A stretch of 64,000 nt of DNA from Eledone cirrhosa. Taxonomy: Eukaryota. Below are positions 1 to 64,000 of the stretch, one piece after another. The notes under the pieces are model-generated. The model ran no database searches. It was not told the origin of the DNA and saw only the letters and a program-made list of their open reading frames with translations. Every line of letters starts with the position of its first letter. Within the stretch, counting starts at the first letter, position 1. Made by a program: the position numbers and the translations under genes. The stretch spans positions 86,366,001-86,430,000 of the forward strand of contig OZ024744.1 of NCBI GenBank assembly GCA_964016885.1, given 5' to 3'.

Positions 1-759
1 TGAGATGTGTTTATTGAAAAAAACAAAGAATTAATATAAAAAGTCTGTTTGGGAACAGGTTTTGAATTGACCAATAGAAAGGAGTTAGAGATCAAGTTCA
101 AAGAATAACAGTAGTAGAAATTAAATCTAGGAGTGGAGGAGTGCGGATGTATGCTTTGAATGAAAATAATTCTATGGGGAGGAGAAAGACGGGGGTTGAA
201 ATGATGTCAAGTCAAGAAGATAGTGAAGGGTACACGAACATTTTATGTTATTAAGGAATGTTGTTAAAAACAAAGGAAAATAAAATTTTGGGATAAGGGT
301 ATTAGTGAGAAATACCCATCTTATTTAAACTACAAGGAATCTAGATATATAAGAAGAAATGAAATTAATTGATAGGTATACTTACAGGGATAAAATTATA
401 ATAATTTATATGAATGTGATAAATAAAGAAGTAAAAAATGAAAGCAATAAAAAATATAAATATGGAAAAACTGAAGTAAATAAGCATTTTTATAAAGAGT
501 ATTGTATCTATAGGGACATTGATGATATTAAAGATATTAATAATCATTGGTATTAAATGTGATAAATAGGGGATGTAATTAAATGAAGCAGTGAGGTTAA
601 AAATAATTTTAGGAAAAGATAGCTGTAAGAGGGAAATAAAATTATGAAATTCTCTGTAGTAAAATACTAATTATAGGTTAACAAAATTTAAAAAATCAAT
701 TATAATAATTTGTAAAATATAAGAGTAAGCTATATATTAATTAAGTTTATAATATTTGA

Positions 760-1700
760 AGGTTTTTTTAATTCTATGATTGCAAGATATAATTAAATCC
801 TGTCGCTTATTTAATAGGATATCCTTAGTTTTCATGATTTCAAAAAGTTCTTAGGGGCATAACCTACACTCGTATCTGCTATTTTGATAAGGGGTGGCTC
901 TTTTGAGCACGCTCCAGGTCAGGTTGTAATCTCTGTTCTTTCTATAATTATTAATTGCTTCGGCCAAGGATGTTGTATTAGCTAAGGCGGCATTTTAAAA
1001 ACTATGTTTGTGGGTATTAAATCTTAGTTTAAATTGGTTAGACGTAGCTCCGATATATGAAAGAGTGGAGTCCTAATTTTACATTTATAGACTATTATTA
1101 ATAAGACAATTTCCCTTTAATGGACAATTTCTTTTTATTCTACAGTTACAACCATTCGTAAATATTATATCAGGGGAGTTAGTCAACATTTGTGTGGAGT
1201 TTCCAGGATTTGTTATAGGTGAAGGAGATGGTGGTTTGTTATGGTTTATTTTAGTAATATTATGGTTGGTTTGATGTGTTGGTGGTGTATTTATGCTTTT
1301 CTACACTTATATGCGTTGTACGCACTTATATTCTGTTGTATATTTTTGGTAGTGGAGTATGAAAATTTGACATTAGATCTATTTAAAATTTGATGGTATT
1401 TATGGTTTGGTGGGAAGATTTTCTCTAGGATAGCAAAGAATGTTTTAGGGATATCGTCTTTAATTTATAGATTAAATGGAGTATTATACCAAGTAATCCG
1501 TCTATTGCGGTTTCGACATTTTTAAAAATATTTATACGATGTATGAGGATGTTTACTAAGAGAGTTTCTATTAGCGATTTTATTATATATAGGTTTAGTT
1601 AGATTAACTGATTTAGGTGTTTTAATCTGATTACTAAGAATTTTGTTAGTTATGTTGTTAACATATGTTGGAGTATTAGGGTGAATGGTTTTTTGAACGT
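760..1700 (-). mobile_element. Penelope-like element relic, GIY-YIG endonuclease region (disrupted)
   Basis: Manual minus-strand translation, across stops and frameshifts, gives RNRRITWYNTPFN...IFPPNHKYHQILNRSNVK, CNCRIKRNCPLKGNCL, SYIGATSNQFKLRFNTHKHSF, WSVLKRATPY...CRLC and LLNKRQDLIISCNHR. This is the motif series of the PLE C-terminal linker/GIY-YIG domain. Confidence 0.8.
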
Positions 1701-1707
1701 CATTATC

Positions 1708-1891
1708 GGTAGATTGGCAGTATCGGTAGAGGGTCGGACGCCATGCTTTGAAGCATAGTTACGTCCCTTTACGGTCTGAGTTCAAATCCCGCCGAGGTTG
1801 ACTATGCCTTTCATCCTTACGGGGTCGATAAAATAAAGTACCAGTAATGTACTGAGTAATTGCTGGCCTTGTGCCAAAAGTAGAAACAATT
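1708..1891 (+). mobile_element. tRNA-derived SINE, family A (core resembles the MetaSINE domain)
   Basis: A-box-like TGGCAGTATCGG, B-box GAGTTCAAATCC, core GCCTTTCATCCTTACGGGGTCGATAAAATAAAGTACCAG and tail CCTTGTGCCAAAAGTAGAAACAATTAT; many copies in the window. Confidence 0.85.
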
Positions 1892-2007
1892 ATATTTATA
1901 TGTGAGAAGAGGTAGAGAAATAAAGTTTTGGGTTGGTATTTTGGGGTGTAGTATGAGTGGCATTTAGGTGTGGGTTTCTCATTTACTGTTTGTTGTTAAT
2001 ATTAGGT

Positions 2008-2123
<116 letters not shown>

Positions 2124-2248
2124 CAAATGCATACATATATATAAGGCGAGTGGCTGAGTGGTTAGGGAATTGGATTCGCAATCGTAAGGAAAGACGAATG
2201 AAAACATTGTTTCCTCAGTCCCTTTTGACGAAAGTCGATCGACTGTCG

Positions 2249-2280
<32 letters not shown>

Positions 2281-3139
2281 ATGACTATATATATATATAT
2301 ATTCAAAATAGGTGTTCGTTGTAGAAAGACTATGGAGAGACAACTGAAAGATGGACAGCCTAATCTCCGCAGTCAACCTTAGCAAAACACTATTCTTTCC
2401 AGACATTAATGTGACGTTGTATTTCACGTTGTTTCAGTTAACGAAGCTGTAGAAATCAGATAGCTATACATGGACGATTGCTGGTCTTCCACATACAACC
2501 TGGCCTTGTTTCTAGCTCCAAATCCCATGGTTATTCATGAGCGACGAAGGAGGGGAGTCTTGACCCTATACATATATATATATACACACACACAGAGACA
2601 GATACACACGCACACACACAGAGACACGCACACACACACACTCACACACAATACATATACATAATATACATATATGTTTGTGAATTGTGTATGTATAAAG
2701 GTATGTATGTATATATATGTGTAAGTATGTAGGTATGTATATGTGTGCGTATACTATATATAGATGCGCATATATTTAACAACTAGATCTCTTCGAATAT
2801 CCGATATATTAGCCAAACTCACGCAGTATGTGTAGAGATTATAGCTAAGAATGGCTGGTTTATGAAAGTAGAACTTTTCTATCTAGGGCTTTCGAACATT
2901 TATATCTCTAATGTTAAGATTTTCAGAGTATTTATATTTCATTACACGTACCTATTCCAAGTTACTCAAAATATACTGATTCCTAACCTCGCATGCATAC
3001 CGACACATATTCCTACTTATGTAACCAGCAACCTACCTACCTACATGCACGCTCACATATGACACATACATACAAACCCCCAGTACATGTATGTGTAAAC
3101 TACCCGTATATATATATATATATATATATATAAATTAAT

Positions 3140-3172
<33 letters not shown>

Positions 3173-3205
3173 AATATTTATTAAAATAACAGATTAAAGT
3201 TTAAG

Positions 3206-3265
<60 letters not shown>

Positions 3266-4329
3266 TCTTTAATACAAGTATTATCCTATGTCCTATGGTA
3301 TAAATATTTAAATAGAATGACACCAAATACTTAGACATATACATATAAACACTATATATAACTCTATACATAAATACATATGTATATATATGTGTGTGTG
3401 TGTGTCTGCCTGTAAGTATATATGCATATATGTATATATTCATATATATATATATAGGTGTGTGTGTGTGTGTGAGTGTCTGTGCGTGTGTATCTACATA
3501 TATAGATATTTATATATAGTGTATTTTCATATGTATGACTAAATATTTGGTGTCGTTCTTGAACATATCTGAGCCTTGTTTACCTGGCCAGCTTCACTTT
3601 AATTTTACCGCACTTAAATGTTGAATATAATCCATGCAAATACACTTTGCGGCGTAAATCCAAGTCAATATTCACCTCAATAATTCCATCACAAGAAATT
3701 CTGGCATCTTAAGTCTTTCATGACATTTGTAAGTCTCATGGATGACAATAGACTAGAATTAGCAGGCTGATCTAAGTTTCACATTATATCTAAAATATTT
3801 TCTGCGATATACCGATAGTTAAAGTAGTTAACATATCGAAATCATTAGGCACCATTTATGGTGTTTACTCTTATTCTCTTCTCAGGATTATATAACAAAA
3901 TGTTCCTGTAGGTTTCAGAATCTTTCATGCTATGACATATGAAATCAACTTTGTCCAAGCGAAGAGCCTACTTAAATAGGTAAATCTGTCTAGAATTATC
4001 GGAATGTAAATTTCAAGTTTGGTGACGGATTCGTGCTGAAAGTATTACATGTTGCTAACAGATTTCAGCTTTTGTCTAGAAATACATTGGAATCTTAAGC
4101 TCGTCTCCCCGAGTAAAAGATTAAGCGCTTAGCGTTATCCTTGTCTTCTAATTATGAGTGAAGAAACCTTTTTGATCTTCGATTTTCTGAAAAATACCTG
4201 AATATCTGCACTAGTCTGATGTCCCATTCACAGGGCTGAGCTTTGTATTATCGTAACTGCATTAGCGCATTTGATGTGGATTAACTTCTATAACTTTGTC
4301 CAATTATATCCCATTAGAGACTGAAGAGA

Positions 4330-4770
4330 TTCTTATAAAGCCAATACAGACATCGACGTTGATTTTGTGCAGAAAGATATAAAGCATCATCAACGAACTA
4401 CTCAGTTTTAAAAATGTGTTTCCCTTGTTCAGAGGCTTCTAGACTTTCTCTTCTGCGTGCACGAGGATATTCACAACATTGTAAAATAATTAAATGTAAA
4501 CATAAATAAGGTCTATTGAGAAAATCTAATATTTAATATGTGAAAAATGTATTTCATCTTTCCCAAGCTGGTTCGTAGTTAATTGAGCCGTACTTCGTTA
4601 AAGATGAAATTAGACTAAGATGTCAATTGAAGTACGCGGGTTTGTGGAATGTGCCTGGTAGAGCAATTTATTTGACTGTGGGTAACGTTGAGAAGCCTTA
4701 TATTCTTTCCAGCGCGAAGTATTTGAATCAAATACCAAAAGATTTTACAGGGAGATTATAAAAAAAGGAA
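4330..4770 (+). pseudogene. Possible highly decayed mariner transposase fragment
   Basis: Weak echoes only: IINELLSFKNV (cf. II...LG.RKV) and KYQKILQGDYKK (cf. the C-terminal KC...GDY.EK). Confidence 0.25.
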
Positions 4771-5040
4771 GGAAGGAAATGTTCACGTTTTTTAAAGCGT
4801 CCTATCCTGAATGCTTGTGTATAGGACGGCTACATTTTCAACTGGCTGGTTACAAACATCACAAATATGTGATCCGTACGGTAGACCTAGTGACGATATA
4901 TAGCCACAAATTGGGCTATTGGAAGTTGAATCTGTCATTCCCGATGCACAAAAGTGACAATGAACGAATTAACGAGTAATGTAGGTGGTAGTTGACAAGA
5001 CAGGCTGATTGCCGTAAAAAAATAGCTGTCATCAATAGAT

Positions 5041-5227
5041 ATAATTGTTTCTACTTTTGTCACAAGGCCAGCAATTAGCCCAGGGTATTACTGGTACTTT
5101 ATTTTATCGACCCCGTAAGGATGAAAGGCAAAGTCAACCTCGGCGGGATTTGAACTCAGATCGTAAAGGGACGTAACTATGCTGGAAAGCATGGCGTCCG
5201 ACCCTCTACCGATACTGCCAATCCACC
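5041..5227 (-). mobile_element. SINE family A
   Basis: Reverse complement of the 1708-1891 consensus, full length. Confidence 0.85.
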
Positions 5228-5739
5228 GAACTCAAAGATATAATGACAGATATAATGAAGATCAAAGATATAATGACAGCGAAAAGTAGATTGGTGAGTG
5301 GGGAAATGAATTAAATTAGAAAATTCGAATAAGGAAGATATTGTGACTGACATAGTAGGGAGGTGGATTGCCATAGAACAATTCTTTAAATCGAATTCTG
5401 ATAGTTGCTCTATGAGAGCTAAGGAGGATGCTCATAGACAGGAAAAAGAAGACAGTTCGATGAGATGAGAGTTAAATACTTATAGAAACGGATTGCTTTG
5501 ATTCTTGCTGGAAGTCGCGACGTACTACAAAGAGCTGATAATGCCAATTGAAATACATTTGATGGTATGTGCTTGTGCAAAAGGAAACACTGGATTTGGA
5601 TGATATTCACTCCAGATTTTACACTATTCGCTAACATCTTGGCGAAACTCATGTGGCGTCAGAATGGAAAAAAACTAAATTATATCTGCTAGGGAAATAT
5701 GAAAGGTGGACGGAAGCATAAACCAGCATGGATAAGACA

Positions 5740-7150
5740 GTGGGCTTGCAGCGCAGCTCAAGGAGAGGCAAATCCATGCCATTTTACAGCACTGTGAGAG
5801 GCTGGATGGATGGACCGGTGAAGCTGTTTGTGGTCTTGTTCAACCAGAACCTACAAGTAGATAACAACTGATACAAGGTAACGAGTAGGATGGGTCGAGA
5901 GGAAGCTCGAAGGATCGAGCAGATGTGGTAAACGAATTAATCTCTTCCATCGTCTACTACAGCCTGACCATTAGACCTTGCCACAGTCTGTGCCTCACTA
6001 CATTGGAATGCAGGTTCCACTGGTCAGGCGCTCGAACTGCTGTTAACAGAGTTTGCCCATAGGGCTGGGAATGCCGTGGCTAATGATACGTAAATATGCG
6101 TTGAAGCTACGGCATGTGCATACATTCCTACTCAGTGAAAATTTGTCGCTGTTTGTGATGCACCTATTTACGCAGCTCGGCTATTCGACTAGCTGCAATC
6201 TTCTGTGAAGCGAAGACCAAGCCTGTGAACCTAGCATTTTCAATGCAGTCAGGCGCTTCCTTCTACCAATCGAGAAATGCGGTCAGTGGAAATTCCATGT
6301 AGAGTGTTTCATAGAAGGCTTGTGGCCGGCAAGTGCGAAGACATCCTCGGGGAGACTCTAGACATCAACGAAAACGAACTAGCCAGTCTGTTCCGGACGG
6401 CTTTCCATTTGAAGGTTATGGATGATTTCCAGAAATCCGTGGCATGCCAATCCTACCGGCGAGTACAGCCGGTCCGAGATAAACACTACAAGCAGACACA
6501 GAAGTGCTTTCAGACAGGCCTGTTTTGTATGTGTGGTAATTTCCGACTTGTGGGGTTAAGTCGAACACCTGTTGTGGCATGTAGTACGGATCCGGCTAAT
6601 GATTGGGTCCCTCGTTAAGATTATACCCCGACACTTTTTGGCACGGAAGTGAAGGCAGTTTTCCTCTGATAGGTAGCTTTGGCAAAATAGGTTGTATGGT
6701 GGACGCGGCTGCAAGTACTGAAGACAATCACTTTCCACTTCGAATAAGCCTTCATCAAATTCTTCAAGTTACACTTGGAAAAAAAGCTGAGTGTAGAGAG
6801 GGAAGTACTGACCTTCAGTGCATCTGTTAAAAGGTGGGTGAATTTAGCAAAGTGAATGCGCCTACTCTAATCACGTACCTCTAGGCTGAAGAGTTCAGAA
6901 AGGCGAGGGTGTATTTCTGGTGTCTTCTTGATGATTAGGGTGGGGACTGATCTGTGGGGTTCCTAAACCGAACCAAAATGATGGTCCCCGCTAATGGGGA
7001 ATTCTGTTGTAATTTGTTTTCATTTTGTTACTTGTTTTGTTTTTGTTTTTGTTTATGCCTTTAGTTATGTAGAGCCCCACTCTCCTTATCCATTTGTATT
7101 ATCTCTTGGTTTTTGCGTTAATGACCAACGAATAAAGCATTATTGTTATC
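5740..7150 (+). mobile_element. Decayed 3' portion of a Tx1/L1-clade LINE related to 46583-52607
   Basis: DGPVKLF near 5808 matches WTDGPVKLLGVWF. ORF 6277-6618 (GKCEDILGETLD...MDDFQKSVACQSYRRVQPVRDKHY) matches ORF 46909-47505. The 3' UTR motif ATGGGGAATT is shared, and the copy ends AATAAAGCATTATTGTTAT. Confidence 0.75.
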
Positions 7151-7382
7151 ATTTTATCCCCCATTTTCAACCCGATGTTCTGTCGGAGTAATTCTCTTAG
7201 TCATCATCTCTACATTAGTATTCACATGCAGTGAGGGTATATTTTCTATGTTGCTCTTTTGGTTTGGCTATCTTTTAAGGATGCCAAGCCCTAATCACCC
7301 GTCCACGTATACTGAATGAAGTCATGGTGTTCTGTGTTCTTCAAACCACTGGGAATGAGGCACCAATTAGATCCGGTTAAAA

Positions 7383-7675
7383 CAGAGGTTCTCAAACCTT
7401 TGGGGCCACCGCCTCCCTCATGGTCAGGTAATAACCTCAGCCCCTCCAACCCTATTTCCAGAGAGACCTGTCTACATACAAATTCTATATAATATATAAT
7501 ACATAAAATCGTTAACTGATATATAATAAATAATACTATACTTTATATAAATAAATGTCATATATTTTTCATTTTACCTTAGGCCCTTGCAGTTCTCTGG
7601 ACCTTCTGTAGCACCCCCTCGGGGGTGCTACAGATGGTCCAGGGAACTGCTAGGAACGCCAATTTTGAGAACCTG
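7383..7675. mobile_element. hAT-type MITE
   Basis: Termini CAGAGGTTCTCAAA ... TTTGAGAACCTG; near-duplicated flank GGTTAAAA / GGTTAAAG; internal hairpin at 7584-7654. Confidence 0.65.
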
Positions 7676-8240
7676 ATGGTTAAAGCATATCTCCCTGAGT
7701 TTTGGAATAAAGTCTCTTTATACCGTATTACTCTATTTTCCTTTTTGAAAGTATATTTCCAGTGTTAACATAACGTTTCCTTAAATCGTTTCACTTTATT
7801 TCCAAAACAGAATGTAGACAACGGTACACCTTTGTTTAATGTATTACTCTATTATGTGTTTCAGCCGACTGGGTGAGGCCATACTAGAGCACCACCATTG
7901 ATTATTGTTATCTACATTTACATGTGGTATTGAAATAATTACTTTACTATATTTTTAACGGAACAGTAGCTAACTCTATGTCCCGTATTGATATATATAT
8001 TTTAAATTCTTTTCCTCTCAATGAGACAGAAGGCAACATTATGTCCAATTTTGAAATAATGTTTATTCAAATCCCGGTGAATAGCTCGTGTAAGTGATTT
8101 GAAACAACCGTGTAAAATTTATTTCCCGTATTCAAGAGGTCTTATATGCCGGACTAATTTTCATAGTTAAAAACCTACATTGAAACTGTTAAGTTTATGC
8201 TAACATAAAAGGTAAATCGCTCAGTGGTACACCAGTTACA

Positions 8241-8290
<50 letters not shown>

Positions 8291-10141
8291 AATATACGTT
8301 TGTTCTGTAATGTTAACAATTATTTAGCCACTACATGAGGCCCATCCACCTGCTTTAGACTTAAACCGACCGAGGCATTCCCCCACAAGATTATTACAAA
8401 CGTAAACGCAATTCGACTTAAGTATATCTCATAAAACACCATCCCCTGCCGCGTTTTTAATTTTTTTTTCTTTCTACTTGTCTCTTTTCAATACTTTACC
8501 CTCACAATTTCCTTTACAAAAGCCGATAAATAGTTAAGATTATGGATTGCTACACACGCACGACGGCTTCTTCCTTTTCTTAATGCGTATATGCATAGCA
8601 AATGATATAATATACTTCATAGCGGGTGCCTATGATAAGTTATTTTTACACTTGACAATGTACCAAACTTCTCACCTCTTCACCATAGACGGACATACGA
8701 TCCAACTGAATTTATTATCAGCTTTTACATTTAGCACCTTTAGCTGGACCACTTACTGTTTCATACGCGTCAAATTCATGTCAGGTATATGTGATTAATT
8801 CATTAGGATGGATCAACACCACGTATACATTAACGAACACTATACTGTAGTGCAAAAGAGAGAAGATGAGATTGATTTTCTTTGTGTTATGTGATCCAAT
8901 CTCCAGGTCGGAAGCTAAGTTTCACTCATTATCATAATAGCAAATATTCAAATAGGAATATTTGCTACACTAAAAATGCAAAATCTATATCGTATGTGTC
9001 AATGAATGCAGATTGATTGATATTTTCTGCTTCATACTATTGCTAAAATTTCACAGGTTTTCTAAATATATTTCAATTTCAAATTTGCACATATTAACAC
9101 AGAATTTGTTGCAAAGGTATTTTTTGTCAGAATATCATATTATCTGTGTGATGTATTTTGCCTAGTCACATAGCAATACATTTATAGTCGTCTTTTATCT
9201 CAATATTTTACACGTAGCTTTTGTACTCAAACTGGCAAAATAGATTACATTTTATCAAATATTTGATGTGTATTCCCCTGTGCAACACTAAATGATACCA
9301 TAATTCATATTACATTGATCTTTAGTATTCACATTTCGTCCTCTTCGTAGGTCAAAATGTCTACCGACATCAGCTAAGTGCCTATTTCTGGCGGCATTCC
9401 ATAAACCTCCGCTTCACCAATTGCCAGTTTATGTGTAAAGGAATTATCATAAATTCCTTGCTCTTCTTCAGGACAAGGGTAAGTGCCATTTATCGTCATC
9501 AGACAAATAAATTCACACCCACCGCAATTCTCACAACAATTTCAAGGAACTTTAGTAGGGAAAATGTGCCGTTTTTCTATGCGACGTCCTCTCGCATTTA
9601 TGCATCTGTTAGCATAAACCTCTGTGTAATTTCCACCAATACCTACAGCAGTACGGACAAGGAAACATTTCCATTTCCTTTTCATCTTCCTGTCCTAAAC
9701 ATCATCTCAGTATATTTAATTTTTCTCAGGCTACCGTGCAAAAACATATAACAAGATCAAAGAGAGATCCAAGCTAATCGCCCTGATATTGGTTATGAAA
9801 TGTCGTCTGATCAACCAATCATTCTCTACGATTGATAAGGTATCTCTGAAAGAAATGGAGAAATTATCGAAATATAAAATCTGAAAATAGAAAAAACGAA
9901 TATGCAGGCACAGATCCTATAAAGAATCGCGATAATAAAATAAGTGCCCAAGGAATGATAAACAAATACGCAGAAAGAAACATAAACAAAATCCAAGGAC
10001 TTATATGACATGCACAACATAACAGTACCAGGCACAGAAATACTATTACGAAGAGTAATTTCCATGCAATAGAAGCCCAAGGCAATCAGGGATGCAGTCG
10101 GAAATAAACATTAGATACAACTACTACTACCACCACCACCC

Positions 10142-10180
<39 letters not shown>

Positions 10181-10541
10181 ATAATAATAATAATAACAAT
10201 AACAGCAATAATAATAATATTGTTATATTTGGGGAAGGTCATGTTGTTCTAATATCGCCAAAATAAATGTTGGATTTACTTTTCACTTCAAAGTATTTTT
10301 ATATAAATGTAAACAGAGTTTTTCGAATATTAATAAAATTCGATTCCTTTGCAATTATGCAAACAAGCATCAATTTTATAGCCATGTCAGTAGAATGAAC
10401 CCTTTATTATTGCTCTTGTGTTGGCATGTGAACAGAACTGCAGACACTAATGTTTCTGGGTATCACCCTTCATCAGTACAGCTCACTGTTCACCTACCAA
10501 ACTGTCAGAGCTAGTGAAAATATATGCTATTTTCAAAAATA

Positions 10542-10994
10542 CACAGTCATTGATGGGCCTGATTTGCATATTAGCAGACTGGCTGATCAGTCAGATCTCC
10601 ATATTAACAGATCCACTGATCAGCGAGATTTGCATAACAGCAGACTGGTCAGTCAGTTTCCTGTATATGAGCGATAAGTGGCCGGCTTTGCCAAAATCAA
10701 AGAAAAAAGAAATGTTTCGCTCTACATGGCTGAATACAATAAATGTAATCTGGGTTTCAGCAGACAGGCTGATCTGTCAGATCTGCATATTAGCTGATCC
10801 ACTGATCAGCCAGATTTGCATATCAACAGACTGGCCAGCGATAAATGGCCGGCTTTGCCAGATTCAAATAAAAAAGAAACTGACTGGCCAGTCTGCTGAT
10901 ATGCAAATCTGGCTGATCAGTGGATCTGCTAATATGCAGATCTGACTGATCAGCCAGTCTACTAATATGCAAATTAGGCCGATCAGTCTCTGTG
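10542..10994. mobile_element. Foldback/MITE with ~120-bp TIRs built from ~33-bp subrepeats, flanked by TA
   Basis: 10542-10660 is the reverse complement of 10877-10994; a third internal copy lies at 10757-10880; ends are TA|CACAG ... CTGTG|TA. Confidence 0.7.
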
Positions 10995-12039
10995 TATTTA
11001 ATTTCTAAAAGTTTAATTTCTAAAAATTTAATTTCTAAAAGTTCTTTCATCACACATTTTCCTGTGAAATCTTCTGTGATTATCGCTGTGTTTCTATAAG
11101 TTTTGTTGTTGTTGTTGTTGTTGTTGTTGTCTCTGCTTCCGCATGCATTTGTGTGCTTGTATTCAGTTTGGTGTGTGCTCATGTTTTCGTGTCTGAATCT
11201 GCGCATGTTTGTGTGTTTATATTCTATATTTGTTCACTAGTGTGTGTTTCTGTATGGTTGTTGCTATTCCACCCATGTTTTTTGTCCAGCATAGGTTTTC
11301 TTCATTCCATTTATGTAGCCTCCCTAATTTGTCTAAGTGTCATTCCTATGTTTAGATATTTTTTAAACTTTTATGTTGTCTATTTTAGTATCGTGTTTTA
11401 GTCTGGCGTGTTCATATAGTACTGAAGTGTGTTTTTAGTCCTTTAGTCCTTTCGGACCCTTTAGTTCACTCCAGCATTCATCTATCCTCTCTCCTATGCT
11501 TTCGCTCCAATGTACGACGTTGTCATTTTTTTATGCAGGCACCCTCTGTATATCGTATGCTATTGACTATCTTTCTAGTTTTACGATTTATTTGTGGACT
11601 TACTCTACATACTACCCATTTCTTATTTGTACAGCGGGGTTTCTTGAAAGGGTTTTAGTGATCAGGAATTTTATGGTAGTTCCTGGCTTTTGTACAAATT
11701 TTAGACAAATTACTGAGGTTACGGAAATAGAATTAACAAAACCTACGCTGAATAGAAAACATAACTGGATTAGTAACATCCATCAGAATCAAAGTATATA
11801 TAACACTATATACAATATGTGTATGATGAATACGCGTATAATCTCGCAGTACATTCTTGATGCTGAGGCTATTATACATGTACGCCCATATCACTGAGCA
11901 GGTAAGCGACTGCAGAGGATGAATAATAATTCTTATATGCATGTATTCAACTCACTTAAACCGATACTGAAGTAGGTGTGATGTAACCTCAGCTTAAAAT
12001 ATCCACAGGTTAATGTAATGTTTATTATACATAAACTTC

Positions 12040-12250
12040 TAAACACCGGCCACTCTCCGACGGGTTTGAAGTCGAGCCCGTAGCAGTGGAGATTTCGAGT
12101 GTCCTTGGCCGCAGGGTCACCACCCTTCTCACAACCATCGACACGGAGTTGGCTACCCACAGGTGTGAGCCTTGCGAGCCGGAATGGCACTTCCAACGCA
12201 TCTCCCTCACCATTCTCCGGCTAAACGCCTTCTCTATTCTGTCCGTCCGG
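12040..12250 (+). mobile_element. 3' remnant of an RLE-type non-LTR element (CRE-like)
   Basis: Translation EPVAVEISSVLGRR...WHFQRISLTILRLNAFSIL resembles the RLE C-terminus P.AVET.G..G...FQRLS.AI.RGNA.SIL. Confidence 0.55.
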
Positions 12251-12656
12251 GCTGCGATACAGCCAAGTGTGGGTCCCCATTTGATTATAATATTGAGAGA
12301 TGAGGAGTGCGAGAAAGATGGATTCACTGAATATAAAATCTATGACATTATCCAAATGCAAGATGTGAGAAATTCATAATAGTCACTTAAGCAACATGTT
12401 TTAATATATGCCTTTAGTATGAAAGAATAATTTTATTAAATACAAGACCACACGTGACCCGTTGGGTTACGTTCACTTCAAAATATTTTTTTAAAATCAT
12501 GTTTACTTAAAAAATAATTTTTAAATAATTAAAATATACATAGATATGTATATAATGAGATATGAAACTGGAAGGCCCATATATATATATATACGTGTGT
12601 TTATGTGTATATATAAATGTGTGTATATATATGTGTGCATATATATATGTGTGTGT

Positions 12657-12720
<64 letters not shown>

Positions 12721-13029
12721 ATATCTGATCTATAAGCACTGGTCATACCCCCCCCCCACATATGCACACACACTCACACATATATATATACACACAACAA
12801 CACCACCAGCTCTCTCTCTCTGTCTCCTCTCCCAGTTTTTCTCTCTCTCTGTCTCCTCTCCCAGTTTTTCTCTCTCTCTCGCTCTCCGGCTCTCTTTCTC
12901 TCTCTCTCTCGCTCTCCGGCTCTCTTTCTCTCTCTCTCTGTTTATGAATGTACCCGGAATAAGTTGGTACTAGTTCCACAGTATGTATGTATGTATGTAT
13001 GTATGTATGTATGTATGTATGTATGTATA

Positions 13030-13848
13030 TTTTCTCTTTCTCTTAATTTCGAGTATATTTTCTTGACCGGCCACCTTCCTGGTGGCAAGGTTGTAAAAGA
13101 AAAGAAATTGTCATCCCTTGAATCGCAAGAATGTTTTGCATATTTTGAAGGTGCCAGCTATCGCAGCCATTTGTAGACTATGAATTAGGGAGCTGCGCTT
13201 TTTGTCCGCAAATCCAAGTTCGGTCATACTTTGGTCCAAGCGGGTTGGTATATAACCCGTAGCACCAATAATGATGGGTATGAAGCTAAAGGTGTATCTT
13301 GGATACTGGATTTGTAAGCTCCTCATCAATGGTCCGTAGATGTCCTCCTTCTCCTGTATTTTTCTGACAACGTTTACATCAAGTGGGCAGCTGATCTCCA
13401 CAACAGAACACGTTTTCAATGTGTGGTCCCAAACTACAATATCAGGCCGGTTGTGCTTTAATTTGGTGGCAGTTTTTATTTTCAGGTTCCACCAGTATTC
13501 CTTAGTGCCATCTGTCTCAATATATTCTTCCTCGTTTGTTGTTAATTTTGTTTTCCGAAGTGCGTTCCAGATAGTTCTAGCTATCCCATCGTGTCTCATG
13601 GGGAGGTAGTAGCGAGATGACATTCTTTCGCAGCTGGCAACAATGTGGCTTACATCCTCGATCTTTGTTTTACATAGCCTACATTTATTGTCAGCTGCTG
13701 GCCCTCCTCTTTTGTGCAGCAGATATTTGGTAGGGAGTTCTTGTTCCTGTATTGCATAGAGATATCCCTCAAGGTGTGATGTCATAAACTTGTCGGAACT
13801 CCATGCCAGGCTTTTTGAGTGGTTTATCCCCTCTATGGTCTGTGTTTT
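13030..13848 (-). mobile_element. 5'-truncated RLE-type non-LTR retrotransposon (R4/Dong-like) in a (CATA)n tract
   Basis: Uninterrupted frame from the 5' junction to the stop at 13111, followed by a short 3' UTR. (TATG)n lies on both sides (12982-13027 and 13849-13892). Confidence 0.85.
13111..13785 (-). CDS. C-terminal CCHC zinc knuckle plus restriction-like (PD..D) endonuclease of a non-LTR retrotransposon (5'-truncated)
   Basis: CRLCKTKIEDVSHIVASC, RHD, HNRPDIVVWD, VVEISCP, K...Y..L and PIIIGATG motifs. Confidence 0.8.
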   Translation of the reverse strand: MTSHLEGYLYAIQEQELPTKYLLHKRGGPAADNKCRLCKTKIEDVSHIVASCERMSSRYYLPMRHDGIARTIWNALRKTKLTTNEEEYIETDGTKEYWWNLKIKTATKLKHNRPDIVVWDHTLKTCSVVEISCPLDVNVVRKIQEKEDIYGPLMRSLQIQYPRYTFSFIPIIIGATGYIPTRLDQSMTELGFADKKRSSLIHSLQMAAIAGTFKICKTFLRFKG

Positions 13849-13863
13849 ATGTATGTATGTATG

Positions 13864-13894
<31 letters not shown>

Positions 13895-14451
13895 TTATGT
13901 ATGTATGTAATTATGTATGTGTGGATCTATGTTAACAGGTATGTATGAATGTATGTATGCATGTATGTATGTATGAATGCATGTATGTATGTATGTATGT
14001 ATGTTAATATGTATGTATGTGTGTATGTATGTATGTATCTATGTGTGTGTACAGTATGTATGTATAGATGTATGTATGTATGTAAATATGTATGTATGTA
14101 TATATGTATGTAACTATAAAAGTATATATTTGCCAAATTGTGTGTGTGTGTGTGTGTGTGTGTGGAACAATATACTTTATTGGTAAATAGTGGTAAATCG
14201 ATGTTGGCAGTAGGAGGATAATTACCACCCCTCCCCATTTCAAACAAATAAAGCCATACTTTTTACAATTAGTCATAAAATTTACACACACGCGCGTGTG
14301 TATGATTTTAAATATATATATATATATATATGAGAGAGATACGTACTTGTATATGTATATACACACACATATATATACATATACATGTACATATCTCTCT
14401 CCCCTCCCCCCTCTCTCTCTCTTTCTCTCTCATATATGTATGTATATGTAT

Positions 14452-14482
<31 letters not shown>

Positions 14483-14543
14483 TACATATGTCTATATATA
14501 TATACATTTATAAATAAAAGTACATATAATCCCCCCCACACAC

Positions 14544-14574
<31 letters not shown>

Positions 14575-15197
14575 AATATACATATATAAATGCATACATA
14601 CACACACACACACTTACACACACAGACACACACACATACACATATACATATAAATATACATATAAATATACATATAAATATGCACACACTGTGGATGGAT
14701 GGATTTTTTTTTTTTTTTTTGGCAACGTGGATGTTTGTATTAACATTAACTAATGTGTTGATATACGAGCTTACGTGTATGTGTGTTTTTATGTGTTTAG
14801 GTCCAAACACATCTGAATGGTCATTCAGCACATATTGTATCGACTATATAGTGACATTTGGTGTCATGTGTAACATGATACGAATATAGTGTATTTTACA
14901 CAACAGGTGTTATCAAAAATTATCAGAGCATTGAATTCCTCTGTGAGTTGTGGTCGTTAATATACGCACTTCGTGTGCAAATTATTTTGCGTAGATCTAT
15001 CAAATACACACACATACATAGATACATACATACATACATACATACATACATACATACATACATACATACATACATACATACATACATACATACATACATA
15101 CATACATACATACATACATACTTATATACATATATACATATATACATACATATATACATACGTATATACATATACATAAATACATAAATAATTACAT

Positions 15198-15402
15198 ATA
15201 TTTCGTTTCTGAATTTGTTTAGCAAGATTCTATATCTGAAATCGTGTGTTGAAACCGATATTGTTATACTTTGGGAGGGTCATGTTGCCAATAAGAAACA
15301 CACGCATATATTTATAAATTTAGAAATATATAATAAATTGAAGTGAAAGCAACTGGTGCGTGTGTTTCTTATTGGCAACATGACCCTCCCAAAGTATAAC
15401 AA
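15198..15402. repeat. Interspersed repeat present as an inverted pair (family also at 39348-39845; distant copy ~10218-10290)
   Basis: TATTGTTATACTTTGGGAGGGTCATGTTGCCAATAAGAAACACACGCA occurs on both strands at both main loci. Confidence 0.8.
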
Positions 15403-15501
15403 TAATTACATATAGATATATATATACATATAGATACATACATATATACATAAATGCATACATATATACATATCGATACATACATACACATATACATACA
15501 T

Positions 15502-15560
<59 letters not shown>

Positions 15561-15671
15561 CATACATACATATGTACAAACATATATACATACATACATA
15601 TATACATATATATACATACATAGATAGATACATACATACATAGATACATACATACACATATACATACATAT

Positions 15672-16222
15672 GGTGGCTGCCAACTCGTTTTCGAGTACGG
15701 CCACTACTTTATATCCATGTAGGAGAACTCCTACCGATGCGCTGAACGAGTGTGACTTTTTAGTCCAGCCAGCGACTTGAAAACTCTGGTACAAACACTA
15801 CACCTGTGACAATTATTGACACATAGTGCTGGGCCCATGGTACCATGTGACGACAAGTGCAGAGAGATCTCCAGATATAAAGCAATGCCTGTGCTGTGAA
15901 GCTTTTATAGTGAGCAAAGGCACTGCACAAAGCCAGTCCCACTCTCTTAACCAAGATGATATTTACCAAAAAGAAGAACAAGTCAACATCATTGGATACC
16001 ATCAGGGTTGCAGGTGTTATATCAGAGTTTTCCTTCTCCTAGAATTCTGCCTTGACAAAGGCTAAGGGGTCATCTCTCCCGGTGATTTTGGATGGTGATT
16101 GACTCTTAAGAGCTCTTTTGCCCTTTGACAGGTTTTGTTTTTAGTCCTTCAGGATGTCCAAGGTCACCCTCCTCACCAAGAAACCTTGGTGAGGTTGCCA
16201 GTTTAGTCGCCAACGACCCGAC
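15672..16222 (-). mobile_element. RTE-clade 5'-leader-derived fragment or non-autonomous element
   Basis: The minus strand carries TCTAGGAGAAGGAAAACTCTGA, a motif recalled from RTE-family 5' UTRs; (CATA)-type tracts flank it; no intact ORF. Confidence 0.45.
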
Positions 16223-16657
16223 CATATATACATATACATACATACATATATACATACATACATATATGTGAAATTATAAAACCAGAAGAACATATACATA
16301 CATATACATATATACATACATATATACATACATACATATATACATACATACATATATATGCATACATATTTATATATATATATTATAAAGAGTCACGAAC
16401 CCTAGGGATGAGGTCTTGCTGTTTTAACAGCTGGAACTAGCCGTTGAAGCGGCAAGAGCTCAGCCTTCGGGTTCTTGCCACCTTAAATATATAACCATAC
16501 TCAACTAATCCAAGTATCGCGACTCTCTTGAGTAATGCATCCATCCTGATATACTATATATACACATATATATATATATATATATATTCAAACTACATCC
16601 ATTATATATTATGGAATACTGTTGGATTTTCGCTGCAATGTTTTCTATACCTTTCAT

Positions 16658-16783
<126 letters not shown>

Positions 16784-17254
16784 AGATCAAAAGATGGTTA
16801 AAGGAGTTCCATGTATTTTATTATGCGCATTTCAAAAACAAACATCATCATGCAATAATATTTGTGTTTTCATCAGATAAAACAGGAGGACATGATATGA
16901 AGGCTAAAAAACACTTGTGGATCGTGCAGTTTTAAATCAACATATGAAAAGTAGTTTTAGATTGATGTGTGATATTGGGAAAAGTATTTTATTTAGAGAG
17001 GGGTGGGTGGGGGGTGGAAAGGATGAAAAAAAGGGGAGGAGATGAGAGTGAAGGTGGAGAGGGAGAGATGGGTGATAGAGAGAAAGAGATAGTTTTTATA
17101 ACTGAGAGAAGATATATTGTTTTACATAGAGAGGTTGAAAACCGTTGGAAGATACTGTATAAATTAAAAGAATTTGAAAATTAACGAAGGGAAAAATATG
17201 ATATCCGATATCTGCATTGCTTTATTGTACTACAATAAAACTCACCTCCTACAT

Positions 17255-17286
<32 letters not shown>

Positions 17287-17287
17287 A

Positions 17288-17391
17288 ACGGAAAAAATGA
17301 AACGAAATTTCATTTCTAACTCTTAGTACGGCTGTTACTTAAATATAAGTATGTATACGTACTTACATATATGTATACAGACGTACAGTAG

Positions 17392-17466
<75 letters not shown>

Positions 17467-18255
17467 GCACACATATATATATGTACGTATGGACGTATAC
17501 CTTCCTGCCAGATGATTGAACGTCTGAAAGTATATACTTTCCTTATGCACATTAACGAGCATTATAATAAATGTTCGGTGAATCCATACGTACATATATA
17601 TATATGTGTGCATGTATGTATATATATATATATATATACATACTACTATACGTCTGTATACATATATGTATGTACGTGTACATACTTATATTTAAGTAAC
17701 AGCCGTACTAAGAGTGGGAAATGAAATTTCATTTTTTTCTGTTTATCGTTTTCGGTGCGCCCGACTGATTAACTCACTCGATATGCAAATTAGGCTGCTC
17801 AGCCGTTAATATGCATAAGGAAAGTATATACTTTCAGACGTTCAATCCTCTCGCAGGAAGGTATACGTTGCTGACGCTAGCTAATAAGCTTGAAACTAGT
17901 ACAGCGTTCCTTTGTCAGTGTTGAACAAAAGAGCAACGAAGGTTGCTAGACACTGTACGGCTTCATTCGGGATGTTTGTTTACAAACACACCGAGCATTA
18001 TAATAAATGTTCGGTGAATCCATACGTGCATATATATATGTGTACATGTATGTGTCTATATATACATACTACTGTACGTCTGTATACATATATGTATGTA
18101 CGTATGAATACTTATATTTAAGTACAAACACACCGAGCATTATAATAAATGCTCGGTGAATCCATACGTACATATAGATATATGTGTAAATGTATGTATA
18201 TATATATATATACATACTACTGTACGTCTGTATACATATATGTATGTACGTGTGT
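17288..18255 (+). mobile_element. Hammerhead-bearing ~435-nt repeat (family B): about 1.3 tandem units, a partial sub-duplication and inverted fragments
   Basis: CGAGCATTATAATAAATG recurs at 17556, 17992 (436-nt period) and 18134; inverted pieces lie at 17288-17400 and 17497-17556. Confidence 0.75.
17868..17904 (+). ncRNA. Minimal hammerhead motif, family B, A9>C (probably inactive)
   Basis: ttg-CTGACGC-tagctaataagctt-GAAA-ctag-TA-cag. Confidence 0.5.
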
Positions 18256-18284
18256 ATACTTATATATATATATATATATATATT

Positions 18285-18337
<53 letters not shown>

Positions 18338-18338
<1 letters not shown>

Positions 18339-18793
18339 GGAGTAAGTAAGACCCCGACGGCTGAGCTCAAGCCGTTTCGACGGCTAATTCTGTACTGAAT
18401 GAAAAATCAGTTCAGGTATTTAAATAGCCGAACTTGTCAAGGGGCAATTCCATATATGGTCAAAGAGATAATCACCAGGATTGGTCATCCCACAAGGTAG
18501 TAGTAATTCTGCGATGGCAAGTTGGTGGGGGAGGTAGCCAAACCTGCCAGTAGGAGAAAAGGGGAGAGGGGGCGGAGTAGACCCATTCATGCGTTGGTGG
18601 TGCCAGCTACAGCTGGGTGTGAGGTCAAAGAGGAGGCAGGGGAGGGGTAGGGGGAGGAGGTCAATACGGTAAGTAGAACGATGAAAATGTAAAACTGTAA
18701 AAGGTATTGACTCCTATTACCCACTCTACTACCCTAAGTATTGAGTACTTTAGTGCGTTATGGTCCACCTGGTTCCTTACCACTTTTCCCTCG
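18338..18793 (-). mobile_element. Hammerhead-bearing interspersed repeat (hammerhead family A) embedded in (TA)n
   Basis: 18338-18705 is near-identical to 43645-44012, with a related copy at 40591-40860. The segment 18720-18793 recurs inverted at 32035-32110 and 60063-60120. Confidence 0.75.
18352..18444 (-). ncRNA. Type I hammerhead ribozyme, U3-A8 core variant, GUC cleavage site
   Basis: Minus strand: CCCC-UUGACAA-GUUCGGCUA-(loop)-UAGCCGUC-GAAA-CGGCU-UGAGCUC-AGCCG-UC-GGGG; stems I, II and III all pair. Confidence 0.7.
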
Positions 18794-18847
<54 letters not shown>

Positions 18848-18890
18848 ATATATATGAATATATATATATATATATATAAGTATACACACG

Positions 18891-18969
<79 letters not shown>

Positions 18970-18975
<6 letters not shown>

Positions 18976-19437
18976 AATGAAATTTCGTTTCATTCCTTTC
19001 CATTTATCGTTTTCGGTACGCCCGGCCAACTAACTCACTCGATATGCAAATTAGGCTGCTCAGCCGTTAATATGCTTAAGGAAAGTATATATTTTCAGTC
19101 GTTCAATCATCTGGCAGGAAAGTATACTATGCTGACGATAGCTAATAAGCTTGAAACTAGTACATTGATCCTGTGTAAGTGTTGAACAAAAAGGCGACGA
19201 TGGTTGCCTGTACACTGTACGGCGTAATCCGGGCTGTTTGTTTGGTTACAAACAAACCGAACATTATAATAAATGTTCGTTAAACCCATACGTACATATA
19301 TATGTGTGTGCATGTATGTATATATATACATACTACAGTACTTCTGTATACATATATGTATGTACGTATACATTCTTACATTTAAGTACCAGCCGTACTA
19401 AGAGTGATAAATGAAATTTCGTTTCATTCTTTTCCAT
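18970..19437 (+). mobile_element. Family B monomer with a ~30-nt terminal direct repeat (circular permutation)
   Basis: AAATGAAATTTCGTTT at 18975 and 19409 (434-nt period); (TA)n on both sides. Confidence 0.75.
19129..19165 (+). ncRNA. Minimal type I hammerhead ribozyme (family B)
   Basis: AUG-CUGACGA-U-AGCU-AAUA-AGCU-U-GAAA-CUAG-UA-CAU: stem I AUG/CAU, stem II AGCU/AGCU, palindromic stem III ACUAGU, GUA site. Confidence 0.7.
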
Positions 19438-19440
19438 ATG

Positions 19441-19572
<132 letters not shown>

Positions 19573-19698
19573 TATATATATATATGTATATATATAGTTA
19601 TATAATATAGTTAAATCTTAGACAGGAACAAAAACAGAGAGGCAGTACAAAGATGAGTTTATTAGGTTCACGCTTTTGAGAGTTGGGGTGGGGGTGGA

Positions 19699-19731
19699 AC
19701 GACGTTTCGGGCACAAGCCCTTCATCAGGAG
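19699..19731 (-). ncRNA. PLE-type minimal hammerhead motif in a pseudo-LTR-like fragment (~19615-19780)
   Basis: Minus strand CUGAUGA-A-GGGC-UUGU-GCCC-GAAA-CG-UC, with a weak stem I. The downstream AAGCGTGAACCTAATA resembles family C. Confidence 0.55.
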
Positions 19732-19987
19732 AAAAGTGGGTAGGAAGAGAGTTCCGAGGGTGTGTGGGGGAGTGGTGAACAGATATTTAGAGAAAAGGAA
19801 TGGCGGGGGGGGGGGATTTTAGAAGTGCAAATGAAAATAAAAATAAACATAAAAATAAACATAAAAATAAACAAGTGGTGGAAGGGTGTAAGGCATGTAG
19901 GGGTGGTGGCGGGTGGAGTTGGGAGAGGGAGGCGGGGGGTCCGAGCGGGAACGGCTGAAGGTGGTGTTTGTGTATGTGTGTAGGTGT

Positions 19988-20030
<43 letters not shown>

Positions 20031-20082
20031 AATGTGAGAGTTGGGGGAAGAACAAGGTTCCATGTTCAGGATATATATATAT

Positions 20083-20808
20083 AACAACCTAAGCTGGGCC
20101 ACTCATATAAACAGCAAAGTTGATATGGCCCGCAGAAAGTGTTCCTGTATTCTCAGAACCTTCCAGTCGAGAGATATCCACACAGTTATCCTTCTCTTCA
20201 CCACTTTTGACCGATCATACCTTGAATACTGTTGTCCACTGTGGTCACCCCACACGAAACAAAGTATCATGAAAGATGAAGCACCTCAAAGGTCAATTAC
20301 AAAAAAGATAGATGGCATGAAAGGCCTTGACTATTGGAGTCGATTAGAAATGCTCAAACTTTATTCTCTCCAACGTCGCCGTGAGCGCTACATTATCTGC
20401 ATGGTGAGGAAAATAGTCCATCAGCATTGCCCAAATGATGTTGGCATCACCTTTGAGGTACACCCAAGGCTTGGATCCCGTGCTATCCGCCCACGACAAA
20501 AATCTCACTCACATCTCAACAACAATACGGTACAATTATTTCACCTCAATTGGCCAGCCTTTCTTTAACATTACACCAAAACACATTAAAACGGAAACAC
20601 CCCATAACATTCCAGAAGTCTTTGGACAAATTCCTTCAAGAAATTCCAGATAAACCTCCTACACCCGGATATGTCACCGTAAACAATAACTCTCTGCTCA
20701 AGTGGGCCATGGTGTCTAAATCCTGATTTGAAAGACTTCGCCAGGTGGTGCTATTAAGTTAGACATGGCCTGGGCCAATACTGGCCGAAACCTATCAAAG
20801 TTAAGTTA
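20083..20808 (+). mobile_element. 3' fragment of a CR1-clade LINE
   Basis: LSWATHI...YLEYCCPLWSPH...QRSITKKI..MKGLDYWSRLEMLKLYSLQRRRERY, a typical CR1-group post-RT region; frameshifted. Confidence 0.8.
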
Positions 20809-20811
20809 TAT

Positions 20812-20912
<101 letters not shown>

Positions 20913-21582
20913 TAGATAGATAGGAAAATGTTCAGGACCCCGACGACAGAGCCCAAGCCGTTTCGACGGCTACTTCTGTATGTATGTATCTGGACTCCAG
21001 AAATAGCCGTCGAAACGGCTTGAGCTCTGCCGTCGGTCACAACGATGCCTGCACCAGTTGATTCCGACAACGGAACAGCCTATCTATGAAATTAACGTGT
21101 ACACGGGTGAACTTTCGACAGGAACGTGTGCCACAAAATATGGCAAGACTAATCCTTCAAATGTTTGCGAGCTGAATCGAATGAAAGAACGCTGTGTCTT
21201 GAATCGAACTAACAAACTTACCATCGTGAACCTAACCAGTGAACTATGCACCTACATATATACAATCCATTAATGAAACAGTAAAAATATGTAAAACATT
21301 CTAAAAATTCTGCATCTAATAACTGCATATACACATGTACACATACAAAGCATATGCACATGCACACATACAACTCAAAACATACACATCCACACATACA
21401 ATAACATCCATACCTGTACGTATATGCATGCATGCAGACATGCATATATATCTCCCCAGTTGATGTGGTGTAAATTCCAATGAGAGAGTCTTGTAACTAT
21501 GTTAGAATCCGGCGCTCTCTCTATTGGTAAGTAAAAAAAAAATTGTGAAAGTATAACTCCAGAAGATCATACATACATACAT

Positions 21583-22096
21583 GATGGCCGCAAACTCTTG
21601 TTTGAGCGTTGCCATCGGCTGATAAAAGGCACAAAAATATGAGGCACAAATTTGGCTCTTTAAACCAGCCAAAAACTTGCACCCTCTGGCACACTGTAGG
21701 CTCCTTTGGGACTTTTCACTGCTTGGTTCTGAGTGTGTGTTCTCATATGTCTTTTAAGCCCTCCCATGCCAGCACTTTCCTCCCCATTCCTTACTCCTTT
21801 TCAGATCATAATCTATAGGAGGTCTGCTAATATGACTTTGTTCGTGTCTAGTCAAACCAGCTTTATTCAGGCAGACTCGACCACAGTGCTGGCAAACTAG
21901 ATGTTGCTCAACAGCAGGCAGTTCAGAACAGACCCTTGTCCTCACCTTCCTTTTCAGTGTTAGGTGTTCTTTTCGATGAGTTTCAAAGTGTTCTCTACCT
22001 GACTTGATCAAACGCTCTTCAGCCATTTTCTCCCATTTGTAAGATGAAATTCTAGCGCAAGCCAACGTGCCCCTGACACAGGCCCAGTACCACTTA
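21583..22096 (-). mobile_element. 3' fragment of an RTE-like LINE with C-terminal C2H2-like fingers
   Basis: WEKMAEER...CQHCGRVCLNKAGLTRHEQSH, then GLKRHMRTH and CARGCKFLAGLKS in other frames; (CATA)n on both sides. Confidence 0.6.
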
Positions 22097-22196
22097 AATA
22101 CATACATACATACATACATAATACATACATGCAAACAGACATACAGACAGACAATGAATACTTTTTCTTATTAATATTTGTATATTCTCAAGCTAT

Positions 22197-22380
22197 TGGA
22201 TTAGCAGTATGGTAGAGCGTCAGACACCATGCTTTGCAGCATAGAGTTATGGCTTTTTACGTTCTGAGTTCAAATCCTGCCGAGGTTAATTTCTCCTTTC
22301 ATCCTTACGGGGTCGATAAAATAAAGTACCAGTAATGCACTGGGATAATTGCTGTCCTTGTACCAAAATTAGAAACAATA
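22197..22380 (+). mobile_element. SINE family A
   Basis: Matches the family A consensus. Confidence 0.8.
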
Positions 22381-22523
22381 TTTGTATATTCTCTATCTCT
22401 TCCACACACTGTGCATACTTTCTCATCTTGGTTAATATGCTGTGTTTTATTTCTAACTCTTCTTTCAACGTGCAGCACATTGGTTTGCAACAGAGTGTTA
22501 TTTAATTGCAAATAGACGAAAGT

Positions 22524-22757
22524 GAAGGCGCATGGCTTAATGGTTAGAGCATTGGGCTTGCAATCGAAAGGTTGTGAGTTCAATTCGCGGACCGGGTGAT
22601 GTGTTGTTTCCTTCACGTTGCTCCAGTTTACTCAGCTGTAGAAATTAGATAATAGGACTGGGGTCCCTATCATTAAATTACCTAAGACACCTCCAACGAG
22701 ATATAGCTTGGAGGAGGCCAGCTAAACCTGCATAGGTGTGAGCTGTAACAACAACAA
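22524..22757 (+). mobile_element. tRNA-derived SINE, family B (heads also at ~2143 and 24403-24510; decayed copy ~44500-44770; inverted 3' piece ~21030-21110)
   Basis: GAAGGCGCATGGCTTAATGGTTAG (A box), GAGTTCAATTC (B box), TTCACGTTGCTCCAG core and (AAC)n tail. Confidence 0.7.
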
Positions 22758-24308
22758 GTCGAAAGTCCAATCCTCTAGTCTTGTCTCTATTTGTTACTGC
22801 TCCATATGAACTGGAGCTAGTGGCATCGACTTTAAAACAAACTGTCTAGTGCATAAGATCATTGATTCCAAACTCATGAAAAATATATTCGTAATAAAAT
22901 TCAATCACGTACTAAATTTCTATATTAGAACTAAGACATTCTCCATAATCCCTACCGCTTATATATATTTTTTTTCGAACGGGAAACTAAAGAATTTGCA
23001 AGGACCAAAACATTTTGTAATCTACCTACGTTTCATTATGAAAAAAAAAAAAAAAGACATCTAAACTATAATAAAGAAAGGAGTGCAGGATTGCGTCCAG
23101 AATATATATTTTTTTTATCCCGTTTGTAAAATAAGTTGGATTACTTTGAATAAATAAGGAATGAATATTACATAATTTATCTTCTAAATTTCGTAATTCT
23201 TGATTAAATATAAATAATTTTGTTGCTTATTTTATGATTCAATTCTTTTAAAATTTCAAATGTCAACACTTCCGGTTAGCGATCGCTTAAATAAACATTC
23301 ATATATTTTCATCACTAATTTTCTCCTAATGCAGTTTATATATAACATCGTCTTTTTTTAATGTATCATCGATTACTTTACTGATTACATAAGACAGTGT
23401 AACAGAGATTCTCTTCAATTTTTGTGGATATTGTCAATTATGATTTTATTTGATGTATCATATCTACATGTATATATACTTGCGTACAATATCAATATGC
23501 ACACTACACATGCTAGCAGAAAACCACCCGAAGGGTGGGTTTTTCTATTTATCAATAATTGGAATTAATAAATAAGTTTCCGTCAAGCTTATAAGAATTA
23601 AGTATATATCATCAATCATTTATTATTCCTGATGAGCTTGGCTAAATCTTGTGTCTTGGCTTGACAAAGTTAACCTTCTATCAAGCATTCTTATATTACA
23701 CTTTATCCCTGAAAATAACCCATAAAGTTTTTCGTTTATTTTCTCACCTTTACAAAACCCGGGGCGCTACTCTCCATCCTCTGCTTAATCTATGAAAATA
23801 ATCAATCTCTTAGTGTTTTCATAGATTACCCAAATGAGTAGTTTTAATTTTATGTCGGTATGGTGTAATTTAAGTTGTGATTACTTAAAAGACCACTTAA
23901 AAGAGCTTCAGTCACTTCATTTCAAAATGTTGTTGGTGGTGATAAACGTTTGTGGCAGCTTAGCTGTGGTATGTTTTGCAGTGAGAGAAGGGCGGTTCTT
24001 ATGACCATATATTTTATTCAGGGCTCCCGAGACTACTGGGAGGAAGGACGTATTTACTCTAAATAAAAAAACTTGATCCTAATACTTTCAACAAAACGAA
24101 CACCACTAAAGACATCTATAAAACCAGGTGTTATTGTTGGACAAGTCGATATACTATATGTCTATCAACCAAAAACTCAACTGACACACATAATCACACA
24201 CGCACATACAGAAAGTGATGTTTTTGTTGTTGTTTGTGTTGCTGTTATGTTTCTTGCTGCTGCTATTGTTGTTGTTGTTGTTGTTGCTGTTATGTTTCTT
24301 TCTGATGC

Positions 24309-24345
<37 letters not shown>

Positions 24346-24638
24346 ATTATTGTTGTTAGTTATTTTGCGATAATTATTACGAATTTCGATAATTATTACC
24401 AGTGAAGGCACGTAGATAGTGGTGAGAGTGTTGGATTCGAAATCGTGTGGTTGCGAATTCAATTCTTGGATCGGGTGATTGAGCAAGACACTTTTTTTCA
24501 CGTTGCTCCCCCTGCCGGGAGTTGCGACCGGTAGATAGTATTAGCAAAGGAAAGATTTGACAAGGTCCACCCCACTTGTCGATCGATCAGAGCGATTATC
24601 AATTGATATTGTTGTTGGTAATACTATTGTTGTTAGTA

Positions 24639-26420
24639 GGGTGGTAGGTTGACAGTATCGGTAGAGCGTCGGATAACATGCTGTATGGCATAGAGTTGCA
24701 CCCCTTTACCATCTGAATTCAAATCCCGCCGAGGTTAGCTTTGCCTTTTATCCTTACGGGGTCGATAAAATAAAGTACTAGTAATGCACTGGGGTCAATT
24801 TAATCGACTTTTCCCTTCCCCCCAAATTGCTGGCCTTGAGCCTATAGTAGAAATCATTATTGTAAAGGGGCGGTGGATTGGCAGTATCGGTAGAGGGTCG
24901 GACGCCATGCTTTCCAGCATAGTTACGTCCCTTTACGATCTGAGTTCAAATCCCGCCGAGGTTGACTTTGCCTTTCATCCTTACGGGGGTCGATAAAATA
25001 AAGTATCAGTAATGTACTGGGTAATTGCTGGCCTTGTGCCTAAAGTAGCAACAATTATTATTGATAATTATTACCAATTGATATTGTTGCTGTTAATATT
25101 ATTGTTGTTAGTAATTTGCGATAATTATTGCCAGAGAGCTGGGCTGGCAGTATCGGTAGAGCGTCGGACACCCTGCTTCGCCACATAGCGTTACATCCCT
25201 TTACGATATGAGTTAAAATACCGCTGAGGTTATCATTGACTTTCATACTTACGTAATGCGCTTGGGTCGATCTAATCGACTTTTTCCTTCCCCAAACTGT
25301 TGGCCTTGTGCCTATAATAAAAATTATTATTGCCACTTGATTCAACCCTTGATCTCGATCTATGATTTTCTTTTTAAATTAACATCAATGGCATAATGGC
25401 CATTATCTTTGTCATTCTCACTCCAAATCCGTAATAATTGTTTCTACTTTTGGCACAAGGCCATCAATTATCCCAATACATTACTGGTACTTTATTTTAT
25501 CGACCACGTAAGGATGAAAGGCAAAGTTAACCTCAACGGGTTTTGAACTCAGAACGTAAAGGGACGTAACTATGCTGGAAAGCATTGTGTCTGACCTTCC
25601 AGCGATAATTGTTTCTACTTTTGGCACAAGGCCATCAATTATCCCAGTGCATTACTGGTACTTTATTTTATCGACCCCGTAAGGATGAAAGGCAAAGTTA
25701 ATCTCGGCGGGATTTGAACTCAGACCATAAAGGGGCGTAATAATATCACCAAACCATCAATATTTCCGTGATTATCATTAAAAAATTGACGATCCTCATC
25801 AGTATGATCATTAACATCATCGACATCGACATCGTCATCGTCGCCTTCATTTTCATGGCCAACCATATTATCATTATCATTGACACAAAGGCAGTGGATT
25901 GGCAGAATCGGTAGAGCGCCGGACAACATGCTATTGCGGCATAGAGTTACAGTCCTTTACGTTCTGAGTTCAAATCCCGCCAAGGTTAACTCTGCCTTTC
26001 ATCCTTACAGGGTCGATAAAATAATGTACCAGTAATGTACTGGGGAAGTTTTAATTGACCCCCCCCCCCCTCCCCACCCAATTATTGGTCTTGTGCCTAT
26101 ACTAGAAATCATTATTATTGACACAAAGGCAGTGGCATGACGGTATCGGTAGAGCGTCGGACAACATGTTTCGTGACACAGAGTTACAGCCCTTTACGTT
26201 CTGAGTTCAAATCCCGCCGAAGTAAGCTTTGCCTTTCAAACATTACGGGGTTGATAAAATAAAGTACCAGTAATGCACTGGGGTCGATTTAATAGACATC
26301 CCCTACCCTTAAAATTGTTAGCTTGTGCCTCAATCAAGAATCTTTATTATTGACACTAAATAAAGTACCAGTAATGTACTGGGGTAATCGCTGGCCTTGT
26401 GCCAAACGTAGAAACAATAT
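24639..26420. mobile_element. Cluster of about 8 SINE family A copies (+,+,+,-,-,+,+, partial +)
   Basis: Copies at ~24639, 24870 and 25140 (+); 25433-25600 and 25605-25740 (-); 25893, 26130 and 26358 (+); separated by ATT/GTT-rich spacers. Confidence 0.85.
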
Positions 26421-26559
26421 TATTTTGTGTTGCTGTCTCACGTTGCGGTGTTTTCTTTATTGTTCTCCGTTTCCATGTGTGAGTGTGTGTGAGTGTGTGA
26501 ATGTGTTTGTGTGCGTGTGCCTGTATGTTTATGTGTGTGCGTGTGTGCGTGTGTGTGTG

Positions 26560-26603
26560 TGAGAGGGAGAGAGAGAGAGAGAATGTGTGAGTGAATATGT
26601 GCC

Positions 26604-26640
<37 letters not shown>

Positions 26641-26858
26641 GAGAATGTGTGAGTGAATATGTGCCTATATATGTGTGTGTGTGTTAGAGAGAGAGAGAGA
26701 GAGAATGTGTGAGTGAATATGTGCCTATATATGTGTGTGTGTGTTAGAGAGAGAGAGAGAATGTGTGAGTGAATATGTGCCTATATGTGTGTGTGTGTGT
26801 TAGAGAGAGAGAGAGAGAGAATGTGTGAATGAATATGTGCCTATATGTGTGTGTGTGT

Positions 26859-26893
<35 letters not shown>

Positions 26894-26975
26894 TGTGAGT
26901 GAATATGTGCCTATATGTGTGTGTGTGTGTTAGAGAGAGAGAGAGAGAGAGTGAATGTGTGAGTGAATATGTGCC
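26560..26975. repeat. Compound minisatellite, ~60-bp unit x7
   Basis: (GA)n-ATGTGTGAGTGAATATGTGCCTATA-(TG)n repeated seven times. Confidence 0.9.
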
Positions 26976-26979
26976 TATA

Positions 26980-27022
<43 letters not shown>

Positions 27023-27044
27023 ATGTGAGTGAGCGTTTCTCTGT

Positions 27045-27076
<32 letters not shown>

Positions 27077-27177
27077 ATGCGTGTGTAGTTGTGTACGTCT
27101 GTGTATAAGAGAGAGAGAAAGATAGATAAATAGATAGATAGATAGATAGGTAGGTAGAGAGATAAATAGATAGATAT

Positions 27178-27219
<42 letters not shown>

Positions 27220-27674
27220 TTCTTTATTAGCCACAGGGGCACAAAAGAAGGGGACAAATACAGAGGGGGAAGTTTACATACAATAAAACCGTGTAAAATG
27301 TTATCACAAATGGATAGATAGATAGATAGATAGATAGATAAAGAGAGGGAGAGAGAGAGATTGTGTGTGTGAGAGAGAAAGGGAGAGGGTTTGCATAGAA
27401 CATCAAGGGAATCTCCTATGGGGATTTGTATCCATTAGCACCGTCTTGTTAGATGAGCAGTGAACCTGTTGCAAACATTATCAATCAGCCATCTATGTGA
27501 ACGTTCTACCTTATTCCCCTTATTCTGCCAAATACAGGATACGCGATTTTCAGTAAAACTGCGGTAATGGCACGAATTCAATTTGTAATGTAGACAAAAC
27601 GTAAGAAACCATAAAAAAATATTCATTTATTGTATGATATATATAGAATGTTATGTTACATTGCATTCTGTCCT

Positions 27675-28190
27675 ATTATATTATATTATATTATATTATA
27701 TTATATTATATTATATTATATTATATTATATTATATTATATTATATTATATTATATTATATTACATTATATTATATTATATTATATTATATTACATTATA
27801 TTACATTATATTATATTATATTATATTTTATTATATTATATTATATTATATTATATTATATTACATTATATTATATTATATTATATTATATTACATTATA
27901 TTATATTATATTATATTTTATTATATTATATTATATTATATCACATTACATTATATTATATTATATTATATTATATTATATTATATTATATTATATTACA
28001 TTATATTATATTATATTACATTATATTATATTATATTATATTATATTATATTATATTATATTATATTATATTACATTATATTATATTTTATTATATTATA
28101 TTATATTACATTATATTATATTATATTATATTATATTATATTATATTTTATTATATTATATTATATATTTTATCATATTATATTATATTA
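27675..28190. repeat. (ATTAT)n pentanucleotide array
   Basis: Direct inspection; source of the YYIIL pseudo-ORFs. Confidence 0.95.
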
Positions 28191-28192
28191 TG

Positions 28193-28576
28193 TTGGTTTG
28201 GCAGTATCTGTAGAGGGTCGGACGCCATGCTTTGCAGCAAAGAGTTACGGCCCTTTATGGTCTGAGTTCAAATCCCGCCGAGGTTAACTTTGTCTTTCAT
28301 CCTTACGGGGGCGATAAAATAATGTACCAGTAATACACTGGCATAATTTCTGGCCTTGTGCCAAAAGTAGAAATAATTATATTATATTAAATTATATTAT
28401 GTTATATTATATATAGGTAGTAGTTTCGTAGTATCGGTAGAGGGTCGGACGCCATGCTTTGCAGCAAAGAGTTACGGCCCTTTATGGTCTGAGTTCAAAT
28501 CCCGCCGAGGTTAACTTTGCCTTTCATCCTTACGGGGGCGATAAAATAATGTACCAGTAATACACTGGGATAATTG
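28193..28576 (+). mobile_element. Two tandem SINE family A copies
   Basis: Near-identical copies at 28193 and 28425; the second is cut at ...GGGATAATTGC. Confidence 0.85.
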
Positions 28577-29645
28577 CGTTGCCTAGGTAGGTAAAATAAT
28601 ATCTGCTTTGATGAAAAGGTGTTGATCATAGCTACAGGCCATGCGGGGGAGGGTGGTGATGACTTCTATCACTGAGAAACGCGGGTGACTGATGAAGGGG
28701 CATGCTGGGGGAGGGAGGTAATGACCTCTAACACTAAGCCAAATTTCTCACGCTACTTGATTGGAAACCGATGAATTCTCAAATACACTAAAAGCTCAGA
28801 CGACGTCAGTGGCCATCGTTTTGCCTTTGACCATCTATAAGATGTGCAATGATAGGTTCTATCGTAGTATAAAAGTTGAACCAAATAAATTGATATATGT
28901 GTGAGGTAGAGCCGAAGTTTCGAATTTGAACGAAATCGGTTGAAATATCTGCGAGCTAATGATAGGTTCTATCGTAGTATAAAAGTTGAACCCAATAAAT
29001 TGATTTATGTGTGAGGTGGAGCTGAAGTTTCGAATTTGAACGAAATCGGTTGAAAAATGTGGGAGCTAGAGCACAAAATGCCGAAATTTGAGTGAAAAGT
29101 TGGTATTTTCGAATATTTAAGCAGCTACCACGCCATTCCTGAACAAAAATCCAAAATGTAAAGCCACTTTAAGACGTGAAATAATCAGATCTAGCGTAGT
29201 GTAAAATTTGAACAAAGTAGGTTGATTAATGGGGGAGCTAGAGCCGAAAAAGTGGAAATTTTAGTCTAAAAGTGGTACTTTTGAATATTTAAGCGGCTTC
29301 CACGCCGTCCCTGAACAACAAATGCAAAATATAAAGCTATTACAGGATGTGCTATGATAAATTCTATTTTGCTTTAAAATTTGAACGAAATCGGTGGCAA
29401 AATGTGGGAGCTAGAGCCCAAAATCTTATTTTTCGATACCTAAAAAAAGGTGACCCTCTTATCGATTTTTATCTGCAGAATGACCCCGAAATAAAAAAAA
29501 ATGATACCCTGATATGTACAAAACACCCCCCGATGACTAATCTATGAGCCTGTAAAGTTTCATGAAAATCGGTCGTAAGATGTAGGCCCCTATAGGTAAT
29601 ACACAGACACACTCACACACATACTTAATTTTATATATATACAGA
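28577..29645 (+). mobile_element. Non-autonomous Helentron/HINE-like element with internal tandem subrepeats
   Basis: 110-bp tandem duplication (28848-29068); four AATTTGAAC(G/A)AA...GAGCTA units; the end AAAGTTTCATGAAAATCGG...(CA)n...TATATATACAGAT resembles DINE/HINE-type termini (from recall). Confidence 0.5.
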
Positions 29646-30940
29646 TTGACTTTGCCTTTCATCCTTTCGGGGTCGATAAAATAAAGTACCAGTAATGCAC
29701 TCGGTAATTGTTGGCCTTGTGCCAAATGTAGAAACAATTATATTATATTATAATATACGGTGGATTGGCAGTATCGGTAGAGGTTCGGACACCATGCTTT
29801 GCAGTAAAGAGTTACAGCCCTTTATGGTCAAATCCCGCCGAGGTTAACTTTGCCTTTCATCCTTACGGGGTCGATAAAATAAAGTACCAGTATACACTGG
29901 GATAATTGCTGGCCTTGTGCCAAAAGTAGAAACAATTATTTTATATTATATTGTATTATATTATATTTGGCAGTATCGGTAGAGAGTCGGATACCATGCT
30001 TTGAAGCATAGAGTTACGTCCCTTTACGGTCTGAGTTCAAATCCCGCCGAGTTTAACTTTGCCTTTCATCCTTACGGGGGTCGATAAAATAAAGTACCAG
30101 TAAAACACTGGATAAGTGCTGGCCTTGTGCCAAAAGTAGAAACAATTATATTATATTATATTATATCATATTTGTTATATTATATCATGTTATATTATAT
30201 CATATTACATTATATTATATCTGAGTTCAAATCCTGCCGAGGTTGACTTTGCCTTTCATTCTTACGGGGTCGATAAAATAAAGAACCAGTAATGCACTGG
30301 GTAATTGCTGGCCTTGTGCCTAAAGTAGAAACAATTATATTATATATTACCTTATATTATACAACTTTATTTTATATTATATTTTATTGTGTAATATTAG
30401 TTATATATTTTGTTATTTTATATTATAATATTAATAGTTTCTCTATTTTTTTTTTTTTGCATTTTTTGTATTTGGTGATATTACTCTATTGCAGCTGTTT
30501 TTTTTTTTAATAGAGCATTTGTTTAAGCCCACCTGAAGCAGACCTTCTCGGTGAAACCTCCGATCACCCTTTCATTGATTTAGGGGGACATGGTGTATCT
30601 GGAATTAACTTATCCAATGTATTCTTGAGAAAAATTTGTCTTCTATTTCTAGAAGTTTCAGCAACCGTGTGTATGTATTTTCTTTAGTTCAATTATTTTT
30701 ATTATTAATATTTGTTAAAAGGGTGGTGAATTGGCAGAATTGGTAGAGCGTCGGACACCATGCTTTGCAGCAGAGAGTTTTGGCCCTTTATGGTCTGAGT
30801 TCAAATCCCGCCGAGGTTAACTTTGCCTTTCATCCTTACGGGGTCGATAAAATAAAGTACCAGTAGTACACTGGGATCGATTTAATCAACTTACCACTCC
30901 CTCCAAATTACTGGTCTTGTGCCTATACTAGAAATCATTA
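29645..30940 (+). mobile_element. Array of 5 same-strand SINE family A copies, mostly in (ATTAT)n spacers
   Basis: Copies at 29645 (5'-truncated), 29758, 29966, 30220 (5'-truncated) and 30722. Confidence 0.85.
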
Positions 30941-31852
30941 TGTGCCTATACTAGAAACTGCAGTAGTGAGACGAACAAACAAACCTGCTGTTTGGGGCAG
31001 CGTTAATTCATCATGGCGTTATGAAAACTATTAAGGGAAAGAAAGGCGTTTTTTGTTCTAGTAATATCTACCATATAAATTGTAATTTGATGCAGGCAAT
31101 TCCACCATTGATTAATGTAAACAGGAAAATAGCCTCCAGGGAGAGATACAACAAACAAGAAAATGACATGGGATGGTAAAATACATAGAAGGATTTCTTT
31201 CGAAGTGGAGGTAGAATGAACAAAAGATATTAAACAAAACTAATTAAGTAATTCCAAGGAATGGCTTCACAATTGTGACTACGTAATACAATAAACAATT
31301 AAACATTGAACTTAAAAATCCTTCGAACGAAAAGAAGGAAAACAGAAAGCAGAAGAGGTGAATACTAGAAAAGGCAGTAAATTTTATACTTACGCCTGTA
31401 AGGATAATAGGAAAGGCTTACCATCGGAGTGGTAAACATCAAAGAGAATGGTGAGAAATAAAAAAGTTAGCTGCGAAGAACGGCTCAAAGCCCTGTTGGC
31501 ACGTAACATAAAATTATAGTTATATGTTGAAGATAAGTAGGAAAGACTTGTGGAAGGGAAAAGTATATAAAACAGATAATAAATAAATATCTTAATATAT
31601 ACGTGTATGCGTCATTCTTTTGAAAAATTTCCCTTCACTAAATTTTACTCATAAAGAACATTTCAAACGAAAGCCCTTAATCACTCAACCATATCTGTGC
31701 TTATATATATGAGTATAGTGTTAAACGATGACTCAGACTATCATAACTGATAGTCCTCAGCGAAATATGTATAACAGAGTTTTAAATAAACCTGAATCAA
31801 CCGAATACAGCCTCCTATATTTTAATTATATATATATATATATATATCCTTC

Positions 31853-32035
<183 letters not shown>

Positions 32036-32179
32036 GAAGGAGGTGCGGTAAGGAACCAGATGGACCATAACGCACCAGAGTACTCAATACTTAGGATAGT
32101 AGAGTGTGTAGTAGAAAAAAGTTTAACCCGACGACCGGGGTTAAACTTTTTCCTATATATATATGTATTTTTATATATA

Positions 32180-32285
<106 letters not shown>

Positions 32286-32320
32286 TAATATATATATATA
32301 TATATGTATATAAATATATA

Positions 32321-32365
<45 letters not shown>

Positions 32366-32372
32366 TATATAA

Positions 32373-32410
<38 letters not shown>

Positions 32411-33019
32411 ACGTATACATACAACCATGCATACGTGTTTATGTGGGCTTACATACTTGCTTTGTGCCTATGTATGTGAGTGAGTGTGCTTGGTACAATT
32501 CATGAAATGTTTTTTTCATTCCAGTTTTTTTTTTTTTTTTACTAAGTGAATTTGATTTTGGTTTCGATTACAGAAAAAAAAACCTATGTAACAGCTGAGG
32601 TTATTTAATTGAAGGAAATCAAATCACTGAAGCCGTTATTTTAACGTCGCTACAGCCTCAGTATTCTGTTAATATGCTAAAGTGTTAGAGTAAAGATATC
32701 CACATGATATTTTTCTAAACAAAGCCTTCTATGCATTTCTAGATTGTACCTGGAAGAATATCGTCTATAGTTCAAATGGATGAATATGATAAACTAATAG
32801 ATATATTTTAATCTGATTTTATAACATGCATTTCACTGCCTACAAAGTAGACCGATCTCTCAATAATGAACTGTGTGGATATATTGTTGGAATATATAGG
32901 ACTCCAGTTTTGGTTTCAACTGTTTTCAAAGTTTCCTTTACTTAGTTTTCTGCATATGATTTAAGTTTTGTTTAGTTGGGAAATGAAGGCCAGAGATTCA
33001 TAAATATATTCCTCTAAAG

Positions 33020-33127
<108 letters not shown>

Positions 33128-33129
33128 CA

Positions 33130-34006
33130 GGTTAATATAAATTAATATATTTGATAAACACAAATACCAACATATTCATGTTTGTATTGTAAATGACCAA
33201 TTTAGCTAGATTGAAATATACTAATAATAATAATACATTTTGCCTGTCTCGATTTAAGATAATAAATTAATAAAAACAAATCATATTGGCAATGGCCGTA
33301 GTGCTTGGACAAATTTAAATTTCAAAATCAAACCTGTTCCGTGGACAGGTTTAAACGTTAAAATCCAAATATGTTTCGAATAATGAAAAAGTGAAAGAAT
33401 ACCGCATTTTGATCTCCTCAGCAAGCACTATAAAAATTGGTATGTTTCACTTCAAAATATTTAGAAAGACTGATTAACGCACATGGTATTTCACGCGGTT
33501 ATCCAGTGTCACATACTCGTGCTGCTAGAAATAACAGCCGTTTGTATGGGGCTAAATTCAGCTCAAAAAAGGAGCAGTGATACTATCAATAATAATGAGT
33601 TCAAAACTCAGGCAGTCTTTTACAATGAAATAGCTCAAAGAAAGAAGTATTTCTGAGCCGTGTAATACAAGTTAATATAAATTAATATAATTGATAAACA
33701 CAAATACCAACATATTCATGTTTGTATTGTAAATGACCAAGTTAGCTAGATTGAAATATACTAATAATAATAATACATTTTGCCTGTCTAGATTTAAGAT
33801 AATAAATCAATAAAAAAAAATCATATTGGCAATGGCCGTAGTGCTTGGACAAATTTAAATTTAAAAATCAAACCTGTTCCGTAGACAGGTTTATCAAATA
33901 TATTAATTTATATTAACTTGTATTACACAGCTCAGAAATACTTCTTTCTTTGAGCTATTTCATTGTAAAAGACTGCCTGAGTTTTGAACTCATTATTATT
34001 GATAGT
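33130..34006. repeat. Combined direct (222 bp) and inverted (~117 bp) duplication between (TA)n tracts
   Basis: 33130-33352 matches 33670-33892; 33581-33699 is the reverse complement of 33889-34006. Confidence 0.85.
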
Positions 34007-34018
34007 ATATATATATAT

Positions 34019-34100
<82 letters not shown>

Positions 34101-34251
34101 CACATATATATACATACACATATATATATATATACATATATATAAAATAAAGATTTCATATGATGTGCGATATCAGACTTTTCTGTTAGAATCGTCTAAC
34201 TTCGCGAGACCTAGGGTAATGGAATAATTATATTGTTGTTTATTACATAAT

Positions 34252-34287
<36 letters not shown>

Positions 34288-34306
34288 CACACATACACAC
34301 ACACGC

Positions 34307-34417
<111 letters not shown>

Positions 34418-34772
34418 GTTTAAAATGTTAATTCCTGAAAGGAAAATATATAAGACAAACGAATACTGTATATCTATATATGACTCTACATAGAAATATA
34501 ACACATCAGAAAGAGAAAGGGGGAAAGAAGAAGGGGAGAGGGGGAAGAGAGGTAAACTGGTATATATGGATATAGGTTGTCTGCACAGCTGCACATTTGT
34601 TTGTCTAAGTTCTATGACCTCCTAAATAATTATTTGTTTTGTGCCACCACTTTTTCCAGCTCTTAAACATCTACTCCATCTTGTAGATTTTTATATATGT
34701 ACTAGACCACCCATGACCCGTTGGGTCACATTCACTTAAAAAATAATTTAAAAATAATTAACATATACACAA

Positions 34773-34859
<87 letters not shown>

Positions 34860-34866
<7 letters not shown>

Positions 34867-35681
34867 GTAAGTTTGAAGAACAGTCAGATAAAATAAACCC
34901 AATTTTTCTTCTTCCCAGCCTGAAGAAATTAATTAGATAAATAATCATTTAAATGGAGCTAAGTTTAAAATATAACTTCGAAGAAATAACAGATAAATGA
35001 CACAGACTATCCCTCTCGAGGAACAGTCAGATAACATTTATCTCGTCTTTCTTCTTAGCCCGTAGAAATTAACTAGACAAATAATCAATTAAACGGAGCT
35101 AAATCTAAAATATAAATTAGAAGAAAAAATGTATATAAACTTTACCAAAATTCTTCTAGTCCCGACTATCGATAGTTTCGCTCGTATTTTGTGGATATGT
35201 CCAATCCTGGTATCATCCATGAGCTTCTCAAGAGACCCCTTAAGTTAGGACTAAAATTTCTAGTGATCGCCGCCAGAAATGAATTCAAAATGGGTAAGAA
35301 TTATCACTTGGCTAGTGGTCAAAGTAGAATGTTGTGAATTGTGGCCATGTGGCAGGTAGGTAGGCTGCTAGAAAGAGTAGTTAGATACCGCCTAAGGTTT
35401 ACTCTACCGAACGGGAGTATAGAATAAATTCATAGGGAAATATGTATATATTTAGACATAGTCACAGATACATATATGAGTGTGGCTACCTTTCACGGTG
35501 TGGCTCAATGAAAAACTTAATTAAGCAAATAATTATTAATTAGAGCTATATAAAATTGTAAGTTACATTTTCAACTTAGCTCCGTTTAAATGATTATTTA
35601 TCTAATTAATTTCTACGGGCTAGGGAGAAAAAAAATTGGGTATATTTTATCTGACTGTTCTTCAACCTTACAATTTTATAT
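34860..35681. repeat. Element with ~120-bp inverted termini and an extra internal direct copy
   Basis: 34860-34978 is the reverse complement of 35560-35681; 35020-35115 repeats the left arm. Confidence 0.7.
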
Positions 35682-35701
35682 AGCTCATGTATGCATCTGT
35701 G

Positions 35702-36454
35702 CTCATTCTTTCTTCTGATGAAAGACTAGCGTCCGAAGCGTTAAGACCCTCTTCCTGCTATATCAAGCGTTAACCTAATATATACTTTCCATATCCTGTA
35801 CCGATTGTGTTGTTATTTCTGTTTACCTTTTACATACATATATATATATATATCAACGCTTACGTGGACCTCTCAAAATTCGTTGGATTTTCTGATTGGA
35901 CTTTCACATCGGAACTGGATACCAATACGGAGTACACCTGAACTTCCATCAGGAAATCTTTCGTATCTTTGAAATGTTTGCTTCTTGTTTTTAAATATTC
36001 CACGACTCTCTACCATTTTTCCTCTACTACAATCTTCTTATACCACCCTCTTCTTCTCACCCGTCTATTTTTCACCCCAGCCTAGTATCTTCAATATACC
36101 CAATCTCAAATCTTTTCTCCGCCAGCTCCATTCTGCTCTCAAGCGCTTCCTCCAGACCCCTATATGCATCTAATCCTCCCTGCATCTCTCCAACCTCATC
36201 TTCACCAAAACACGATATAACAGTCACATCACATTTTTACATGAATGGACCTGTTATTTTTATCTAAAGACATTTTCTTCAATTCCATGCCGCCCGTCCC
36301 CTCAATCTATTTTATTTCTCATTCTTTCTTCTGATGAAGGACTAGCTTCCGAAACGTTAAGACCCTCTTCCTGCTATATCAAGCGTTAACCTACTATATC
36401 CTTCCATATACTGTACCGATTGTGTTGTTATTTCTGTTTACTTTTTACATACAT
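35702..36454 (+). mobile_element. Penelope-like pseudo-LTR pair (family C) flanking a possible ORF-start remnant
   Basis: ~140-bp direct repeats at 35702-35840 and 36318-36454, each with a hammerhead motif. The intervening LIFTKTRYNSHITFLHE resembles PLE N-termini (from recall). Confidence 0.65.
36327..36362 (+). ncRNA. Minimal hammerhead ribozyme motif (family C)
   Basis: UCUU-CUGAUGA-A-GGA-CUAGCU-UCC-GAAA-CG-UU-AAGA, with stem I UCUU/AAGA and palindromic AACGUU. Mutated sisters at 35711-35746 (+) and 60962-60997 (-). Confidence 0.6.
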
Positions 36455-36457
36455 ACC

Positions 36458-36494
<37 letters not shown>

Positions 36495-36497
<3 letters not shown>

Positions 36498-37030
36498 GGA
36501 AAAAAATGAATTTTCATTTCTCACTCTTAGTACAGCTGATACTTAAATATAAGTGTGTATACGTACATACATATATGTAAACAGACGTACAGTAGTATGT
36601 ATATATATACATACATGCACACATATATATATATGTACGTATGGGTTTACCGAACATTTATTATAATGCTCGGTTTGTTTGTAAACAAACAGCCCGAATT
36701 ATTAGCCGTACAGTGTTCGGCAACCATCCTTGACCTTTGTTCAACACTGACAAAGGAACGTTGAACTAGTGTCTAGCTTATTAGCTGTCATCAGCACCGT
36801 ATACCTTCCTAGAAACTAAGGAAATTATATACTTTCAAACGTTCAATCGACTGACAGGGAGGTATACGGTGCTGATGACAGCTAATAAGCTAGAAACTAG
36901 TTCATCGTTCCTTTGTCAGTGTTGAAAAAAGGTCAACGATGGTTGCCGAACACTGTACGGCTTAATTCGGGCTGTTTGTTTACAAACAAACCGTCTGTAT
37001 ACATATATGTATGTAAGTATACATACTTAT
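36495..37030. mobile_element. Family B repeat, two partial copies in inverted orientation
   Basis: Minus copy ~36495-36810 and plus copy ~36818-37030. Hammerheads at 36869-36905 (+, CUGAUGA...GAAA-CUAG-UU) and 36761-36797 (-, GAAA>GACA). Confidence 0.75.
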
Positions 37031-37438
37031 ATATATATAGTATAACTGAACAAAAAAGAAAAACGAACACAGACATATATATATATATGTGTTCAAATCG
37101 TAACGGACCAGAATCGCTAAGGTGAAAAAAATACTAACTACAGACAATAGGGTTTGCCAGACTTAATTTAAGAATAAATCAAGAAAAATATATACAAACC
37201 ATAATTGTGGTAACAACCGAACACCCGGACAGTTTTGAGAAAACTGTTTCGCAATATTATTTGTGAAAAGGATTACCAAAGTCCTAAGGTCATCAGCTGG
37301 TGAAGAAATTAGTATCCAGATCACTTCTAAATCTAATAAGAAACTGGATAGTGTGTGTATATGTAGCGCACATGGTTCCCTAACTTGTAATTTCATTCAA
37401 CAACACCATCAACTCCCTCACACACACACTCTCTCTCT

Positions 37439-37504
<66 letters not shown>

Positions 37505-37990
37505 ATTTTACTTCTCTGTCTCCTTCTCTCTCCCACGCTGTTTCTCTCTCAATCTACACTCTCACAACCACTATCTCTTTATCCCTCTCCTTCTCTCTCT
37601 CTATTTATGAAGGTACCCATAATACCCCATTACTCGGTGTCCCGTGCTCCGATTTACGCGAAACTACTTTTATTCCATTTATATTCCCGTTTCAGGGTCA
37701 ACATCCTTTCAAAGTATTTTCCCATTATGCGCCCTTTTGGATGTATTGCATTACAGGCAAGCAAGCCAGCAAGCAATCACAGAGTTATAGTAGTATATAG
37801 ATATATAGATATGTGTGTATATATATGTTAGTTGGTTTCGAAACAAATTTTGAAAGCATTGTGACTAATGTAGTAATTTTAATTGATTGGAAGGCCAAAC
37901 AGCGCTTTATAAAGAATTAAACGTAATGTTTTATTCATAAATATTTCAGTCTAAAAGACTCACCAGTGACGATTTGTTTTCCTTTACAGC

Positions 37991-38332
37991 AAAGCATATG
38001 GTTTAGTTGAAGTCATCCTCAAAGCTGTTACAAGTTGAAGGAACAGATATATGTTAGGGTATATTTTCTACTTCTTGTCCTAAGTACCGGCTAAATAATT
38101 CTGTAGTCACCAGTTTCATCAATAAAATCGAGAAGAAAAGGAGCTGGTAGATATTTCGCTTCGACAAATATTCCTTTGACTATTAATCGATGTTAAATAA
38201 TTTCTGTAATATATATGGTCTCTATCTTACGAAGTCTTAGGAGAGAAAAGCTGAAACATTCTCAAACTTCTATAATTATTTTCTTCCACTTCTAACAGCT
38301 TTGAGTATGACTTCAACTAAAACTTATGCTTT
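37991..38332. mobile_element. MITE-like element with ~50-bp imperfect TIRs
   Basis: AAAGCATATGGTTTAGTTGAAGTCATCCTCAAAGCTGTTA ... TAACAGCTTTGAGTATGACTTCAACTAAAACTTATGCTTT. Confidence 0.6.
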
Positions 38333-38437
38333 TTCAAACTTTGACCGATAAAGCAAAACAAATCTTATATTCACTTGAAACCTCACATATTGACCTTCCA
38401 ATGAATAAGAAGTTGTATATATATATATATATATATG

Positions 38438-38530
<93 letters not shown>

Positions 38531-38540
38531 TTTTTTTTTT

Positions 38541-38763
38541 ATTCACATGACCTCTACCGACCAATCAAAATTGTTTTGACCACAAGAATTTTTGCAAACA
38601 CCAAGTAGCGCTGGAGCCACTTTTTTAACATAAAAACAGTCTTGGCGCAAAATCAATTTTTTACATTCACATGACCTCTACCGACCAATCAAAATTGTTT
38701 TGACCACAAGAATTTTTGCAACACCAAAGTAACGCTGGAGCCACTTTTTTAACATAAAAACAG
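38541..38763. repeat. ~100-bp direct duplication (124-bp period)
   Basis: ATTCACATGACCTCTACCGACCAATC...AACATAAAAACAG at 38541 and 38665. Confidence 0.85.
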
Positions 38764-38979
38764 GTAGAATTCCCAAAACTAATCAGATCAGAGCAAACAA
38801 CACGGACACTCTATCTCAAAATTATTTTTGAAAAGCATTTAGAAATGCGCAACCGGTAAACACTTAAAAACTTAAAACCACAACTGAATACTAACCCATA
38901 CAATTACTAATACTCTTTTATTCCTAATTAAACCATTTTTCAACTGTGAACAATTTGTCAGCATTTTCTATTCCGTTTA

Positions 38980-39057
<78 letters not shown>

Positions 39058-39217
39058 TAAACAAATAATGAACAAACAATTCCTTATATTAAACAAAAAA
39101 AGTTCATTATTTAACGATCGTTTCTAGGATATATATGTGTTATAATTGGTATGCATATTCAACAGATCTATGTACAAAATTATACAAAATTATACAAATT
39201 ATCAAGATTAAATATAC

Positions 39218-39252
<35 letters not shown>

Positions 39253-39844
39253 CACATATATATATATATATATGTGTGTATATTTATATATGTATATATA
39301 TATGTATATATATATATATGTACATATATATATATGTACATATATATATTGTTATACTTTGGGAGGGTCATGTTGCCAATAAGAAACACACGCACCAGTT
39401 GCTTTCACTTCAATTTAATTTATTAAATATTTATAAGTTTACAAATTTATAAATTTATAAATTTCTGGTTGGTTGGTTGGTTCCACAACCAGATAGTTGT
39501 TTATATATATATAGTCATAGTTCTTTCGTCACACACTCTGTGACCTCTTCAGTGACTGGGGATTTCTTTCTTCGTTTCTGTGCCTTTCCTTTCTTCTATC
39601 CTACGCCATTTTGTTTGTGTGTGGGTTGCGTGCTCAGTTTGCGCATGCGCCACATCCGGGTGTCTGTGTGTGTGTTTGTGTTCATTTGTAAACTTATAAA
39701 TATTTAATAAATTAAATTGAAGTGAAAGCAACTGGTGCGTGTGTTTCTTATTGGCAACATGACCCTCCCAAAGTATAACAATATCGGTTTCAACACACGA
39801 TTTCAGATAAAGAATCTTGCTAAACAAATTCAGAAACGAAATAC

Positions 39845-39875
<31 letters not shown>

Positions 39876-40001
39876 TAAACGTTTGAATATGTATAATAAA
39901 GCCAAAACAATGCAGGTATGGACATATTCAAACGTTTATACCTCATTACACAATGCTTCAAGTGAACTATAACCTCCTCCGTATATATATATATATATCT
40001 G

Positions 40002-40099
<98 letters not shown>

Positions 40100-40605
40100 G
40101 ATAGCTGGAAAGCTAACCAATTGTAGATATGGCCAGGTGTTTCTTGCTCAACTCACACTTCAGAACTTTAAAGCTTGAAGCTTGAAACGTTTAATACTGA
40201 AATCACGGCGAGAATCTCGCAGCTATAAACCGCCCTCCCTCCACACACACACAGTTACAAGCTCATACTTCCTCGCAGACACCCACACACCTTCAAAATA
40301 CAAACGGACATACACACATACATACACAAACGCAAGCATATATATGAGACGTATATTTGTTTAAGTCTATTCACAGTACTCGCTTATATGTTCTTTCGTT
40401 TGATGTTCGCGTATAAGTTCCACTTTCTGTGTATATGTTTATGTGCCACTCTATGAACATACGTGTCTTTGTACACGTGATCTTTTACATATGTATAATA
40501 AAATTCAAATTGCATAATTTAACAGTTTAGTACTGTGGATTGATATTATTTATCATTTCGTTACTACCAGAATTGTTATATATATATATAGGAAAATGTT
40601 CAAGA

Positions 40606-40696
40606 CCCCGACGGCAGAGCTCAAGCCGTTTCGACGGATATTTCTGGACTAAATTCGATTTTTAGCGTGGTAATAAATAACCGAACTTTTCAAGGA
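40606..40696 (-). ncRNA. Type I hammerhead, U3-A8 variant (hammerhead family A, divergent copy)
   Basis: UCC-UUGAAAA-GUUCGG...CCGUC-GAAA-CGGC-UUGAGCUCU-GCCG-UC-GGG; only position 7 of the core differs from 18352-18444. Confidence 0.6.
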
Positions 40697-41070
40697 TTAA
40701 TTCCTTATGAGAAGATTGTAGTTGTGAAAAGGATTGGTCAAAATTAAATCTTTCATGGCGGTGTTTAGGAGTGGGGGTGGCTGAACTTGCCTGTAGAACA
40801 ATGGAGGAGTGGGTGAAGACGGTCAAGCGTAGAAAGTGAATTCTATACAGCAAATTCTAAGGAGTGTGGATGAATTAGGCTAGCTAGAAATCAGGCGAAA
40901 AAAGAATTCTGGAAAATCTGAGAGTGGGAAGTTATAAAATTATGAAGTTAATAAATTGAAATTAAAAAATTAAAATATAACAAATAAAAATAATAATAAT
41001 AAACAAATTTAATAATAAAAAAAAAAAATAAAATAATATAATAAAATATAATTTCAATGTATTATTTTAA

Positions 41071-41382
41071 TGGTGGATTGGCAGTATCGGTAGAGAGTCG
41101 GACGCTATGCTTTCCAGCATAGTTACGTCCCTTTACGATCTGAGTTCAAATCCCGCCGAGGTTGACTTTGCCTTTCATCCTTACGGGGTCGATAAAATAA
41201 AGTACCAGTAATGCACTGGATAATTGCTGGCCTTGTGCCAAAAGTAGAAACAATTATTTTAAACCACATAGATAATTGTTTCTACTTTTGGCACACGGCC
41301 AGCAAAAACCCAGTACATTACTGGTACTTTATTAGTAATGTACTGGATAATTGGTGGCCTTGTGCCAAAAGTAGAAACAATT
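41071..41382 (+). mobile_element. SINE family A plus an inverted pair of 3'-tail fragments
   Basis: Full copy at 41071-41255; tail fragments at 41270-41332 (-) and 41334-41382 (+). Confidence 0.8.
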
Positions 41383-41556
41383 TAAACGACATAGATAATG
41401 GTTTCTGATAATCTTTCTCTCTCTCAATACACACACACACACACACACTCTCTCACACACACATATATATATATTTATAGGTATAACAGGATTCTATGAT
41501 AAACAGATGTACATTTAAAATCGTCTCTCTTCTTTACGATATACATACACACACAC

Positions 41557-41587
<31 letters not shown>

Positions 41588-41621
41588 TATATATATATGT
41601 GTGTGTGTATGTGTGTGTGTA

Positions 41622-41937
41622 TGAAGGCGTATGGCTTTGTGGTTAAGGTATCCGGCTCACAATCGCAAAATCGAGAGTTCAATTCTTGGCGGCGTTTTGT
41701 GTCCTTGAAAACAAGACACTTTATTTCACGTTGCTCCAGTCAACTCGGCTGGAAAAATGAGTTGTACCTGTAATTTGAAGGACCTTGTCATGTTATGAAC
41801 AGTATGAATCTCCCTGAGAACTACGTTAAAGGTACTTGTGTTTGTTAATTGCTCAGCTACTTTCACGTTAATCACATCAGCAGGCTGTTCCGTTAACCGT
41901 ATCAACTGGAATATTCATTGTAACCGACGGAGTGCCA
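41622..41937 (+). mobile_element. SINE family B, apparently full length
   Basis: A box TGGCTTTGTGG, B box GAGTTCAATTC, core TGTGTCCTTG...CAAGACACTTTATTTCACGTTGCTCCAG and 3' end GTAACCGACGGAGTGCC. Confidence 0.75.
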
Positions 41938-41983
41938 TTTTATCTATCTATCTATCTGTCTATCCTTCTACTTATATATGTAT

Positions 41984-42046
<63 letters not shown>

Positions 42047-42052
<6 letters not shown>

Positions 42053-43446
42053 TTTAGGAATAACCAAAGAGTGCTTAGAAATACATTGTTTTATTAGCTA
42101 ATAGTGTTTCATCCATACCCTATGGCAGGAATCGTCAGAGCCTATTAACAAGAGTATATCAGAGGTTGCAGGCTCCATCAAGCTCAGTCACCAGAACAAG
42201 GTTAAAGGACCAGTAGAGGGATCCCAAGGCCAGCGTTATATAGAAAAACATACAATACATGACGCACATAATGTCATAAAATGTCATAAAAATTACATCA
42301 AAAATTTATCACATAAATGGTGCAATAGATGATAAGGAGCTTTGGAGAGGATAGCAAGAAATGAGTGAGAGTGTTACTCAGCATGATCAAAAACAAAAAA
42401 AAAAACAAAAAAAAAAACAAAAACAATAATCCAGACAAAGCAAAGCATAGATACATCAATTCACAAGCAGTGCAAATACAGGATGTACAGGCAGAGTAAG
42501 AGAGCTTGCAAGCATGACGCACTAGTCATCACGATTAAATTTACTGTGGTATAATTGCATATGGTATGACACTTTAGTTCGAGACCGACTCGGCCATACA
42601 GTGAATTTCACTTGGGACGTTGGGTTGAGTGACCCAACGTGAGGACTTTGGGAGATAGCAGTTATTGCGGACCTGTCTTATTTTCAATTCCTTCACAGGG
42701 GTGCCGGCTGTACATGTACCTTACTTTACTTCAACTCATCATACTTTACTTTATTTTAGATTTAGGGTGTTTGTTGCAGACTGCCGATGTGGAGAAATCC
42801 TCTGGGTATATGTTTTGGAAACATAGTACTATATCGCCTAACGCTTGGACCTGGAACCAATGAATGTTGTTCGTAGGGTGCTGGTATGATACGGAGAATC
42901 GACCTGTTACAAGGTGATATAACTGGAGTACACCATCCTTCCTATAGACAATCATACATGTAAAGCAGCACCATCGCTAACCAACTATTCTTCTCACGGA
43001 CTCATACTTCCAAGCTCTTTTACTCTGCCTGTGTGGGCACTGCTTGTGTATTGATGTATCTATGCTTTGCTTTGTCTGGGTTTTTTTTTTTTTTTTTTTT
43101 TTTTTCTCATGCTGAGTAACACTCTCACTCATTTCTTACTATCCTCTCCAAAGCTCCTTATCATCTATTGCACCATTTATGTGATAAATTTTTGATGTAA
43201 TTTTTATGACATTTTATGACATTATGTGCGTCATGTATTGTGTGTTTTTTTATATAACGCTGGCCTTGGGATCCTCCTACTGGTCCTTTAACCTTGTTCT
43301 GGTTATTGAGCTTGATGGAGCCTGCAACCTCTGATATACTCTTGTTAATATGCTCTGATGATTCCTGCCATAGGCTATGGATGAAACACTGTTAGCTAAT
43401 AAAACAATGTATTTCTAAGCACTCTTTGGTTATTCCTAAACTTATA
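42047..43446. mobile_element. 1.4-kb element with ~450-bp inverted arms, each carrying a hammerhead-like motif (family D)
   Basis: 42047-42509 is the reverse complement of 43011-43446, around a ~500-bp spacer. Motifs at 43352-43396 (+) and 42097-42141 (-). Confidence 0.8.
43352..43396 (+). ncRNA. Hammerhead-like motif (family D)
   Basis: GCU-CUGAUGA-U-UCC...GGA-U-GAAA-C-ACU-G-UU-AGC, with stem I GCU/AGC; the mirror copy has CUGACGA. Confidence 0.55.
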
Positions 43447-43598
43447 ACGGCTCTGTAGTATACTAGTTATCCTACATGGAGCTAAAACCATACTGTCATA
43501 CCAAGGGCGATATATCTGCGTGTCTGTGCACATTGATATACTTGTCAACGAAACTATATATATATATTTATGTATGTGTGCGTGCGTGTGTGTGTCTG

Positions 43599-43645
<47 letters not shown>

Positions 43646-43657
43646 GAGTAAGTAAGA

Positions 43658-43750
43658 CCCCGACGGCTGCGCTCAAGCCGTTTCCACGGCTAATTCTGTA
43701 CTGAATGAAAAATCAGTTCTGGTATTTAAATAGCCGAACTTGTCAAGGGG
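43658..43750 (-). ncRNA. Type I hammerhead, U3-A8 variant (hammerhead family A; C11.1>G)
   Basis: CCCC-UUGACAA-GUUCGGCUA...UAGCCGUG-GAAA-CGGCU...AGCCG-UC-GGGG, within the repeat at 43645-44012. Confidence 0.55.
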
Positions 43751-45049
43751 CAATTCCATATATGGTCAAAGAGATAATCACCAGGATTGGTCATCCCACA
43801 AGGTAGTAGTAATTCAGCGATGGCAAGTTGGTGGGGGAGGTAGCCAAACCTGCCAGTAGGAGAAAAGGGGAGAGGGGGAGGAGTAGACCCATTCATGCGT
43901 TGGTGGTGCCAGCTACAGCTGGGTGTGAGGTCAAAGAGGAAGCAGGGGAGGGGGAGGGGGAGGAGGTCAATACGGTAAGTAGAACGATGAAAATGTAAAA
44001 CTGTAAAAGGTACTGAGAGAGAAAAGAAATATAAGCGGAATCCGGTTACTAAGAAATAGGCTGAAGAAATACATAAATAAGTAAATAAGAAATACATAAG
44101 TAATATTCCACATAAGTAAATAAGAAATACGTAAATAATATTCCACAAGAAATACATATGTGAGTAAATAAACAAATAAGTGAGTAAAGGGATGGATAGA
44201 TAGATTTAAAAAAAAAAAAAAAAAAAAAAAATTTATATATATATATATATATATATAATGTAGAATAAAAAGAATAAGAAAACAAATGATAATGATAGAA
44301 AAAAAACCTAGATGTGGCGGAGATAAAGGGACCCTTATGCGGGGTATAAGTGCGTGTATCGTACGGTGACGGGTCAACAGAGGGGGAGGGGGGGGGTCGG
44401 AATACTACAGAGACCACCACGAAAAAAATAAATAAATAACGGTTTCTACCCCAAACACCGGGCCAGCAACCACCCAGTGCAAGAAAGTAGACTAAATTTG
44501 ATACTCCGTGACCAATAGTATTTTTAAGCAAGGCACTTTGTTTTACGTTGCTCCAGGCCACATAGCAGGTGTGTGTGTGGGGGGGGGGGGGGAGGGGAGT
44601 CTAAAGACCTGCTTTGTAAGACACTGTGTCCCGCCGACTCTCTTTGAGAATTATGTTAAACCTACACGTATCTATATTCAACTATTTACTCATAAAATTC
44701 ATGAACAAATTTGTTCTATTGTTCAAACAACTTACACTCCTCGCCGGAACAGACGGAGGTCCAATACATAAACACATGTGCATGGTACGCTGCATACGTA
44801 TACGTATTTGTATGTATGTTTTGGCGTCTGTGTGTATTTAATGATTCTGGAAATACCCTGCCAAATGCATATGTTGCCTGCTCGTATATAAGGAGATATA
44901 TTGATGTAATTCCACAACAGTTGAACTCTTCAGAAGTATGCTCGAATTTGTAAAGATTTGTAACTGTCATAGCTACTGTGAATCTGTCAAATAACCTGCC
45001 AATATGATCAAGCTGTGACGGTCACGCAGAATTAAGTTTATTTCTTTTC

Positions 45050-45233
45050 CTCTTTCTCTCTGTCTATCTGTCTGTCTGTCTGACTGTCTGTCTGTCTTTT
45101 CTGTCTGTCTGTCTATCTGTCAGTCTGCCTGTCAATATGTGTCTGTCTGTCTATATGTCTGTCTGTCTCTGTTTTCTCTTCTTTCTCTCTTTTCTTTTAC
45201 TTTCTTATTTTTCTTTCTTTTCTGTCTGTCTTT

Positions 45234-45309
<76 letters not shown>

Positions 45310-45574
45310 TCGTTCGTTCTTTCTTTCATTCGTTCTTTCTTTATTTCCTTCTTTATTTCTATCTTTCTTTCTTTCCTTCTTTCTTTTTTTCTATCTTCGC
45401 TGGCTGTCTGTCTTTCTCTCTTTCTTTTCTGTTTGTCTTTTCTTTCTTTCTATCTATCTTTCATTCGTTCTTTCTTTCTTTCTTTCTTTCTTTCTTTTTA
45501 TCTTTCTTTCTTTCTTTTCTGTCTGCCTGTCTTTTCTTTCTTTCTATCTTTCTTTCTTTTCTGTCTGTTTTTCC

Positions 45575-45637
<63 letters not shown>

Positions 45638-45668
45638 GTCTTCCTTCTTTCTTTCCTTTCTTTCTTTC

Positions 45669-45702
<34 letters not shown>

Positions 45703-45763
45703 ATCTTTCTTTCTTTTCTGTCTGTTTTTCCTCTTTCTTTCTTTTTTTCTTTCTTTCTTTCCT

Positions 45764-45803
<40 letters not shown>

Positions 45804-46225
45804 TCCTTCCTTCCTTCTTCCCTTCTTCCCTTCTTTCTTTTCTGTCTGTCTGTCTTTTCTTTCTTTCTATCTATCTTTCTTTATTTCTTTCTTTCTTTCA
45901 TTCGTTCTTTCCTTCCTTCCTTCCCTCTTTCTTTCTTTTCTGTCTGTCTGTCTTTTCTTTCTTTCTATCTATCTTTCTTTAGTTCTTTCTTTCTTTCATT
46001 CGTTCTTTCCTTCCTTCCTTCCCTCTTTCTTTCTTTTCTGTCTGTCTGTCTTTTCTTTCTTTCTATCTATCTTTCTTTCGTTCATTCTTTCATTCGTTCT
46101 TTCTTTCTTTCCTCCCCTCTTTCTTTCTTTCTTTCTTTCTTTCTTCTCTGGCTGTCTGTCTTTCTTTCTTTCTTCCTTTCGTTTTTCTTTCTTTTCTGTC
46201 TGTCTATCTGCTTGTCTTTCTTTCC
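45050..46225. repeat. Degenerate (CTTT)n/(CTGT)n polypyrimidine tract
   Basis: Direct inspection; source of the FFLS pseudo-ORFs. Confidence 0.95.
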
Positions 46226-46392
46226 GATTGGCAGTATCGGTAGCGGGTCGGACGCCAGGCTTTGACGCATAGAGTTACGGCCCTTGCCATTCAGTGTTAA
46301 CTTTCTCTTTCATCCTTACGGGGTCGATAAAATAAAATACCAGTAATACACTGGATAATTGCTGGCCTTGTGCCAATAGTAGAAACAATTAT
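46226..46392 (+). mobile_element. SINE family A (internal deletion)
   Basis: Head, core and tail match the consensus; the B-box region is missing. Confidence 0.75.
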
Positions 46393-46908
46393 ATTATTTA
46401 TAATATTTCTTCGATTTGTTCCCCTCCTTCTCCTTTTCTCTCTCTGCCTCTCCTCTCTCTTCCCCTCTCCTCTCTCTTTTTCTCTTTACGTTGGGTACTA
46501 AAGGCAAGAATATATATACACAACTGTGTCATAAAAGTGAAAATGAAAATAAATAATTAAATAAATAAATTATAATAATAATGATTTCTTTATTGGCCAC
46601 AAGGGCTGACATCAAGAAAAACATTACAGACGGCACAGGACGGTACAGGACTGTACGATGTGGGTTTTGTGCGTGTAAATATTTTTATTATTTATATAAG
46701 AAAAGAAAAAAAAGGACATAGAAACATATATATATATATAAACAATAAAAATGAAAATAGAAACAATGAAAAATTCCCCAATAGGGGGGGGGGGGGAACC
46801 TCCGAGGGTTACTAGTGGCGAAAACCACACAAAAGACCACGGCCACCCTGACCACCAGGGCAAGCGCCCTCTCTCAATTTTTCCAGCTCTCAAACTACAG
46901 ACGTATAT

Positions 46909-49900
46909 TCAGAGTGGACCATTCACTCGGACCATTCTCGCTATATTCACCCACCTTTCAACAAACTTGCTAGAAGGCAGCACTTGCCGCTCCACCCTGA
47001 TTTTCCTCTTCAAGTGAAACTTGAAAAAGTTAATTAGGGATTGGCCGAAGAGGAAAGTGTCTGTCTTTAACCCTTTTAACCTTGTCCACCACACACTCTC
47101 TTTCGCCGTGGCCATCAGGCAGATGAGAACCGCCTGCCCTTGCTCCTCGAAGGAAGACGGCGAGACCATCTGCACAATGGACTCAGTCGACAACCGGATC
47201 AGTCGTACACTCGACAGCAACTGTTCGACATAGCTCCACAAGTCAGCAATGCTCGGGCACTGAACGAGTGCGTGCACGACGGTTTCGTCGCCCTGCACGC
47301 ATCTCGGACAGGCTCGGCTGACGGCACTTCCGTGCCTGTAGAGCTTATCTCGAACCGGCAGCGCTCCCCGGTAGCACTGCCAGGCCAGGGATTTTTGGAA
47401 GTTATCCATAGGCCCTGGGCTGAAAGTTCTCCGAAAGAGAGCAAACAGCTGATCTTCTTCGACGCCCAGGATCTTTCCAAGAATGTCGTCGCTCTTCCCC
47501 TCCACTAGTCCTCTATAGAACGTCGAGGAGGATGTCCCACCGATACTGGTGCCCAGCTGTCAGACGGCAGTGAGCGCCTGGAGACATTCCAGTTTCCAAG
47601 CGCTATCCCTCGGTCTTTTTCTGACCATGAACTGCAGCTCCGTCAAGGAGACGAGCTGTGGGAAAACGTGCCTGGCGAACGGCGACCACACCAGTTCACT
47701 ATTAAGGAAGCATCAGAGATGTCGCAGCCTCAGCGCGCATCATCAGCCACGGCATGCCCAGCCCTCCACGCAACGGGTGTTGACAGCAGATGGATCGTCT
47801 GACCTTGGGAGCGCGTCCCTTCAACAAAAAGCGGAAGAGGAGGCGCTCCATTTTGGTGAGAGTTGGGCTGGATCAAGGGACGACGGTGAGGCGGTAGCAG
47901 ATGACGGATGCAATGTACGCATTCGCCACCTCCACTCGGCCTTTCAGGGACAGCTTCCTCTCGGTCGATTTCTGGGTGAGGGAGGCCACGTTGCTCGTCA
48001 CCTCGTTCCAGTTTTTCTCCATCTTGAGGTCCTGTCCGAACCAGACTCCGAGCAATTTAACCGGTCCGTCCGTCCAACGCCACACGACGCTGTCGGACGG
48101 CATGGACTTGCCTCTCCAGGTGCCGAGCTGCAAGCCCATCCACTTTTCCTGGTTTATCTTTGCTCCTGTCTCCGCTTCGTATTCCTTGAGAGCCGTGCCG
48201 AGCATCAGGATGTGTCTGGTGCTCAACACCACCACGGTGACGTCGTCAGCGTAAGCCGACTCGGATTTCCCGCATCCTAGTTCACGTGAGACGCCCCTCA
48301 TCGCCCCCAGTTTGTGCAGCAACGGCTCGAGAGCCAATACGTACAAGAGGGACGAGAGGGGACAACACTGGCGGACTGACCGCATGATGCTGAACGTCTG
48401 CGACAGGTGACCATTCACCCTCACAACAGAGCAGATGTCGCTGTACATTGCTGCGATCCAACCCCTGAAAACGGGCCCGAAACCGACTGCCTCGTGGACC
48501 GCCGCCAGGTACCGATGGTCAACCCTATCGAATGCTTTGGATTGATCCAAGTTGATCAGGGCCCCACCCATGCCAGGTTCCTTAACCACCCTCTCTATTG
48601 TGTATCGCATGAGGTGGAGGTTGTCGTGTATGGATCTGTCCGGAATGGCGCATGTCTGCGCCTCTCCCACCAGACCCTTGACGACAAGCGCCAACCTCGT
48701 TGCTAACACGTTGGCCAAAGCTTGAACTCTGCGTTTAGCAGGGTTATGGGCCTGTAATTATCGATAACATCCCCCTTGTTCGGGTCTTTTCTCAGCAGCG
48801 CCACTGCTCCCCGGCTCACAAAACTGGGAATGCTCCTGTTCTGCTGCCAGCTGCAGTAGGCGTCTGCCAAGAGGTCACCGAACAAGTGTGGCATAAATGC
48901 ATAAAGCTCGTTGGGCAGACCATCCAAACCTGGCGATTTACCCCTTGTGCAGTTATTTCACCGGCTGTTATTGGCTTTTCGCAACACTATGCTGCGGTCA
49001 TCGAGAGCCGAGGCAGTCCGTCGAGATATGCACTGAAGTCCATGCCCGATCCGGGCCGCCGCTGCTCCCGAACAGTTCAGCAAAATGCTGCTGAAAAGCT
49101 TTCCACATCCGCTCGGGTTCGAACATCACGAAATCGTTTTGGTCAGACAAAGACCGAATTGTGGCTTTGTTGTCACGTCGCGCCTCTGCCACCCGGGCCC
49201 ATAGGACGGCTTTTGTCCCCTCTTGTTTCAGAGCACGCGCTCTAGCTCTGACAACGCAGGCTTCGTATTTTGCGTTGAAGAATTGGTGAAGCGCCAATCT
49301 CGCCGCAAGCACGTCGGTTCCGATGCCTGTCCTAAACGCCTCTTCTAGGTTTCTGACTAGCTCTCCCTCTACTCTATTTTCCTCTATCACTACTCCTTTG
49401 CTAAACCTAATCGACTCTACATTAATTGCCCTTTTCAGGGCGAACACCCACCTGTTGTTGACGACCGCTTCCGTCAACGCCCGCTTAACTAATACGCTAA
49501 TCCGGTCTCTGTAGGCTTTGCGCGCCGGGAAAGACGCATTCAGCTTCCAGTAACCAGGCCCTTGTCTATGAAGTCTGTCTATGTCGATCACACAGATCAC
49601 AAATTTGTGATCTGTGTAGTCGACTATTTTAAATTGTGGACAACTTATACTAGCCTTATCTAGTTCTCTGCAGAATACCCTATTGAGATAGGATCTGGAT
49701 TACCCGATGCGGTTTGTCCATGTCCACATTGGCACATTCGGGTGATCCAGTCGATACCTGTCAGACAGTTCAAAACGTCTGAGCAGGTTGGTGAGGCTCT
49801 TGCACCCTCCTCCCCTATCCACTAGCCCCACACAATCCCAGCTTGCATCCAAGATACCGTTCCAGTCGCCCGCTAACACTAAAGAGCGGAACGTTCCAAG

Positions 49901-50243
49901 AAAGGGCGTAGACGGCTACTAACCTGAAAGCATTGCCTTCGCTGCCGGTCACGTCCAGCACCTCCTACTTACCTTCTGGGCCTAGCAAGATGGCCCGTAT
50001 GGCGAAATCCAAGCTTCTCCGAAAAAGGACGGCAACCCCACCCCCCGATCCTGGACGGCTGGGAGATGCGTGTACATCGTAGCCGCCGAAGATCGGTGCG
50101 AAGGCTTGTGCTTCGGAGATTCGGGTTTCACTGATGGCCACCACATCTATGTTTAGTGACCTGAGGTCGTTGAGCATGTGACTCTGCTTCCAAGATGACC
50201 CCAGGCCACGTGCATTTATACTACCTATTCTGAGTACGGCCAT
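46909..50243 (-). pseudogene. ORF2: APE endonuclease, reverse transcriptase and C-terminal zinc-binding domain (frameshifted, deletion in APE)
   Basis: LRIGSINARGL, VAISETR, GVAVL, LAGDWN, WKLNAS, NYRPITLLN, LDQSKAFDRVDH, VRQCCPLS, YADDV, LLGV and CPRC...ETVVHALVQC across consecutive ORF fragments. Confidence 0.9.
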
Positions 50244-50275
50244 GTTAGATGAGAAACGGGGTAAGTGAGAAAGGG

Positions 50276-52398
50276 TCACTTACCTTGTTCGTGTGCTGAA
50301 GGGACAGTAGAACCGTCCCGTTCGCTGGTTATGGGTGTTTCCAAGAGAATGTCAGTGTATATCCTCTTGGTAACCGACCCTCTGAAGTCTCCAACTGCGT
50401 TGGGGAATTTTTGTTTTATAGGTTTGTACTGTTCTATTGAGATTTCTATGAAGCTTATGTTTGTCGGGAGAGTTCTTGGTGTTGGTGGGGTGTAGTAGTT
50501 TTTTTCTGTGATGTCTGTGTGCTGCTTTATACATTGTATGACTTCTTTATTTGCCATCTTTATGGCTGTGTACTTTTTGGGGGGAGGGGTGATTTTGTTG
50601 CTGTTTTCTTCTAGTTGCTGTTTGGTGTGTGTGTCTTGTTGTGTTTGCGTTGTTGGTGTTTTTGGTGATGCTGGTGGTGGTGTGGTTGTTGTTGTCAGTG
50701 GTGCTTGTGCTGGTGATGGTGGTGGTGTTGCTGCAAGTTTCCTTGCTGCCTTTAACCCTCTTTGTATGCCTTCGCTTTTGGAGGGTGAATCTAAGGGTTT
50801 TTTTGTTTTTTGTTTTTTGTGGCAGACCGTTTGCCACTTCACTCTCGCCTCAAACTCCATGTCGGATTCTGTGGCGTCTGGGAGGAGTATGTGCTCCACG
50901 GCTGTTGGCGGTGGTAGTGGAGCCCTCTTCGGCAATTTTGTTGCTGGTGTAGCTACTTCAAATGGAGCTATTGGTGTTACCACCACTGATGATGCTGCTT
51001 TAGTTCTCCGTGGCCTTGGTACGGGTGCTACGGACGTTGCCCTCCTACTCACCGTGAAAGGGGCTTCTTCGTTTGTTGCCTGCCCTGCTCTTGGTAGCAG
51101 GTACCAGGTATTGGAAGGAGAGGGGCCTTCTTCTTCGCTGTCTTCTGCGGGCAAAAGGCCCTGAGGTGACCCTTCGACCCACAGAGATAACATTTTGGCC
51201 GCCTTCCTTCTACACTTATAGGGAGCTGGAGTCCTTCCTCGATGCCTATGATATCGGGGATAGCCTCGATACATTCCTGGTCAGTTTGTATAAGCATTTG
51301 CATGCCTATACCTGACCAAATTCTCTCTCCCTATTTTTTCTACTTGCAGCATGGTCGTCCTGTTCTCGATTCCAGCAAGGCCAGACGCGGCCAGCCAAGG
51401 TATGGGCACGTCGGGTGGGACCTGGGTCACTTTGACCCTCACAATTTTCTGCCCGCGGTAGGAGGGCACCAAGACTATCTCCTCACTCTTTAGGGTTTCC
51501 AAAGAGTGAGACTTTGCTTCCTGGGGGGGTGGCGAAAAGTACGTCTACTGTGGCGTATTTTTTGCCTCGGGTGATGTGGGTTTTGCGTGCCCAGACGCGC
51601 CCCAAGGCCTTTTTGATTTGAGCCTCCGTGGCTCTCTCCAGCCGATGTGAGATTTTGCTTACGGTGCGGTAAATCACCGCCCGTAGCTGCTGGTCCTTGA
51701 AAAAATCGGGTGGAGGTTTCAGGGAGACTCTATTTGCGCTTCTTGGCCCTTGCGACTGCCATCTCCTTCTCTGTGACTAACACTGTCTCGATATTTCGGG
51801 CCACACCTGCAAAAGAAGTGGTCCCTTTTTCAGCAGCACCACTATTGCTGCCGCTACTGGTCTTACTGGTGGTGCTGAGATTCCTATTACAGGTATCCAT
51901 GTCATTGTTGTTGTAATCGTTGGTACAGTTGTTGGTGTTGTTGTTGTTTTCGTTGATACTGTTGCTATTGTTACTGTTATTGTGGCTGTTGTTATTATTG
52001 TTGTTTTTGTTGATACTGTTCCTACTATTATTGTTGTTGTGGTTGTTGTTATTGTCATTGTTATTGTCGTTCTCGCCCTTACCGCTATTATTTTTGTTAT
52101 TGTCGTTCTCGACCTTACAGCTGTTATTTTTGTTATTGTCGTTCTCGACCTTACCGCTTTTATTTTTGTTGTTGCTGTTGTTATTGCTGGTGTTGTTGGT
52201 GTTGTTGTTGGTGTTATTGTTGTTGTTGTTTGTGTTAGAAATATTTGTTAATTTTAAATCTGTAACAATCTTCTTTTCCTTTGTAATATTTTCGTTTATA
52301 TTTACCTCCGCTGGAACGCTGTCTGGTTGACATGCTGATAAAGTCTCCCTCTCTCTGTGTTGTCTGACAGCGCTCTCTCTGTTTCTTGTGTTATCCAT
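50276..52398 (-). pseudogene. ORF1: gag-like nucleic-acid-binding protein with an N-terminal Asn-rich tract (frameshifted)
   Basis: CYLCGSKGHLRAFC (CX2CX4HX4C) in 51049-51303; fragments 51730-52398, 51483-51677, 51281-51502 and 50276-51274 are colinear upstream of ORF2. Confidence 0.8.
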
Positions 52399-52607
52399 GT
52401 TGAAATTTTTTCAAAATATATTTTTACACAAATACCCAAATACCCCGTAAAGGGGTGCCGTATTATGTACGAATGAACCTCTGTATTAGGTGGGTCACTT
52501 CTTCTGAACTTTTATCAAATTTAAAACATGAATAAAAGGTTTAGAATGGTTTAAAACGAGGTAAAACGTTGAAAAAAACTGGAGGCGATAAGAAGCGTAG
52601 CTTCACC

Positions 52608-52620
52608 AACAATAATAATA

Positions 52621-52705
<85 letters not shown>
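52608..52705. repeat. (AAT)n microsatellite abutting the LINE 5' end
   Basis: Direct inspection. Confidence 0.95.
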
Positions 52706-52707
<2 letters not shown>

Positions 52708-54229
52708 GCACGTAGTGGATAGAAGGTCATGAAATCGCTCCCGTAAGTTTTTGATTTTTAACATATTTAAATCAATTGTGAAATAGCAATTCTTAGTACA
52801 AATGATACATAAAGCACCGGACTCAACCATCAGAAAAATTCGGATCCATAATATTCTGTTATACCGCTCAAATATTTAATTTTGTATTATACATTTTTAT
52901 ATTCAAAAAAGAAAAGGGTTAAAAATGGAAGAAAACCTCCTCTGTCTACACTATATAGAACAGCCAAATAACAGCAATTTCACCAACACCACAAACTAGA
53001 TACACCACCTATCCCATCACCCCCCTGTGTACACTAAATACCACAGCCAGATAACGGCAATTTCACCACCACCACCACCAATCCCAGCATAATAATAATA
53101 ATTACTGTTATTATTGTCTCAAGTTTTCACAAAATGTTTAATTCCAATATTAAGAAAAATATGTCAACTCATATATTAAACATACGCGACTAACCGCATA
53201 GATTCACCGATCAAACAAACAAACTACAGTCTATTCAACAAAAGTCAGTAACGACAACGACATCACTACAGTCACCGCCACCACCACCCCATCCATCATT
53301 GTTACCACTATCCCATCACCGCCGCCACCACTCCTTCATTGCTACCACCGCTATTCCCCCATTACCTTCTGTTAACTTACGAAAGGGGAAGATGGTGGTA
53401 TCACTAAACAATATTAATAAACAATATTAACATTTAATTTTGGATCAGGAATGTTAGAATCGAAAAGGAGGAAATGGCAAAATGACTAAATAGTTAGCTA
53501 AATAGCTAAATAGCTAAGTGGACAGAGAAGATAATTTCACCACCAACACCACCACCACTACCACGCTAAAAACTCTGGTCAAGTTGCCTCAACTTCAACA
53601 CCAACACTACAGTGCTACGATCACATCACCACCACCACTGCCCCATTATCGCCATCGCCGCTATTCTCTCCCACTAGCTCCTGCTAAGTACTACTAGCAC
53701 AGCACCACCACTACCACCACCACCACTGCCTCATTATCGCTACCGCTGCTATTCTCTCCCACTACCTCCTGCTAAGACATGCATTGTAGTGTCCCCACTA
53801 AAAGAGGAAGGCACCAAAATATATAAATAGACTGATTTAATGACCCGGTCAAAAAATCAAAAAAAGAAAAATCAAAATCAAAGCAGCACAGCAACAACGA
53901 AAAACGTAAAGAAAAGAAAAATGAAAAGTAAAACAAACAGACAGACAGAGAAGGGAAGGGAAAAACTAAGTCAGACATTCAAACATTACATTACAATGAT
54001 ACTTATGCTTATTCTTTTTTTGTTTTTTTTTTACTTATTTGTTTGTTTGTTTATTTATGTTCGTCTACAGTGTGATAGTGCCACACAAAACTCACCGGGA
54101 GTGATGAAATCACCGGTGTTTATGTAACCATACATTCACCAATCCTCGATAAGAGTGTTTAAATGTCGAACCTAAACTAAACACTTCGAATAACGGTGAA
54201 GTGGAGACTAGAATGTCATGTGACAGACT

Positions 54230-56505
54230 CTCACCCAGCAGGTGCTCCCTGGCTCAGCAGCAGGGACCTGGCTGTCAACCAAATACTGCTGGTGTCGGAG
54301 GAAGAAGAAGGAAAGGGACCAGAACCAACTGGACGAAATAATTGAATAGAACTGTTATGCAATGTTACCTGAAGAGTAACCCCAAGGAAAAAGGTTATAG
54401 GAAACGGATGCATAGCACCTGGAACGAGATTGGTCTATTTAAATTAGATGAACAAAAATTGGCCGAGCAGGCTCGGGTAATAAGAACTAATGGGTGGATA
54501 AGCGAGCTGGAACTGGAAGAACTGCGTAGAGAGATTAGGTTGGAAATGGAGAGTGGAGTATGCCAGGCAAACGAGCCAGTGGGAAATGAAGGTGAAGAGG
54601 TTGAGAGAACGGAGGAACCATCCAAAGTAGACAATGATCTGAATGCTGAAATAAATAATACCTGGAACAAAGATACGGCCATTGAGGAGATGAATGCTGA
54701 CGGGCTAGGACAAGATTTGGTTGATATCCTAAACTTAGTGGTAGATGAATTGAACAATGATAGTGGGAAACCTATGAACCTAAGATTTATAGACAGGAAA
54801 AAGTTAAAAGAAACAACAGCTAAGGTAAACAAAGTCATCCTATACCTTGAGGCGAGGAGCCTTCACCAGTGCAACAATATCCTCAAAGCAACAGCAAATG
54901 TGGTGAGGAAATTACTTGGTATAAAAGCGAGAGGAAACAACAAATAGCCTTGGTGGAAGAAACGACTGAATGGTCAAATTAGGGAAATGAGAAATGACAT
55001 TGGAAAGCTTGAGTCCCTACTGAATGGGACACTAAAATACATAGACACTAAAAATAGACTGGAAATAAAGTACAAAACTAGGAGGAAAAAGTTAAATATT
55101 ATCATAGAGGAACTGAAGCAACGCATTGTAGCAAAGAGTGCAAAAATTAGGCGATACGAGAGCAGAGTCAGTCAGTATAGACAGAACCGCATGTTTGACA
55201 ACAACCAGAAGATGCTGTTTGGACAGCTTCAAGGGAAAGAAAGAGGCAACGACTTGATGCCTGAGGCGGATCAAACTAAGACATTCTGGAGAGGAATATG
55301 GGAGCAGGATGTTAAACATATTGACCAGGCAGTGTGGATTGAGACAGTACAGAAGGAGATTAGTGAACAGGCACACCAACAAACTGACTTGAGTATCACA
55401 GTTGAAACTCTTAAGGGGCAGGCCAAAAAACTAACCAACTGGAAATCACCAGGCCCAGATGGTGTGCAGGGGTATAAATATAACATCCCTCCACCCGAAA
55501 CTGACAACCATGTTCAATGACTGCTTGATGTCAGGTGAGGTACCAGAGTGGTTGACAAAAGGTACAACAGTTCTGGTAATGAAATGTCTGTCCGTAATGT
55601 GGAAACTGTTGACAAGCATTATGTCTGAGGAAATCTACCATCACCTCCACACAAACAACTTGTTACCGGACGAACAGAAAGGATGCCGAAAGAAGTCCCG
55701 TGTTACAAAGGACCAGTTACTTATTGATAAGATGGTAATGAAGAATTGCAAGAGGAGACACACTGGTCTTGCCATGGGATGGATACACTACAAAAAGGCA
55801 TTTGACATTGTGCCTCATTCTTGGATCACCAAAAGCATAGAGATCTTCAAGGTGGCAGATAACATCAGACAGTTGTTGGGCAAAAGTATGATCAGCAAAA
55901 GTTAACATCAGCTGGAGAATCCTTGAGAGGCGTGAAGATCAAGAGAGGTATCTTCCAGGGAGATAGTCTGTCCCCTCTGTTGTTTGTCCTTACCCTGATG
56001 CCCCTGACCATTATACTGCGAAAAGTGAGAGCAGGATACAAGTTGGGAAAGGGAGAGCTTACCATCAATCACCTCCTCTTCATGGACGATCTTAAGCTCT
56101 TCGGGAATAGTGAGAAGGAATTGGATCTGCTTGTTGACACTGTCCGTATTTTCAGCAATGATATATGTATGCAATTTGGTATTAGTAAGTGTGGAGTCCT
56201 TGTGATGAAGAGGGGTAAATTGAGCAGAAGCAACGGAATCCAGGTACCTACAGGTGAGATGATAAAGAAAATTGACACTGAAGAAGGATACAAGTATTTG
56301 GGTGTTCTGCAGGCTGATGACATCAAGAACAAAAAAAATGAAGGAATTGATAAGATCTGAATACATTCGGAGAGTAAGGAGCGTACTAAAGTCACATCTG
56401 AACAGTAGGAATGCCATAAGTGCAGTAAATTCCCGAGCTGTGTCTATTATTAGGTACAGTGCGGAAATTCTGAGATGGAATGTTGCTGAACAAAAAGAAA
56501 GTTAA
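54230..56505 (+). mobile_element. R4/Dong-like non-LTR retrotransposon: N-terminal domain and RT, 3'-truncated and disrupted
   Basis: GYRKRMHSTW...EQKLAEQARVI, PWWKKRL, WKSPGPDG, EQKGC...KDQLLID, YKKAFDIVPHSW, GIFQGDSLSPLLF, HLLFMDDLKL and YKYLG in successive frames. Confidence 0.85.
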
Positions 56506-56534
56506 CTAACATCAATGACTGAGACTAAAAGAAC

Positions 56535-57320
56535 AATAATAATAATAATAATTGTTTCTACTTTAGGCACAAGGCCAGCAATTAACCAGTGCATTACTGG
56601 TACTTTATTTTATCGACCCCGTAAGGATGAAAGGCAAAGTCAACCTCGGCGGAATTTGAACTCAGATCGTAAATAATAATAATAATAATGATTTCATTTA
56701 TTGGCCACAAGGGGACAATTCAAAGCACAGATAGTGGTTGTTTACAATAAGCTCGAGTAACAGTACACAATGGCAAGTCTAATTTAACAATAAAAATATA
56801 AAATAAACTATGCATAAATATAACAAAATAAATTCCCCAATAGGTGGGTAGACGACCCAAGGGTGACTCAGGTACCACACCAGTCCTGAATCACCCGGCG
56901 CTCAATAATAATAATAATGGTTTCTTATATAGGCACAAGGCCAGCAATTTGGGGAGGGGGGAAAGTCGATTAAATCGACTCCAGTCCGTAACTGGTACTA
57001 TATTTATCGATCCCGTAAAGATGAAAGGCAAAGTTAACCTCCGCGAGATTTGAACTCAGAACGTAAAGGTTCATAACTCTATGCTGCAAAGCAAGGTGTC
57101 TGACGTTCTATCGATACTGCCAAACCACCAGACACAAGGCCAGCTATTTTGGGGAGAGGGGAAAGTCGATTAAATCTACTCCAGTGTGTTACTGGTACTT
57201 TATTTTATCAACCCCGTAAGGATGAAAGGCAAAGCTAACCTGGGTGAGATTTAAACTCAGACGGTATAGGACCGTTTTTTTTATGTTGGAAAGTATGGTC
57301 TCTGACGTTCAACCGACATT
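56535..57320 (-). mobile_element. Head-to-tail array: SINE A, SINE A, (ATT)5, Tx1-related 3' UTR fragment (56690-56903), (ATT)6, 5'-truncated SINE A, (ATT)n
   Basis: All pieces are on the minus strand. The fragment shares TTATTGGCCACAAGGG and AATTCCCCAATAGG with the 3' UTR of 46583-52607. Confidence 0.8.
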
Positions 57321-57959
57321 ATCAATGATGGAGGTGATATTACAAAGACAAGTTACAATACGAAGGTAGGAGTCTACATAGAAATGTGAAAATATGGATA
57401 GCACATATGCATAAATATTAACTTAGGTATTAATAGAGACTTATATAAGTCCTTCTGTCCTCATGGTACAGAGAGATAAATAGCTGGACCACTATGGATA
57501 AGTCACTTCTCTCAACTGAGGATGTCTGACTTACAGGTACGAGCTGTGAGTAAACTAATTCACTTTTGACATTTTCGTGACACCCACCCTCATTTTGGTA
57601 AATTTACTGGAGGAAAGCAACTCAAACTCCACCTTTAAGATTCCTTTTCAAGTAAGACTTGAAAAAGTCGGTGTGATCTTCGCTGAAGAGGAATGTTTCC
57701 ATCTTCAAAGGTTTCAGTCATGTCCACCTCACAACCCATTCGCCATAGACACCAGACAGAAAATCTGGTTGCCTTTATCTGTTGAATGAAGGCAACAGGA
57801 CGATCTTCCAATGGATTCCATCTACAGCCGGGTCCTTTCTAAACTCGACAATATGTTACCCTGTGATCAATGAGACTCATTCTTTCTACAAAACTTAAAA
57901 CACCAGGCGCTCCAATCTAGTTAGATGAGACCTTAGACATGGCAAATGGCGACAGAGAT

Positions 57960-58445
57960 GATATAAACTTTTTCCATGCTCTCTATCCAAGGTGTCACAC
58001 TCTCTACATTATCTCCTTTTAGTTAAGAGCATTGACCCTTATGCCCTGATGAAAGAAGTAAGGAGGCAGGTCATCTTCCTCGCTGTTCCCGACACTCAGA
58101 AACATCGCAGTTGCCGGAAACTTTGTTTGCATATCCTTTGAAACATCCGTAGGGTTTCTGTAGCGCTATCTTTCATTCCTTCGGTTACCTTTTGACCCTG
58201 ATCAAAGATTTTTTTTTCATCAAAGAAAAACAAAAGCAGTCCAGAATCTTGATGGTTGCAGTAGCTCAACGAAAGTATTTCGTGGATCAGACGATAATCC
58301 TTTGTCTTTGCAGATAGGAATTGGCCGCTCACTGTCAATTAACACTTATATAGAAGGTCCACATTCACAATTCTTTCGAAAACCTCGAGTTCCTTAGTAA
58401 TGGCGCTAATTGACAATCTGGGGTTCTGATCGATAATTTCCTGCT
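57960..58445 (-). pseudogene. Tc1/mariner-superfamily (maT/DD37D-like) transposase relic
   Basis: QEIIDQNPRLSISAITKELEV, GQFLSAKTKDYRL, FFFDEKKIFDQGQKV, MQTKFPATAMFLSV...PPYFFHQGIRVNA and TPWI, with stops and frameshifts. Confidence 0.7.
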
Positions 58446-58775
58446 CCTTTCCTACACACGTGGATGGGTAGAGGTCTGCGTTTATGTCTCTCTTTATGTC
58501 TCGTAACTTAACGGTTCGGCAAAAAAGCTATCTAGAAAAATAAGTAGCCGTTCTTAAAAAATGTGTTAGGATCAATATGGTCGTCTAAATCACTTGTATA
58601 GCTATTGGTTTAGCTATTGTCCAGTGACTGAAACCAGCAAAAGTACTAGAAAATACAGACAACCAGTAAATAAATAAATATATGACAAAAAAAGTTAATA
58701 ACAAATTTTTTAAATTATAATGAGAGAAGAAAAGAAAATAGTGAAAGAACATTCAACATAATCACTGTTGTCATT

Positions 58776-58789
58776 GTATCCATAGCAAC
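58776..58789. promoter_or_regulatory. Candidate RFX X-box
   Basis: GTATCCATAGCAAC fits the GTHNYY-AT-RRNAAC consensus and lies in non-repetitive sequence. Confidence 0.3.
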
Positions 58790-59696
58790 AATCTCCGAAA
58801 ACAAATGACAATTTTATTCAATCGTGTTTTGGATGGGGAAGTATATTATGTCGGCAGTGATCGTGTTTGAACGTGTATGTCATCAGTTGTTAATACTACG
58901 TCGTAATAAATTTTTTGTAAATTTTATTTTGTATTTTAGATATTTTTTGTATATTTTATTTAATTATCCTTCTCTGTTTTTCATTTGAATTTCTTTGTAT
59001 TTTCCACCTGAAATTTTCTTTTACTTTCTGTATTTTTTCAGTTGTTTCGCTATTTCCTTTTTTTTTGTTTCTCAATATTTAATGAAAATAAGATAATATG
59101 TAATAAAGGAATAGTATTTGATAATTTAGTATTGTCCTGCTGGTTAAATCTGGGTCTGTGTATGGACGCATCTTCTATTCTTTTTTCGTCTGTTCATATT
59201 ATCAAATATGTCTTCATTTATTTGTATGTTCTTTCATAACAATAAGTACTGAAGTCCATAAAACAAAAGTTAAATTTCCAGCAAGAGCAATTGTTACTGA
59301 AGTCCGGTTTCAAATGAATAGGCTAAGGCCTGCATAAGTGATGGAAAGATCTCAACCACTTGGATTGTGGATATTACTCGAATTCTATAAGAATTCAGCT
59401 TCTATAAGTCTCGGCAGAAGCGAAGGAGAGAGTAGACTTGATAAAGACTAATGAGCGCGAAACAGGACTGTCGATCACTCTCTTTTACTTTTGCTGAGAT
59501 TAAGTAAGTGACATAGTCACTGCTTTAAAACATATTGCGAATGGTCTTCTAAATGTTTGTAATTAAACATACAGTATATTGCCAAATATACTATACATTC
59601 ATGCATACTGCGCCATTTCAGAGGACCAATACTAATATATATATATATATCGGTAAAAGCAGCGATTCTTTGCTTACACTTTAATGTGTTATTTTA

Positions 59697-59740
<44 letters not shown>

Positions 59741-59757
59741 TAAAATAACATATTTTA

Positions 59758-59812
<55 letters not shown>

Positions 59813-59821
<9 letters not shown>

Positions 59822-59957
59822 TAAAATAACACATTTAAGTTTAAGCAAAGAATCGCTGCTTTCACCCTAACGGGATCTTCTGAAACTCAGAAGACCCCGT
59901 TAAGGATGAAAGCAGCGATTCTTTGCTTAAACTTTAATCTGTTATTTTAATAAATAT
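59813..59957. repeat. ~145-bp near-perfect palindrome (extra arm at 59655-59705; fragment at 3175-3208)
   Basis: Arms 59813-59883 and 59887-59957 around a 3-nt AAC loop. Confidence 0.85.
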
Positions 59958-60134
59958 TTGCTCTACGGTTCTTATATATCTGATATATATTTATCCTCAT
60001 CGAGCTCTCTTTGGATTTTAGTCTTCAAATTTATTATTATTACTATATATATATATATATATAGCGAAGGAAATGTGGTAAGGAACCAGGTGGACCATAA
60101 CGCACCAAAGTACTCAATACAATATGTATATATA

Positions 60135-60884
60135 TAGGCTGGGTAAAATTTCCGAGATCTATGGACGAGTTCTCTCCAGCGGTCTCTGTCCCTCATTATC
60201 GCTGCCATGTCCTGAGTCTCCAAGAGACCAGTGTCAGTCCTTAGGGCATCAACATATGTTAACCTCGGTCTTCCCCTTCCAATGTGTCCATGCAGGGGCT
60301 CCCACAGGAGTACTGAGTGCAGCGTCAAATCTGGATGTCGGTGAGCATGTCCAGCTAACCACAGTCTCCTCTGTGTCACATTTGAGCTGACTTTTGGGAG
60401 GTCCCCATACAGATCTGAGTTCTTCATCCTCAGTGTATACTGATTAATGTTCAGAGCCATCCTCAGCATTCTCGGGTAGCACCCATCCACCATCTGAGTG
60501 AGTTTCTTGGTCAGTGTCCAACTTTCAGACTCGTACAGCAGCACAGACTCCACTGCAGCAACGAAGAGGCGGATCTTCAGGTCTTTACGACTTCCACACC
60601 GATCTCAAGCTGTGGCATGCCGCCCAGGCCTTGCTCTTCCTCTCAACCACATCATCTTCCGTATTCCCAAACTTTACTCCCAAATACAGGAAGTCCTCAA
60701 CCAATTCCAGCGGCTTCCCGCCTACATTAGTAATCTTCCCTGGCTTCTTAATATTCTCTACCAGATATTTTATCTTAGTCTCATTCATTCTCAGCCCCAC
60801 ACTCATCGACACAGTCTCAACCTCCTGCATCAAATTCTCTGCCTCCTTCACTGTGTTTGTCACCAAAACTATGTCGTCGGCAAA
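60135..60884 (-). mobile_element. 5'-truncated RTE-clade LINE (end of RT plus C-terminus)
   Basis: FADDIV, GLRMNETK, DFLYLG, SVLLYESESWTL, RRLWLAGH, GRGRPRLTYVD and DRDRW. Confidence 0.85.
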
Positions 60885-61090
60885 AACAGAAATAACACCA
60901 CAGTCGGTACAGTATATGGAAGGAATATATTAGGTTAACGCTTGAAATAGCAGAAAGAGGGTCTTAACGTTTTGGAGGCTAGTCATTCATCAGAAGAAAG
61001 AATGAGAAGAAATTAGAAAGATTGAAAGGACAAGTGATGTGTAATTGATAAAAATGTTTTTAGAGAAAAATAACAGGTCGATTCATGTAA
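60885..61090 (-). mobile_element. Third copy of the family C pseudo-LTR
   Basis: Reverse complement of ~36240-36435; the hammerhead core has G12>A. Confidence 0.7.
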
Positions 61091-61171
61091 CCATCTCTTT
61101 GAGAATTGTTGATTCTCGCGTTTTGTTTATGATAATCTTTTTTTATAAAAGTGGATGATGAAGTGCGTCTA

Positions 61172-62141
<970 letters not shown>

Positions 62142-62380
62142 TCACAATTTCCCTCCCCCCCACCCCCACACACCACCATAGACTATTCGACCAATCAAAC
62201 CTAGCATGCCATTTCCACTGCTGCTGCTACTACCTGCCTAACTAACTCTCTCCTCCTCTGGCGCATCCAACACACCCTGCCATTACCCCACCACCACTGT
62301 TCTTCTAGCCCTCAATTTTCCCACCGTTATGGATGGATGAGCTGGGAATACACGAGCAACTCTGAATCAATAGATGAAAT

Positions 62381-64000
62381 ATGAATCTGCGAGCTACCAA
62401 GCACCCACGTGAAGCGCCAACCCAGAGACCCTCCCCTACGAGTGTCGACAAATGCCCAAAACTCCGAGTTGGTACCATCAATGTAGGCTCAATGAAAGGA
62501 AGAGCAGGAGAAATCGTAGAAATGCTAGAGCGAAAGGAAGTTGATGTATGCTGTGTGCAAGAGACTAGATGGAGAGGAGGGTCTGCTAGAGTCCTTGTAG
62601 GAAAAAGCCAGTGCTACAAATTTTTCTGGGTGGGAAATGACGATGGGATGGGTGGTGTAGGTATACTATTAGCTGACAAGTGGGTAGATAAAGTAATCTC
62701 AGTGTACAGGGTAAATGCAAGAATCATTAAACTCAGACTAGTCCTGAATAAGACAATTACCACAATAATATCAGCTTACGCACCCCAATCGGGGCTGCCA
62801 GACGAACTTAAGGATAGGTTTTACGAGTCCCTAATACACACTACTGCTCTAACAGACGACAAGGACTTCCTAATCATTGCAGGAGATTTTAACGGACACG
62901 TAGGTAAACACTGCGACGGCTTCAATAGAGTACATGGAGGCCATGGAGTTGGCACAAGGAATGAGGAAGGATTCAGACTTCTAGAATTCTGCGAGGCCAA
63001 TGACATGTCGATATGTAACACAAACTTTAAAAAACCCGACAACCACCTGATCACCTATAGATCAGGGGAGCACTCTAGTCAGTTAGATTTTATCCTCATC
63101 AGAGGACGTGACAGATGGACGGTCGTAAACACAAAAGCCTTCCCTAGTGAGGAATGTACATCCCAACATAGCTTAGTTGTCAGCGACCTCACGGTCAGAA
63201 CTAGACGAGCCCTGAAACAGAGGCCAACCTGGAGAAGAAAGATCTGGAAGCTGAAAGTCCCCTCAACCAGTAACAGATTTAAAGATATTTTACTCAACGC
63301 CTACGACAGTAAAGAAGAACAGATAGAGACATTTAACGTAGAAGAGAACTGGGAGTTCCTAAAAAATAACTTACTAGAGGCGACGGATGAGGTTTGTGGC
63401 TGGAGTAAGACCTCAAGCAGGAGGAGAGTGACTTGGTGGTGGAACAATAAGGTAGATGAAGCAGTCAAGGCCAAGAGACAGGCATGGAAAGAATGGAAGA
63501 ACGTGGGGAGCAGGGTACATTACATAGAGACCAAGAGGGAAGCTAGGCGACAAGTATACTTAGCTAGGAGGGAAGCAGAGGATAGAAAATTCAAGCATGT
63601 TTTACAACGTGAGGACCAGAAACAGGAGGTATTCAAGATTGCGAGGCAGTGTGTCAGAGATAGTTGTGATGTCATTGGAGAGAAGTGTATCCGGAATGAT
63701 AAAGGTGAGCTTGCCCTCACAAGTGCTGAGAAGAAAGATGCATGGAAGAGTCAATATGATAGATTACTAAATGAGGAGAATGCATGGGAAGAAGAGACCC
63801 TACCCCACGTAGACCCTATAGAGGGACCAGCAGTACAAGTCAGCGGCAGCGTAGTAAGTAAGGCAATCAGAGATATGAAGATAGGGAAGGCAACCGGTCC
63901 ATCGGGTATAGCTGCCGAGATGCTGAAGGCATCTGGGTCTGTAGGTCACACTATAACCACACGTATCGTTAACCAGGTAATACTAGAGGGGGCCATACCA
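62381..64000 (+). CDS. RTE-clade LINE ORF (APE endonuclease into the start of RT), open to the window end
   Basis: ATG at 62381 begins 540 codons with no stop (manual translation): LRVGTINVGSM, CCVQETRW, GVGILL, ISAYAPQ, IAGDFNGHVG, LDFIL, SQHSLV, TWWWN, KATGPSGI. It is absent from the ORF track because it has no stop in the window. Confidence 0.9.
   Translation, partial: MNLRATKHPREAPTQRPSPTSVDKCPKLRVGTINVGSMKGRAGEIVEMLERKEVDVCCVQETRWRGGSARVLVGKSQCYKFFWVGNDDGMGGVGILLADKWVDKVISVYRVNARIIKLRLVLNKTITTIISAYAPQSGLPDELKDRFYESLIHTTALTDDKDFLIIAGDFNGHVGKHCDGFNRVHGGHGVGTRNEEGFRLLEFCEANDMSICNTNFKKPDNHLITYRSGEHSSQLDFILIRGRDRWTVVNTKAFPSEECTSQHSLVVSDLTVRTRRALKQRPTWRRKIWKLKVPSTSNRFKDILLNAYDSKEEQIETFNVEENWEFLKNNLLEATDEVCGWSKTSSRRRVTWWWNNKVDEAVKAKRQAWKEWKNVGSRVHYIETKREARRQVYLARREAEDRKFKHVLQREDQKQEVFKIARQCVRDSCDVIGEKCIRNDKGELALTSAEKKDAWKSQYDRLLNEENAWEEETLPHVDPIEGPAVQVSGSVVSKAIRDMKIGKATGPSGIAAEMLKASGSVGHTITTRIVNQVILEGAIP

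Follow-up and report, generated by a model that had tools for sequence, protein, structure and literature searches.

A type I hammerhead motif with a U3-A8 core at the 3ʹ end of an autonomous Penelope-like element in Eledone cirrhosa

The window analysed here, a 64,000-nucleotide stretch of DNA from Eledone cirrhosa, holds truncated copies and smaller fragments of a repeat family, together with a hammerhead motif located near the 3ʹ end of the repeat. The relevant features are as follows:

18339..18710, minus strand: 5ʹ-truncated copy of a Penelope-like element, 372 bp from the end of the 3ʹ UTR, with (TA)n about 17-20 nt past the cut site
18352..18444, minus strand: type I hammerhead motif with a U3-A8 core and N7=C, predicted to be cut between 18356 and 18355
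18434..18440, minus strand: 5ʹ box of the core, UUGACAA, in which U3 is 18440 and A8 is 18435
18357..18375, minus strand: stem III, 6 bp, with a 7-nt loop that includes the palindrome GAGCUC (0 of 7 loop columns variable between subfamilies)
18712..18794, plus strand: inverted partner of the 18339..18710 insertion, an 80-nt tail ending in (TA)n
43645..44494, minus strand: second truncated copy, about 850 bp, from the same subfamily as the first, with its hammerhead at 43658-43750
40590..41020, minus strand: truncated and decayed copy of an older subfamily, about 430 bp, with its hammerhead at 40606-40696 (N7=A)
20916..21036, no strand assigned: short inverted pair with the hammerhead 3ʹ half only
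32033..32160, no strand assigned: very short inverted insertion, element end plus tail between (TA)n runs
60058..60120, minus strand: lone tail fragment adjoining (TA)n
16434..16476, plus strand: decayed fragment of the hammerhead 3ʹ half

ORF-bearing loci elsewhere in the genome (L031 and L032) have a 3ʹ end that matches the 18339..18710 copy at 97% identity, and the 80-nt tail is the sequence that follows the hammerhead in full-length units. Further copies at 40606-40696 and 43658-43750, noticed in an initial sequence-only reading of this DNA, were both found by sequence comparison: positions 43645-44016 are 97.8% identical to the 18339 repeat over 372 nt, and positions 40602-40708 are 76.9% identical over 108 nt. 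The ‘~370-bp repeat’ of that reading turned out to be the length of a single truncated copy, as the other copies extend for about 850 and 430 bp. The 43658 hammerhead carries a C11.1 to G change. The 40606 copy was said to differ in its core only at N7, and the core is indeed kept (UUGAAAA), but the stem lesions of this copy had been overlooked. Its stem I pairs are lost, mismatches are present in stems II and III, and the predicted fraction of the active fold is about 0. Relatives in this older subfamily have ORF fragments that are about 75-88% identical to the young ORF.

Head-to-head pairs composed only of the hammerhead 3ʹ half and the tail occur at 20936-21036 in the window and also at L091, L092 and L099, and contig depth suggests that such very short pairs are far commoner than longer copies. 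The window holds other repeats as well. A decayed ORF remnant at 758-1509 (minus strand), with 36-48% identity to the 717-aa protein described below, comes from another Hydra-like Penelope element. An interspersed repeat of ~190 bp is found on both strands (1706-1899, 5035-5229, 24871-25066, 41072-41260 and about 20 more) and also sits inside the 3ʹ UTR of L031. A 366-nt inverted repeat (42047-42412 and 43081-43446) is 96% complementary with a spacing of 668 nt, and a tandem duplication of 399 bp at 61278-62109 is 99% identical.

Read on the minus strand, the 18352 copy folds as a type I hammerhead, and the stems, core and predicted cleavage site first proposed for it were all confirmed. Stem I, 4-5 bp in length, pairs CCCC (18444-18441) with GGGG (18355-18352). 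Stem II opens with G10.1 (18433) opposite C11.1 (18379) and continues with CGGCUA (18430-18425) opposite UAGCCG (18386-18381), giving one plus six pairs around a 38-nt loop II. The GAA box occupies 18378-18376, stem III joins ACGGCU (18375-18370) to AGCCGU (18362-18357) across the 7-nt loop, and C17 of the GUC site is 18356. The conserved core residues U4, G5, A6, A9, G12, A13, A14, A15.1, U16.1 and H17 are all present along with three helices.

Across the genome, 5,295 sites match a 20-nt core pattern exactly, compared with 0 for a reversed control, and thus the core motif is not due to chance. Position N7, which had been described as freely variable, is occupied by all four bases among the first 30 of these matches (13 G, 8 A, 5 U, 4 C). 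Descriptors based on CUGANGA overlook the motif, as had been anticipated, and Rfam likewise yields no match: no hammerhead is among the matches listed for the 64-kb window (150 of 179), and none was matched in an intact copy at E values up to 10.

A search of the 3.0-Gb genome with a 141-nt query produced 2,142 candidate loci. Inverted motif pairs located 2-4 kb apart flank RT and GIY-YIG coding sequence on the motif's own strand. A protein search of the genome gave 132 scored matches at 95-100% identity, many of which are open frames of 784 codons, some arranged in tandem. The tandem unit has a period of 3,531 bp, and its intact ORF (RT plus GIY-YIG) encodes 717 aa counted from the first ATG. 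Within the tandem array, the cut site lies 190 nt upstream of the ATG and appears again about 1.2 kb downstream of the stop codon. Since intact RT-endonuclease ORFs also carry this 3ʹ end, the repeat family is an autonomous Penelope-like element, and the window holds its debris in the form of 5ʹ-truncated insertions in (TA)n. The original proposal of a non-autonomous retroelement is thus not supported, and its placement next to (TA)n holds. We also rejected a retrozyme, or a non-coding unit of fixed length, because the copies, at 372, about 430 and about 850 bp, all represent 3ʹ portions of the ORF-bearing element nested within one another. Other traits of Penelope-like elements are present, including a pseudo-LTR, tandem and inverted 5ʹ-truncated copies, and an optional tail.

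The RT of the 717-aa protein carries a YRDD motif, and a GIY-YIG-type VIY...YIG at residues 591-608 is kept in the alignment, recognized as a motif and not by a profile match. Of the motifs taken from Craig et al. 2021 (PMC8557442) as defining the Hydra clade, the protein exhibits DKT for DKG, no GxKF/Y, a CxCx5C linker, and both CxxC and CxH in EN. Residue 37 marks an RWR sequence; homologues mostly have RWK, and several have RWR. The length of the ORF is comparable to that of homologues of 700-720 aa, and 2,049 homologues were found at E < 1e-10 among 8,000 scored. Pfam and PDB sequence searches with the protein gave no match. A structure model (pLDDT 87) has telomerase RTs as all of its best five fold matches, with E values from 2e-8 to 4e-7. 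The element inserts into (TA)n, as does the Hydra clade, and its 3,531-bp unit exceeds the general length of that clade (under 3 kb, which is a tendency in PMC8557442); three sister families in the genome also have 3ʹ UTRs near or above 1 kb. The putative assignment to the Hydra clade rests on these motifs and on likeness by eye to the published alignment, the protein tree being made up of unnamed homologues only.

Genomic copies have two endings, in that they either meet (TA)n some 20 nt beyond the cut site or run onward into a fixed downstream sequence, and loose ends meet (TA)n at +20 and about +100 from the cut site. Among 188 alignment ends, 131 fall at +20 or +103 and 5 fall within -4 to +2 of the cut. 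In 23 long alignments, of which 15 are informative, no 5ʹ end coincides with the cut site (0/15). Copy ends located 20 or 100 nt beyond the cut site indicate that the templates for reverse transcription were uncut there, and the lack of 5ʹ ends at the cut site means that trimming of the kind proposed below would leave no genomic trace. Depth across the unit, as drawn from three contig sets of one sample of unrecorded kind, starts at about 5,000-12,000 close to the beginning of the ORF and exceeds a million by the terminus, and a climb toward the 3ʹ terminus is expected from 5ʹ truncation.

Conservation was evaluated by column in 76 copies that were fetched by overall DNA or protein likeness and not by core patterns, where a column was scored as variable if the second base reached at least 8%. 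None of the 10 core columns is variable, nor is any of the 7 columns of loop III, and core plus stems include 3 variable columns out of 42. Outside these regions, variable columns number 12 of 35 in loop II and 8 of 13 in the 3ʹ flank, and in the 5ʹ flank 38 of 73 (near part) and 55 of 123. The difference between core plus stems and the near 5ʹ flank has a p value of 6e-7 in a test that treats columns as independent, with poorer alignment in the flank. A set of 132 copies, which includes loci chosen by core patterns, gives a like picture. The prospect that the core is no more conserved than its flanks, raised when the motif was first described, is contradicted by these counts, since core and stems are far less variable than the flanks. 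Low variability of core and stems, with N7 taking all four bases, is in sequence terms the pattern of a hammerhead. No real case of compensatory change in the stems was found within the family (1 double change in 442 cells across 26 aligned copies), and the near invariance of the stems leaves them with no covariation signal. The alignment used for this purpose was picked without C3·A8 rows, and therefore the 3-8 pair is excluded from it.

The 3-8 pair itself occurs in four states. Exact matches in a fixed 20-nt context number 5,295 for U3-A8, 1,606 for C3·A8, 45 for U3·G8 and 9 for C3-G8, and these counts are lower bounds in which both arms of one insertion are counted. A Watson-Crick pair between positions 3 and 8 is present in 5,304 of the 6,955 matches to the pattern, as it is in the copies of the window, and is absent in the C3·A8 and U3·G8 groups. 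Independence predicts 13.6 C3-G8 matches (Fisher p 0.33). The description of these positions as covariant holds between families, where U3-A8 contrasts with C3-G8, but not within the family, where C3·A8 copies are numerous and C3-G8 shows no excess. Treating the nine C3-G8 copies as a covarying subfamily was likewise rejected, as they do not exceed expectation and the 8 in the tree are scattered among C3·A8 rows.

In the 10 loci fetched for this purpose, C3·A8 copies adjoin their own, now broken ORFs, with pieces of the family ORF in 8 of them. The tree places the C3·A8 copies as a grade, with older U3-A8 subfamilies on one side and younger ones on the other, and the U3-A8 pair is found again in the youngest subfamilies. 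This tree includes 74 of 114 copies, with no more than 9 per core type (38 of 152 were dropped for truncated flanks); it is unrooted, without an outgroup, and its time order comes from end-branch lengths only. When a tree was built on the final 330 nt of the ORF, 14 of its 21 forks stayed open. U3·G8 is present in 17 of 52 matches of one old subfamily.

Comparisons beyond the family place U3-A8 among carriers of C3-G8. All 26 Hydra rows in File S2 of PMC8557442 have C3-G8, as do two other families of this genome that have 41-42% identity and a 3-4 bp stem III. Among metagenome relatives, 71 of 74 sense-strand hammerhead calls are C3-G8, with calls in 60 of 77 loci, many of which are near-duplicates; shuffled loci gave 0.7 calls per pass. 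Two of the three U3-A8 calls (both in one locus, L208) look like chance, and only L162 is convincing. This L162:2399 motif, on a metagenome contig, follows a Hydra-like ORF and looks like an independent case of a U3-A8 hammerhead, its stem III being short and palindromic. In the protein tree the Eledone family is nested among C3-G8 carriers, and thus U3-A8 is derived.

The nearest sister family (54% identity, 713-aa ORF) has a hammerhead-like end with core CAGAAGA, which places A at position 4 and retains C3-G8; the count for this core, 121 of 128, includes overlapping loci. A 5-bp stem III with a non-palindromic 7-nt loop III is possible there, and this stem is not in the lowest-energy fold. 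Loci of this sister family include L218, L226 and others, e.g. G000:C2:85916845-85921500. Flanking DNA at L218:534, L219:495, L241:1178, L119:438 and L136:1199 carries C3-G8 hammerhead-like motifs with a AUAUAUAU-type stem III, which are probably the ends of other Penelope families. Intact Hydra-like families with frames of 719 and 714 codons were also observed at L107 and L115 (G000:C1:61779416-61784509 and C1:319426944-319432034), with canonical C3-G8 hammerheads that have a long stem II. The C3·A8 and U3·G8 copies and the A4 of the sister family show that this lineage tolerates core changes that established knowledge holds to be damaging.

Folding predictions, which are secondary-structure estimates without tertiary contacts or Mg2+, allow for several states of the RNA. 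Isolated stem III is predicted at -4.9 to -7.1 kcal/mol versus 0.0 for four typical relatives, a capacity for independent folding that sets it apart from the 25 published Hydra hammerheads, and in the youngest full-length subfamily the hammerhead is the lowest-energy fold, with a predicted active fraction of 0.20 and a group median of 0.24 (n=7). These values would suit an efficient monomeric ribozyme whose long stem III removes the need for a dimer, and monomeric cleavage is on record for Penelope hammerheads of fungi in which helix III is long (Cervera and De la Pena 2014, PMC4209133). We nonetheless consider an efficient monomer unlikely. The active fraction predicted for the 18352 copy is 0.018, and the medians of other groups range from 0 to 0.19, most of them below 0.08. 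Stems II and III have common sequence, such that the stem II 3ʹ strand can pair with the stem III 5ʹ strand, and the resulting helix, which traps GAAA in a loop, is the lowest fold of the 18352 copy by 2 kcal/mol. Moreover, the dimer is predicted to be 9.5-16.5 kcal/mol below two monomer hairpins, the loop III palindrome is invariant between subfamilies, the sixth pair of stem III is broken in 13 of 26 aligned copies, and no contact between loops I and II was recognized. Inserted copies, in addition, derive from templates uncut at the site.

The reading we judge to be the probable one is that the motif is the 3ʹ-end hammerhead of an autonomous Penelope element with Hydra motifs, that the window copies are truncated, and that the RNA is likely a slow and conditional self-cleaver, with insertion probably not dependent on the cut. 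The encoded RT would copy read-through RNA from two start sites located downstream of a still uncut ribozyme. The ribozyme would fold only part of the time, with the competing helix trapping GAAA, and might cleave as a dimer via its palindromic loop, with the help of the element protein; in the youngest subfamily it might instead cleave as a monomer. The cut may serve to trim tandem read-through transcripts, so that the new 5ʹ end would lie 190 nt upstream of the following start codon. Weak and partial selection on catalysis could account for both the invariant core and the long-tolerated 3-8 mismatch. We infer, in short, a slow conditional ribozyme that would trim tandem read-through RNA under selection that is real but loose. 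Ends past the uncut site and none at the cut site fit the behaviour reported for related elements: ribozyme mutants of Poseidon PAc inserted normally in vitro, and its cleavage needed protein (Frangieh et al. 2024, PMC11167929), whereas animal Penelope hammerheads cleaved poorly and as dimers (PMC4209133).

The lack of ends at the cut site, together with C3·A8 matches attached to their own ORFs, U3·G8 in an old subfamily and A4 in the nearest sister, could instead reflect a catalytically dead relic that is kept as a protein-binding structure near the reverse-transcription start sites. This explanation is quite unlikely, because the 10 other core positions are invariant with N7 free, which is a catalysis-type pattern, the youngest subfamilies carry paired U3-A8 again, and most distant relatives examined retain the sense-strand motif. 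A further proposal is highly doubtful. It supposes that the core pair was rewritten stepwise (C3-G8, U3·G8, U3-A8, a long spell of C3·A8 held active through a slipped C3-G7, then U3-A8), and that a switch among inactive hairpin, monomer and dimer would spare the template until after reverse transcription. That C3·A8 subfamilies are active by register shift, in which C3 pairs with G7, A8 replaces A9 and an extra unpaired A precedes stem II, is very improbable: G7 is found in 94 of the first 100 C3·A8 matches whereas each of the four bases is found at N7 alongside U3-A8, a single tree branch sees the origin of both C3 and G7 with N7 varying again only after U3 returns, and Penelope hammerheads often carry an unpaired base between 9 and 10.1 (PMC4209133), but shared descent alone suffices for a linkage that represents one event and not many, G7 occurs with U3 too, and the shift requires a core shorter by one base, of which our literature search found no report.

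These results bear on the open question of why Penelope-like elements keep hammerheads, as the sole element tested in vitro inserted equally with a dead ribozyme (PMC11167929). The Eledone family offers a natural series in which the same stems carry four 3-8 states, with one mismatch at no fewer than 1,606 matches, along with young intact elements. Such a series could reveal whether loss of ribozyme activity is compatible with the spread of a lineage, or else a supposedly fatal change is tolerated by the core, and with the ~1,600 broken-pair copies of older subfamilies one could test whether transposition depends on the cut. CUGANGA descriptors and Rfam overlook thousands of copies in this single animal genome. 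Our literature search found no report of the Hydra-type family described here with its long stem III and loop II, nor of a natural high-copy C3·A8 hammerhead group, although absence from print is not established in either case. The U3-A8 core alone is already published, both for natural hammerheads (PMC3088659) and for Schistosoma Penelope (PMC4209133).

Among known systems, the non-LTR retrozymes (bioRxiv 10.64898/2026.07.22.740005) have a type I hammerhead and a proposed origin from Penelope terminal repeats, but are described as non-coding tandem repeats, in contrast to the dispersed truncations of variable length and RT-coding parent found here. The natural U3-A8 hammerheads of Perreault et al. 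2011 (PMC3088659) exhibit the same exchange of C3-G8 for U3-A8 and are reported to be active in vitro, but do not come from this element, and the available portion of that report gives no natural 3-8 mismatch group. Closer in context is Cercyon of Schistosoma mansoni (PMC4209133), which combines a U3-A8 core with a Penelope terminal repeat and has about 1,300 mostly solitary hits that were overlooked by the first descriptor. Its hammerheads differ in being minimal motifs without a stable helix III, and no C3·A8 group is mentioned in the part of the report available.

Poseidon PAc of Anolis carolinensis (PMC11167929) resembles the Eledone family in its two RT start sites that bound a tail, its AT-rich targets and its use of uncut RNA as template. 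However, it belongs to another clade, its tail measures 30-40 bp versus 80 bp in the Eledone family, and its ribozyme overlaps the ORF start and has C3-G8.

The Hydra clade (PMC8557442) shares with the Eledone element a single ORF with a C-terminal GIY-YIG, the DKT, CxCx5C, CxxC and CxH motifs, a sense hammerhead near the 3ʹ end, (TA)n targets, and both tandem and inverted copies, but units there are generally under 3 kb with RWK, compared with the 3.53-kb unit and RWR observed here. Hydra-1_Obim, a listed cephalopod family, has another protein start and a canonical hammerhead. C3-G8, a stem III of 3-4 bp and a loop III of 1-3 nt characterize the listed Hydra hammerheads (26 rows, 25 families), whereas the Eledone family combines U3-A8 with a stem III of 5-6 bp, a 7-nt loop III and a loop II of 37-39 nt.
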